A stretch of 62,073 bases of DNA, the filler included, from Sphacelaria rigidula (taxonomy: Eukaryota), in assembly GCA_964200075.2 (NCBI GenBank). It is 8 parts of 8 records of this genome, joined end to end, with 100 filler letters (N's around TTAATTAATTAA, not from the genome) between each part and the next. Parts side by side here need not be neighbours in the genome. Positions count along the whole stretch, not along the records: positions 46,633 to 54,303 come from CAXNAA020013845.1; 7 more parts are not named here. One strand, given 5' to 3'. Made by a program: the position numbers and the translations under genes. Shown piece after piece: positions 1-62,073 of this stretch. Every line of letters begins with the position of its first letter. The stretch's first letter is position 1. Under the pieces are notes generated by a model. The model did no database searches. It was not told where the DNA came from and saw only the letters and a list, made by a program, of their open reading frames with translations.

Positions 1-120
1 ACGCTTTCCACGGTGGAAATAATACATTACGAAGAAAAACCTCAACGCATCGGGAATCGAATCCCCGTTCTCTCCACCCCAATGACGATAGTCGGACCAT
101 TACACCACCGGGGCGCGGCA
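1..120 (-). mobile_element. tRNA-derived SINE family A, copy 1 (3' end cut by contig start)
   Basis: Minus strand reads GCGCCCCGGTGGTGTAATGGTCCGAC...GGGGATTCGATTCCCGATGCG: Pol III A-box (TGGTGTAATGG) and B-box (GATTCGATTCC) followed by a non-tRNA tail. Homologous copies at ~8217, ~9655 and ~32175. Confidence 0.7.
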
Positions 121-1790
121 CCATTGGAGTCGGTCTAGGCCAAAAAGGCAGTTTTCAACAGAAAGTTTGGACGGCTCCCGTTAGAGTCGGTGCTCCCATT
201 AGAGTCGGTCGCGTAGACCGACTCTAATAGGAGCCGTTCAAAATTCCAGTTGAAAACTGCCTTTTTGGCCCTTCATCGTCGTTTTACGCCTGAAAGAGGG
301 CTAGGCGGACATTGACGCCTTGGAACGACTTGCTCTACTCAATGAGACCGCGCCAGGGCAACTTTGTATTTTCCGCTGGCTGCAATTTCATTTTTGGCCG
401 AACACGGATTTTCGATGAAAAACGGTCAAGCGATAAAAAAACAGGGGGAAATTTCGATCAACTGACCATATTTTGCTGACATTACATGTTTGGCCTAATT
501 TGGCCAAAAATAAAAGTGCGGCCAGCGGAAAATGCACAGTTGCCCTAGAACGGTCTCGACGAGTAGAGCAAGTCATTCGAAGGCGTCAACATCCGCCTAG
601 CTCTTTTCGGGCGTAGATTGACGGAGAAGGAAAACCCAAGAGGCAGTTTTCGAGAGGAATTTTGAACGACTCCCATTAGAGTTGGCCTCAGGGCGTGTCT
701 TAGCACATTGGTTTTCGATCTAAAATGTGCGGTGGAGAACAAAAATCCTGATCGGATAGGTCGTGATGTCGACCATCGTCGAAAATTGTGAAGATGGTTG
801 AAATCACGGCCTTTCAGATCAGGTTTTTTTTTTCCATCCACACATTTTCGATCGAAAACCAATGTTCTAAGGCCAACTCTTATGGGAGGGTTTATAATTA
901 TATTTTGCAATGATTTAAAACGATTTTTTTTTTTGCCGTAGTTGTGTAGTTTTTGCTCGTTCATCATGATGACGAAGAAAAAGAGAAAAGTCATCTGAAA
1001 TTGTTGCAGAATAAAATTCCAAACGCTCCCATAAGAGTTGACCTAAGACCAACTCGAATGGGAGCCGTTTAAAATTCTTGATGATCAAAACTGCCTTTTT
1101 GGCCCTTCTTCGTCGTTTCTCGCCTGAAAGAGGGTTAGGCGGATATTGACGCCTTTGAATGACTTGATCTACTCATTGAGGCCGTTCGAGGGCAACTTCC
1201 AGGGCAACTTTTGCATTTCCCGCTGGCCGCACTTTCATTTTGGGCAAAACACAGCTTCAACAAAAAACGGTCGAGCGATCAACAAAAGGGGGGAAATTTT
1301 GATCACTTGACCGTTTTACGCTGAAAACTCGGGTGTGGCCTGGTTTGGCCAAAAACAAAACTGCGGCCAGCGGGAAATACAAACGTTGCCCTAGAGCGGT
1401 CTCAACGAGTAGAGCAAGTTATTCCAAGGCGTCAACATCCGCACAGCTCTCTGAGTAAACCAAGTTATTCCAAGGCGTCAACATCCGCATAGCCCTCTTC
1501 ATGTCTTTTCGGGCGTAAATCGACGGAGAGGGGCCCAAAAGGCAGTTTACAACAGGACTTGTGAACGGCTCCCTCTATAGAGTTGGCCTAAGACACGCCC
1601 TTCGCACTTCACTTTTCGACCGAAAGAGTGCGGTCGATTTATTTTTCACCGATCTGATACGTGCACCGCATTTATGTTCCCAGAAGGCTTCCAAGTAAAA
1701 AATGAAATTCGGGGCGTGCGGAGAAGAATGCAACGAGGTTGAAAACAATCGTGTTCGATCGGAAACATGCGGTCGGAAGGCACGAAGCGG
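121..1790. repeat. Modular foldback/inverted-repeat array, probably a non-autonomous DNA transposon or its subterminal region
   Basis: ~185-bp inverted arms at ~216-400/500-688, repeated at ~1046-1250/1345-1590. A separate palindrome lies at ~699-870. Modules are bounded by the motif GGCTCCCATTAGAGTYGGYCT in alternating orientation. Confidence 0.8.
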
Positions 1791-3117
1791 CACTTGACTA
1801 TTATCTTACAGACCACCACGCCAGATAAAACCTGTTCACAGGACCATGCAAACTCCATCCAACTCATTCTGAGCTACCACCGCAATCCTGCATCATAGCG
1901 CACGAGTGAGCCCAGGGATAGATACACTGCAGTACAGTAGATGGTTATGCTTTGTTTATTTTTGTTGGCGAAAACTTCACTAGGCATCTTTTCTCATGGT
2001 GAGGATCAGCGACGGACTGCGTGGTACGGTGCGCATCCGAGTTGCGTGCACGCTCATGAACAGTGCAGGCAGCACAAAGCTGCAAGTTGCTGAAGCCCTC
2101 TTCACGTCGCATTGTAAGAAGATAAATGTAATAGTCCTGGGCTGTATGCACTACACGTTGCCCGCTTCTCTTCTACCCAAGACGCTGCTTGCATGCAATG
2201 CAGACAGTACAGACAGACAAAAAATCCGGCGCCAAAATTCACCGAACCGCGGCAAATCGGCTGTTGAATTAACCGAACCCCGAACGCCGGGAAATCGAAT
2301 TTTAGGGACACAGAAAGGCCTGCAAACAGGCAACAAAATACACAGCGCCTATGATTGTCGTTGATTGAAATCATCTTGATATTACACACGCATTTATCGC
2401 GCTTGAACGATTCAGAAGCCTATGGTGTAAGGAAAGATAAATACAATCGCGTTATCGTTTGAACGTCATGTGTTGCACATATACAAAAAGGCTGCGATTG
2501 CCGAATAATAGACAACCCAGAGAGAGACGAAGAAAAAACCAAAAAACTGCGACACCAAAGTTCACCCAACTCCAACAAATCGTTCAGAAGTCTGGTGTCT
2601 CCGGTGTTCATCGCATGTATGAATGTATACGTGAAATTTCCGTTTTTCAGAATGAAAGTGTCAGATTCACCATCAGGGCTCTGCGTATCGTCTATCACGC
2701 GCACACTTTCAGGCACTTACTGCTTGAGTCGAATGTCGAATCTCGCCCTCGTCGAACGTGAACCGTGAACGATGATGGGAAAACTTTGCACTATGTCATC
2801 AAGCTTTCGAAACGTGTCGGAGGGTGAATAGGGCTGAAGGGTTTGGTGAAATGTACTGTTCTGAGAGGAGGTCTAATTGACCCGCTTGCACGCGAGCGTT
2901 CACACGTAATCTTAGTTGAACATATATCGGTAACAGGCGCGTTCGAATAATCGCCATTTCTTTCGTGGAGAACTGATCCAAAATCTTCCCCCCACACGAT
3001 CATTCTTCAGTTTGTGTCATAAGGTAGACCCATGACTAAAAAAACAGTGTTTAACACCGGAGCTTTGCAAGTTGTGGATTTAGTCTCTTTATAGGATGAT
3101 CCTCGGGAGCCTTTATA

Positions 3118-3320
3118 GAGGTATCTCAAACTCGGCTCCCGGTGTCCTACTTGTTGGCTCTGAGGTGTCTACTATTTTTCAAGCGGAGGTGATCGTGATT
3201 CATAGGAGGACGTGACCTGGCAGTCAAGGGGTCTCATTATCTGATGAATCGCCATCACCTTCGCATGAAAAAATAGATCAAAACAGATCAGGACACTGTG
3301 AGCCGAGTTCGAGATACCCT
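3118..3320. mobile_element. MITE, GGTATCTCAAACTCG family
   Basis: ~30-bp imperfect TIRs GAGGTATCTCAAACTCGGCTCCCGGTGTCCT / AGGACACTGTGAGCCGAGTTCGAGATACCCT. Confidence 0.7.
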
Positions 3321-3674
3321 TTATGAGTATAAAAAATATTCCAGAATGAACATGCATGAACGCACTCTCGGGTGGTTTTGTGTGGCCCCACTCAGCCTCG
3401 GAAAAATCCATCCGCAGTTTGTGAAACTCTCGTCTTCATCCCGAGCAATTTCAACCTCCGTCCATTCCCGGACACAGTCGGTTTTTTATTCGCCAGATAT
3501 ACACTTGCGGATCGTTTTATTATTATTTTGAAGGGGCGAGTCCACACATCACGGCTGGATAATGCACTTGCAATTTGTTTCCGAGAATAATTATATGCTC
3601 ACGAAAGTTCACAAGGTTCATTTTCCGAGAACTATTCATCCGTAATTTGTAAAATGCGGCGCTATCGTTTTTAA

Positions 3675-3772
3675 CCCTTAGACCCCGAGGTTAGTCTTCT
3701 GTTGAATCGGCATCACTTTCAAGTGAAGAAAAATATGCATGATCCAGAAAGATTAATCTCGCGGTCTAAGGG
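3675..3772. mobile_element. 98-bp piggyBac-like MITE
   Basis: TTAA|CCCTTAGACCCCGAGGTTAGTCTTCTG ... CAGAAAGATTAATCTCGCGGTCTAAGGG|TAAA. CCCT..AGGG ends with a TTAA-type target site are characteristic of piggyBac. Confidence 0.7.
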
Positions 3773-3819
3773 TAAAGAGGATGTAAGCCGCGTTTCTTCG
3801 CAAGACCGTGCCTCACTGA

Positions 3820-3895
3820 AGGTGTCTCAAACTCGAAGTCCCCGGTATACTTGACCATTACTCAATATATCGGGCACTTCGAGTTTGAGATACCT
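3820..3895. mobile_element. Short hairpin MITE, GGTATCTCAAACTCG family
   Basis: AGGTGTCTCAAACTCGAAGTCCCCGGTATA / TATATCGGGCACTTCGAGTTTGAGATACCT inverted arms. Confidence 0.7.
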
Positions 3896-4181
3896 CCGTT
3901 CAGAGGAGAGTTTTTCACCATCTCGTCTTTTGAACATGATCATAAATACTTGGAACGTCATAATCAGGAGAAATCATCCGCCATTCTTATCGAAGGGGAA
4001 AGTTGGTCCCAGTATGATAATGTATGGTATGCAGCTCTGGTGTGTGCCTCAGGTCCGATGATGAGCCGAACGGCCCAAGCATTGCACCTCAAGTACGTTC
4101 CGTTTTGTACGTTCAACGAATTGTTCCTCCGTGTTGGGAAAAAGAATTCCAAGATGATGCGTTGTGGGCATTAGGGCTGAT

Positions 4182-4270
4182 GGGTATCTCAAACTCGACG
4201 CTCCCGGTATACAATATTCCACTGTGAATGATTGTACGCACAGGGAACGCCGAGTCTAACATACAGTCCC
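4182..4270. mobile_element. Degenerate MITE, GGTATCTCAAACTCG family
   Basis: Left end GGGTATCTCAAACTCGACGCTCCCGGTATAC matches the 3118 and 3820 copies; the right arm is decayed. Confidence 0.5.
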
Positions 4271-7200
4271 TCCATTGCTTGAAAGGGAAATGGAAGTGTG
4301 GCATCACATGAATGAACCACAACGATAAAAAACGTGGAACAGTTACAACATGAACACAATCAAAGCTCTTCCTTCAAAATGCTTTCTCGAGGACGGGCCT
4401 TGACCAAATGGGACTGATCCTTCACTGTTTCTTCTGGGAATGATGGCGCAAAGGAGGATCGTACTGCACCGTGCTTCAGTTGGGCCCCTCTTGTGCAAAA
4501 TGGCGAAGGGTTTATCGTGTTTCTCAAAAAGTCAAAAAAAAGTTTTCTAGCATTTTTTTCGTCGGCTGAAAGTAGCACTATCCAATCCGGAACATCTTAA
4601 TCAACCTCTTGAATAGTCACCTGTTAAACTGGCAGTGCCGACAAACGCTCACGCACTCCACACACGCTAAGGTATTGTCCATACCCTAGACGTGTTCTAG
4701 TCGAACAAAGCACACCAAGCAGAGTGTATTATCGGCCAAGCGCCCCAACGGCGTGCAAGTCATGTTTCTCTTTATGTTCATCTCGTCTGATATCAGGAAG
4801 CAAGGAAACCCGGCATGTCTTCAAATATTAGCCCGGGGCGAATCATGTGTCGAACCGGCATAATTTTTAGGGTATATTCTTCATGCGAGTAAACTTTGTT
4901 ACATGACAAACACAACCTATTGCTCATAGTGAGGGGTACTTTGTCGACGCCCGCACAGCGTACTCTGCGTAGATTTCCGTGTTGTTCGTGTACGACATGT
5001 GTCGTATAGCTAGCGTTCTCTTCCTCCTCGGCATCCCCGGAATGTTTTCGTCTTTACATCAACTCGAACTAAAAATCTAATCACAAGTTGTGACGGTCAG
5101 ATGTCGCATTATCCCATACGCTCAGGTTATTGGAAATACATGTGGAAGTGAACCACTTTCACATGTAGCGTAGCTCGAGGCAGGGATCGAAGCTGAGTCG
5201 CAGAGCTTTACCGGACCGCAACGGTGATGTGACGTGCACATGTACAGTACATCCGGCACAACTGTTGAAACATGTGGATCAAACGATCAAACGATGGGGC
5301 ATTTTTCGTTCTGGACGTTCTCGTGCAAGGGGTGCTACGAATCACTTTCGAATTAAGTACGTGTGCTACTTAGCACAGCCGTGCAGATAGCGTGTGCAAC
5401 TCTGCAAGCAAGGATTGAGAATGGCGTAGTCGAATCCATGAACACCCAGTGTGCCACACCAGCAGATCGCCCTACCCTCTCGAGCGCTCTCCTTCTACTT
5501 TAGGGACGAGAACAACTCATTGGCTATGCGTAGCTATCGTAGCTCTGAACTGGACTGGTGGACATTCTGCACAGCACACAAGCTCAAACTATGTATTTAT
5601 AAAAAAACCCACAAGCACAGCGGTCTGGGCCTACCTTCTGCCTCTTTCTTGTCTCCTGTGATGCTCGTTGCTGTAGCTACCCGGCAGATTGAAAATTGTG
5701 AAATGAAGCACCGGGGGCAGTAATTCCTGACCGTGGGAGTGCTGTGAGAGGAGAGGGCGGAATAGGTAGCAGGGGGATGGAAATACCTACGGAAACATTA
5801 TGTTCCGGAAATCATCGGGATCTTGGGAAAAATTGAACATCTCCATCGCTTGACGGTTGAGATTGAAATTCAAAAATTGACCTACAACTTTACGAAATGG
5901 ATGACGGATGAGAACAATAGCGCCGAAAGAAACAGCCGCGGGTGACCGTTCACGTTTCTCAACGGACAGACTTACCCGCTCATGTACGGTACGCGTGCCT
6001 GTACGTTCTTTCTACTTCTCTGCGCTTTGCATTTACTGCTGCCACCTCGGTAGTTGCTCAATTTTTACTTCAAGAATTCCCGTATGACCCAGACAACCTA
6101 CCCTTGCGATCAACGGGTTGAAATGAAATTTGTCTGAAATAGTCCCTAGAGTATAACAACGGCCACCGTAGAAGGTCCTCGCAGCAAAGTGTGGCGTGTT
6201 CCTCACAGCACACGCCGCCTCTAAATCAAGATCCTGGTGGCGAACAACATCGATTTCCGCCCAGCAGAATCACTCATACGATCCGTACTACTACTGGTCC
6301 GCGTAGACCAGGGAGGATGTGTATTGCCGCAAAACGCGCCGATATCGGTGGTACCTGTTGACCTCCAGCATCGTCTGAGAACAGATTTATCATCTGACAA
6401 GGCAGTACGAGTAGGGGCTTCGACATCTTCGACGACGGGGCTCTTGGGGCCCGCGCACCTTTTCCTATTTCTTTCCAGGTCAATTATGCGTCCTTGCAGG
6501 GAATGTTTTGATAAGGCATCGGGCATGAAGAGGGGGGACTTGGCCAGTTCGAAAGTTCTGTTTCTGTTTCGTGATATGATCCACCACGTTATTCCCTTAC
6601 AAATCTCCTAGTATCGCCCACCTCCAAGGTAAGGTGAAGCTGCATTTTCCCATTTGATCGTCATGAGAAGACACGCGAAAAGCGGGGGCTTTTGCAAAGC
6701 GTACGTGCCCTGCAGTCCTTACCGCCTACGCACACCCGCTTGCTGTGTTGTAACGAGCTACGCACTGTTGTTTTATGACATTGAGCAGAATCAGAACCTG
6801 CGGATGGAGCCAGTCTTCACTGTATTGTGTGCGGTGGAGGGCGAGGAGTTTCGCTCACCTGCTGAAAGAGGAAAAAAAAACAAGCTTCGGGCGAATCATC
6901 GCTAGGGGTAAAAACCGAATTTACGGTTTCTGGAGCCTGACTGCTCGAAAGAGAAGAATAGATTGACCGCGGATACAAACCGTTTCCGCGCAATTTTGCA
7001 CCATCCCACATGCCTGGTGTGCTCGTACCTGAGGTGCACCGGTGTAAACAAAGCCCTCGGATTAATTCGCACGCCACGAATCAATTCCTCCAAAAACGAG
7101 TTGTTTTCAGACGAGTAATTACTCGTTCGTCCCTTGAAAGGTTTCCACCAAAGGTACACGAAATTGTCTGTTGACCCCATCAAAGCCCCAAGAATTGAAA

Positions 7201-7454
7201 TATGACAGAGGATCCTGAAAAATGGAGTCCACCATCTCAAAAGTAAGGTTCAAGTGGCATTTTGCTTTTGCAGGGATGACGGGAAACACTTACGAACGAG
7301 CGGAGCCATTCCCCCCCCCAGATGTCCGCAGCCGTTTAGCAGCTGTGGCTAGGTGCACCTAACGAATGCGGTGTACACGCGTGTCGATAACGACATCACC
7401 AGAGAGAGAAGCAGTGACAGAGAGGAAGCTCCTCGCCCGTGTCCTTTGTGTGTC

Positions 7455-7673
7455 CTAATAGAAAATGAGACTGTGGGGCATACTCTCGTAAACGCTTCCT
7501 ATGGTGTTGCATTCGTATGGGGGCATTGTATGGATCGCCGGTACTGCTCACGATGGTCTGGTCTGATATGAAGCGTAGCAGTAGTCGGCTTGCTCCCACT
7601 CTCCTCGGTTGACCGTTCAACACGGTGGGTTGTTTGGACTGTCTTGCCCGCAAGCGGCATCTTGAACACTATC
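7455..7673 (+). mobile_element. LTR fragment related to the solo LTR at 24639-24976
   Basis: Colinear similarity: TAGAAAATGAG..AACGCTTC.TATG..GGATCGC.GGTAC..TGACCGT..GGTGGGT..TGTCTTGCCC..AAGCGGCA.CTTGAACACTAT. Truncated by the contig end. Confidence 0.65.
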
Positions 7674-7773
7674 NNNNNNNNNNNNNNNNNNNNNNNNNNN
7701 NNNNNNNNNNNNNNNNNTTAATTAATTAANNNNNNNNNNNNNNNNNNNNNNNNNNNNNNNNNNNNNNNNNNNN
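7674..7773. other. Artificial contig linker
   Basis: N44 + TTAATTAATTAA (stops in six frames) + N44. Confidence 0.98.
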
Positions 7774-8216
7774 TGTTGTATCCTTGTGGTACTTTTTTCT
7801 ACCCCCGCCCCCCCTCTTTTCTTTTTCTTTTTTCGCCGTTTCTTTCCTCCCCCCCCCCCCCTTTTTTTTTCCTTCTCCGTGGCGCACGTTTAATTCCTCC
7901 CCTTCCTCTCCCTCACACTTGAGTGTTGAAGGTGTCTTTATTAGGGGTAGAAACTGTGCTCCGACTCGAAAGGAATGCGTGGTCAATGGTCAAACGACGA
8001 AGGCAAGCAGTAAGTAAGTACCCCCCCCCCCCTCTCTTCCTTCCCCTCGGGACACTCCTTTGTCTCCGTAGTCTCTGCGGATGAACCCATATCTCTCCCG
8101 GTATGTTACACGCCTCACAATTCGGTATCGTGGATTAATTGCTTGATTGGATCAACATTCCCGCACCGGGCCGTTTCTGATAATTGCATCAACTACATTT
8201 GTTTCCCTACTAAAAT

Positions 8217-8360
8217 ACTCACGTACGTCCTCACCTTTTCAACCGCGAAGCTCGGGTTTTTTTCCCTGGAATATTCCTAGATGCGTCTGCCGAGAATCAA
8301 TCTCGCGGTATCTTCCAATCTAATGGCTTTAGTTGTATCATTACACCACCGGGAGGGTGG
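8217..8360 (-). mobile_element. SINE family A, diverged copy 2
   Basis: Shares ACTCACGT at one end and CATTACACCACCGGG at the other with the other copies. Confidence 0.55.
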
Positions 8361-8404
8361 GGGGCGGCACCATGCACCATTACACTCCTCCCCCCTCTAC
8401 TCTA

Positions 8405-9030
8405 CGGGGGGTGGAGTGGAGGACCTCGACTCCGCGCGTATCGTGCAGTGGTTACATGGTGAGGCACCCATTAAGCAGTGCAACCCGTGGTTGTCTGTCG
8501 AAGTGGCGATACCAGAAAATAGAGCAACTGGTTCGAGGCTATCAGTACGCAAGATAAGCATCGTCGCACCCTTTGAGCCAAACAATCTTTCAAGGGTCGG
8601 ACGAATTAATGATTGGTCTGGAAATTACTTGATTCTAGTGTAATTGATTCGTACCGTACGAATCAATCCTTACGCTTTGTTCTCAGAATTGCAATCCAGG
8701 TACGCGCAGCCCAGGCACGCGGAATTGTGCAATAATTGAGTGGAGACCTGTTTGACCAGCGGTCGATTTTTTTCTCTCTTTCGAGCAATCAGGCATGAGA
8801 AGTCGCGGATTTGGTTTTCCGAACCGGCAATGATTCATCCGAACCGTGCAATCTTCGTAGAATGAAGCTCACCCCTAATGCGGCTCGCGGAACACATTCA
8901 CGGCGCTTCGCGCTTGGTAATTGCAAGCCTGGCCCGGCAAACACCCGGCGTGCTACGCCCCGGCTTTTTAGGGATGCGAGGTCAATGGTTTTATGATGTA
9001 TTTATTTCTTTTGTCGCACTTTGAGCCCCT
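8405..9030 (+). mobile_element. Interspersed repeat family B (SINE/LINE-tail-like), interrupted by a hAT-like MITE
   Basis: Colinear with 38862-39175 and 42545-42912 (GAAGTGGYGATACCASAAAAT ... CCCGGCTTT.TAGGGATGCGAGGTCAATGG). Tail-only copies at ~7960-8020 and ~9855-9910. Confidence 0.7.
8591..8848. mobile_element. hAT-like MITE with 8-bp TSD
   Basis: TIRs CAAGGGTCGGACGAAT / ATTCATCCGAACCGTG. Flanks CAATCTTT (8583-8590) and CAATCTTC (8849-8856). Absent from the other family B copies. Confidence 0.7.
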
Positions 9031-9654
9031 CCCCTTCCTCGGGAAGAATACGTGTTCTGAAGGAATCAACACATGTATCCCCGGTACACGCCTTGCACTC
9101 CCGCACGGCGTCAACTCTCGTCAAACAACTCAGTCAACTACTTCTTTGGGCTTTTTTTTCATCATGTGTTTCATTGCTCTTATATTTATGTTCAAAAGGG
9201 AAGATTATGCGACGCTTCATGCGTATTTTGGTGGAATACGCGCGACTTATGCGCCTTTTTCGCGTCCTTGTCGTGGCGAGAGCTGCTGTCTGATGTGAAA
9301 TATGACACATTTATTTCTTCTTCATCACCTTCACATGAACACAGAGTAGTTTACATACAGCACAACAACCGATATTAGACCCGCAACGAAGTTGAAAAAA
9401 CAAACGAACACGAACGCCACGCCACGCCACGCCACAGGGAGCACCCGTGAGCAGCTACTAGCTGCTGGGGAGGGGGTGCATGATCCTGCTGGTGTACCAA
9501 ATGCGCCAAGTTATGCGTAAAACTTGGCTTTCATGCCTTTATTATCCTGAAATCTCGGAAAACATATTTGAAAAAAAATAATGCGTAACTTATGCGCAAA
9601 ACTCCGTTTTATGCGAAATTATATGCGCGCATAAGAAACGAGAGCCTACACTTT

Positions 9655-9800
9655 TATTATTTACTCACGTTCTCACGCTTCCGACGGTGAAGATCATGTA
9701 CTCCGAAATCAAAACCAAACGCATCGGGAATGGAACCCACGTACTGCCCACCCTCATGGTGGCAGTCGGACCATTTTTATTAATACTACCGGGACGCGGC
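9655..9800 (-). mobile_element. SINE family A, copy 3
   Basis: Matches 1-120 (AACGCATCGGGAAT.GAA.CC..., AGTCGGACCAT). A-rich 3' tail GAGTAAATAATAAAAG on the minus strand. Confidence 0.7.
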
Positions 9801-9967
9801 GGCATGGCTACGGCACGCATAGTCACGAGCACCCCCCCCCCACACCCCGCGCCCATCTCGAAAGGGATGCGTGGTCAATGGTCACACGACTAAGGCAAGC
9901 AACAAATGAATACGCCCCCGCCCCACGCCGCCACACCTCCCTCCACACCTCCCGTACCCTTATGCAG

Positions 9968-10178
9968 TCACTGGCACTCAAACGGTTGGAGGGTGTCAGA
10001 ACGAGCGCCCTGCATTGTGTACATGCACGGGAACTCTTCGGCGAGGCTCGAGGCCATTCCGCAGTTGACCCTCGCTCTGAGTCTAGGGGCCAGTCTGGTC
10101 GCGTTCGACTTCTCGGGCAGCGGGCTGAGCGAGGGGGATTATGTCAGCCTGGGGTACTACGAAAAAGACGACGTGAAG
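9968..10178 (+). CDS. Alpha/beta-hydrolase (YqkD/ABHD-like), internal exon
   Basis: cag|...|gt exon encoding SHW..PCIVYMHGNSSARLEA..LVAFDFSGSGLSEGDYVSLGYYEKDDVK, with the HGN oxyanion and DFSGSGLS motifs. Confidence 0.9.
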
Positions 10179-10313
10179 GTGTGTGTGTATGTTTGCGTGT
10201 GTGATTAATTAAAACAAGAAACGGGGAGAATAATCTTTATTTTATTTTATTTTTTCCCAAGGGTCTACACATTCGTTACACTTGTTATGTCCACGTTTCA
10301 TGGCACAAGTCGC

Positions 10314-10442
10314 CAAAAGTTAAGCCAGGCTAGTACTACGGTGGGGGACCACGTGGGGAGCCCTGATTTGACTTGACTTTTGAACAGGTCTCCTCACGTG
10401 GTCCCCGTCCCCCACCGTAGTACTAGCCTGGCTTAACTTTTG
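10314..10442. repeat. Near-perfect intronic hairpin
   Basis: 36-bp perfect inverted repeat CAAAAGTTAAGCCAGGCTAGTACTACGGTGGGGGAC, with further pairing inside. Confidence 0.9.
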
Positions 10443-10476
10443 ACGTGAAACTTTACACGACGTGACACGTCACGTG

Positions 10477-10901
10477 CACACCCTGGACAGAATATAGTCA
10501 ATAGATGCAAAAGACAAGAAATTTACTGGATAAAGTATAGGGCCTATTGCAACTATTGATGGCCGACAACAGTTGCAATAGGTCTACACTTTACCCTGTA
10601 TACTTATTGTCTATTGCAGAGTGATGCTACGGCAGGGGTACAGAAATAATTTCTGAGCTTAGAATTGTTAGGAGCCCCTTATCTCATCCAGAACACGACT
10701 TATGGAAATATGCGAGAGTACGCCAGGATTACTACTCCAATGTGCTGGGGGGATATCCCGAATTAATCTGCAAACGGGGATGCCCTGGCCCGTATTCTTG
10801 TGTGTCTAGAATCGTTAGGAGCCCCTGAGCCAGACAAAATTTTGCGAAAAAAGTGCACCCCTACCGTAGCATTGCTCTGCACCTATTGGTCATACGTTGT
10901 C
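10477..10901. mobile_element. Palindromic MITE (same family as 45105-45274) carrying a nested insertion
   Basis: CACACCCTGGACA..GTCAATAGATGCAA.AGAC..TTGCAACT..AGTTGCAATAGG matches the 45105 copy; the match resumes at 10882. Confidence 0.75.
10619..10877. mobile_element. Non-autonomous Sola-like element (GAG...CTC ends, 4-bp TSD TGCA)
   Basis: TGCA|GAGTGATGCTACGGCAGGGGTACA ... TGCACCCCTACCGTAGCATTGCTC|TGCA. The uninterrupted host MITE has a single equivalent site. Confidence 0.65.
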
Positions 10902-13900
10902 AAACCATGTAAACCCTTGTTTTTGGCCTTCAAGTTGATCAAAAGATTCGCGAGTTGCTCACGTAAGGGTTGAAGTGTACAGTGTACCCAGGCATAAAAC
11001 ATGGGGCTGGAGATGAGACTTCGGGCAACATATTGGAGTTGATCCTCGGCCAACCTGTGGACCGTTCTGGGGTATAGAAACCTCTCGAGCCCTACTATTA
11101 TACCGGTGAATGAGGCCCGGTTTTGGGTACTAGAATTATAATTCAGGAAAGTAGCCCTGGACTACTTACTGTCTACAGAAGGAATGAAACCTACATGAGC
11201 CAATCAGTGTCAATCACAAGTACACCCGTCGCCTCGAAATATCGACCACGCTCACACAAGATGTAATATTTTATGCACTGTACATTATGCAACAAACCTG
11301 TGACTGACGTTGCTGTACATCTGCACATAAGGTCACAACACCAGGAGGATAGAAGCTGCCGCTTGTGTTGTTGGTGTGCCCCTCTTGTTGCAGTATGTTG
11401 GTGTGCCAATCAATCGACGCGGGTTTCTCGGCAACCAAGCAGAGGATTGGAGTGCGGTTTGTTGTGTGCGCTTCCCACACACCCAAACTAGGGAACGAAT
11501 ATACCAACTTTATTTCACGCGCCCCACAAACGCTGTACGCAATAACGATGAAACAAAATGTACCGAATTTGACAAAAATAAAATGCAGTCGTTTTTTTTT
11601 TCTTCTGTTTTTCGGGCTTTTGGGGTCCGCTGTGGCGATATCAGGAGAGTTGGTACATCGTTTCCTAGGTCCCATGTGCCATGAAGGAGGATGAGGGTGG
11701 TGAAACGATGTCATTGGCACATGAATTGTGCCCAGATTCATGAGATGGATCCACCCGTACGGGTCACCATTAGTCTGGAACCCGAAGATTTGTTCCATGT
11801 AGCGGCGCTTGACCCCTGCTGCCCGTGGGTACACTTTGCTTGACGCTGTGACTATCTCTAGTCGGGACCCCCCTGTGCCCAAAGGTACATGGTCTGGATA
11901 TCGTTGGGGATAGGGTCGGGATCAGACTTGGGGTTAGGGGAGTAGATCGGATCGGGTAGGGTGGAGTGAGGCTGGTGGGGTAATAGCTAACAGTTGCACA
12001 AGGGATCGTTTTGTGGGCGACTAATGGTGCTACGGGTCCCAGACCTTTTAGGGGGACGCATGAGTCGACTCAGATTTAGTATTTCTTTTACCGATCCTCA
12101 TGTTTTTGTGCCCGATCATGTGTGAAGAAGGCTGTTGTGTTGTCTAGGGGCACGAGATCCGATGGCTAGATAAAGAGGCAGGCCCTTCGAGGCTGATTCA
12201 TCCCGCGTCACTGTCGGAATGGCATTTTCGGTGCCACGAGAGATGCAACCGATACCTGCATGCAAAACGCGGCTAAACGGTGCTTGCGCGCTGCTCTGCT
12301 GAAAACTCTGAACTGTATCGTATTGTACTCTCAAGTCTAATGAGATTTACCCAACAGCTCTCTCTCCCCCTCTCCTTCAACGACTTATCATACATTTGTA
12401 TCCGAGCACGTGTAATCCGATTCATAATTCGGCACTGGGCCAACAGATAGGGACAAGAATTATGAGTGGAAAGGTTTTTCGACCAATCGTAGTGTTGAAA
12501 TATACCAAAATGCGCCGACCCTTCTTCAGTCAGATGAGAAAAACAAGTGGCATATGAGTAAAAAAATAGCTTTGATTGGCCCACACATTGCGCCGCTGCG
12601 ACACAGACAGCTGCTACCGTCAATAAACGAGGATACAGCAGCTCCGTGCTGGCTCAGTTTGTTCGTCCCAACCTGAACGCACCCGCCTGGCGTGTCTTCC
12701 CCGATCACAGCACCCGACTATAACTAAAGTACCAGAGAAGACTCAACAGACAGCTGCATAGCCGTCATGCGACAATTGTGTCAACCTTTCTTTGTTTCGG
12801 CAGCACCTTGATGCCACCCCAATTCTGTGCAGCCTGAAACACAGCATGCAGCAGTACAAGTGCTCAGGCACTCTCCAGTGCACATCGCACCGTGATTGTC
12901 GTTGAGTGTTTAGATGCCCAACAGCACAGCGAGAACTACAGCATATAAATGATGGGTTTGGGGAGCGCCCTATTCGTTTGACTCGAGACGAAACAGCCAA
13001 CACACCATGAACGTTTCAACGGTGTGTAGAGAGCACTGCGTGGCGACATTATTTGTTGTAGAGACGAACGGAATGACAGTGTAAAGCAACTCAGGCACTC
13101 CCAGCGGAGATCAAACCGTCTCCACAAAGGCCTTAAGACACCACAGCGCAGCGACAGCTAAAGCACACGAGGCAGGGCATGAGTGTGTTTGTGCTGCAGC
13201 ACAGTGGTACAGGACATGTCCCATTCGATTATTATTTCCCTGATTTGGGGTGGGTCCTCGATTTTTGCCCAGTGGCGATTTTCAAACGCTCGGCCATAAT
13301 CGCGCTTTGCGCGAAGATATTTTAATGCACTTCGAGTCACCCCTATCTGTGGTAGGTGAGCCCATAATACGATGCAATCGATTCGATAGCTGGCTGTTTC
13401 ATGTTGAGACGATTCGTCCCGTTCCGCATATCTCAGATCCCGTTACGCCCTGATCCTCCACTTCACGCTAGAGCTTGTATTTTGTATTTTCTATGAGTTT
13501 GAATGTCGACGGTCGGGCAGGTGCATTGCATAATCTCCGGGAAAAAAGCAGGCTTATATATTTTTTAATTTTTTAATTTTTTTTTTTCGTGTTTTCAGGG
13601 CAGTTTTGAGGAGAAATGAACACGGCCCTTCGACCTTACCTCATTTTTTTAGCTCGATTTTTAGTATTGTGATTTTAAACTCAGCATAGAAAACCACGAA
13701 GGTCTTCCGATTTTTTTTTCAGAGTGGTAGGAGCATTCTCGTGAAAAAATGGTCTTCACCATACTAGAACGCCCTAAATCAGTGGGAGAAAAAAAATCAC
13801 TCTGACCCACTTTGTTTCGTTCATTATGCCCTAGCGACGGCCCACACTAAGTTTTAATACCCAAACACCAAACGTGGGCCAGTAAGTGGCCTGCAAAATA

Positions 13901-13934
13901 CTGTTCCGAATGTCCACCGACCCCGTCACTAAAC

Positions 13935-14210
13935 GGCCCATTAGCCTGCCAATATTTATTAGTTGGACCCTAAAATGTGGTATGGACAATGCATAGGATA
14001 TAATGAAATAAATTACCAGTGCACACAAGGATTTCTTTGTTTTTTTCATGAGTTAAGGGCAATAACCAGTTTTCAGGTATCAGTGAAATGCCCTCAACTC
14101 ATGAAGAAAAAACAACTTGTGTGCAATGGTATTTGTTTTCATCATGCACTATTCATTTGTCTATACCAAATTTTAGGGTCCGACTCTAAATATTGGCTGG
14201 CTAATGGGCC
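13935..14210. repeat. Inverted-repeat element in intron
   Basis: GGCCCATTAGCC.GCCAATATTTA..AGT.GGACCCTAAAAT.TGGTAT.GACAA pairs with 14155-14210. Confidence 0.7.
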
Positions 14211-14343
14211 TGCAAACGATAAATTCGCTTCTCGGCTGGCCCAGCTCGTGAAGAAAAAGGGACGGAACGAAGGCGGCGGCGGATTGAAAGTATGTTGTGA
14301 AGAGAAGACGTGAAATGTGCGCACTGTTTCCGTTGTTATTCAG

Positions 14344-14532
14344 GCGGTGATCGATCACCTACGGCGATCGGGGACGGTGGGTGCGATTGCGCTTTGGGGA
14401 CGGTCGATGGGTGCCGCTACGGCATTGCTACATGCCGATAGGGATATGTCCATCGCTGCACTTGTGCTGGACAGCGCGTTTGCCGACCTGACACAGCTGG
14501 CGGAGGAGATGGTTGAGAGAGGTCGTCAGGCG
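14344..14532 (+). CDS. Alpha/beta-hydrolase, next exon (catalytic Ser)
   Basis: cag|AVIDHLRRSGTVGAIALWGRSMGAATALLHADRDMSIAALVLDSAFADL..|gtgagt. GxSxG motif; phase-0 join to the exon ending at 10178 across a 4165-bp intron. Confidence 0.92.
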
Positions 14533-15445
14533 GTGAGTTGCTATCGGGGAGGGCGGGGGAGCTTTTGGCATTGTTGCACATAGAGAGAAACGTGAGGTTC
14601 TCGCTCAGGTTACACCGTGACTTGACGTGACTTGACTAATCACCGATCACCGATCATGAACTCCCTCCCCCAGAGATCATGATGTGCTATTTGAATCTGC
14701 CTCGTGTCACCACCTCTCTCTCACCTTCCGACCGACCTACCCCCCTCATCCTGTAGAAGGAAGGGGTGGAGAGGGTTGCGTTTGCAACGGTTTCACGAGT
14801 TTTGTTGTCTTTTGTTTTGTTGCGATTTCGGTCGTAACATTTGGTTCATTCGTCTCAAATATACATACTGGGATGTTTCGATACATGTATCTCGTCTGGG
14901 TGGAGTCGACACACGATGTAAACTACCGCACCATACAGCACTCATTTGGTTTTTCTTGCTGTGCGGGTGTATTACGCTGTGTTGTGGTATACCAGGCTAT
15001 GCTGTGTCTCGTTTGTTTGTTGTATGTTCGTTGTGTTTCCACGTTGTTTGTTGTCTAAGTGTGCTGCCATCTGTTCTCTGCCAGAGGTGCTCGTGTGTGT
15101 GTGTGTGCGTGTGTGTGTGTTTAAAATATCCACCAATCGGAAACGAGATTGTGCTGGACGGCGTCTGTGCGTACACGGCTACAGACGCTGGATGGGTTTG
15201 CCTTTTTTTTCTACTACAGTACACGGTACCAGCGTCCCGAGGATGTGGCCGTGTGCATGTGTTGTGTGTATTCATCTGTATCTATGTTTATTTCCTTTAT
15301 TTCTTTCTTGGTTCATACTCGACGTGGTCAATATCTTAGTCACCTCCCCCCCCCCCCCCCCCCCCCCCCCCCACCCGCCGTCCGCCGCCGCCCCCCCACC
15401 GAACAAAGGCCACGCAGCGACAGAGTAGAGTTGTAGAAGTGTGCA

Positions 15446-15545
15446 NNNNNNNNNNNNNNNNNNNNNNNNNNNNNNNNNNNNNNNNNNNNTTAATTAATTA
15501 ANNNNNNNNNNNNNNNNNNNNNNNNNNNNNNNNNNNNNNNNNNNN
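15446..15545. other. Artificial contig linker
   Basis: N44 + TTAATTAATTAA + N44. Confidence 0.98.
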
Positions 15546-16039
15546 CACCCAATCTCCACATGCTTCAAATCGTAGTAACCGACATCGGCTCGGGAATCTA
15601 GCGAAAAAAACATGTTTGAAAACGGTTAGTACGGGGTCGAAATATACCCGAAACCGTGATGTTTCGGTGATGTCGGGTGTTGGCGTCGTCTAATTTCCAT
15701 TGATGATACGCACGAAAGAACTGGGGAGCCTCGTGACGGTGTCCCCTACATCTGTTGTAGAAAAGCTCAGATCGTCCTCAAACGTGGCAGTTCTGCAGCT
15801 ACTGATGTTTCAAATGGAAAAATTGTGTTCTTGGCAGTATTTCATGGTTTCTCCGTTCTCTACCGGCTTCCGAGGGTCCCAGTATGAAGACCCCTGGAAG
15901 GCGGTACAGAATGCCCGAAGAAAAAAATAATAAACTCATTTGTCCCGGGATAGTCCAAGGAACACATGTACAAATTTGGTGCAGAAACTCGAAAACCTCA
16001 TACAGCTTTTCTGGTCTTGACGTTAAGTTCACCGATAAT

Positions 16040-17079
16040 GACGTTTCCTTACTAAAACCAAGTAGTTAGAGGTTTCACGTTTCAAGCCCACGTCCTCCAC
16101 AAACGCGCAAACCTTCACGCCGTTATTGGGAGTTAGATCTTGAAACTTTGCATACGTATTCTATGTATCATTACGCAACTTTCTCTAGATCATGTTTTTT
16201 TCTCCTCGAGTTTTTCACCGTTTTTTGGGGGTCCGACGGGGGTCCAAGTCGTTTCTCGAAGTAGTCTCCTTCTGGGACCCGGGAAAACCAGCACGATGAT
16301 ATATATTTTTCATTTTTTCGTGAGCGAGCTGTCCCTGCATAACCCGAGGAAGGGTCCCACAAACGTTTGTCGCAAAACTCGATCCACTGATGCTTGGATT
16401 TTCATGTTCACGTTAAAAAAAGGCCCAAAAAACGCCGTTGCCACACTAAAATCGAGTAGTTTGCGGTTTCACCGCGGCACGTCAAAGTTCATCGCACAAA
16501 AGCAAAAAACCTCACGCCGTTTGAAGGAGTTAGATCCTGAGATTTTGCACAGTTGTTCTATGGGTCACTACGCAACTTTGGATGAACGAGTTTTTTTTTG
16601 AGTTTTTCTTCTCTACCGTTCTACGGGGGGGTCCGATTGGGTCGATGTTTCCCGTAAAAAACTGGGACCCCCGAAAAACGGTGAAAAAGTAAAAAAATTG
16701 ATAAACGTCGACCTTTGAAAGTTGCGTAATGCCCCATAGAACTTATGTGCAAAATTTCAGGGTCTAACTCCTTCAAACGGTGTGAGGTTTTGCCGATGAG
16801 TGTTTTTTGGGCGATAAGCCTGAACCAGCCTGTACGATAGGTGTTGTACTTTTTGTTTCTCGTTCTCTTTTTTTTGTAACAGCCCAAATATATGGGGCTT
16901 AATGTGCAACCCAACTCTCCGGGGACCGGACATGGAGATGCACGCAGGGACCTTTTCGTGAATCGGCATCATCTTCAGTCTTTTTCAAGTTAAAATGATT
17001 CCAATTCTCAAAATGACCCGTCCAACATCCCGAGAAACATTTTCGCTGAAAAAGTGCAACCCCTATCGTAGCATCACTC
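16040..17079. mobile_element. Repeat-rich transposon terminal region ending in the Sola-like TIR
   Basis: Direct (16127-16190, 16520-16580) and inverted (16717-16790) GGAGTTAGA.C.TGA.A.TTTGCA modules. Ends AAAAGTGCAACCCCTATCGTAGCATCACTC, like the end at 10877. Confidence 0.55.
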
Positions 17080-18228
17080 TGTGGAACGTACGGGGGTGAA
17101 GGTGCGGTAGAGGGCGGGAAAGTTCGATGGGGTGTTTGTAGAATACGACGAGGAAGTCGGAAGCCTTTCAAAAGGCTTCGAACCTTCTAAAATAGCATCA
17201 ATCTAAAATAGCATCAAGTTCCAGTGATGACAAGGGTGACTAAATGGTTCTTTTCGGCGTGCTTTGCCTCCCCCCCCCCCCCGAGAGAGGTGCGAAATAT
17301 GGTCATTTTCCGGCCGAGTGTTTCTTTTTCAACCGGTCGGCGGCGTGGGAGTAGGCGGCATCTGTTGCATGTAAAGTGGTTTTGAGTAAAGAAAAGAGCG
17401 CGGTAAAATTCACTTGAAAAAACAAGAAAAAAATCGGAGACGGTTAGGGGTCCGTACACACTCAACGGCCCTAATTTATGGGACAGAGGAAGTAAAAACT
17501 CGAAAGTGCTAGAGTTGGTACGATAGACGTTGGGGAAAGAAGCAGATCGTGCTAAAAACACAGTTCCCACGTTGGTGTTGTGGGGGCGATACGGAGTACG
17601 GAGCAAAGAGCCCCCTTTGTCAGCGGGTGTTATTGAGCGTGACTGATTGAAGAAATCGCAATGATTCGGCTCTAGCGCAACGAATAGGTCGAGATTCAAA
17701 AATATGTTCTCCAAGAGTTGTTCACCATGCCTCCCCCTCGGCAGATTTGAAGTCTACGTCTCCGTGTAAATAAATTGTGTTTTTGTCCATTTGGTCTGTT
17801 TGTTTTGGCTTGCTTCAAAGTGTTCTCTCCACCAAATGTTGTGATTTCGCCACCTATTTTTTTCTTTTCTGCATCATTCAATATCGAGTACCCCTTCGTG
17901 TCAGCCAAGCAAAGCCCAAATGGAACTAACTACCTCTACCAGGTACAGTAACTCCCAGTAATGAAAGGTACTTGACCTCCCTCCCTCCCCTCCCCGTAAC
18001 CACCCTCTCTCGTGTTTGTCGCTGCTGGATGGGAATAATACTTAGTGCCGCCCAGCTACGCAGAGTTTCGCTTGTACGCACTCTCACAGGAAGGCCGTGG
18101 GTTTCTTTTCTTCAGCGATCCCCGAGTTTTTTTCTTTCTTTCTACACTTTTTGGCGGTGTAACTAACTCTTGACTGCACTGCCCGTTGCGCACCGGTGAT
18201 TATTCGGTGTGGCTCCGGCGGAGCATAG

Positions 18229-18371
18229 GTGGGGAGGACCGTCACGGAGCGGCAGTTGGCGGAAGAACTCGGGCATAAGCCGAGCCTAGCCACACCGCAA
18301 AGAACGCCTTCTAGGCTCGTGACGGGGGAAAGGGGACAGGGATCGGTCCATGAGCCGTCTTCGGTGTCTAG
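18229..18371 (+). CDS. FG-nucleoporin-like gene, probable upstream exon
   Basis: tag|VGRTVTERQLAEELG..HEPSSVS-ag|gt; open frame, phase 2 matches the acceptor at 18810. Confidence 0.5.
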
Positions 18372-18809
18372 GTGACGATAGCACATTTTGCTGTTGTTGT
18401 TGTTGTTGTTGTTGTTGCAGCCAGTGGTGTTTTTTGTTCATTTGCCGTGTGGATCTTGTGCTGTCGTGGTGTATGTGTATTGTTCGGGTACCTGACCTAT
18501 TTTGTTCTGAGAAGACCCCACGATTGCAAGATATGAGCAATGTGTGTGAACGTGTTTGCAGGACATGCCGTAGCTGAGCACAGAGCAACAAGCACCGCCG
18601 AAAAAAAAAAGATCTGATGAAAAACATACAAGTGTAAAAATTGGTGTGTCAGCGCCCGTCAGCACACACCGTTTAGCAAAGCGATTGCAGGCACCTGTCG
18701 GTAACTCAGCGTTAATATGCCGCAGCCGCTCCATCCATCCTGCCCCCCGCGCCCTAAACCAATATCATGCTTCCCCTGGCCTCTACCCTCGGGTACGCGC
18801 ACGCGGCAG

Positions 18810-20174
18810 GTCTTGGGCATCACCGCAGCACAGCACCCCCACCCGGGTGAGGCAAACACCGCCGTCGAGTGTACAGGTTGGACGCGGGGTCGCGAGTACA
18901 GGAAGCGGCAGCGGCAGCAACAGCGGCAACAGTTCCACCGGGGGCGGATTCCTTTCACGACAATCATCAGTCGTGCCCGACGCGGGCACGGTCCGCAGGG
19001 AGTCATCAGGGGCAGCCGCAACCGGCAGCGGTGGCGGCGGCGGAGGGATTTTCGGCAGAAATTCCAGTGCCGGCGGCGCCAAGCCCATAACTAGCACGAG
19101 CGACGATAGGCGGGGTAAGATGGCAAAGGCGTCGGGGAATGGCTCCATCAACTCCTCTGCCAGCGGCGTAACCGGCGGAGCCGGTGGCGCTGTCGTGGCT
19201 CTTTCTACCCAGGCCGAATCTAATAGGTCGTCGTCGTCCCCGGTACCGGCTGCGACGTTTGGAGTGGCGGCTACCGGGGGGGGGGCGAAGGGGCAGACCA
19301 GAACAAGTGCCGCTGGTGGAGGTGCCAAAAGTTCGTCGGGCTACCCGCCCATGTCCATTGCGGCGCCCAGAGAGTTCACTGCGGGAGGAGGTGATAAGAA
19401 AGCCGCGGCGCCGGCACCCAACCCCGCTCCAGCTGCTGCTCGCACGACAAAGGCGAAGCCGTCCGCATCGTCCGCTGCTTTCCCTCCAATGGCAAAAACA
19501 GCGCCCAAGGAATTCACTGCAAAGACCGCGACAAGGTCTGGTAGCGCGACGACCGCTGCTAGCTCGGGCACTACTGCCGCCCCCGCTACGGCCGAAACTA
19601 AGAGTTCGGCGCCGGCGACTTCTACTGCTGTGCCGGCGACCACGGCGGCGGCCTCGGCGCCACTGCCATCTCCGTTCGGCGCCGCCGCAAGCGGCTTTCC
19701 GTCGGCTAAGCCTTCTCCATTCGGGTTCGGCTCAGGGTCGCCGTCCTCCGCAAAAGGTGCGTTTGCTACGGGCGCTTCGATTTTCGGCGCGTCGGCGACT
19801 GCGCCCGCAACGGCAGCGGCGCCAGCGGCGGCGTTTGGCACGGGAAGCATGAGCGCGCTATCGGCCGCCGCTACGGTGGCTGCTCCGATTCCGCCGCCGC
19901 CCGCTAAAGCCACGGCGCCAACTCCGGCGCCGCCCCCAGCGCCGGCGCCAACGCAGGCGGCTAGCGCAGGCGCGTTTGGGATGGGCGGTGTCGGAGCGGC
20001 ACTGGGTGCGGCGGCAGCGTCACCCGCCCAGGCCCCAGCGGCACCCGGCCCGGTGGCGCCAGGCCCAGCGGCACCCGGGGGGACGGTGGACTACCAGACC
20101 CAGGTTATGGAGATCTACAAGAAATACAATCCTAGCAAACTCGGAGATGTGGATAAGCTCATCCACAAGTACAA
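18810..20174 (+). CDS. FG-repeat nucleoporin-like protein (Nup214/Nup159-like), large exon
   Basis: Long A/S/T/G/P-rich ORF with PSPFG, AFG and IFG repeats, ending YKKYNPSKLGDVDKLIHKY-aa|gtgag. The 5' acceptor is uncertain (18810 or 18877). Confidence 0.75.
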
Positions 20175-20637
20175 GTGAGAGATTCAGTCAGTCACCAGGC
20201 ATCGGAGGAGGGGCAGGGGGAAGGGAAGAGGGAGGGAGGGAGCGTGAGAGGCAATGATTAGTTATCCTTTTTGAAGAATAGCGTTGCTTGGCCGTGTACC
20301 GTTGTGTCGGCTGCGAAGTTTGCCTGAAAGATGTTGAAGATGAATCATCTCGCGGTAGTCGGCCCTGAATTTATGGACCCTCGGCCATCATGTAGTCACG
20401 AAGATCGACGATCCCGTTCGATATCATCGATTTTTCACCGAGCAAGTTCCTCTGGATGAGACGATTGTATTTATTTCTGCGACAAAGATGTGCATCACGT
20501 CACCTCAACTAAACTCTTTCCCAATTTGGACACCCCGCCCCCTCCTCTCCCGCCATTCACCACGACCACAATTCCGACGAAATCTGACGTGCGTGTGTCT
20601 CTATGCCCTTTCATGTTTTCATATTTTTCTTTGTCAG

Positions 20638-20893
20638 ATCGAATCTACCGGAGCTGGTGGCGAGGCTACGCAGAAAGTACGAGGGTGCCTCAGCTCCGGC
20701 GGCGGCTCCGGCAGCGACCGCCGCCCCACCCGCGTCGCCATTTGCCACACCAACCAAGCCCGCAGGTGGCGGGCTGTTCGGCGCTACCTCATCCGCCACG
20801 GGACCCTCGCCCTTTGGAGCTGGCGCTGGGTTTGGCGCTCCAAAACCGTCGCCGTTTGGCGGGGGTGGCCCTAGTGCGTCAGGGTTCGGGCAG
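20638..20893 (+). CDS. FG-nucleoporin-like gene, exon
   Basis: tttctttgtcag|a-SNLPELVARLRRKYEG..GGLFG..PSPFG..GFGQ|gt; phase matches the previous exon. Confidence 0.85.
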
Positions 20894-21284
20894 GTGGGTG
20901 ACAGGAGAGATCGGCGAGGGGGCAACCGAAGGCTTTTGGCTTGGAGGGGAGGGGGCTGTGGATACAGTGTACATATGTCCGTACCTATTGACAACTTTCA
21001 CGTAGCTGTAGTAGCCTGGTTCTTATTTCTGTGTGCTACTTACCGTGCCGAATCTATATTCGTAAATCATTTTGTCTGCAGTTTCGATTCAAGTTCGACT
21101 ATCTGTACGGAATGCATGTGTGTGAGTAATGAGTTTCTTCTCGCGTGAGCTCTACAGTACCGTAACGCCATGAACAGCTTCCGGCTCGTTTCACTCTACC
21201 TTTCTATTTTCCTGTCGATGGAGGGTGCTTTTTGGTGGCTGGTGCAGTTAGCCGTGCCTCATTCATTCGCATGATATGTATTTG

Positions 21285-21318
<34 letters not shown>

Positions 21319-21990
21319 ACAATGTATAATTTTTTATTGCATTGGCCGCGTCAATCAGCAGAAATATGTAATCCCAGATTTCCAAATAGGGTCTATTAAT
21401 GCCTGAAACAGTTTCAATTCGAAATTCCCCTCCAGACCTCATACAAGGCCTTACACGCTTTTCTGTGGTAGCTCGCCACTGAAGCCTCCGAGATAGATCC
21501 GTGAGTAGGACATCTAAATGTAGCTGTAAGCACACGGTAATGTTCCAGCCGAAAAAAACGATCAAGTTAAAGCGAACCATATAACCCACTCACAATCAAA
21601 GCTGGATTCTTGATGTGGCGAAATCCCTGTTTTGTCAGGTATCCTGCCAGTATTTTTTCTCTTCAACCCCACCCATCATGTGACCCACTACTTGGTCATT
21701 CTCCACAGTCACCTGGGTATCGAAGTCTCGGATCTCCCATGATATACATTGTCTTATTATCCCATTCAGGGGTGATACTGAAGAGGATATTTCTTTACTG
21801 TTTCATGTCGTAAGGACACAGAACGTTACAGAAGTTTTTTTCCGCTATACTTTAACCCCGCCCGATCCTCGGGACGAGGCCACACTCTCAAGGGATCAGC
21901 TCATCTCTCCACCGGTATTCAGCAAGTATATGTTCACTCCGTGCAGTATGTGAAAAACCTTGGATTTGTGTGAGACGCGCGGAGTCCCCC
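21285..21990 (-). mobile_element. Possible decayed non-LTR retroelement 3' end with (CAA)n tail
   Basis: The minus strand ends AATAAAAAATTATACATTGT(AAC)n. The intronic block has a distinct composition but no clear protein motif. Confidence 0.25.
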
Positions 21991-22758
21991 TTCGGTTTTT
22001 GTCCGTTGTTCTATTTTCGCTTGTTTGTCACCTTTTTATGATGATGTGGATTGCCTCTCCAATTTTGCGGCACTACGTGAAACGTACACAGCATGCGTGA
22101 GGGGGGGGAAAAAGGAAATGCAAAAGTGTCCAGGAGCGACCATTTGCACTTTTGGTGCATGAGTGGGACCTCTATTTTTTTTTTCTTGCATGTTTTGCTT
22201 CGAACAAGATCGATCGATGTACTATTGTGTAGTAAATATCTTTTTGTCTGAGATTCTGTCGCCCTCAACCCAGCACACCCTATCGTACGCTTTTCTCGAG
22301 GAAGGCCTCCGCGTCATATTCCACTTCCCTCCAACGTGCCATTCCTCTGTTGCCATTCCATTACACCTGTATGTACCCTGTCTGCGTCGAGTTTGCACTC
22401 GGGACTGTCCAAACGAATGATTTTGAGCTGGTGTGCTTGCGTGAGTATATATATTTGTGTGTGTTTGAGATTTTTTGTTTCGCCATATTCCAGTCGAATC
22501 TACGTAGAGACACTGCTGTACTGCCGGGGCGAATCCGTTCAGGAGCTTCCGGTGACGAAACTTACTGCGGCGCTCGAGGTATATATACGCCCATTTTGTG
22601 CAATTCCCTGATTCTATTGCTGGGCGGAGGGGGGTACAGCACGTGCGTGGATATTCTCTCAGTGTCCGTCATGATTGGACAAGTGATGAATTATCGGAGT
22701 CGCCAGTCTTTCCTGTCCTCGCCCCTGCTGCTGCCGCCTTTGTTTGCTTCTCACTCAG

Positions 22759-22897
22759 ACGTCGTCTCCGTTCAACACTACGGCGACGGGCTTTGGTGCC
22801 ACAGGCACCGCGGCCAATCAGCCGAGTCCCTTCGGAGCTACCGCGGCGGCGCCTGCTCCGTCTGCTTTCGGAGCGCCTGCTGCTGCTGCTGCACCAG
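22759..22897 (+). CDS. FG-nucleoporin-like gene, exon
   Basis: cag|TSSPFNTTATGFGATGTAANQPSPFGATAAAPAPSAFGAPAAAAAP-g|gt; phase 0 start matches. Confidence 0.82.
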
Positions 22898-23217
22898 GTG
22901 TGGGGTGCTGTTGCGGTGTCTTCTTGTGTGTGATTTTGTTTTTTTGACGCTTGCCGTGTGCGGTTTGTTTCGTTTATATATATATATAGCAACGAATTTT
23001 CATAAACACGGCATGCACACGTGTGCACAAAAGAATGTGACGTTCTGAAAATGTATGACGCACACGTTTGTTGGAATATGATGCATACCTTGTTGGGATA
23101 CGACACATTGTTGGGATATGACACTATCGCAGCATCACTCTCAGACAGTATATAGACTCCGTTCCCCGTCCTCCGACGAAGGCCATAACCGATCTTGTCG
23201 GTACGGCGTGGGGAGGG

Positions 23218-23317
23218 NNNNNNNNNNNNNNNNNNNNNNNNNNNNNNNNNNNNNNNNNNNNTTAATTAATTAANNNNNNNNNNNNNNNNNNNNNNNNNNN
23301 NNNNNNNNNNNNNNNNN
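23218..23317. other. Artificial contig linker
   Basis: N44 + TTAATTAATTAA + N44. Confidence 0.98.
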
Positions 23318-23723
23318 GTATGAGTGCCAGGGGATACCATGGTGTCAGCCTCACCAAGCTCCCACGTGGGCAAACTCACACAGACCTAGCTATCCTCCCT
23401 TGACTTATCACAATATAGATTCATTCGTGTTCAGACTCTTGATAAGGAACTCACGTGTTTGCTTAGCATCATGTTTTATCTACAAGCAGCTCTCTTACTC
23501 AGTACAGCCCTAGGGCAGCCATAGAAGCAGAGCGTAGTGATGGCCCAGGGTAGATCACGGCAAGGGCAGCAACTGATCAAGAAGGGGGACCGCTGCGTGG
23601 GGCCGCGGCTAAACAACCCTAACTTATGACAGTAGCAAACGCGGTAACAACGCGTCACGGAATCCAGGGTCTACGAGCAGACCCTCACAGAGTATATCTT
23701 GCAACGCCTCTGAGCTTCATCAC

Positions 23724-26700
23724 ATGTCAATCACAAGGATCCAAAATAGTTGGCACACCTGCTCTGGTTTTCGTGAAGGTTTGAGGGCAGATCTCATTTC
23801 AGGCACCACACCGGAAATACCTGGACCAAGTCGTCAACTCAAAATGTACGCCCGCCGCCTTGATCAGAGAAAAAGTGACAAATCTGCTCATAAATATTCT
23901 GTGATTGCATCGGGGGCTCCGTCTAGCCCCCAGATCGTTGGTATAAACGATTTCCATTGTGCCCACGCCCACGTTCACGAGGACCTACTGCGAAAGACGA
24001 CGAAGCAGCTGGGAGTGTAGCTGACCGGAGAGTTGCAGTCTGCCGCGGTTGCTCGGAGGCGAATGGACTACGACGGCCGAGTCCAAGATCGACGCACACG
24101 AGAGCAGCTGAGTCAGCGTATAGTGCGTTTGTCAATTTTTCCAGCCGAAAACGAGTCAATCAAGTCTCTCACGAGGGAAAGTGGTGAAAAATGATAATCC
24201 GAGATGATTACTCACGGTTCACGAACCTATGTTTCTCTGCGCGAGGGATGAGGCAGAGCGATACTTGACGAAAAACAGCGCAAAGATTTCACCCAGAAAA
24301 GTCAAAATGGTCCGCAACGATGACGGGGGGGAATTCTCGGAGGTTGCATTTGTTTAACGGTGTGACAGGGAAAACATCAAGCAGGAAAAGACAATTGCCG
24401 ACTCACCCCAGTTCTACGGCGTCGCAGAGCGACCATTGGGTATAATCGAAACATCTGGCCTGGTGAAGATTCAAGCATCTGAGCTGTCCCTTGATGAGCG
24501 TATCCCAAATGGTGACAACATGTGGGCTGAACAGGCACACTGGGCGTGCCATGCCCTGAACCACACTTTTATCTCGGCTGACCCAAAATGCGAATCACCG
24601 CATAAGATGTGGTACGGATCACCACCGGACGGTGATCTTGTTAGAAAATGAGGCTATGAAGCCAAGCTCTTCAACGCTTCGTATGATATCAACTTTATAT
24701 ATATGTAGTGTTGGGATCGCAGGTACCGGTCACGAAGGTTTGGTCTAATGTGGGGGGCGTGTACTGTGGGATAGCAGTTGTTATGCATGAAGTACTCTTC
24801 TCTTTGACCGTGTACCCCGGTGGGTGTTTAGTATATGTCTTGCCCAAAAGCGGCACCTTGAACACTATTCTCTGTCTACACTCCGAAGCAGCCTGTCTAC
24901 TTACTTGGCTTAACCGCCATTGCGCCAACTCTAGCTAGCGACCACGACAAAGGGGTTCTGAGTAAATCCTTTAACAGATCTCATTCTGGTTTTGAAGCCT
25001 AGATTTTGAAGGAGAAGGCGGAGAAACAAATTACAGCCGAAGGCGAAAAATTCTGGTTTTTGAGCCCAGACCCATGCTACCCACGTGACGCGATGCGAGT
25101 TTCGACTGTACGAGGATCCGCCACCGTAACAAGACACGTAACACGGGCACGTATCTCCACCACCCCTTCCCACACACTGCAGCAAGCGATTCAGATGCCG
25201 TGCGAGCCCAAGGATCCCAAGGTCGATGTAGGGCAGGACTTGAGCTAGCCAGTAGTGGAACATTCGACAGTGGACACTTTGTCCAGCGGTTTCTCAAGCG
25301 CACCGCTCTCCTCGCCGAGTTTCGTAGGTAAGGGGGGCAGGGCAGCAACGCAGATCCCCGTCGATGCTGAAGGTGGCGAAGTGATTTCATCGCCCCCCCG
25401 AGGGGGGGAAAAGGCGGGGTGATACCACAGATGCCCTTTCCAGATTCAGTCAACGGAGGGGATGAGGGGGAATAGGAAACATCATCATCGTCTACATCGA
25501 CGCCGACATCAACGCCGACGCCGACACCTACGCCGACGCCCACATATGCATCGTACACTCTCTCGTCGCCGGCTGTGACCCTCTTCCACGAGTCCCTCGC
25601 GAGACGACGGAGGGGGGGGGGCACGCTCCTCAACTCCCGAAGACCGAGCGACGCCGTTTCACGTGGGTCGATGGGTTGCCGACACCATGAGCGGGGCGTA
25701 CAAGGAGCCAAGCGCGTGAAGCCATGGGATCAACGCATACACATAGCGAGACGCTGGCGGCTAGCGAAGGGGAGAAGAGCAGCGAGGAAGCGGAGATGGC
25801 GCTGGCGGGGATGGCCGAAGACAAAGCTCAGCCGTGGGGATGATCACCGCGGCAGCAAGACAAGTAGCTGGACAAGATAATTGTCACCATCTAAAACGAG
25901 TTAGCTGAAAGCGATTTTGTGTTTTCGTTGCTGAAACCGAGAAATGAAGAGTACGGCAGCCTGAGTTCGGTCCGCGTTGACCGGTTGGCTTACAAACAAG
26001 CGAAGTAGAGGCAGTACCGAGTAGTGGCAACGATGTGGCAGAATCAGAGTTTCGGGAGGCATGGCTTGGCGCGATGCAGGCAGAACTGGGAGGTCACAAA
26101 GAAACTGGAACACTTTTGATTGGCTTCGTACGGGAAGCATTAAACGTGATCAGCGAAGTGGGGTTTTAGTTGGACAACTGACGCCGAGGGTACCGTAACG
26201 AAGGCGAAGGCTAGGCTAGTAGCGCGGGGACGCGGACAACTTTTCGCTGTCGACTATTTGGAGACGTTCGCGGCCACGCCCTTCATGGCCTCCATTAACT
26301 GGTCATGGCAGTGGCACTTCAGGAAGAGTAGACCTTGTGCCATTTCGACGTAACATAGGTCTTTGTTTAGGCGAAGATGGACACTGACATGTACATGAGG
26401 CTGCCTGAAGGTTGCTACCATTTGACAGACATGACCGTTAAGCTCGAAATCTATTTATGAGATCAAGCAAGCGGGCAGGCAGTGGTCACGTCTTCGATGC
26501 TCAACTGTATTGGAGGATGTCGGGATGGTGTAGTGTGAGGCTGACCCTTGTGTTTTCAAGATGGAGGGTGCAGGAGACATGCGTGTAATTTTAGTCGTCC
26601 ATGTGGATAAAATTTTGGTCAGTGATGCCAAGGAAAATGTGCGAAAGGTGGGCGAATTACCGAACAAGCTCCCCACGAAAAATCTCAGAGAGGTCACATG

Positions 26701-26743
26701 GTACATGGGATGTGCGGTGGACAGAAATTGGGATAGAGGCACG
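23724..26743 (+). pseudogene. Decayed Ty1/copia pol (GAG-pre-integrase, integrase, RT)
   Basis: HCAHAHVHEDLLRK..CRGC; IIRDDYSRF; VRNDDGGEF; ADSPQFYGVAER; WAE..WACHALN; RT KAKARLVARG..DYLETFA..HFDV..YMRLPEG..IKQAGRQW..ADPCVF..LVVHVDK. INT-before-RT order indicates copia; many stops and frameshifts. Confidence 0.92.
24639..24976. mobile_element. Solo LTR (338 bp) inserted in copia integrase
   Basis: GATCT|TGTTAG...TTTAACA|GATCT: TG..CA ends, short terminal inverted repeat and exact 5-bp TSD. The copia frame resumes afterwards. Confidence 0.9.
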
Positions 26744-27944
26744 CCATCGACTCCTGCCGAGATAGCCCTCCCACAAAAAGTGTGCAGGAGACCGTCCGAC
26801 GAACTGGCGTAGGGTGCCATTCTACACGAGGTCGTTGGTTTTAGAACAACGGGCGAGTCATTCCACGATAGGGGGGGGGGGAATTTTGGGCCACTTATGG
26901 CACGAAGTTCCAAGTAAATTTGGCTCTGAAAGCAGCAATGCTTGTTCGAGCGAGCTTCCTGTAGATAAATAACGCTTACTTGTACCGCTTGGCACCACTT
27001 CAAACCGGATTCAAGCGCACAGCGAGTGTGGCAGGTCGTCTGAGGCACCTATGAGCCACGTTTTTCGGGAAACCAACCCCCCCCCCCCATCTTTTGTAGG
27101 ATGGCTGAAAACCATACCTCTGTATTGCTGTTGGGTAGGCCCAGATTTCTGGGTATGATAAGTATTCAAATAGTTGCGAGATCGGATGAGTCACATTGGG
27201 GTTACGTGCTGCGGGTTTGTTGAAAATGACATGCAGTAGCACATAGCCTATGGAGGAAGAAACTTGCAGTTGAGAGGAATATGGCTGTATCGAGAACCCA
27301 ACTATCAAAAAATAGGCTCTGCATGTGCAGCACTTGGTGACGCCGCGACTACCCCACCCACAAACAAGTGCACCGGAGACGGTCCATCAACGGGTGACAT
27401 GGCGTGCGTTCATCATATGTGTCGACGTGGTAGTTTCGGACCTATGTGCTGGTTCGGAACAGGTGTTTTGGGCTCGCCATCGCTTTTGCGACACGACAAT
27501 TGTTCCCCCAGACGCCGTTCGTGGCTGGTTTCGAAACCGGGTCAGCCACATGACCATAGTCGCACTGCGGATATTTTTCTTAAACCTGCATCACCACGTG
27601 CTCGTCCGGCGATGGTCGCGCATACCAAGTTGTCGACGTATGTGCCATGTCGAAGTAATCAATAAAATGAGAAGATGGTAACAGCATAACGAACCTGAGA
27701 ACACGCAGAAATGTCGTTAGTACATAGTAGCGTGCTGTGTATGTGCCCTGCCTCGTCGTTGTCGGGTAGTCATGCTGTCGACATTACACTATTGGAGAGG
27801 GGATTTCATTTACACAGCATTGCACGGGTGTGACTTTTCGAGATGTACACATCACCTGGGCAGCCGTAATGAAGCTCGAGTCGTGATCGCAACCACCGAT
27901 GGTCCAGAAGCACCCGCTGAACTGCGCCCTCGTCGATCATGCCC

Positions 27945-30278
27945 TCAAGACTCGCTAAGGCTATCTCTCCTGGCGTACCCCCACTCCATTTTACCTCGCA
28001 TGAGTACCGGCGAGATTTCGCGTCGAACTGTTGCCCCACAATTTCCCCCGCGAAATCTTTGGCCCCTTGCCAAGCTGCGTTGGCCCTCTATGTACACTGT
28101 CGGTGCGCGAACCTTCCTCTGTGGCAACGTTCCCTCGGGGTATATGCCGCGCGCGAGGACGGGGGCTCTGTGGGTATCGGATGCCTCGAGAACGACCTCA
28201 GCATGGTTGATGAAGGCCTGTGAAGGATTCAAGGACATCAATACGGCATTGCTGCGGGTATTCTTGATCGATGACGTCTTCATCTTCCAAATCGAAGGGT
28301 TTTTCGTGCTCTGCTTCATGTATGCAGACATGGGCATCCCCAGGGCGACGATGGTCGCGAGGGGGACGGCTCGCTGGTTGTCGTTGCTCATGGTATCAGA
28401 CGACACGCGGAACCGTGGCTCTTGTCTGTCACTCGCCATTGGATGTACATCGTGAATCCAAACCATGATGTCCCCAGGAGTGAACATACCGTCGGACGCG
28501 AACGCCCTCTCCCATGGGCATGATGATCTGCGCGCGATCACAACAGGTACAAGGTCCCGGCCCCCGTTTTCGCTAGGATTAACGCGCGTGAGCGCGGTAG
28601 AACCGTAAGCCAGGTGACACTGCATGCACCGGAAAGTGTCTTCCAGTTCCAGCTCCCGTGTACTGACTGGCTCATCCCGGTCTGTGCGTCGCGCCCATTC
28701 CACTGGTGTCGGAATCACTCCTTGCCGGATCAGTGGACGCATGTGTCCCTGGCCAGTGCGGCATCTGTGGCACCTTTTCCGAGAACAGGGAAGCAGTCAA
28801 GGTGGGTCGAGTGGTCCTCAGAGTCAGTAGGAGTCCTCCTGTTATTTGTCTGTTGATAGAAGGTGGCGAGAGACAGTCGCTATTCACGGATAGCAGCCCA
28901 TGTGCTCTTTGTGTGGCGCCCGGTTGTGGTTGCTCTTCGCCTGATCTCATTCATTAGTCGACACGATTTCCTACCTATTCATCACGTCATCTCAGGCAGA
29001 AACGTTTTGTAGCACATCCCCTTCGCTTCTGTGGCCAGAGTCTCACCCGCAAGATAGCTGGTATGCTGCCACCACTCCCGGGGTGAACGTTGCGGCGATC
29101 CGAGATTGCGACATGCAACCGGTCACGTGGACAGCCCGAATTGGCGATAGGGCAGATGGGCGTGTTGCCGCAACATCCGTTTCCCGGACGAATTTCATCT
29201 TCCGTCCGAGGAGTGTGTTTTTCTGTTTTGTCAGTGCGAATGTTGTCGTTTCGTCGTTGGGGTCGTTCGTGCCCTGAGTTGCACATACACACGAGCAGAC
29301 AACACGGGGTGTATGATTGGGATCAGTGCAACTTCATATAGTGATGGAACTGTCAATCAGATGGCGAGGCTTTGGGTCGTGCACGGCCTCTCGCATCACT
29401 AATGTACGTAATACGCACGCGAGCGCTACCCTGCTGCGGACTCGTACTTCATGTGCAGAAATGCACGGCGTTGTACCCTTTGCAGCAGGCGATGTGACAA
29501 TGACACTCACCTTCCTGGTATTCGCCATCAGCAGCTGCCCACCACCTATCTTTCCGGAGAAGTCCTGCGCTGTAGTCTTGTCGACTTCTCGAAGCCCGAA
29601 GTCTAGCTCAGGCGCAAGTTTCCCGAAGAGATCGAAGGAGCTCAGGATCCGCATTCGCCCTCTAAGGACCTGATTCCTGGCGAATGTCTTCACCACGCCG
29701 CCTTCGCTGTCCGACACGCCCTTGCCGTGGCAGGTGGAAAAGTAATGTGCTTCGATGTGAATACGGCTGCCCGGTTGGTCGATGACGTAAACTTTACAGT
29801 CACCGATGTGCCCGAATGACGTCGCACACTTGAACTGTTCCCCGCAATTGTCCGTCACAACAGTCACACGCGCCATGGGTGTGGCTTCGACTCTCTCAAG
29901 CATGGATGGTATTTCTGTCTGTAGTAGTCGGGTGAAGGTCTGTTGCACCCAGGCATTGTCTTGCGATTTGTCGTCGCTCAGCACAACAAACGAGTATACC
30001 CATACCTTACCGTTGAGCTTGAACGAAACTGGGACCGGAAACAGCGTTGTGGAATCGCGATTTCAGTGTTGGGATTGAACCTCATCCTGCTCGTCATGTG
30101 TATAGCGCTCTTGAAAGCCTGCCACCATGATCACGTGTCCATCTTCGAGAGTCGCGATCAACTCATTGATGGCCACACGCTGGAGCTGTTCTTGTCGTCG
30201 GTGAGGGAATAGGGGTTCCGCAGTGGACCTCACATCCTTGAACAATTTGGTCACAGAACCACTCCTCTACACCACCGC
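27945..30278 (-). mobile_element. Intron-containing Sola2-like DDE transposase (inactivated)
   Basis: Exon 30278-29511: VIMVAGFQERYTHDEQDEVQSQH*..VLSDDKSQD..VVTDNCGEQFKC..HYFSTCHGKGVSDSEGGVVK. Further open exon at ~29274-29047 (..YQLSC) and a C-terminal ORF with PCSRKRCHRC. Confidence 0.75.
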
Positions 30279-30989
30279 CTGATTTGACCAAAGAAAGTTC
30301 ACAGACAAATGATATGTGGTAGAGACGATGGTGAGATGGGTTCCATTACGTTCGTTTCGTAGGCCCGGGTCTGCAGGAAATGTGTACCTCACTTTATCAG
30401 CGTTCACGGTAACCGCCACTAAGGAAGGGATTGCAGCTCTGCTTCTTCCGTGTTCATTTTCGCGCTAATTCATGTCGATATTCACGTGTGATGTCGTCAT
30501 TCCCGGTTTTGAAAACTGGCCTCAGTGGGGTAAGCTGGGCGTGCGGAAACGTATTGAATGACTACAGGCTCGGATGGCTTCGATAAATGCGGTGTATGTG
30601 GTGATTATGTGTCGGACTATGCACTGCGTTTGTTTTCCTTATTCTCAGTGGTGAAACTCGCGAGATACTACGCGAGTGGGAATACGTATATTTGGTGATA
30701 CCAAAATGCATTATCGACAGAGTCTGGATTCGATGAATGTTGATCTACGAAGTGGATTTGGTCATGCGGGCAATTCTCGACAGATACCAAGGAAACGAAT
30801 GTTGCTTGAACGATCGGGGGTGGTGACAATCGTTTCCCTTGACGGGTGGCCGTCTCGAGCATTGACGCGTGTGGCGAGATTTGGAGTGGTCGCTTTTGAA
30901 GGTCTGCGATTGATCCGTAAACAGCCAATCATCTATGTTGAGGATGGTGCTTTTGATTGAGGATGAGAACCCGGAGGATTAAAATCTTC

Positions 30990-31089
30990 NNNNNNNNNNN
31001 NNNNNNNNNNNNNNNNNNNNNNNNNNNNNNNNNTTAATTAATTAANNNNNNNNNNNNNNNNNNNNNNNNNNNNNNNNNNNNNNNNNNNN
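30990..31089. other. Artificial contig linker
   Basis: N44 + TTAATTAATTAA + N44. Confidence 0.98.
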
Positions 31090-31835
31090 CGGTCACACAG
31101 TCTGCGGTCTCAAGTCTGGGACGGGACCACTGGACGTGTGTGAGCATCGGGCGTCGAGTGTGACAGATGTGCAGCACGCCTCTTCGTGTCTTCTCCGAGG
31201 TGGAATGTGACCAAGCAAGAAGAACCTGTGAACCGATTGCTGCTGATCTTTCACTCGTGAAAGCCCCGGGATTGGGCACAATTTCTGCGGTCACGCGAAG
31301 ATATAAAAGCAGCGATATCCTGGCCAACAGTTGGATACACGTTCTTCCGCGTAATGCTTCAGTGCTAGACACAACTGTCGGCGTCGTGAATTGGAGCAAC
31401 TATAGAACGGCCGACGTTCAGTTAGATATTTGGGTCAACGATTCCAGAAAAATCAAGACTGAATCAAGTCGGTCCATCATTCGAAACGTTTTCAGTGTCA
31501 CAGTCCTGTGCTACAGAAGGTCGCTTGGCCAATACACGGTCGAGACATAGGTAGGATACGCCAAGCAATTCGGCTAGTTCCAGTCGTCTCCATGGCTAAG
31601 CAACGTATCTTCCGTTGCCCAGGAGATCAGATATACCTGACGGTGTCGTTTTGGCGCAAGTGCTACCGAGAGGGTACCTGAAGACACCCACTGCACACGC
31701 TAAAACACGAGTGATCGATGGCCAACGGGTCGAAACGACCAAATTTCGCAGCTGTACACCAACAGTACCAAGCGGTGGTGCCAGGTGTTGACGGCTGAAG
31801 TAACTAGGGAAAGGGGAGGCGAAGAGAGCACACAC

Positions 31836-31904
31836 CTTCACAGCATCCGCCACAGCGTTGATTCCGTCTGCCAGCTTTTTGCGTGCTCCCTCGCCGAAGG
31901 TCAC
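31836..31904 (-). CDS. cpn60: Plastid chaperonin-60 (GroEL family), exon 2
   Basis: cag|VTFGEGARKKLADGINAVADAVK|gt matches the GroEL N-terminal signature (K.v.FG.dAR..l..Gv..lAdAVK). Confidence 0.9.
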
Positions 31905-32174
31905 CTGCCACCGATGCATAGCAAACGCCGGTACAAAAGTTGAAACCAAAGGTATTCGTATATGGCGTACACCAAAGCACATGGCGTACACGAAAGTACA
32001 GTCATTTTTTTTGTCGCATCGTTAACCCCTCTCCTTCCTCATGACGAGTCCGTGGTCTTGAGTGATCATCTCATCTCTTCCCCGGTACGCGTCATGCATT
32101 TCGGGCTCGCGGGTTGGGTCAGCACTGCCATACCGCGTCAACTCACGTCAAACAAACTCAGTCGACTACGTTGT

Positions 32175-32305
32175 TTACTCACGTTCTGACGTTCTTCACG
32201 GTGGAAATCAGATATCACGAATAAAAAAGACAACACATCGGGAATCGAACCCTTGTTATATCCACCCTAATGGCGACAGTCGGACCATGACACCACCGTG
32301 GCAAG
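32175..32305 (-). mobile_element. SINE family A, copy 4 (in cpn60 intron)
   Basis: TTACTCACGTTCT.ACG..CACGGTGGAAAT..CATCGGGAATCGAACCC..AGTCGGACCATGACACCACCG matches 1-120. Confidence 0.7.
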
Positions 32306-33780
32306 TGGAAAATTGAATTCCGTACATACAACACATGCCCATTTGAACAGTACAGTGTATTCCTCACCCGCAGCTGCTGTATCGTCTGCCTTGCGGCGCA
32401 AGCACACGCAGTACAGTCAGTAGGGTGCATGGCAGTACCGTTTCAGCCCATTGCTTGGTCCGTTGACCCACATATTGGCCGCTGTGTAATAACTGTCCGT
32501 ATCGTTGCAGTCACGATGTACTTGTGCAGTTGTGCTGCTGTACATCTCCAAGTCTACATACAATATACCACGAAAAAAGTACAGACTTGGGCTCAGGGAG
32601 CAGAGGCGCAACGCTCGATTCATGATGAACGGCAACCAGGACACAAGACGGTGAACCGCGAGGATGTATGGTTCACGATTCAGTACATGCAAGTGAATAG
32701 CTGGCTGCTGGCTGGAAGTCTTGCTTGAAGGTTGCCCCACAGGACAGTCAAGCAGTAGTATATCATGAGTATTGGCTCCTGTAGACTTCCTGTACCAGGT
32801 TCTCCAAGCTCGACCACACTTCAACGATGATCGAGAATACAGTATCACAAGGACGTAGCTTTCCCTCTCTCAATCCGAGTAAGTGTCCGTCTGTAGTATC
32901 CACCGACAGTACTTTACACCGCACACAGTATTACGATGTGGCAGTGGATCCCCGTTGCCTGCTATGATACGGTACACCGTCCTGGGTACGTATCTCGCGT
33001 TTGTTTTCGTTATATAGGTGGAAGAGATTGACACGCGACGCATCAACAGACAGCGCGCGCGACGACCGGAGCCTCGAACACGAAGTCACGGTGATGGGAG
33101 GCACACGGATCTCGTACTGAGTAGGGCTGTAGCGTGGAAGCTGCGGTCAGAGGAGCTCGGTCATCATGATCACACTTGACATAAGATGTGAAGGCAGCAC
33201 CTCAGGTCCTATCGTCAAGTACAGTGATGAGGCTCTAGTCGCTAGCCATGTGACACGAGACAGTGACCACGCGGCGGCAGACCGCACATCACACATGAAG
33301 TGTTTTCGAGAAAAAAAAGTTATCATGCAGGGGGTCAAATCGTCATACAAAATTCAGCAACAAAGGTGTGTTGATTGTAGTATACGAGATGTTTGGCATC
33401 TGGAGGGAAGAGGGGGGAAGGAGGGGGACGAATACAGTGGGGAACAATACAACGACGCCGTTGGGCCTCGTATGCTTCAAGTGTCATCCCAGTAAAATGA
33501 GTATTTGTCCTCGCACGTGGAGCTCTCATCAAGACGCTTCTATGCGCACATGAGCAATCGCGCGGGTATGTGGCCTGCGGATTTTTGTGCATGTATGTGT
33601 GCGTGAGCGGTGTGCAATTTGAGGTTGTCAACGCTCTGAAAACACCCGAAGGGCACATGTTCACATTTTACAACTGGGCCATTTAGGTAGCCGCAGAGGA
33701 AACCTTGGCGAGCGATGGACAACACCTTCTTATTAACCACAAGATCTACTCATCACATAAATCCAGGCCAGGAAACGTAC

Positions 33781-33966
33781 CGACTTTGCTCCCATGGATA
33801 ACGGGGTGCGACTTCTCGACACGGGAGCCAAGGCTGCTCTTGCATCCAACGATGTCCTCAAACTAGCTACAGCCCCGGGTGCCGGTAAGAATGCTGTGGT
33901 CGGCGACAGAAGCATGAACATCACGGCTCCCAAGAGGGCAACGTTGCTTCGGCTATCCTTCGCCAT
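33781..33966 (-). CDS. cpn60: Plastid chaperonin-60, exon 1 (signal + transit peptide)
   Basis: MAKDSRSNVALLGAVMFMLLSPTTA-FLPAP..RSRTPLSMGAKS|gtacgt: hydrophobic signal, A|F cleavage motif and S/R-rich transit peptide; phase 0 join to exon 2. Confidence 0.85.
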
Positions 33967-34701
33967 CTTGCTCCTCGTAGACAGGCTGCGCGGAGAGCAG
34001 GCGGACGTCTCTACCAAAGTGGAGAAAGTAGTCTTGAAAACTTTGTTGCCGACGCTGTTCCTCAGTATGGCTGAACTTTCAATGCGTAGCGCTTTTTCGT
34101 ATTTGTCAGTATAATTTTGGCTCATTTTCTCTGACCCGCATCACTCTTGGAAAGATTCAAATTTGATCCGGTTCATCACACAACCCCAGAATCAAACTCC
34201 GCCCCATACCCCTGTTCTCTTGGGTCTGTGACTCGCTGTGCAAGGTGCAGAAAGCAAGAGAATGATCGAGAGCACGTGAAATGATTATCCAAGCTTTTCA
34301 TCGATACCTACAAAGCAATTGTGCAATGTTGAAAGTCCCCTGAGCGGCACACCAGAATCTTCCAGCTGAGGTCTCGCCTGGGCTACAACAACAGTGCCGG
34401 CCGTTCGAAGAAACGACGCTCAAAACCTTACTTTGGCAGGGCTGACATAAGTTTTATTTCGCATGTCAACATTCCTTATGCCTGTGTGTGTGTTGTGTTG
34501 CGTGTTGTCGTCCCGTCAATTCTGGACGCCGATCTACATATAAGTGGGCCGCACCAGCCGGGGTCAAGCAGGGAGAAGGTCAACACAAGAGTTTATTTTT
34601 GTTTGTTTTTGGTATAGTAGTCCCCCTTCCTTCTGCAGTGCTTGCCCTTACTCTTTATCGCGAGAGGGATTCAGCAATCGCTTTCCCTCGTCGACCGTTA
34701 A

Positions 34702-34799
34702 CCCTTAGACTGTGGTGCGAGTAGTCCATTCACACATACTTTTTCCGAGGCAAATTGACGCCGACTCAGCAGGTCACCTAGCCTACTCGCGGTCAAAAG
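34702..34799. mobile_element. 98-bp piggyBac-like MITE, second copy
   Basis: TTAA|CCCTTAGAC..GCGAGTAG ... CTACTCGCGGTCAAAAG|TTAA; termini and length like 3675-3772. Confidence 0.6.
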
Positions 34800-35627
34800 T
34801 TAAGTCTAATTTATATAGGCACGACGGCGTAGTCGCTCTCCACTACTCTTGTTGTTGTTGGGCATGATGTGAGAAAAAATCCCAGATTGCTCCGAGATTT
34901 GAAAGCACGACCCAGCCGTCAGAAGAGTTCAAGAGTACCAATTGGGCAGCCGGGGCGACCGGCGTATGCCTGGCCACGACGAACATTTTCATTTATTTCC
35001 TAGCGTAAACCATATTGCGGCAGAAACTGTGCACAACGAAGCACCAGACGAGGATTGATCGCGATTCGTAATTTTGAGATTGGAACCCGGTCGTGAAATC
35101 GCCGAAATCCGCCATGTTCAAAGCTAGCGTATGCCAATGTGCAGACGACTCTGAACTGCAGATGAACTGATGACAACCCTTCATATCTACTTGGGTAAAC
35201 ATTGGGTTGGTAGCTCCTCTTATACACAGCACCCACACGCAACAAAAGACGAGAACAGGACAGGACAGCAGTAAAAAACATGAGTAAAAAACGGCAACGA
35301 AGAGACTCCGCCAAGATACAGAAAGATGACATTTCTACGCGGTACACCTCACTGCGGACTACCCGCCTTTTGACAGGAAATTTGCTCGCGGCTGTGAAAG
35401 GAAAATATATTTTCAACTCACATCGGCCCGAACGATAACACCTCTGTCGTGATAACCCGAGCCTTATCTTGTGGCAAGCCCCTCCGCCCTCCCCCACCCT
35501 TGATCGGTCCCGCGATTCACCAAACCGCTACAGTTATTTGCCCACACTGTCCCCATTTTACCGTTGCCGGGACGAACGCGTTACCGCTATCTCCAAGGCT
35601 TGCTTGACGGAGCAAAGGAAATAAATT

Positions 35628-36612
35628 ATGAAAACCAAAATTGGTGCTGGTTCGGCTGGCGCTGGGGCTGTTGAGGGAGGGCTTGAGCGCAGTGTGGATG
35701 TCATGTCTCTCATGGGCGAGGAAAGTATGAGCGGAAGCTTGGCGACTAGTATACCGGATCCTGTCAAGAGGCAAAAGCAAGTGAGTGTTCACTGCTTGCA
35801 CCCTGTGGAAGTTATTTCGAGGATGGTCTCAAGTGAGGGGGTGATACTTTTGAGCCTTCTCATCTGTTTTTCCTGCCTAAGAAGTGCCCGGCTTCTCTTG
35901 TGCATTTGTGTCTCATCTGTCCGTATTATACCGCCGTTCTATACTAAAGCGTAGATGAACAGAGGATTGTGTCCCTCAAGACGCACAACTAACTGTCTGT
36001 GAAGGCTTGTTCGCACACACGCTCGTCATTGCGCCTATGAATCGAAGATTTTATGCTACATGCACATGCGTCAAGTGGTGCAGTCAGGACAATCAGTGCA
36101 ACTTTACGGCAAGGTTTGTAGTGCAGAAGACATGATCATTTCGCCCATGGTGCATCAGTACCCACATGTCATTGCTATTGATCATTTGGCATGTGTGACG
36201 AATCACAAAGGCCCCTCCCCTGCCCCGTGTTGGTTTACACTTGACTGTAGAAATGAGCTGTACAACAGTATGGTACACAAAGAAGGCCCCCCGGCCGGGG
36301 TGTAACGACTTCGTCCTGCTGTCCTGTATTCACGATGTTGTTGTTCGGAGTGTGGTTTCCACGCGTCATACTGAAATATTTCTATTTTCACGTTACACTT
36401 GACGTCTTCCGGGTACTTATTAGCCCTGGATTTTCACCATCCGTGAGAAGGGCCTTCGGGGTGTACTGTGTATGGTCATCTCGACTGCAAGCAGACCCCC
36501 CTCGCGCGTTAAGTAGGACGCGAGCAGAATTTTCTACAACACGGATCTGTGTTGTCTCTAGTGTACAGGACGATTCGGGTCTGTTCCTCCGTGTGGAGTA
36601 CTGCCCTGCACG
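35628..36612 (+). CDS. Possible uncharacterised gene divergent from cpn60 (candidate exons 35628-35780, 36569-36612)
   Basis: Open frames with phase-compatible GT/AG sites (..PDPVKRQKQ|gtgagt, cag|DDSGLFLRVEYCPA); no recognisable motif. Confidence 0.25.
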
Positions 36613-38761
36613 GTAAAACCAGATCTGAAAATTGATGGCAGCAAGTTTGGGTTTGGGCAAGGTTTGGGTGTGTGTTTTCAAGGTTTCACATGCAAAAGCA
36701 GAGCAGTTTAATACAGACACCAGTACACAAAGAGAGTGACGGTAACCCCAGGGAAAAATTCACCACACGGGCAAATCCACGCCTTATTTCTTCTCTTTCG
36801 CCCGTTCACAGTTCACTATTGCCAAGAAAAATGTGTCCGGCCTTGGGCCGTCGCACCCGGGGGTTTTGTCCCCTGAGCATCAAGTTTTCCCGTCGTCCAC
36901 CCGTCCATGGTTGTCCGTTAGTCTGCCCGCTGGGTTAAACCTACCATCCATCGTATGATACTGCTGCTGCTCCTCAGGTGTAGGCAATGCCGTACTCTAC
37001 TGTGTGTGGTAGCCTTGATCGGATTTACGTCGAGCTTGACCGTGCAAGTGTATCTCTCTCTATGTTTTGTGGTGTTGTACTCTAAATCTAAGTTTTGAAC
37101 TGTCTGTACTGCAGTGATGTGTTGGTCAAAACTTCGCGTTGACCAGCAACAACGAATAGTCGACCCACGAAACACGGACTGGCTGATGCTGGGCTAATAA
37201 TTCATGAAACCATCTGTCTCCCTTATACAGAAGCCATCCTACTTCACACAGGAGTAAAGGACGAAGAAACAGTTTCGAACGCTCGCCGGAGTAGTAGGCG
37301 TTTCATTCGCTGCTTTAGCATACGTTTTGTTCGGCATGTATTATGACCGTGTGTTGTGTGAAGCGGCAAGTGCGAAATACCGCTCGCCCTCCACGACGGC
37401 TGTTTTTTGTACAGGACAGAAGTATAATAATGGGGAACGAAAGTCTCGAGACCCTTCGAGACTAAGAAACAGGACAAAACCCTCTTTTTCATATCTAATA
37501 CAAGTCCTGTATGAAAATAAAACGTCAGTGCTCGTCATTGCTCGCGTGTATGTACGTACGGTAGGTACAATGTGCAGCAACAGCAATGTGTTTGCCAAGC
37601 GACCGAACGCGACAATATCAACCCAACTCCGCTTGTGCCTTCGATTATACCGTTTTCTCCTCCTGTCCTGCAGAGCTCGCTGTACGCACATGTGTTCATG
37701 CACACCCCCGACACCCACAACATGTATGTGTTCCGAAAACTAGACACATTTGTTACATATAAATAGAAATAGAAATGACCCAGATCGGCCTCCACCGACA
37801 GCACAGCACAGCACAGTGTGTGTATACTAGGCTATATTGGTAAGATGAGGCCCTTTACAAGGGCAGCACGGTAACGCCCTCCAAAGATTTTGGGATCTTT
37901 GCGCAGGCAGTAGCGTTCACCACACCTCGGCGCGAACCCTTCGTACCTCATACCTCATGAAAATGGAGTCACAAATGCTGTCGTCGGTGAAGAAATCAGC
38001 CATCTCAAGATGACCGCACTTCTTGGCAAAGGGGCTATTTGAGCCGCGGGTCAAGCACGCACTGTGTGTACGAGTACGATCATGTTACCCGTAAAACTGT
38101 GGTAGGTGAAGGGCAAAAATCAGGGGGAGTGGTCGTGGGTTGCTGCGGTCGCTTCGTCTCCTCACCCTAGGAAAATATCGAAGAATGCTACCTCGTAGAA
38201 AATGCGGCTGTCGGCTGTTGCTGGAACAAACTGTGCAGCACTTCGTCCAGCTTCTACTCTGTAGCCCGTGCAACCTCACCCTGAAATCTTGGCACTGTGA
38301 TGTTCAGTGCGTCGCCGGCCTACAGACTGCGTGCCCTACAAATCACCTCATGTTTTGCGGCGCGATTTGACCCAGTTGCTGCTGTATTGCCCCCTCCAAA
38401 GCATACACTACATGAAATAGCTTCCAAGATCAAGGCAGGGGCCCTTCTCGTGGCAAACAAACATCACCAAAAAGAAAAGCGTGTCTTATTCTTCGGATTT
38501 TTTGCTTGAAGTTCTATTTTTTAGTGAAGAAAGTGTCCAAAAAATCTCAAGTTTACTATTCTGGGAACAGAATATCGATGATCCCAGACGAAGGTCATGT
38601 TTTTTTGTCTGAGAGCAGCGAGCCCAAAAAAGAGCTGTCTCAACAAAAAACGCCTCCTCCCGACACCACCTGCGTGTGTGTGTGCGCGCGCGCGCGTGTG
38701 TGTGTATCGTCGTCCCATTTATTCTGGGCACCAGTCTACACCTTTCGGTATATGTGGGCGG

Positions 38762-38861
38762 NNNNNNNNNNNNNNNNNNNNNNNNNNNNNNNNNNNNNNN
38801 NNNNNTTAATTAATTAANNNNNNNNNNNNNNNNNNNNNNNNNNNNNNNNNNNNNNNNNNNN
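38762..38861. other. Artificial contig linker
   Basis: N44 + TTAATTAATTAA + N44. Confidence 0.98.
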
Positions 38862-39175
38862 GGTGAGACACCCATGAGACAGTGTATAGGCCGTGGCTGT
38901 TTCTGGAAGTGGTGATACCACAAAATGAAGCAACTCGTCGGAGGCTTTGATCCAAATGCAAGATAGTCAGTATGCTTCGGGCCGGACAACCTTAGCAGGA
39001 TGCAGCTCACCCTTCATGTGACTCGCCAAACACACCCCGGCGCTTCGCGCTTGGTTATTGACTGCCAGCCTGGTCCGGCGAAAACCCGGCGTGCTCCGTC
39101 CCGGCTTTGTAGGGATACGAGGTCAATCGTCTTATGACCATGTCATGCAAGATCGTGGGCACACGCCCTCCCCAG
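38862..39175 (+). mobile_element. Interspersed repeat family B copy
   Basis: Colinear with 42608-42912 and 8455-9000. Confidence 0.7.
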
Positions 39176-40037
39176 TCCAGCGGACTTCCCCCGCGATGAG
39201 TCTCTCTGAAACCTCGAAGGTTCACCCCACTTCTTCGCGGTACAGGAGCAGCCCTTCGCTGTCATGGAGCGTTGCATGATGACTTATCACCACGTTTCGT
39301 TGACCGCTGTAGTCCCTCGTCAAGTTTTACTCATGTTTTTCGTTGTAGTGGGTGGAACGTTGGTCGTGTAGGAGAGGGGCCTTTCGGCCATTGATCGTGA
39401 AAAACTCTTGTGTAAATGTACAAACCCAGACCTCAACATGTAGAGGCATCAGACGAGGGGTGTCCAGAGAGGAGTGTCCTATATAAATCGTGAGTTGGTA
39501 TGAGCTGGAGGTATACGGCGCCGATTTGAGCAATACTGTACTGTGTTGTGCGTATACTGGGAGGGGCTTTGTGATTGTCGGGTTCCGACTGCAAATGTTG
39601 AAGGTTGACCCTATTCACCATCTGAAACAAGCACGGATTGTTCGACGAGAAACTGCCGTCTCATTTGCTGGGTGAAAACTCAGTGTGATGAATCCTCGAT
39701 TTTACAGCATGTTATGATGTGATGAGGTGAAGTTTATCCCTGTCGTGTGGTGGTGAAGTGCGGACAGTCCCATCGCTTGATCACCACATTCGCTTGCTTT
39801 GAATTGGCAACCTGGACGGTGGGGGTGGGGGGGATCCATGATTGACCGTGGCTTAGTACTTATTTCCTTGTTGTTCCGTTGCTGCTCGTGCAATCGAGAC
39901 ATTCATATTGCCACTGCTTTTTTGTCACTTATTTCACTGTCGGTTGGTGTTTGGTTTCTTCCTTTCGTGTCAGCTGCATCTCATCTCCTCTTTCTCCTTT
40001 GCCCTACTTTTTAAATTCATTTTGGATGTGTTGGAAG

Positions 40038-40197
40038 GTTGAACCAAAGGTTAACCACCGGGATGTGGGGACGCGAGCAGCTTCACCAGTCTGCGGGGTT
40101 GGCAACGGGCGGAAGCTCTTTCGGCGGAATCGGAAGGCCGGGGCCAGAAAGTGCTGTGGAGCTCCTGGGTAGCGTAGTCGAGATGTTGAGGGAACAG
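40038..40197 (+). CDS. TPR protein, candidate exon
   Basis: Ends ..SAVELLGSVVEMLREQ|gt, phase 0, resembling the end of a TPR helix A; start uncertain. Confidence 0.45.
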
Positions 40198-40230
40198 GTC
40201 TGTACAAATCAGTCTCAACTGTCTCAATAC

Positions 40231-40242
40231 AGTAGTAGTAGC

Positions 40243-40305
<63 letters not shown>
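40231..40305. repeat. (AGT)n microsatellite
   Basis: Direct reading. Confidence 0.95.
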
Positions 40306-40306
<1 letters not shown>

Positions 40307-40982
40307 TATAGTATTAGTGATGGTAAAATTAGGACGAAGGCATGAGGACAGGGTGCTAAACCGTACCGAAACTGGCGTCGATGTGCCGATTCCCGTCAAG
40401 ATTCCATCGCTCGCCTGAAAATCAGGGATGTGAGCACTGAAATCAAGAACATGGAGAGTGGAACGTTTATGCGGTTAGTGGTCGTCGGTGAGCGTCAGAA
40501 GCACTCGAGATTCAAGCACGTGTGTAACATTTCGTCATGGCTAGCGTTGCCTGCATACACCAGGAGAATGCACACACATTCACCGACACCCTGACTTCAC
40601 CAGAATACGAGGAAATTTAATGGGAGTGCGAATGGTGACATGACATGGCTGGATTCATTGGGCGAGCATTAGCGATGTGTGCGATAAGCGCAATATATTG
40701 GACATCAATTTTGCCTCCGATTTCATTCCAGTTTTCTTTATATTTCCCCGCTGATTATCGCATTTGAAACCAGAGTTGAAGTTCACTCTTCAGCAACAAA
40801 ACCTGCTTGGCTTTGTTTGAGCTGTTGCGTTCCCACGCTTGGTACGTATAATCACGCTTGTCGCGCCTTGTCCCCTGACCAAGGAGACTGACTCTCCGTG
40901 CCTTTCCTAACTTGCACAATATGACTCTCGCTGTCTATGGGTTGGATGACTGGCGGGTATTGTTGTGTGTTCCGTGTCACAG

Positions 40983-41045
40983 AGCGATGCCAGAGACGCG
41001 CTAGCGGAGCCCTGCCTGCGTCGTTCCCTGGCCATACACGAGCGG
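40983..41045 (+). CDS. TPR protein exon (kinesin-light-chain/NPHP3-type 42-aa repeats)
   Basis: cag|SDARDALAEPCLRRSLAIHER|gtaagt. Confidence 0.7.
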
Positions 41046-42544
41046 GTAAGTCCATCATTTTCATGCGTGCTTGGAGTAATATTTTCATGCAGTTGCAGTC
41101 CAGCTTGTTGGGTAGTTTTCCGTCTCGAGTCATCCTTTTTTTTTTTGGAAGGTGGCCATAGAAAAGGTACTGCGCCCTTGTTAGTCTGGGGCCTCCATAT
41201 ATTAGCAGTTCCAAGTACTGTACCGGAGGGTACCGTAGTTCTTATTGCACTACCGATTGCAACAAGATACCCGGGGTATCGACTGCCAGACATACTGAGT
41301 ATTCCATAGTACCTGGTGTGTAGACTTCGAGAAATTTGCCGGGTGTTCCCAGGGTGCCTAGAGTATGCGCATCTAGAACCCTTGCCGTTCTCTACCTCAA
41401 CCACCTTTGTTTTTTTTTTGCTCCGAGCCATGTTAGACGCCAGCCCGTCTGACAGTTGGGGTGAGTCTGTTTCCGACTTTTGATGGTGCACCCCTTCCAT
41501 TTCCCGTTCTCATCGGTTGGAAGCTGTTCAGTTCGTTTCTCTTCCCAACTGCGTCGTACCGTGCGGTCGAACGTGTTTCTCTTTTTTATACGAGGAGCGG
41601 GGATTCGTTTTAACACGTGTACTGTACGGGGTATTGTTGGCGTTCAGCTCCCTCCGGTCTCGCTTCAGTCAACCCCACTAATGAGATCGTGTTTTTAGTA
41701 TTCGTGTTCCATGTATTGATGCCGGTTGACGATGCCACTTGTTTTCTTCACATGTCCTCAACCCGCGGGTGCCATACTAGGTTTCTTTTGCTCGGGTCCG
41801 AGTATTATCACCCGTCTAAAACTCCCCGTTACGGCTGACTCCTTTTTCTCAACACCCGAGTTATTCCCCCGCCCTCGCCCCCCGTCTCCGCCTCAACTAT
41901 TGCCTCTGAATTTTTGCGATTGGGTCGAGTGAGGTGTCCGAGAAAGCGGGTGCTGATACGACACTTTTCTACGATAGCCCTCCCCCCCCAAAAACAAACA
42001 AAAACAAACAAGAAGCAGCCAAAAGCTGTACGAAAAAATGGTCATCCAGCACCTGATGCTCGGTCTCGGGCTGCGTAAAGCGTCTCGTTTAGGCGACATT
42101 GGCGAAATGAACCCAAGCGTGGGAATTCCCAGCTGCTCGTTGTGCCCGTCTTTTTTTTGCGATGTACGTGTAGATTTTTCCTCCCCGAACCAGCCACCTT
42201 TTGGGAGGGGCTATCGTAAAATTTTTCATACCTGTAGCCTCGAGATATCGATATCGCATCACTGCGTATGTAACTCGCAGAAGCAGTGGACCAGTCGTGC
42301 GTTGTTCTGATACAGGGTTGTAGGGCGAATTTGACGAAATCGCCGAGCGGATCTTTGGATGGTTAGACTGCGTAAAGAGTCCATTTCGTCTGTCGCAACC
42401 CTTCCCCCCCGTGACCTTTCCATTTGAAGAGTTGGCGTCGGTTGGCAATGACGCTGTAAAACACGCTACTCATTGCGTAAGATGGGCAACCAGGATGCCA
42501 TTTTTTTGCGGTAACTGTGATTATGGTCGAGTTGGATCACATTG

Positions 42545-42912
42545 CGCGGGGTGAAGGGTATCAACTCCGCGCAAAGGAGATGATCGTGCTACGCAGTGTT
42601 CATATGTTGAGAGACATCCATGAGGCAGTGTAACCCGCTGCTGTCTCTGGAAGTGGCGATACCAGAAAATGAACTAACTCACTGCAGGCTATCATCCATA
42701 TGCAATATCATTTACACGCTTCGGGTCAAGTGATCTTCGCAGGATCCAGCTCACCATTCATGCGACTCGCCGAATACACCCTGGTGCTTCGTGCATAGTG
42801 ATTGTGTGCAAGTCTGATCCGGCGAAAGCCCGTCATGCTCCATCCCGGCTTTGTAGGGATGCGAGGCCAATGGTCGTATGACTAGAGCATGCAAGATGAT
42901 GAGCACACCCCC
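42545..42912 (+). mobile_element. Interspersed repeat family B copy (intronic)
   Basis: Colinear with 38862-39175 and 8405-9030. Confidence 0.7.
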
Positions 42913-43235
42913 CGTTGACGCGAATGTCTGGTTTGCCAGTCACTCTGCAATAGAAAACGAAATTACTCCTGAGCGTTTCCCAACATGGACGTGAAACGCT
43001 TTCGAATTTTTGTATTCGACATGAGTGTCTGGGCATGAATGAACCCTAGTCTTGACAATATTCCAATCTTCACTGAGCCAACCTGTGTAGAGTATCAAAT
43101 CGGGCACGCAGTAGAGTTTTTTCTTGCGCCACTTCAATCCCCTCACGCTGCCCACCTGACACTGATGTTTGTTTTCATTTCGAAACTCAACGCAACATGG
43201 GAACTTGTGCGTGGTGGTGACACTACATGATGAAG

Positions 43236-43305
43236 ATATATGGCCCGTACCACCCGGAAGTGGCGACGGATCTATCCAACCTGGCGGAAGTGCTACAAGA
43301 CAACG
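43236..43305 (+). CDS. TPR protein exon
   Basis: aag|IYGPYHPEVATDLSNLAEVLQDN-g|gtaag; G..HP.VA..L.NLA TPR consensus. Confidence 0.8.
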
Positions 43306-43325
43306 GTAAGAACTGCCCCCACCCA

Positions 43326-43336
43326 TTGTTGTTGTT

Positions 43337-43420
<84 letters not shown>

Positions 43421-43440
43421 GCTGCTGCTGCTGCTGTTGT
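43326..43440. repeat. (TGT)n/(TGC)n microsatellite
   Basis: Direct reading; shorter (TGT)n tracts at 18390-18418 and 21285-21318. Confidence 0.95.
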
Positions 43441-43912
43441 TTTTGTAGACCAGGGTTGCACGTCATGCACATATCGGGTCGAAACTGTCTGTTCGATCCA
43501 CAGATGTTTGTCTCCTCCAACCATCATATTTGACCAAGAGTTCGCAAGAATATATTTATATATTGCGGAAGATATTGTGCACGACTCGAATCTACTGATC
43601 TTACTGCGCGTCGAAGGAACAAAGTAATTTACCCGTGGTCAACCAAACTTGCGGCTCTTAGTGTGGAAATAATGTATAGAAACGTATCTTATGGTTCATA
43701 CAGTGTATGAAGACTTTGACCGAGCAAGAAGAAAAGTTGATCCACAAACAAATGTTGTATATTGAGAAGACACTCGTTCATCAGAAGGCTGCGAAGCTGA
43801 TGGTACCGATGTTTCCCTTGATGTCACTTGTGTAGACCCGTAATGGACCTGCTGCGCCTGCCAGTGCATGGGAAACAAACATCCTGGCTTGCTTTGTTGA
43901 TGTAATCCACAG

Positions 43913-44037
43913 GGGAGATAGAGCAGTCGGAGCCGTTGCACCGGAGAGCGTTGGCGATCCGAGAGAGCTTCCTCGGTCCAGAGCACAAGGATGTTGCCTT
44001 CAGTCTGCACAACCTCGGGCTGGTGATGTTGGCAAAG
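43913..44037 (+). CDS. TPR protein exon
   Basis: cag|gg-EIEQSEPLHRRALAIRESFLGPEHKDVAFSLHNLGLVMLAK|gt; phase 1 matches the previous exon. Not in the ORF track. Confidence 0.88.
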
Positions 44038-44664
44038 GTAAAGCGCTGAAAAATGACATGTTGAACGTTGTACCTTGTTGGGAGATTGATTGTCTCGCAT
44101 GACGGCCGCTCGTCCGCCACAAGTTGAGCTGCGGCCACAGGATGAACGCACCCTGAGTAATGAAGCAGAAACAATTAGCTCAAGAGAATCTGAGGAGTGA
44201 CTGGGGGAGATCCCGAGTGAATCGCCCTGTCATTTGGCGGTTTACCCCGGCGGTCAATCTATATAACCTCGAACGCTCGTATCGACCGTATCACAACTGC
44301 ACGGTAGCGTGCTTCGTCGACATGGGTACGGAAAACCCGACTGGCTAGGAGGCCATTTGCCTCTAGAACCGCAGCTCTATAGTGATACTGTTATGAGCTA
44401 GTTGGGGTTTCACGTCCCATGCTTGTATGTGCCCCCATGCCAAATATTTACGACAGGCTCCGTTTCGCTGTACGAATGCCCCGGGAAGGAAACCCTCGAA
44501 ATGTGGGCGGTGAAATGAGAACAAAATGAGAGTTATTTCTGTTGGTCTCCTGGAATTGGTTCGTCTTTCACTTAAGGTTTTGCCGAAATGGTGGTTTCAT
44601 CGAAATCCTCTCACCGCACCATCATCTCCCGCCTTCCCTGCTTCCGGTGGACGGAATATTGCAG

Positions 44665-44764
44665 GGGGAGGAAGCCACAGGTAAACAGTACATGCACCGA
44701 GCAAACCAGATCTGGGAAAAGGCGTACAGCGGGAGTGATACCGCTCAGTCCACCCCCAGCAGAG
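44665..44764 (+). CDS. TPR protein exon
   Basis: cag|GEEATGKQYMHRANQIWEKAYSGSDTAQSTPSR-g|gtgagt; completes the repeat. A possible further exon lies at 45558-45664. Confidence 0.65.
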
Positions 44765-45104
44765 GTGAGTCAAGTGATTTTCGCCATACAGCAATACAGC
44801 AACAGTCGTATCATGTGCAAGTGTTCTTGTCGGCGATGCACAAAAATTACTCCACAGTCATTCTACAGGTTGGGTACCGAGGAAACGACGTCACCCATGG
44901 TGACTGGCGAGTCCAAGGCCTCGTGCGGCCGTAAAATACTGTACATTAGATTCTGTTTGCCGCGAAATGTTGGTGAGATACTTTGAAAGGCACCGAGTTC
45001 GGTGGCGTAGCCCTTAGCCGTAGTTTAGGAGATTATGTGTGTCGCGTGTCCTGTCGAGTCGTGTGGTATCCTTCGTACAACACCTACGGTATGTAGGAAG
45101 TGTC

Positions 45105-45274
45105 CACACCCTGGACAATATATGGTCAATAGATGCAATAGACGAGAAATGTACTGCATAAATTATAGGTCTGTTGCAACTGCTGCCGGCCGACAATAGT
45201 TGCAATAGGCCTATACTCTATGCAGTACACTTCTCGTCTATGGCAACTATTGACCATATATTGTCTAAGGTGTG
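45105..45274. mobile_element. 170-bp fully palindromic MITE with 8-bp TSD
   Basis: CACACCCTGGACAATATATGGTCAATAG... pairs along its whole length with ...CTATTGACCATATATTGTCTAAGGTGTG; flanks GAAGTGTC / AAAGTGTC. Confidence 0.8.
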
Positions 45275-46532
45275 AAAGTGTCACAGTATTGATTTTGGTA
45301 CTGTTTGCTCCCAACATGCGGTAAGAACAACCTAGTACGAAACAATGGCGGGCAGCCACGTACCTTGTGTTGTGTTTCGCTTTGTTTGTTTTGTTCTCTT
45401 CGCCCTTCGGGGAGGGGAGATAAGCAAAGCATTGCTTTGCTTGTTGTGAGGCTGGTCTCTGACTTGTTTGAGTGGTACGCTGTCTTGACTCCTTTTCGCT
45501 TCTCCTCCCTCCCCTCTCTCTCTTTTCCCACGCTGGGTTGCGTTTGTGAAAAACCAGGCGCACCGTTGAGAGTGCGGGCAGCCAGTGCAGATAGGATAGT
45601 GGTGTCGACAAGTAGTAGCGCCTCCGAAAGCAGCTTGGTCCATCGCTCCCCGTGGGACTTCATGGTGGGTTGCCTCTCAACGCCCGAGTGCTGATGTCGT
45701 CCATGTCGACAGTGGGAAGGAGATGGTGTTGCTTTTGAAGACGTTTCTTCTCTGAAATTGCGCTGATGTAGGGTGGGTGCAAGCCCTTGCATTCGCCGAG
45801 GGGTGTCGATATCCGCTGATGATTTGTTTTTGGTGCCACATGATATTTGGTCTTTGGTATCGATCGCTTCTTAGCCGTCTGGTGATGCTATCCAATGAGC
45901 AGTGGCTTGCTGGGAGGAAATTCAAGGGCGTTCCTTTTCTTTTTTACAGCATTCATTGTACCATCATTGCATCATTCCTGTACCATCCCTCACCATGGCG
46001 AGGGCAGCGGGTGCGGGTCAGGGAACATACAGTTCGAAGGTCGTACGACTTTGCTACAGTAACGGGTTGGAGCCCAAGGAACGCTTTCGGGCAGTCGGCA
46101 AAGAGATCCATGAGATAGTAGGCAAGGGGTGTGCAGAATTCTCTGCTCTTTCATCCGCAGATGGCTGAGAGCTTCTCGGAGCACTGGGCAAAAGTATTAT
46201 AGTGTTCAGCTTTCACGTTTCCACGATTTTTTCATGGGGAGTGTTACACGCGCCGAACTTGAATTGAGCAGAGGTGTTGATGGCCTCATTGTTTTTCGAG
46301 CGATGTTTTTCTAGTTTTGGATTTGGCCACATATTTAAGCTTGAAGAGACGAGAGTTTTGTTCTACCTGTTGGTCGCTAATTGTACTCGATACTGTTGCA
46401 GTGGTATGAACCATGGAACATGAAACATGTGGCATGCAGCGGGGGGGGGGGGGGGGGGGGTTCTTTTTTTGTTTTTTTGGGGGGGGGGGGGGGGGGAAAA
46501 AAACCCCTTTTTTTTTGTGCGGGTGGGGGGGG

Positions 46533-46632
46533 NNNNNNNNNNNNNNNNNNNNNNNNNNNNNNNNNNNNNNNNNNNNTTAATTAATTAANNNNNNNNNNNN
46601 NNNNNNNNNNNNNNNNNNNNNNNNNNNNNNNN
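46533..46632. other. Artificial contig linker
   Basis: N44 + TTAATTAATTAA + N44. Confidence 0.98.
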
Positions 46633-46643
46633 AAGCAAACGCG

Positions 46644-46961
46644 ATGGGGTCGCCGGAGGTATGGGACGGCGAAACGGGATGGAATGTGAAGAATTATGCG
46701 GTGAGAGCGTTTAAGGCGCTGATGTATCGTAGATTTCGGATGGTCAATTCGCCGTTGTCCCATCGTAAGTGTAAGCGAATGATGCGTGATATTGCTCATA
46801 TGATGTCAGGTCAGATGCTTAATGAGGATGGTGTGGTGTCCTCGAGAGCTGTTGCTATGCGGGACTGTATGATTGTTCCCGTTCCACCTCTCGTTTCACC
46901 TGATCAAGCGACTGAAACAGGAGAAATTGTTGATGCGCAAGCTTCTGTGAAGGCAGAGTAA
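46644..46961 (+). mobile_element. ORF fragment of a non-autonomous LTR element (integrase-derived half fused to family C-like half)
   Basis: GSPEVW..N.KN..NSP.S...RMMR resembles the family B integrase; EDGV.S..VA.RDCM.VPV.PLVS resembles ORF 57700-58248. Confidence 0.6.
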
Positions 46962-47249
46962 TTGTCACATCGGTTCGGCAGTAAGCAGACCTGCTAGCGT
47001 CACAGACTGAACGTGGTTCACACAATGGATCGCCGCGTTACCATGTTCCTCTTCCGGAGTACCCGGCGTCTTGGTGCAGCCGTCGATCTTGGTAACCATT
47101 CTGCCGGGTTAGACCGCGTAGGGCATTTCAATACCGTGCAGGAACGATTTTATACCGCCCGGGGGGTGTCCGCTGCCTTGCTGGCCGCTCTGCCGGGTTA
47201 GACCACGTAGGGAATTTGAACACCGTGCAGAAACGATCCCTTTTCTCCA

Positions 47250-49083
47250 TCAATTGGACCCCGAAAGTGTTCCTGTATCCTGCCCATTCACAGCATATTG
47301 CCGCACCTCTAACTGCGTCATCTCTTCCCAATCCCAATCCCCATCCTCATACTTGATACGATAATACGGCTGACGGAAATCGAACACTATCCCGTCGAAC
47401 TCCTGCTGCTCACCTTGGCTGTCCACAAACCGTTTACGGATTTTGGTCCCTCAGGAAAATCTGTCGCAAAGCTTCATCCCGAGCAATAGAGTCTCTTGCT
47501 GCTTGAGATGGCGTAACAGATGGGCGTGGTTTGGCTTGCGGGTGATATAGTTCCCACAAGGCATGAAACACGCCCAGCTGCAACCCAGTGAAACTGCCCA
47601 AAACTTCCTCCTCAGAAAGACAGAAAAATTCGGCTCCGTCATGAAATAACCCCCGATAGGCCCACTCCCATGACGATGTTGATCCTAGCACCACCTTCAC
47701 ATCTGTCAATGTGTGCAGTTGCGGGACGGACGTGATCTCCTCAGCCAACTCCAAATCAGCCCCCCACGCTAACTGAGAGTACTCGTCCGGAAACGGATGC
47801 CGTAGCTGTTCAGAGCGCACATGAAATTTCTTCACATTGCCTGCCGATACCGCCCGTCCTCGTACCTTGCGCCCCTGCATGCTGACCTTAAGGCTGAGAC
47901 CTGGTATCACCACTTGCTGTACCGTCCATGGTCCCGTCCACAAGTCGTGCACTAGTTTAGTTGGCACATGTTCGTGTACAAGGGAGCTGTCGGGCTCTTT
48001 CACTAACATCAGATCCCCTACTACCTGAGCTCGCGACCCCGCTGATTGGTGAATCAGCTCGGCATTTCTAGCCGATCTTCCCTTTGCTTGTGGCGTTGGG
48101 TCAACAGCTCGTGAACCTCCTTCAGGTTCTAGCGCTGTTGTTTCACCGTGTTGTTCAACGGTGGAGACTCCGCTTCAGGTGACACAGCGTCTATTTGGGT
48201 GCGTGGCTCGCACACAAAAATCAGCTTGAATAGAGTCGGGTTATTAGGCAATAGCGGGTCGGGAGTAGTGCGGTGAATCCACACAGCGGGGTCTAAGTAC
48301 TCATCCCAACTTTCCGGTCACTGCTTACAGAGCTCGGCTGAAATGTCGTGCAACCATCCCCCGTACCTCTCCACCGCGCCCTGACCGCGAGGGTGCTCTG
48401 CCGGACCGTGATCCAGCTTCACTTTCATCCACTGGCATACATGGTTCACTAACTCCGACGTGAACTCCCCCCCAGCGTCACTCCTTAGAAAGTAGGGTAC
48501 CCCGAACGTCAAGAAGAGCTTCAGCAGACATTTCGCTACGGGTACCGTGAGCTTGGCAGCCAATGGAGAAGCAAAGAGAAACTTGGTTGCTCGATCTACG
48601 ATGATCAACAAGTACCTGTTACCCGAGGCGGAAACCTGCTTCATGTCCGATATGTCCATTTTCAACACCTCCCATGCCCGCAGGAATCGGGTGGGCCGCA
48701 TCGCTAGGGTGTGACTATTGGTACGCTTGCGTCGGCGACATCCACAAGACAACACGTATTTGCGAGTATCGGCGAAAATACCAGGCCATTCGTACCGTGC
48801 GTTGACTACTGCCGTCATCCTCATTACTCCGGCGTGCCCCTGCGTAGTGTGCACCAACGCCAGCAGACCCGGCACTCGGCTGCGAGGGATAGCTAACTTA
48901 GCTGGCTCCTTAGGGGAGGTATACCATGAAATATTATTCTCATCTAGCACGTACGCATCCCGCCTCTTGCCAGCTCCTTCATTCTTAGGCCCCTCTTTTA
49001 ACCTATACTTGATGGGTCCAAGACGGGAGTCCCGCTCTTGTAATAAAACGAGTTGCGGTTTGTCCATCAGTATCGCCCTCGCT
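47250..49083 (-). pseudogene. Ty3/gypsy family A integrase with GPY/F region and C-terminal Tudor-like domain
   Basis: HTTQGHAG..C.C; LKMD; IVDRATKF; LRSDAGGEF; HPRGQGAVER; KLVHDLWTGPW. After a frameshift: GTKIRKRF..EFDGIVFDFRQPYYRIKYEDGDWDWEEM. Confidence 0.88.
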
Positions 49084-49700
49084 TGTTCGAGAACGGTCCT
49101 AGGGTTACCTTGACCTGGTATCGGCTTATAGAGCCCTCCTGGAGTCAGAACAAGGTCACAAGATTGCTCCAAGAGCTTCCTCCCTCACTAGGGCCTGGAG
49201 ATTTCAAGACAGTTGTTATTCATAAACACACAGCCTTCGTTATCGGAAGTAACCACATGCTTAAAGCATGTGATGTTCAAATCCACATAGCCTCACGGGT
49301 GGCCACTGGGGTCTGTACCCTGGCCATTTTGGGACCTTATCCACCTTTGGTAAGGTCCGCGGATTGGGTAGACAACTGAGGAGAATTCGCACAGCATAGA
49401 CAGGATCGAAACAAACCATCTCGCAGTCTATAGGCGGGTGATTCCCCTGTAGACTGGAAATGTTTTGTTTCGAACCTGCCCATGCTGTGCGAATGCTCTT
49501 CAGTTGTCCACCCAATCCGCGGACCTTACTAAATGTGGATAAGGTCCCAAAAAGTCCAGGTTACAAACCCCAGAGGCCACCCGTGCTGCCGATCAGACCC
49601 GCAAGTCCATCAACCAATAGAAAACGCCTACAGCAGATTGTTCCACTTGTAGATCATCATGAACCTGCACGTACGTGTACCGGAGGTGGACTACTCTACA
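49084..49700 (-). mobile_element. 3' LTR of gypsy family B (contains a 292-bp foldback insertion)
   Basis: Minus strand: PPT-like TTTTGGGGGGTGC, then TGTAGAG...GAACA. Homologous to 60060-60357; family A integrase resumes at 49083. Confidence 0.75.
49294..49585. mobile_element. 292-bp foldback element
   Basis: CACGGGTGGCC...GGCCACCCGTG; the arms pair almost to the centre (~49440); CT on both flanks. Confidence 0.85.
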
Positions 49701-50000
49701 GCACCCCCCAAAACTCCGTACTACTCGAAGTAGACGCGAGTTTGACAAAACAGTAGACACCGATTATCACGTATGCTACCTTCGTCCCCCCGGTAGTGAC
49801 ACACGACCTTGTACTGTCATGTTCCACAAAAACAATAACGTGCACAACCTTAAACATCGACACTCAAGGACAATGTCTCAAGCGAACTCAGGGAAGTCAA
49901 CCATTCTTCAACTGTAATTTCCACGTAAGTATTTTCACACAAAGCAAAGGTGTCAAGTAAAGTACCATCTCAACCAGTAGCATTCGATATCATCATACTT

Positions 50001-53000
50001 TCAAAGCTTCATAACATACTTTGCCTGCAAACGTGCTCGCACCTTTTTACTTAGTCCCAACTTACGCAGCTCAGATTTTACAAATTGCGGGGCTCCGCCC
50101 ACAATATTTTCCAGAGGCTCCCACGAGTTTTCATCTTTGCCAAATCCGACCCACGCCACATGTACATAAAATCCATCGCCTGCTTCGTCCTCAGATATAC
50201 CGACCATAGCCGCCATCTCAAACTCGCCTTGTGCAAAAGCATACTGGAATATCTCGTTAACATCAGCCGTAATCTTCAGCTCCTTGTCCGCATAAAACCG
50301 AAGGTGGGCGACATGCACATCCTGTACTTCGCCATTCACGATGTTGTGTACCCCGTACACATGTTGTTGTTCCGCCGTCACAATCCGCCAAGGCCCCGTC
50401 CACGTACTCACAAGCTTCGGCGTAGTTCCCGAACGCCTCACCCTCGCCGCCAGCACGTAATCGCCCACCACAAAGTTAGGAAGCTTTCCTTTACTAGCCA
50501 CACGTCTCTGTAGATCGCGATTCTTGTCGACACGCTGCGCCACCTTCTTGTGCAACTCTTGCTGAGCCTCAACGATTGACGTCACCTGTCGCCTCAAATC
50601 GTCTTCGTCAAGCACATCGACGCTCCATTCGCCCCCAGTTGACGATGCCAAAGTAGAGAAACTGGTGCGCGGTGCCCGGCCAAACATAACCTGGTATGGC
50701 GTGCTAGCATAACGCTCTCGGAAAGCAGCGTTCAATGCCCACTGCACTGCAGGTACCAAACTCACCCATTCACGAACATCACGCCTTTCCTCTTGCAACA
50801 TCGTCTTCAAGGTACGAATAATCTCACGCATCATTCGCTCCCAGGTGCCATTAGACCATGGCGAGTTAGCAAACGCGAATCGGTGATCCAGCTTCAGCGC
50901 CTTCTCAAGCGCTGTCATTACACGATTCTTGAAATTCGATGCCGTATCGCTGACCCACACCTCTGGCGACCCCAGCGTTTTGCACCATGTCAACAGATGC
51001 TTCACCGTCGTGGCCGCCGTACAAGACTCCGTGGGCTCCAACCACACGAAGTTGTACAAATCGTCCATCACGATTAACATATACTTAAACCCGTCTCCTT
51101 CGTCCAAGCCACTAGTTCCCAGGGGGCCCCTCTCGCCAACGTAGAGAAAATCAAAATGCAGCACCTCCCCTGGGCGTGTACCATGAACCGTGCCCCCGAA
51201 GGGACGCGGGACCTTCTCCCCCGCCTTGGAATCCAAACAGTGTAGGCACTGCTTCACAAACTCAGTCACATGAGTCTCCATCCGGAACCAACAACAATAC
51301 TCTTGTAAGCGCTGTAAAGTTGCCACAACCGCTTGGTGACCAGCACCTTTCATGTGAGCGCATACCATCAAGCGTGTTTGTAGTCCTCTTGCTTCCGGCG
51401 GGATCCACAATACATCCCTTCCTGTAACATGCACGCGAAACAAACCCTCACCGCCTTTGAAGACAGGCCTAACAGCGGCAGTAAATGTCTCGGCCCCGTC
51501 AACCATACCTCCTACCCCTCACGGGCTTGCTCTTGGGCTTCACGAACGGCCTCTTTCGACGGTAGCGTCTCATCAGGCCCTCCACTTGCAAAAACAGCGA
51601 TGGCTCTCACAGATACCGCTGGAACGTTCACCCACCGGGACAGTAGATCTCCCCAGCAGTTACGCTCACCAGAAATATGCCTGATTGAAAAATCATACTA
51701 CCCGAGTACAATCTTCCATTGTTCAAGGCGCTGTGCAGCAGTTTTCGCCAGTGTGGTCACGCATGCTTCGGGATCAAAAATATAAGCGAGATTGCGATGG
51801 TCCGTAAATATGGTCACTCCTCCCCACAAAAGATACTCCAACCTCCGAAACGTACTCACGGTGGCATATCCTTCCTTGTTCACCGTAGCCCACCGCAACC
51901 GCGCTCCTCGAAACGCCCACTAAGAAATCCCAGGGGCTCATGACTCATGTCTTCACCGCTATATCACGGTCCAATTCAGCTCTCGGTACCTGGGTCATGA
52001 AACTACCCCGATGAAGATCCGACGCGTCTGGAAACATCATCACCTCATAGCCCTCCTTGGGATGTGACAGAGCAACAGCATGTGTCACCAAATTTTGCGC
52101 CGCTGTCCAAGCTTGCGCACGCTCAAATGTCCACGCTGCCTCCTTGATTTTCCTGTTTGAAGCAACCCGCTTTGTACGACGCACGTTGCCCACCATATGC
52201 TCCTCGAGCAAAAGACGAAGTGGCTCCACCACTTCAGCAAGGCGCGGAAGAGACGTCCGCAGCCAATTCACCTCTTGCAAAAATTGCATCAACTAGCCCG
52301 CGGTTTGAGGACGCCTCATATTCGCCAAACCGCTCAGCCGGTCCCTGTCGTGAGCCACCTGTCCACCCGAGACAACCTTTCCGCACCACGTAATTTGCGT
52401 ATCATAAAACATACACTTGTGTGCAGCCGCAAAAAGACCAACATCCTCGAGGCGGTTTAAAATCGCATTCAGCCGCGCACAGCAAGTCATCTTCATTTGC
52501 CCCCCACCACAAGATGTCATCTACCCACACCTTACATGGAAGTCCAATCAATAGCTTCGTCATAGTGCCCTGAAAATACCTCGTAGCGTTGAGTACTCCT
52601 TTAAGCACGCGCGTAGGCGTACATAACCCGTCAGGGGTTGCAATAGTAAAGATTTCTTGGGCATCTACCGCCAACGGCATCTGCCAGTATCCCTGCAGCA
52701 TGTCTAGCTTTCCAAAACAAGCAGCCCCTAGCAAATCCGCCATCTCCGCTTATTGGTTTGGTATCACAGTCGGCACTTTCTCAATCTGCTTATTAACGGC
52801 ACGGTGATCACTCACCAGTCTGAAACTACCATTTTTAGGCGTTGCAACAGCCGCGCTCGCCCATACTGCCTGCAAACTGCGATAAACGAGCCCGAGCGCC
52901 ACCAACATCGCCGTGCAACGTGCCAACCATGCCATCTTAACCGGAGAGTATGCTCGCGGCCTAGCCTTAACTGCCGTAGCACCAGGTTTGAATGTCACCT

Positions 53001-54303
53001 TGAGAGGCTTGACACGAGCGGGCGGATCACCCCGTAGCGCTCGCCGAAAAGCATTCGCACGGCGGTTTACAAGCTCGCAAAGCTTGCCCACGCCGCTCTC
53101 GGACATACCATTATTGGCAGCTACTAGTACCGCCTCCTCCAGCGCGACCTTACGCTCAGCCAGCTCTTAATCGGGGGCCATACTCATCTCCGGACCGCGC
53201 GACACCAACCGCTGGACTGAGGGATGCACGGGCTCCTCCCGATCACCTTGATGCTGCAGAGCCCCAACCGCGATGTTGATACGTCGACAATCCTTGAATT
53301 CAGGCGTATCTACACCACGCACCGAAGTGTTTCTCGCCCGCGCACAGGCACCTAAACTACTGTACACGTCGATGCCAAGTTCCTCTAGCATAGAGCTCCC
53401 CATGATAATGACATCATCGGTACCCGGCATGAACGCATAGGAGCATGGGTTCAATACAACCGGACCCCAGCCGGTGTGCAAAGCGGTGAGGACAGGGCAA
53501 GTCTTCTGCTTCACGTGCTCAACATTGCCATTTGCTTATTTCACCAACTGTTCACCAGCCATCGGTCTCACCACTTTGACATCTGGAAACATGGCTTGCA
53601 ATTTCGCCGCCATACCAGCTGACATGGTCGTAAGTCCAGATCCTGAATCTAAAATAGCCGTGACCGGACAAACATCCTTTGACCCTGCACTCGGAACAGA
53701 CAAGTCGGCAAGACACCATCTTTCCTTGTTATCTACTTGCATACCCTCAGATTGAAAACCTGACACCTCACCCGCTTTGAGCGATCTCCATGCTGGCACC
53801 GCCTCAGATTTCGAACCCGGGAACGAGTGCGATGAGATGGTCTGCTGCACGCCACTAGTAGAAGCGACCGGTTCTGGTGGCAACGTCGCCCCCCCGCTGG
53901 GAGCACTTTGTCCATCGGCTGAAAAGACAGCCCTTGTAGGGGCGGGACCCGTGCCCCCTCCGCGAGGCACCTGTCCAGGGCCCTGTGACAGCTGCTGCTG
54001 TTGCTGCTGCTTGTCGCCAGCCTTCGTCTGCCCACTGTCACTACGTTGTGACCAGCTTGGTCTTGCTGCTTGCAATCCTTCCGGAAATGGCCCTTGTCTC
54101 CACATATGAAACATCCTGCAACAACAAATTGTGCAAATTGAGGTTTACCTCCGAGATGAGGTTCAAGCCTAATACAGTGCTTTCCCCACACTTTAAGCGA
54201 TGGTGCCCAGTGACGGTTTTATCGGCCTAATGCCCCGCGATCGCGTAGATACTTCTTCAGCGCAATTCGCCGACTCTGTGAGCCTGCAGCTCTGACCGAA
54301 ACC
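50001..54303 (-). mobile_element. Ty3/gypsy family B (chromovirus-like) gag-pol, decayed
   Basis: Zinc knuckle CFICGDKGHFRKDC; protease ILDSGSG; RT LDMLQGYWQ..VWVDD; RNase H PDASD..KEGYA..TDHRNL; integrase HMKGAGH..CLHC..HFDFL..VSDTAS..SNGTWE; chromodomain VAWVGF..NSWEPLENI. Stops and frameshifts occur upstream of the 501-aa integrase ORF. Confidence 0.95.
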
Positions 54304-54403
54304 NNNNNNNNNNNNNNNNNNNNNNNNNNNNNNNNNNNNNNNNNNNNTTAATTAATTAANNNNNNNNNNNNNNNNNNNNNNNNNNNNNNNNNNNNNNNNN
54401 NNN
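54304..54403. other. Artificial contig linker
   Basis: N44 + TTAATTAATTAA + N44. Confidence 0.98.
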
Positions 54404-54469
54404 AGAGACAACCAACTAGACTACTGACTGGTCAGCGCTGACCAGTCAGTAGTCTAGTTGGTTGTCTCT
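54404..54469. repeat. Perfect loop-less 66-bp palindrome at contig start
   Basis: 54404-54436 is the exact reverse complement of 54437-54469. Confidence 0.95.
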
Positions 54470-54715
54470 TAAACAGTCACAAAAGCTGACTGGTCTGTAG
54501 TCTATTTGGTCGTCTCTTAAACCGTCACAAAGGTTAGTCGTGTGGGTTTGATCCCCGTCACTTTCCCTCCGGGGAGGGCGACTCCTCGTGCCAGCGCTCT
54601 TCGACTGCCATGAAGACCTCTAGTGTTGTCGCTTTCACCGTGTCCTAGAGATACTCGTCTCCCCCACTTATTCCGAGAGCGTGTGCACTAGAGTTCTTAG
54701 CAGTCAACTTCAAAC
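54437..54715 (+). mobile_element. Probable tRNA-derived SINE with a duplicated 48-bp head
   Basis: Two tandem units with A-box-like TAGTCTA(G/T)TTGG, then B-box-like GGGTTTGATCCCC; abuts gypsy RNase H sequence at 54716. Confidence 0.45.
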
Positions 54716-55913
54716 GTGAGCCATGAGCCGATGAGGTTTTTCAGCGGAACTTTTCGCGGAGCGCAGGTTCGGTGGGCTACGGTGGACAAGGAAGGCTATG
54801 CAATCGTAAGTACTTTCCGTAGGTTGGAGTACCTTCTATGGGGTGGGGTATATGTCTTCACGGATCATCGCAACCTAGCATACACTTGTTTAACCCCGAG
54901 GCGTGCGTTGCATCCGTGTGCAAGACTGCTGCCCAGAGGCTGGAGCAATGGAAGGCTGTGCTCGGGCAGTACGATTACTCCATCAGGCACATTTCTGGTG
55001 AGCCCAACTGCTGGGTAGATTCATTGTCAAGGTGGGTAAACGTTCCGGCGGTGTCTGTGCGTACTGCGGCCGTGTTTGCGAGCGTTCAGCCTGATGAAAC
55101 TCTGCCGTCGAAGAGCGCTATTCGTGAGGCAGGCCCAAGCCGGGTTCGGAGTGATCGTTGTTGGAGCCCCTAGTTTTGCAGCAGCTGTTAGGGCTAGTTT
55201 CGATAGACAGTGAGGGTTTATTTCGCGTGCATGTCGCTCGGCGGAATGTGTTGTGGATCCCGCCGCAAGCAAAAGAGCTGCAGTCACGCGTGATGGCGTT
55301 TGCTTACATCAAACGGGCGGGCCATCGGGGTGCTGTGGCGACACTGCAGCGGCTGCAAGTACTGCTGTTGGTTTCAGGGCGAAGCTCATGTGATAGATTT
55401 TGTGAGGAAATGCTTGCATTGTATGGACTCGAAAGCGGGTGAGACGGTCCCGCGGCCACAAGGGGAGGCGGTGCATGGCACACGGCCTGGTGAGGTGATG
55501 CATTTTGATTATCTGTACGTTGGCGAAAGTGGTCCGCTGGGCGAGAGCGGCCTGGATGAAGGCGACGGGTACAAGTACATATTTGTAGTGATGGATGATC
55601 GGTGCAATTTCGCGTGGTTGGAGTCGACCGAGTCTTGTACAGCTGCAGCGACGATGCAGCATCTGTTGGCGTAGTGCACGGCGTTGGGTACGCCGGAGGT
55701 CTGGGTTAATGACACCGCGTCGCATTTCAAGAACCGTGTGATGCCAGCACTGAAGAAGGCGCTGTAGCTGGACAGGAGGTTCGCGATTCCCAACTCGCCG
55801 TGGTCAAATGGTACGTGTGAAAGGACCATGCGACAGGCTGTCCGTACCTCGAAGGCCATGCTGGAAGCAGAGACGTTCGTGACTGGGTGGGACTGGTGCC
55901 TGCCGTACAGTGG
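54716..55913 (+). pseudogene. Gypsy family B fragment (RNase H to integrase core)
   Basis: WATVDKEGYAIV..TDHRNL; CLHCMDSKAGE..MHFDYLYVGE; ends at ..VPAVQW. Confidence 0.92.
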
Positions 55914-58900
55914 TGTAGACCTAGCGAGCATTGTTACCTAAGGTCAGGGACTTTGTAGGTGGTGATGCGGGTCTGATTGCCGGATTCTGTGATGGTGAAC
56001 TCCATTACGAGTACAGCCGGTTTTGCTACTCTGGTGGAGAGAGGCTATGGCCATCTTCTCCTGTACTATGCTGAGGGTTAATACATGAATAAAATCAGCT
56101 GCTGAAGTCCATGTGCCCGTGATGGGAGAAATCCACATGGCAATCTGATCTTGAGTGACAGAAGTCTACGATGAACGTTCATCAAGTCCGCTAATGGCGG
56201 TAGGTCCGCTGAAAAGCAGCTGACACTTCGAGATAAGGAAGTTTGCAGGCCTGATCAGTTTGCAGTAAACAGGACCAGCTCAAGGCGTGTTAACGTCGCG
56301 AGGAGTTGGAGAAGTAGAGCCGAGGAGGTTCTGAGGCAGTGCTATGGCGGGCTGTGGTTTCGCTCGTGCGTGAGGTGCGGGGGGTCGATCGACAGCTGGC
56401 GAGCCCAAGAGCGTTCCAGAAAAAGCGGCGAAATTACTGCCTAGTTGAGCCAGCGAGGGTTGCGTGTTCCACGCTTGGCCAGGTACGGCCAGGAAAAGGA
56501 GTTTAAGGACTTCAAACACGTGGTGAGACCTGCTTGAGGAAGAGGCGCTGTTTCCATTGTCGTTGTAAGGTGGTACAGCGCGTCTCGGTGTAAGGAGAGA
56601 GTTGTTGTTCCTGTGAGTGGGACACGACTTCGTTTATCAAAAAGGTCGTGTGAAGTGCTGTACTGCTGACCGAAATGGATGAGGTGCAGGAATATGTCAT
56701 CGTCGATGGTCGTGTTGTTCCTGTACTGGCGCCGGAGATGCCGTACTACGGCCGCAAGTTCTCGAGCGAGGAATCGGCCGAGTTTTTACGCAAATACGAG
56801 CAATATTTGCGAGATATAGATCAGGTAAACGCGCGGTGAACAAACCTCTTTGAGGTGGCAGCAGTTTCTGAGCTCATGGCGAAGCATATTACGAAATGTC
56901 TGTGTGACACGTTCTTGAAGCATGATTATGATGTTGGCATGCGCCGTCTTGGGGGGGCTGCTTGCACTTTGACAGCCGAGAAGCATGTGTCTGCCCGAGG
57001 GGACAGGCACGACAGTACACCCGCCGAACGTGCAGTAGGTGCTGCGCGTTTGAAACAACGGTACAGGGCAGATGCTTGCACTGCGGAGCCGAGAAGCATT
57101 TGTCTGCCCGAGGGGATAGGCGCGATAGTGCACCCGCTGAACGTGCAGTTGGTAGGGCGCGTCTTAAACCACGATACAGGGCAGTTGTTCCCACTGTGCA
57201 GAGCGGGAAGGAGACGCAGCACGTGTCTGTCAAAAGGGGTACACATGAGAGCGCGTCCGCCGACAGTACTACGGTAAGCATTGGTTTGGATGGTGCTGAT
57301 ATTGCTGTTTGAGAGGGCGAACATGCCGCGCAGCTCGAGCGGACTGCAGGCAGCTCAGCTGCCGCTGTTGCCGTTCAGGAGAGCGCTGAGCAGGAGGTGG
57401 TGGCTGAGACGGGAATATTTGATTCAGCCGCTGCTGCCGCTGCTGTTGGAAGCGCGAAGCCAACTTGCTCCGATGAGCTAGCGCTGAGCGGCAAAGGTCC
57501 AGGTTGCTTGTGGCCGCCGGACCAGAGCGTAGCTGGAGATACTCCTTGCATGCTCGAAGCTGAAAAGGGGTGTTATCTTCGTGATGAGAGTGAGCAGAGA
57601 AAGCTTGGGGCTTGCCGTGCTCACGGTGAATCTATCTGCTCCAGTGACATGGCAGGAAATCGTTCAGATGATTCGCAGGGGTGTCTGCTTGAAGGATAGG
57701 TGGATGCCGGGTTGGCGGAATTGCCGCCGGAGCAGCGCGTAGCTGTGGACACGCCTTGTATGATCGAATCAATAGGGGTGTGTGACCCGCGTGAAGCGGG
57801 AACGGAGCGCGAGCTGCAAGCTCGTGATGCTGTTAGTGATCACTATTCTGATGGCGACGACGAGCGTCGCGTGGTGTTGGGGTGGTCGTGTGCACTGCTG
57901 TTTACATGGACAGCTTTGGCGTGTTTGACGGCGATGGCGGAGGTGTCTCCACTGTTGCGCCGCGGGGTGTTTGAGGAGGATAGTGTACCATCGGGAGGTG
58001 TTGCTCAGCGGGACTGTATGGATGTTCCCGTTTCGCCTCTGGTTTCATCTGTAACACTGACTGAAGCACAGGTGTTCCGTACTGCCCAAGTATCTGTGGG
58101 GGCAGATGATCTGTCGTATTGGTTTGGCGATGCGAATATACCTTTTAGAGGCGTGTTGAGCTACACCATGCGGGTGCCGGGTGTAGCTAGACTAAAGGTG
58201 CAAGGAGGGAGTGTCCGAGAGGAAAGGCTGCTCTACGCTGTGCAGTAGGTTGTGAGTCGAGCGCTGCTGTTTCTCAGGAGTAGTCTGGAGGACTACAAAG
58301 AAGGCATTACCTCAGGTGTCTGCTGCTGTGGTGAGCGCCGAGTGGGGTGCTGATGTTGACGAGCAAGTGCTGTGGTGTTTGAGTGCTTGTTGAGAATGAG
58401 GAAATACATTATGACCGGTATTCGCGAATCGTTTTGAGAATGATTTCAGCTTGTTATTGTGTGGTTTGTGGTCATGTTTGAGCATGAAACATGGTTGTTG
58501 AGCGAGTATGATCGTATCTCGTGTGCAGGGTAAAATTCTTGCGTACACGTGGACATTTAGGATGTGTCTTATGCTGATCTGATTGGCACGGACGATGCAT
58601 GGTGTTCGCTGCGAGGAAGGCGACATTGCATGTGCCGAGTGAAATGTTGGCATGCATGTGCGGATTTTCATATGCTGCGTGGAATTCTGGCAGGTATGTG
58701 CGAATTTTTGCTCAAATTGTACTGATATGAATGGTATCTGGTGACGACCTAGGATTGGGCAGTTTTCGATATACTGCTGTATGCTAAATGAAGAGAAGCT
58801 CGTATAATCTTGTTCGCGCAGGAACACAGTCGAATCATATTTGTGCGGTTTGCACGTACTGACTGCAGGATATATGGTGGAATGCTGCTGTCAGCGTGAA

Positions 58901-60059
58901 AATAAGCTGAAAGATACAAAATGCGTAGGCTCGTCGTATGAGAGCAGGTATGACGCGAGTGCTTCCGGTGGTTGAAGATGAAGACATCATGCGCGCATGC
59001 ATCGATGATCTTTGACCGTGGCACGTTTTTTGTATGGATTGTCACGTGTTTGAACGAGAACGTGGTTGGTTTTTCGTTCATGTCAGAAAGAGCATGTGGA
59101 TGATGCGTCCATGAGTTTGAAAACGAAAACACGAGGAGTGATCAACGATGGCAGAGGTCGAGGTCCGTTCGCCTTCGTTGGATTGGTATGCATGACTTCA
59201 ACACTGGTTTGAGTCATGGCTTCCCTTTGATTGTCTTATTGAAAAGTTGCAAGTCGAAGACTTGAAGCTTTGACGCCGGCGGGGAGGCATGCGATGCATA
59301 CATTTTTTACGGTGTTGCATAAGCAAGAGGTCAGGTACGTTTTGGACGTGTTGGGTGCTTATTTCCTTCTTGCGTGAGGATGATGTACTATTTGGCTGTT
59401 GCACTCCGTTGCGCAGGTGTTGAACGTACAAAGAGTTCATTTTGTATGTTGAGAAGAACTTGTCTTGGATGAGAGGGACGATAAGTCACGAATGCTCTGG
59501 AATTTGACGTTTGCTGACATTTCCGGTTTCGTGCCGATGAAGAGTCAAGATACTTGTTTTGGGGAAAGATTTGAGAATTCGGCGCTAGCTATCGCTTCGT
59601 AACTCGAAGTGATGCAAGTAGCATGATTGCATGTTCATGATGGACGATATTTTGTCGAGATCTCTTGCGAGTTCTTTGAAAGTGGGGCAAGCTTGTCTGG
59701 AGCTGTTGTCGAAACGACGGTACTATCAGGCACCAATGATGTCTGAGTTTGTCAAGCTCTGATGTAAGTACTTGTTAGTAGTAGCGCGCTTTGGGGGTGC
59801 TGTAGACTCTAGCCATCATTGTTACCTAGGGTTGGGGACATTGTAGGTGGAGTTGCATGTCTGATTGCCGGACTCTGTGATGGTGACCTCCATGACGAGT
59901 AGGCTTGATTTTTGCTTCTCTGGTAGAGAGAGGCTATGGTCCTGTTCTCCTGTACTATGCCGAGGGTTAATGCATGAATACGTAAAGCTGCTGAAGTCCA
60001 TGTGCCCGTGATGGGAGGAGTCCACATGGTAATCCGATGTTGAGTGACAGAAGTCTACA
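55914..60059 (+). mobile_element. Non-autonomous gag-only LTR element (family C, TR-GAG/LARD-like)
   Basis: LTRs at 55914-56170 and 59801-60059 (TGTAGAC...GTCTAC[G/A]); PPT-like TTTGGGGGTGC. Gag-like frame from ATG 56675 (AEFLRKYEQY..) and knuckle relic CLHCGAEKH; no RT/INT motifs seen. Confidence 0.85.
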
Positions 60060-61356
60060 CGACTCAAAGTGGGGATGACTGACGAGTGCCGGAACCGGAG
60101 CTATGAACCTGCCTGGAATCAGAACAACGTGACAGTGCTGCTCCAGAGGCTTCCTCCCTGTCACGGGCTCCAGAGACTTCAAGACTCCAAGCAGATATAC
60201 AAACAGCAGTCTTTGTTAACCAGAAGTGAGGTTCATGGGCTTTCCTCACGAACACGATAGATCACGCATCCAATAGTCATTCTCCAACCAATCAATCCAC
60301 GATCCACCGCATATTTACATGTTGCATGTATATATACTGCAGGTGGACTACTCTTCAGCACCCTCCAAAACTTCGCACTACTCGGAGTAGAAAGCGACTT
60401 TGACAAAACAGTAGACACCGACGATACCCTACGATGTCGAAAAGAGACAAGCATTCAATATCAGACCGCATCAGGTCAAATCACGATGCCCCCCCCCAGT
60501 ATAATCCTATGACACCAGCACGAGCTACTCCAACATGTTTGGTAAATAATAACCAAGCGGTATACTCAACGAACACCAAATTGCATAGTAGAATCCATGA
60601 ACTACGCCAACAACCAATCACAGCTTGAAACCCAACCAAATCAGAGCTTTACTTTAGGCCATACTAAGCCAGCAAACGCGCCCATACCTGCTTTTCTAGT
60701 CGTAAATAACGCAATTCAGAACGTGCAGACTGCAGGACTCCTCCCAAAATGGTTTCCAGTGGCTCCCATGAGCTCTCATCCTTGCCGAAACCTACCCATT
60801 CCATGTGCACAACGAACCCATCACCGTCTTGAGCCTCGGACAAGTCAACGATCGCCTCCATCTCAAACTCTCCTTGAGCAAACGCATACTGGAACACTTC
60901 CTTCAGATCCGCGGTGACCTCCAGTTCCTTGTCCGCATAGTACCGAAGACGAGCGACATGCGCGTCCTTCACCTTGCCATTCACGATATTCCCAATCTCG
61001 TAGATATGTTTTTGCTCCGCTGCCACGATCCTCCAAGGCCCTGTCCACGTACTTACGAGTTTCGGCGTTGTTCCTGAGCGCCTAACCCTCGTAGCCAACA
61101 CAAAGTCACCCACCATGAAATTCGGCAACTGTCCCTTACTAGCTACACGTCGTTGCAGTTCACGAGCCTTCTCAACACGCTGCGCCACCTCCTTGTGCAG
61201 CTCTTGCTGCGCCTCCACGACTGATGCCACCTGCTCCCGCAGCATGTCCTCATCCAGCACATCAAGTCGCCACTCGCCGCCGGTCGACGATGTCAGGGTC
61301 GAAAAACTTGTGCGCGGCGTCCGTCCGAACATCACATGGTAGGGCGTACTGGGGTA
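60060..61356 (-). mobile_element. Gypsy family B 3' part (integrase C-terminus, chromodomain, partial LTR 60060-60357)
   Basis: MFGRTPRTSF..STWTGPW..EWVGFGKDESSWEPLE matches the C-terminal part of ORF 50001-51506; PPT/LTR junction like 49700. Confidence 0.92.
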
Positions 61357-62073
61357 TGTCGAGTTCTGTCACTCAACATCATATTGCCATGTGGACCCCT
61401 CCCATCACGGGCAAATGGACTTCAGCAGCTTCAGGTATTCATATATTAACCCTCAGCATAGTACAGGAGAACAGGACCGTAGCCTCTCTCCACCAGAGTA
61501 GCAAACCGGGCCTACTCGTCATGGAGGTCACCATTACAGAGTCCGGCAATCACACCTGTAATCCCACCTACAAATGCACCCAACACGTCCAAAACGCACC
61601 TAGACGCTTGCTTTTGCAACACCGTAAAAAACGTATGCATCGCATGCCTCCCCGCCGCCGTCAAAGCTTCAATGTTTCAACTTGCCATCATTTCATAAAG
61701 ACAATCAAAGGGAAGCCATGACTCAAACCGCTATTCAAGTCATGCATGCTACTCGAACGACGGCGAACGGACCTCGACGTCTGCCATCATCAATCACCCC
61801 TCGTGATCTCGTTCTCGAACTCTTGTTTTCGAGCAAATCCCAGACATGTTGACATCTCGTTTGGATCTTGGACCGTCATATCCCATCCGTGCATCAGCCA
61901 AAATGTGGAAATAATGATTTCCTCGACACTCTTGCAGTCCACCTGCACCAGTTCTTCGAACAAATAGACGCATCATCCACATGCTCTTTCTGACATGAAC
62001 GAAAAACCAACCACGTTCTCGTTCAAACACGTGACAATCCATACAAAAAACGTGCCACGGTCAAAGATCATCG
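61357..62073 (-). mobile_element. Second, inverted and internally deleted family C copy
   Basis: 61357-61573 is the reverse complement of LTR ~59840-60059; 61575-62073 is the reverse complement of ~59001-59357 with an extra segment. Confidence 0.88.

Follow-up and report, generated by a model that had tools for sequence, protein, structure and literature searches.

Reader domains on retrotransposon integrases

The chromodomain integrases, which include those of chromoviruses, Chronos of oomycetes, CoDi-I of diatoms and ECR-1 of Ectocarpus centromeres, carry a reader in cis, following their C-terminal barrel. The available portions of two reports ascribe to such cis-fused readers a presumed role in directing integration to marked chromatin (PMC5348765, PMC11541908). 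The closest described relative of the family considered below is Gypsy-10_Ec32 (Gypsy-10_ES) of Ectocarpus, which was reported in Genome Biol in 2025 with 636-bp LTRs and 87 copies, with homologues outside brown algae in Tribonema. The portion of that paper available to us calls it the first transposable element with a Tudor domain, and states that the reader-bearing Gypsy lineages of Ectocarpus are not chromoviruses (PMC12477816). In the literature searched, it was the only account of a Tudor-bearing transposable element. The basic discovery, a Tudor-carrying Gypsy element, is already published, and the design, whose novelty the earlier note on this DNA left unconfirmed, is not undescribed.

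The Tudor-like domain in question belongs to the PTM/DIR17-type family PF21743, which ECOD places in the SH3-like group, as given in the available part of PMC11836899. The cellular PF21743 proteins among our matches carry Myb, PHD and bromodomains, and they share with the transposon version the motif GT.V.K.F...F.G.V..y..PyY.V.YeDGD.EEl. However, the cellular members score 64-137 bits and often contain 2-4 repeats, whereas the transposon version is single and scores 16-33 bits; a near-invariant Trp after DGD (38/39) forms part of this difference.

The locus analyzed lies within a window, i.e., the whole stretch of DNA examined, of 62,073 nucleotides of Sphacelaria rigidula (GCA_964200075.2). 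Its minus strand between about 49130 and 47250 very probably holds the 3′ end of a dead, 5′-truncated Ty3/gypsy copy from a stramenopile lineage, in which the integrase is followed by a divergent chromo-like module, a helical linker and a PTM/DIR17-type Tudor-like barrel. As in the chromodomain integrases, the readers would follow the integrase barrel in cis, and the predicted fold of the middle module is the same as that of their chromodomains; unlike in those integrases, the Pfam chromodomain profile (PF00385) is blind to the chromo-like part, which is succeeded by a second barrel from a different family. Like Gypsy-10_Ec32, to which it is likened by description rather than by sequence, the window family is a brown-algal Ty3/gypsy group with a Tudor domain at the Pol C-terminus. 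The available text on Gypsy-10_Ec32 speaks of a Tudor domain only, sets the element apart from three chromodomain lineages and, in that portion, makes no mention of a chromo-like module before the Tudor domain. Such a fold in the middle of the tail may therefore be previously unnoted.

The truncated copy in Sphacelaria rigidula

The features of the window copy are collected in the table. When intact relatives, drawn from metagenomes and EukProt, were aligned by tblastn, the copy proved collinear with them in three frame pieces (49091-48075, 48078-47455 and 47450-47256). This bears out the earlier proposal that the start-less minus-strand frame continues the family-A integrase past a frameshift. 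The translation of 47450-47250 reads GTKIRKRFVDSQGEQQEFDGIVFDFRQPYYRIKYEDGDWDWEEMTQLEVRQY... and then stops, identical to the peptide quoted at that time. Upstream of it, the frame 48174-47437 encodes 246 residues comprising the C-terminal part of the integrase and the LHTLTDVKVV..WEWAYRGLFHDG..LSEEEV stretch.

Features of the integrase copy and its flank, with positions counted along the window
Feature	Position	Strand	Basis
Integrase N-terminal part, family-A copy	48321..49184	-	PF17921 + PF00665
H2C2 zinc finger	about 48890-48726	-	PF17921, E 1.3e-9 (Pfam)
rve catalytic core	about 48671-48390	-	PF00665, E 6.4e-8, 33.2 bits against a cut-off of 32.6 (Pfam)
In-frame TGA inside the integrase, private to the window copy	48318..48320	-	ORF list/sequence
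Second in-frame stop, TAG	48129..48131	-	ORF list and sequence
First frameshift, from frame 49184-48132 to frame 48174-47437	48070..48090	-	Frame change in tblastn
Integrase C-terminal SH3-like barrel, TGPW motif	47812..48024	-	Profile alignment and model of a relative
Chromodomain-like module, PQLHTLTDVKVV...WEWAYRGLFHDG...LSEEEV...LQLGVFHALWELY	47545..47724	-	Conservation and predicted fold
Linker, a helix in models of relatives	47455..47544	-	Alignment, AF2 models
Second frame break, TGA 47453-47451 in the downstream frame	47451..47457	-	Sequence
PTM/DIR17-type Tudor-like domain	47295..47450	-	PF21743; tail runs to the stop at 47252-47250
Private 6-base tandem duplication, DGDWEE to DGDWDWEE	47328..47339	-	Sequence, contigs, relatives
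3′ flank, with a 61-base repeat present twice at a spacing of 89 bases	47088..47237	.	Direct-repeat search

The copy is dead: it is 5′-truncated and carries two in-frame stops, two frameshifts and the private duplication. Homology to the intact relatives P0033 and P0050 begins at ~49091, and the 5′ cut of the element falls at ~49127-49137, with depth jumps and loose ends at 49127-49138. The first stop is a sense codon in nearly all other copies (12, 15 and 10 contigs in runs X1, X2 and X3, respectively), and the place homologous to the TAG is read through in relative P0003. The tblastn segments of P0003, P0033, P0050 and P0068 all switch frame at the first frameshift. Only in the window copy does the second break put integrase and Tudor domain into separate frames; the intact relatives are uninterrupted at the matching place. 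The six bases of the duplication are missing at 47326 in 7, 6, 7 and 1 contigs of runs X1, X2, X3 and X7, and the aligned relatives read DGDWEE.

Searches for the remainder of the element were negative: no family-A RT was present anywhere in the window, neither LTRs nor gag of the window family were found in it, and no LTR-like direct repeat occurred in 46600-56500. The 3′ flanks of the window copy and of L002, an intact relative, do not resemble each other. The 61-base flank repeat is part of a far more abundant repeat and no recognizable LTR; in the contigs of the runs, the depth at 47150-47220 is 10-25x that of the element, with joints that go back on themselves. Rfam and tRNA scans across the window gave no match, nor did a homologue search with the 246-residue piece against longer proteins.

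Predicted folds and conservation of the two tail modules

The assignment of the last module to PF21743, as the earlier note had proposed from the residue pattern, is supported by profile matches, which for the window copy fall just short of the curated cut-off, and by the fold predicted in relatives. The 66-residue peptide of the window copy alone matches the family at E 1e-5 with 25.7 bits, against a curated cut-off of 27.2, and phmmer against 1.84 billion representatives retrieved 43 proteins at E<=1e-3, five of them at E<=1e-10; judged by sequence, the match is well beyond chance. PF21743 is detected in 33 of 48 relatives at E<=0.01, four of which reach the curated cut-off or exceed it, and in 38/44 at E<=10, with scores of 29.8, 33.4, 29.4 and 27.2 bits in the intact relatives P0003, P0068, P0081 and P0050, respectively. 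A comparison of the cellular PF21743 protein P0038 with the PDB gave nothing significant (LBR Tudor, E 0.05-0.07; RDM15 Tudor, E 0.16).

AlphaFold2 models of the intact relatives P0003 and P0088 (pLDDT 86.6 and 84.4) contain three small barrels in series, and a Tudor/SH3-like barrel is predicted with high confidence for the relatives from AF2 and VIA. The first of the three (residues 48-123 of P0003) corresponds to the C-terminal domains of the MLV, RSV and PFV integrases with Z 6.3-6.8, and to Tudor barrels with Z up to 8.0. In both models the Tudor module is predicted, at pLDDT >90 throughout, as four strands with an additional short strand and a helix. VIA aligned it with the SMN Tudor (Z 5.2, rmsd 2.5, 53/56 residues), FXR1 (Z 5.2) and the RDM15 Tudor 7de9 (Z 4.6), and the matches listed, at modest Z, include Tudor, PWWP, MBT, Agenet and SH3-like barrels.

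The middle module of the P0003 model consists of three strands and a helix (strands 158-166 and 172-179, a short strand 185-190, helix 200-213), and the pattern is the same in P0088. In VIA, all 13 matches listed for it are of the chromo type, with Z 4.3-5.3, a range below the tool's own level for a clear match; they include Oxpecker (Z 5.3, 58/61), Chd1 (5.1), Rhino (4.7), SUV39H1 (4.7, 57/62) and HP1 (4.7, 50/53). Sequence methods returned nothing comparable. PF00385 was found in 0/48 relatives at E<=0.01 and 0/44 at E<=10, a PDB profile search with alignment A2 gave nothing at E<=10, and P0088 against the PDB gave chance matches only. The neighboring element at 50004-51518 has a recognizable chromodomain (PF00385, 25.6 bits; PDB matches to ZMET2-type, CDY, Rhino and Clr4 chromodomains), to which hhalign related the middle module with probabilities of 1% and 0.6%; the three tail barrels, compared with one another by hhalign, showed no similarity either. 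In the Atlas, the top named clusters for residues 148-216 of P0003 are all Chromo by features (0.89), and by structure chromo and chromo-shadow proteins match the segment with TM 0.58 and 0.52, a lead only, since unnamed bacterial and phage clusters score about equally. The degenerate chromo-like fold suspected upstream of the Tudor frame is thus supported by modest Z scores at the level of predicted fold, whereas sequence profiles lend it no support. With chromo-type matches in the middle and SMN, PWWP and SH3-like matches at the end, the tail is best described as chromo-like plus Tudor-like. Of the alternatives offered in the earlier note, a tandem reader fits better than a Tudor domain standing in place of a chromodomain.

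Among the relatives, the chromo-like module is the most conserved segment (mean pairwise identity 0.59, compared with 0.51 for the Tudor module and 0.15 for the tail), and dN/dS between L001 and L002 is about 0.13, at saturated dS. Conserved aromatics occupy Y157, W174, Y176, F/Y180 and W188 of the middle module and F/Y269, Y273, W274, Y278 and W283 of the Tudor module; Y157, Y176 and F/Y180 are 85-95% aromatic, and their match to the HP1-type cage positions is a by-eye reading. A tree of 51 Tudor-domain columns places 57 of 63 transposon-type domains in one clade, but with a support of 0.56 on so few columns, it is too weak for a single capture of the Tudor domain to be claimed.

Small barrels in series, as predicted here, also occur in the SETDB1 triple Tudor, Spindlin1, the 53BP1 tandem Tudor and the CHD1 tandem chromodomains. 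For the three-barrel model, Foldseek ranks SETDB1 first (E 4.6e-5, probability 0.99), and 15 of 15 matches at E<=1e-3 are to this protein. Spindlin1, 53BP1 and CHD1 head the two-barrel list at E 0.01-0.02; this model had no PDB match at E<=1e-3. Foldseek against BFVD gave no informative match. With TM 0.15-0.26 and rmsd 17-21 A, only the bead-on-string order, and not the mutual packing, is common to these tandem readers and the tail of the window family, and there is no sequence similarity between them.

The most serious rival accepts the tail barrels as genuine parts of the element and takes them for additional SH3-like modules that do not recognize methyl-lysine and could instead bind nucleic acid or protein; they might, for instance, grip target DNA, contact a host factor or aid escape from silencing. 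DNA is bound by the C-terminal barrels of retroviral integrases, which share this fold. The Tudor-like part further resembles a PWWP domain bound to ssDNA (6kco, Z 5.0), KOW domains, plain SH3-like barrels and, in VIA, such non-reader barrels as those of biotin ligase, VapX and CarD, and the papers searched named no ligand of the PF21743 family. Against this stand the strong conservation of aromatics in both modules, the PHD, bromo and Myb domains that adjoin the module in cellular relatives, and the uniformly chromo-type matches listed for the middle module, many of them structures solved with methylated H3 peptides. We consider this explanation rather unlikely, and prefer the reading of the tail as a pair of putative chromatin readers.

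In-frame fusion, mobility and possible targeting

In the intact relatives, a single open frame runs from the zinc finger through the rve core, the C-terminal barrel and a conserved module of 60 residues to the Tudor-like domain. The integrase-Tudor fusion is therefore real, and the segment belongs to the element in frame with the integrase, as had been supposed. P0033 (669 aa) holds H2C2, rve, the C-terminal barrel, the chromo-like module and the Tudor domain unbroken; L002 is a single open frame from the C-terminal barrel through to the stop; and Pfam finds rve and PF21743 together in 11 of 48 relatives. Family HMMs place the chromo-like module before the Tudor domain in 50 of the 87 proteins fetched, and in 49 of these 50, the Tudor domain ends <=39 residues from the C-terminus. 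Among solved structures, the closest by sequence is that of the Ty3 Gag-Pol integrase (7q5b, E 5.7e-22), with the profile aligned through the C-terminal barrel. A scan of metagenome contigs yielded two short loci only, and no full-length element or LTR pair.

The unit of integrase, chromo-like module and Tudor domain could also be a domesticated host gene, a view favored by the many database relatives that are short and without RT and by the EukProt model P0059, in which the module is joined to a lipase domain. On the other hand, the family is highly repeated in the algal runs, with ~1,500 contig pieces per run on a 2.1-kb stretch at 82-99% identity, and the window copy is full of stops and frameshifts. 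In addition, the relative P0054 shows the Pol order of RT, RNase H and integrase (RVT_1 125-285, RT_RNaseH_2 359-410, H2C2 804-844, then the chromo-like and Tudor modules), RT and RNase H are also present in P0055, and the published Ectocarpus family has LTRs and multiple copies (PMC12477816, available portion). Domestication is accordingly very improbable. The Tudor-like frame opens directly after the TGA of the second break. Its lack of a start codon and its offset of one base from the frame 48174-47437 might suggest that it arose by chance or derives from a host exon beside an integrase fragment. This is refuted by the continuous junction in P0003, P0033, P0018, P0042, P0068 and L002 and by the other copies in the same runs, which are unbroken at the breaks of the window copy and whose length, precisely at the second, differs from it by one base net. 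Separately, one contig of run X7 spans the Tudor junction in frame; that X7 represents RNA is a guess, and the contig is not counted as evidence.

For the mobile element with a two-module tail, integration targeting is suggested by analogy. As in chromoviruses, Chronos and ECR-1, the two C-terminal modules might tether the integration complex to nucleosomes with a particular histone mark, in which case fresh insertions would fall into chromatin where harm is small. In Ectocarpus, H3K9 methylation, H3K27me3 and appreciable 5mC are reported absent in the available part of PMC12477816, and the targets would then likely be other marks; the candidates may be methylation of H4K20 or H3K79 on repeats, or of H3K4/H3K36.

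More broadly, we propose, as a reading about as likely to prove wrong as right, that the "Tudor" Gypsy elements of stramenopile algae form a lineage with two readers. Between the integrase barrel and the Tudor domain there would lie a cryptic chromodomain, invisible to profiles and the best-conserved part of the tail; the Tudor domain would then have joined an integrase that already bore a chromodomain, and would not have displaced it. Together, the two modules may recognize a combination of marks in a host reportedly without H3K9/H3K27 methylation, and the lineage would be far wider and more diverse in marine eukaryotes than its two named hosts.

Integrase-fused reader domains are among the clearest cases of transposons choosing their landing sites. 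A Gypsy lineage in Ectocarpus whose Tudor-like barrel apparently follows a divergent chromodomain raises the question of which marks define "safe" chromatin. To this the window adds a decayed copy, evidence of the abundance and diversity of the family in marine metagenomes, and a testable hint of a two-module reader tail.

The Tudor-like frame and the decay of the window copy

Family A is a Ty3/gypsy element whose minus-strand copy ends in a start-less frame, which the earlier note read as a Tudor-like domain of the PTM/DIR17 type. Translation reproduces both the frame and its peptide, and the 66 residues alone match PF21743 (PTM/DIR17-like Tudor; E 1e-5, 25.7 bits; curated cut-off 27.2), with relatives scoring up to 33.4 bits. 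A chance open frame as the source of the peptide is rejected by this match. The 246-residue piece upstream retrieved no Pfam family at E<=1.

Features of the window by position
Feature	Position	Strand	Description
Integrase frame	49184-48321	-	Pfam Integrase_H2C2 E 1.3e-9; rve E 6.4e-8, 33.2 bits vs cut-off 32.6
Integrase C-terminal frame	48174-47437	-	246 residues; integrase C-terminal part and LHTLTDVKVV...WEWAYRGLFHDG...LSEEEV; register differs by one base from Tudor-like frame
Tudor-like frame	47450-47250	-	66 residues, then stop; no start codon; begins immediately 3' of TGA 47453-47451
tblastn pieces	49091-48075, 48078-47455, 47450-47256		Collinear with intact relatives
In-frame TGA stop	48320-48318	-	Window copy defect
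In-frame TAG stop	48131-48129	-	Window copy defect
Frameshift	near 48080	-	Window copy defect
Frame break	47457-47451	-	Window copy defect
61-base unit	47088-47237		Two copies 89 bases apart, directly after the Tudor stop codon
Inverted repeat	49294-49585		129-base arms, 88% complementary, 34 bases apart; between two Gypsy fragments; MITE-like look
Segment adjoining inverted repeat	49138-49250		10-25x depth of Tudor-bearing element in the runs placed on the window
Second Gypsy element	50004-54218	-	Gag with zinc knuckle; RT/RNase H split among several disrupted frames
Second Gypsy family, fragment	55212-56021	+
Second Gypsy family, fragment	60652-61356	-
Second Gypsy family, fragment	46638-46829	+
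Trinucleotide microsatellite	~43310-43450		Long; six frames are homopolymers of T, Q, N, L, V or C
Low-complexity open frame	18574-20175	+	534 residues, Ala/Gly/Ser/Pro-rich, FG-like motifs, ending ...YQTQVMEIYKKYNPSKLGDVDKLIHKYK; no Pfam match; may be a host exon
N runs	7674-7773, 15446-15545, ... 54304-54403		Seven pairs of 44-base runs every ~7,772 bases

Besides the defects tabulated, a 6-base duplication turns the conserved DGDWEE into DGDWDWEE. The copy is 5'-truncated, since homology to relatives begins only at ~49091, and no RT, gag or LTR of family A was found in the window. When contigs of three algal DNA runs and one presumed RNA run were placed on 47150-49250, each DNA run contributed ~1,500 contig pieces matching at 82-99% identity, and family A is thus highly repeated in that organism. 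The breaks are private to the window copy because other copies in the same runs differ at those sites: the TGA site is a sense codon in nearly all of them (12, 15 and 10 contigs in the three algal runs), 47452-47457 carries a net one-base length difference in these runs, and the six extra bases at 47326 are absent from many copies (7, 6, 7 and 1 contigs in the four runs). The window copy is a dead fragment, nested among other Gypsy fragments, and its flanks (47150-47240 and beyond 49138) are other repeats at 10-25x the depth of the Tudor-bearing element.

The 61-base unit is extremely abundant in the runs, where contigs 'go back' over it and the spacers vary, so that it forms arrays elsewhere; several contigs connect it to internal points of the Tudor-bearing element. 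The second, different Gypsy element, directly upstream, encodes a 505-residue integrase with a recognisable terminal chromodomain (PF00385, 25.6 bits) matching ZMET2-type, CDY, Rhino and Clr4 chromodomains in the PDB. The N runs are too regularly spaced for assembly gaps and hence have a masking-like look, their positions being those of the filler between parts.

Fusion to integrase and conservation in relatives

Family A has a single copy within the window, and outside relatives were used. A phmmer search of 1.84 billion representatives with the peptide yielded 43 proteins at E<=1e-3, and further searches yielded 23 and 28 relatives. In intact relatives the Tudor-like segment is in frame with integrase, as had been proposed: the closest single-domain match, P0003 (312 aa; 63% identity over residues 1-65), is uninterrupted between the integrase C-terminal part and the Tudor-like domain, with ...RDEALRQIPRGTKVRK... 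in between; P0033 (669 aa) joins an H2C2 finger, rve core, C-terminal barrel, middle module and Tudor-like domain in one protein; and in the metagenome locus L002 one frame stays open from C-terminal barrel to stop codon. Pfam detected PF21743 at E<=0.01 in 33/48 relatives scanned, four of which reach the curated cut-off (P0003 29.8, P0050 27.2, P0068 33.4 and P0081 29.4 bits), and found it together with rve in 11/48. With family-specific HMMs, 50 of 87 proteins retrieved show the middle module ahead of the Tudor-like domain, never in the other order, and in 49 of these 50 the Tudor end lies <=39 residues from the C-terminus. The EukProt model P0054 (1162 aa) carries RVT_1 (125-285), RNase H (359-410) and H2C2 (804-844) by Pfam, followed by the two tail modules at 995-1069 and 1093-1130 (family HMMs), a succession that is the Ty3/gypsy order; among solved structures, the family profile has its best sequence match in the Ty3 Gag-Pol integrase (7q5b, E 5.7e-22). 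Another EukProt model, P0059 (846 aa), combines a class-3 lipase domain (114-265) with chromo-like (700-756) and Tudor (782-837) segments and is probably a chimeric gene prediction across a transposon insertion.

Numbered on P0003, mean pairwise identity among relatives is 0.53 for the integrase C-terminal barrel (TGPW; 55-125), 0.58 for the spacer (126-152), 0.59 for the middle module (153-214), 0.42 for the linker (215-242), 0.51 for the Tudor-like domain (243-293) and 0.15 for the variable tail (294-312), a profile that points to constraint on both modules and none on the variable tail. Near-fixed aromatic positions occur in both modules alike, and the metagenome loci L001 and L002 differ with dN/dS ~0.13 over 168 codons, at saturated dS.

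Cellular proteins among the peptide matches are strong PF21743 members (64-137 bits), whose Myb, PHD and bromodomain neighbours constitute a chromatin setting. Whereas they often bear 2-4 repeats, the transposon domain is single, with a near-invariant Trp after DGD; a small tree groups 57/63 transposon-type Tudor domains into one weakly supported clade (0.56). ECOD places PF21743 in the SH3-like group (PMC11836899, as far as available), and no ligand is named for it in the literature searched.

Predicted folds of the integrase tail

AlphaFold2 models built on alignment A1 (P0003 first, 44 rows; mean pLDDT 86.6, pTM 0.65) and alignment A2 (relative P0088 first, 18 rows; pLDDT 84.4) present three small barrels in series. 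At E<=1e-3, Foldseek gave the three-barrel model 15 PDB matches, every one to the SETDB1 triple Tudor domain (E 4.6e-5 and probability 0.99 for the best, 6au2), with TM-scores of just 0.15-0.21 and rmsd ~17 A; as modeled, the series of barrels is common to both proteins and their packing differs. The two-barrel model gave no PDB match at E<=1e-3, its best sub-threshold rows being Spindlin1, CHD1 tandem chromodomains and the 53BP1 tandem Tudor (E 0.01-0.02).

All VIA-align Z values were modest, under the tool's 'clear' level. For the three-barrel model, all listed rows lie on the first barrel, with Tudor barrels up to Z 8.0 and, among the matches listed, MLV, RSV and PFV integrase C-terminal domains at Z 6.3-6.8. 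For the two-barrel model, compared with 48,161 chains, 37 of the best 50 rows considered fall on the last module: SMN Tudor (Z 5.2, rmsd 2.5, 53/56 residues), FXR1 Tudor (5.2), MTF2 Tudor (4.7), BAHCC1 Tudor with H4K20me1 (4.7), RDM15 Tudor with H3K4me1 (4.6), LBR Tudor (4.3), and PWWP, MBT, Agenet, KOW and plain SH3-like barrels, in keeping with the Tudor/SH3-like fold expected. The other 13 fall on the middle module (model residues ~6-86), and 13/13 are chromo-type: the Oxpecker chromodomain with H3K9me3 (Z 5.3, rmsd 4.0, 58/61 residues), three Chd1 entries (5.1, 5.1, 4.9), Rhino (4.7), SUV39H1 (4.7, 57/62 residues), HP1 (4.7, 50/53 residues), the Chd1 second chromodomain (4.6), Chp1 (4.6), the Chp2 chromo-shadow (4.5), CHD1 tandem chromodomains (4.4), a 977-residue chain of the ribosome entry 8ylr (4.5) and cpSRP43 (4.3), the last two of which we take to be chromodomain matches.

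A chromodomain fold is argued for the middle module because these matches are uniform and cover the target domains almost fully, and because the module itself is modeled as strand-strand-strand-helix; in the language-model Atlas, Chromo clusters rank first among named families (0.89), a lead only. The degenerate chromo-like fold suspected upstream of the Tudor-like domain is thus favored by the predicted structure but by no sequence-level test: Pfam Chromo matched 0/48 relatives, a PDB profile search was negative, and neither phmmer of P0088 against the PDB nor hhalign against the neighbouring element's true chromodomain lent support. As modeled, the tail probably combines two reader modules, one of them a cryptic chromodomain-like fold. 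The structural interpretation in the earlier note holds, and of its two options, a different or a tandem reader, tandem (chromo-like plus Tudor-like) is the better; a Tudor in place of a chromodomain fits less well.

Precedents and possible role in integration

Novelty is low because the main point, a Tudor-bearing Gypsy, has already been published (PMC12477816; Genome Biol, September 2025); the full-text literature search returned no other report of a Tudor domain on a transposable element. The available portion of that paper describes four Ectocarpus Gypsy lineages, all with chromatin-reader domains and three with C-terminal chromodomains, and a homologue in Tribonema minus. Its Tudor-bearing family, Gypsy-10, is described there as the first transposable element with a Tudor domain and may be family A itself; the available text mentions no chromo-like module before that Tudor. 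Chromodomain-integrase fusions are described, in the portions available, for chromoviruses, Chronos and CoDi-I (PMC5348765) and for ECR-1 (PMC11541908).

The analysis shows architecture, reading frame, conservation, predicted folds and decay of the window copy; by analogy with chromodomain-bearing integrases, the chromo-like and Tudor-like modules would anchor the integration complex on nucleosomes with particular marks and so bias the landing sites of new copies. Work by Gao et al. in 2008, as relayed by papers citing it, reportedly linked an integrase chromodomain experimentally to heterochromatin targeting. Alternatively, the ligand of the barrels may be a nucleic acid or host protein, as is the case for the same fold in other proteins. 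For tethering to nucleosomes, structural neighbours among the VIA-align matches listed include readers of H3K9me3, H4K20me1, H3K4me1 and H3K36me3. In Ectocarpus, according to the available text of PMC12477816, 5mC is negligible, H3K27me3 and H3K9me1/2/3 are absent, and H3K79me2 and H4K20me3 accompany repeats and low expression. The lack of H3K9/H3K27 methylation, reported for Ectocarpus only, would narrow the candidate marks to ones such as H4K20, H3K79, H3K4 or H3K36 methylation. Added here are the abundance and diversity of the lineage across marine metagenomes and EukProt models, the dead state of the window copy and, on the predicted structures, a probable two-module reader tail on the integrases of the lineage.
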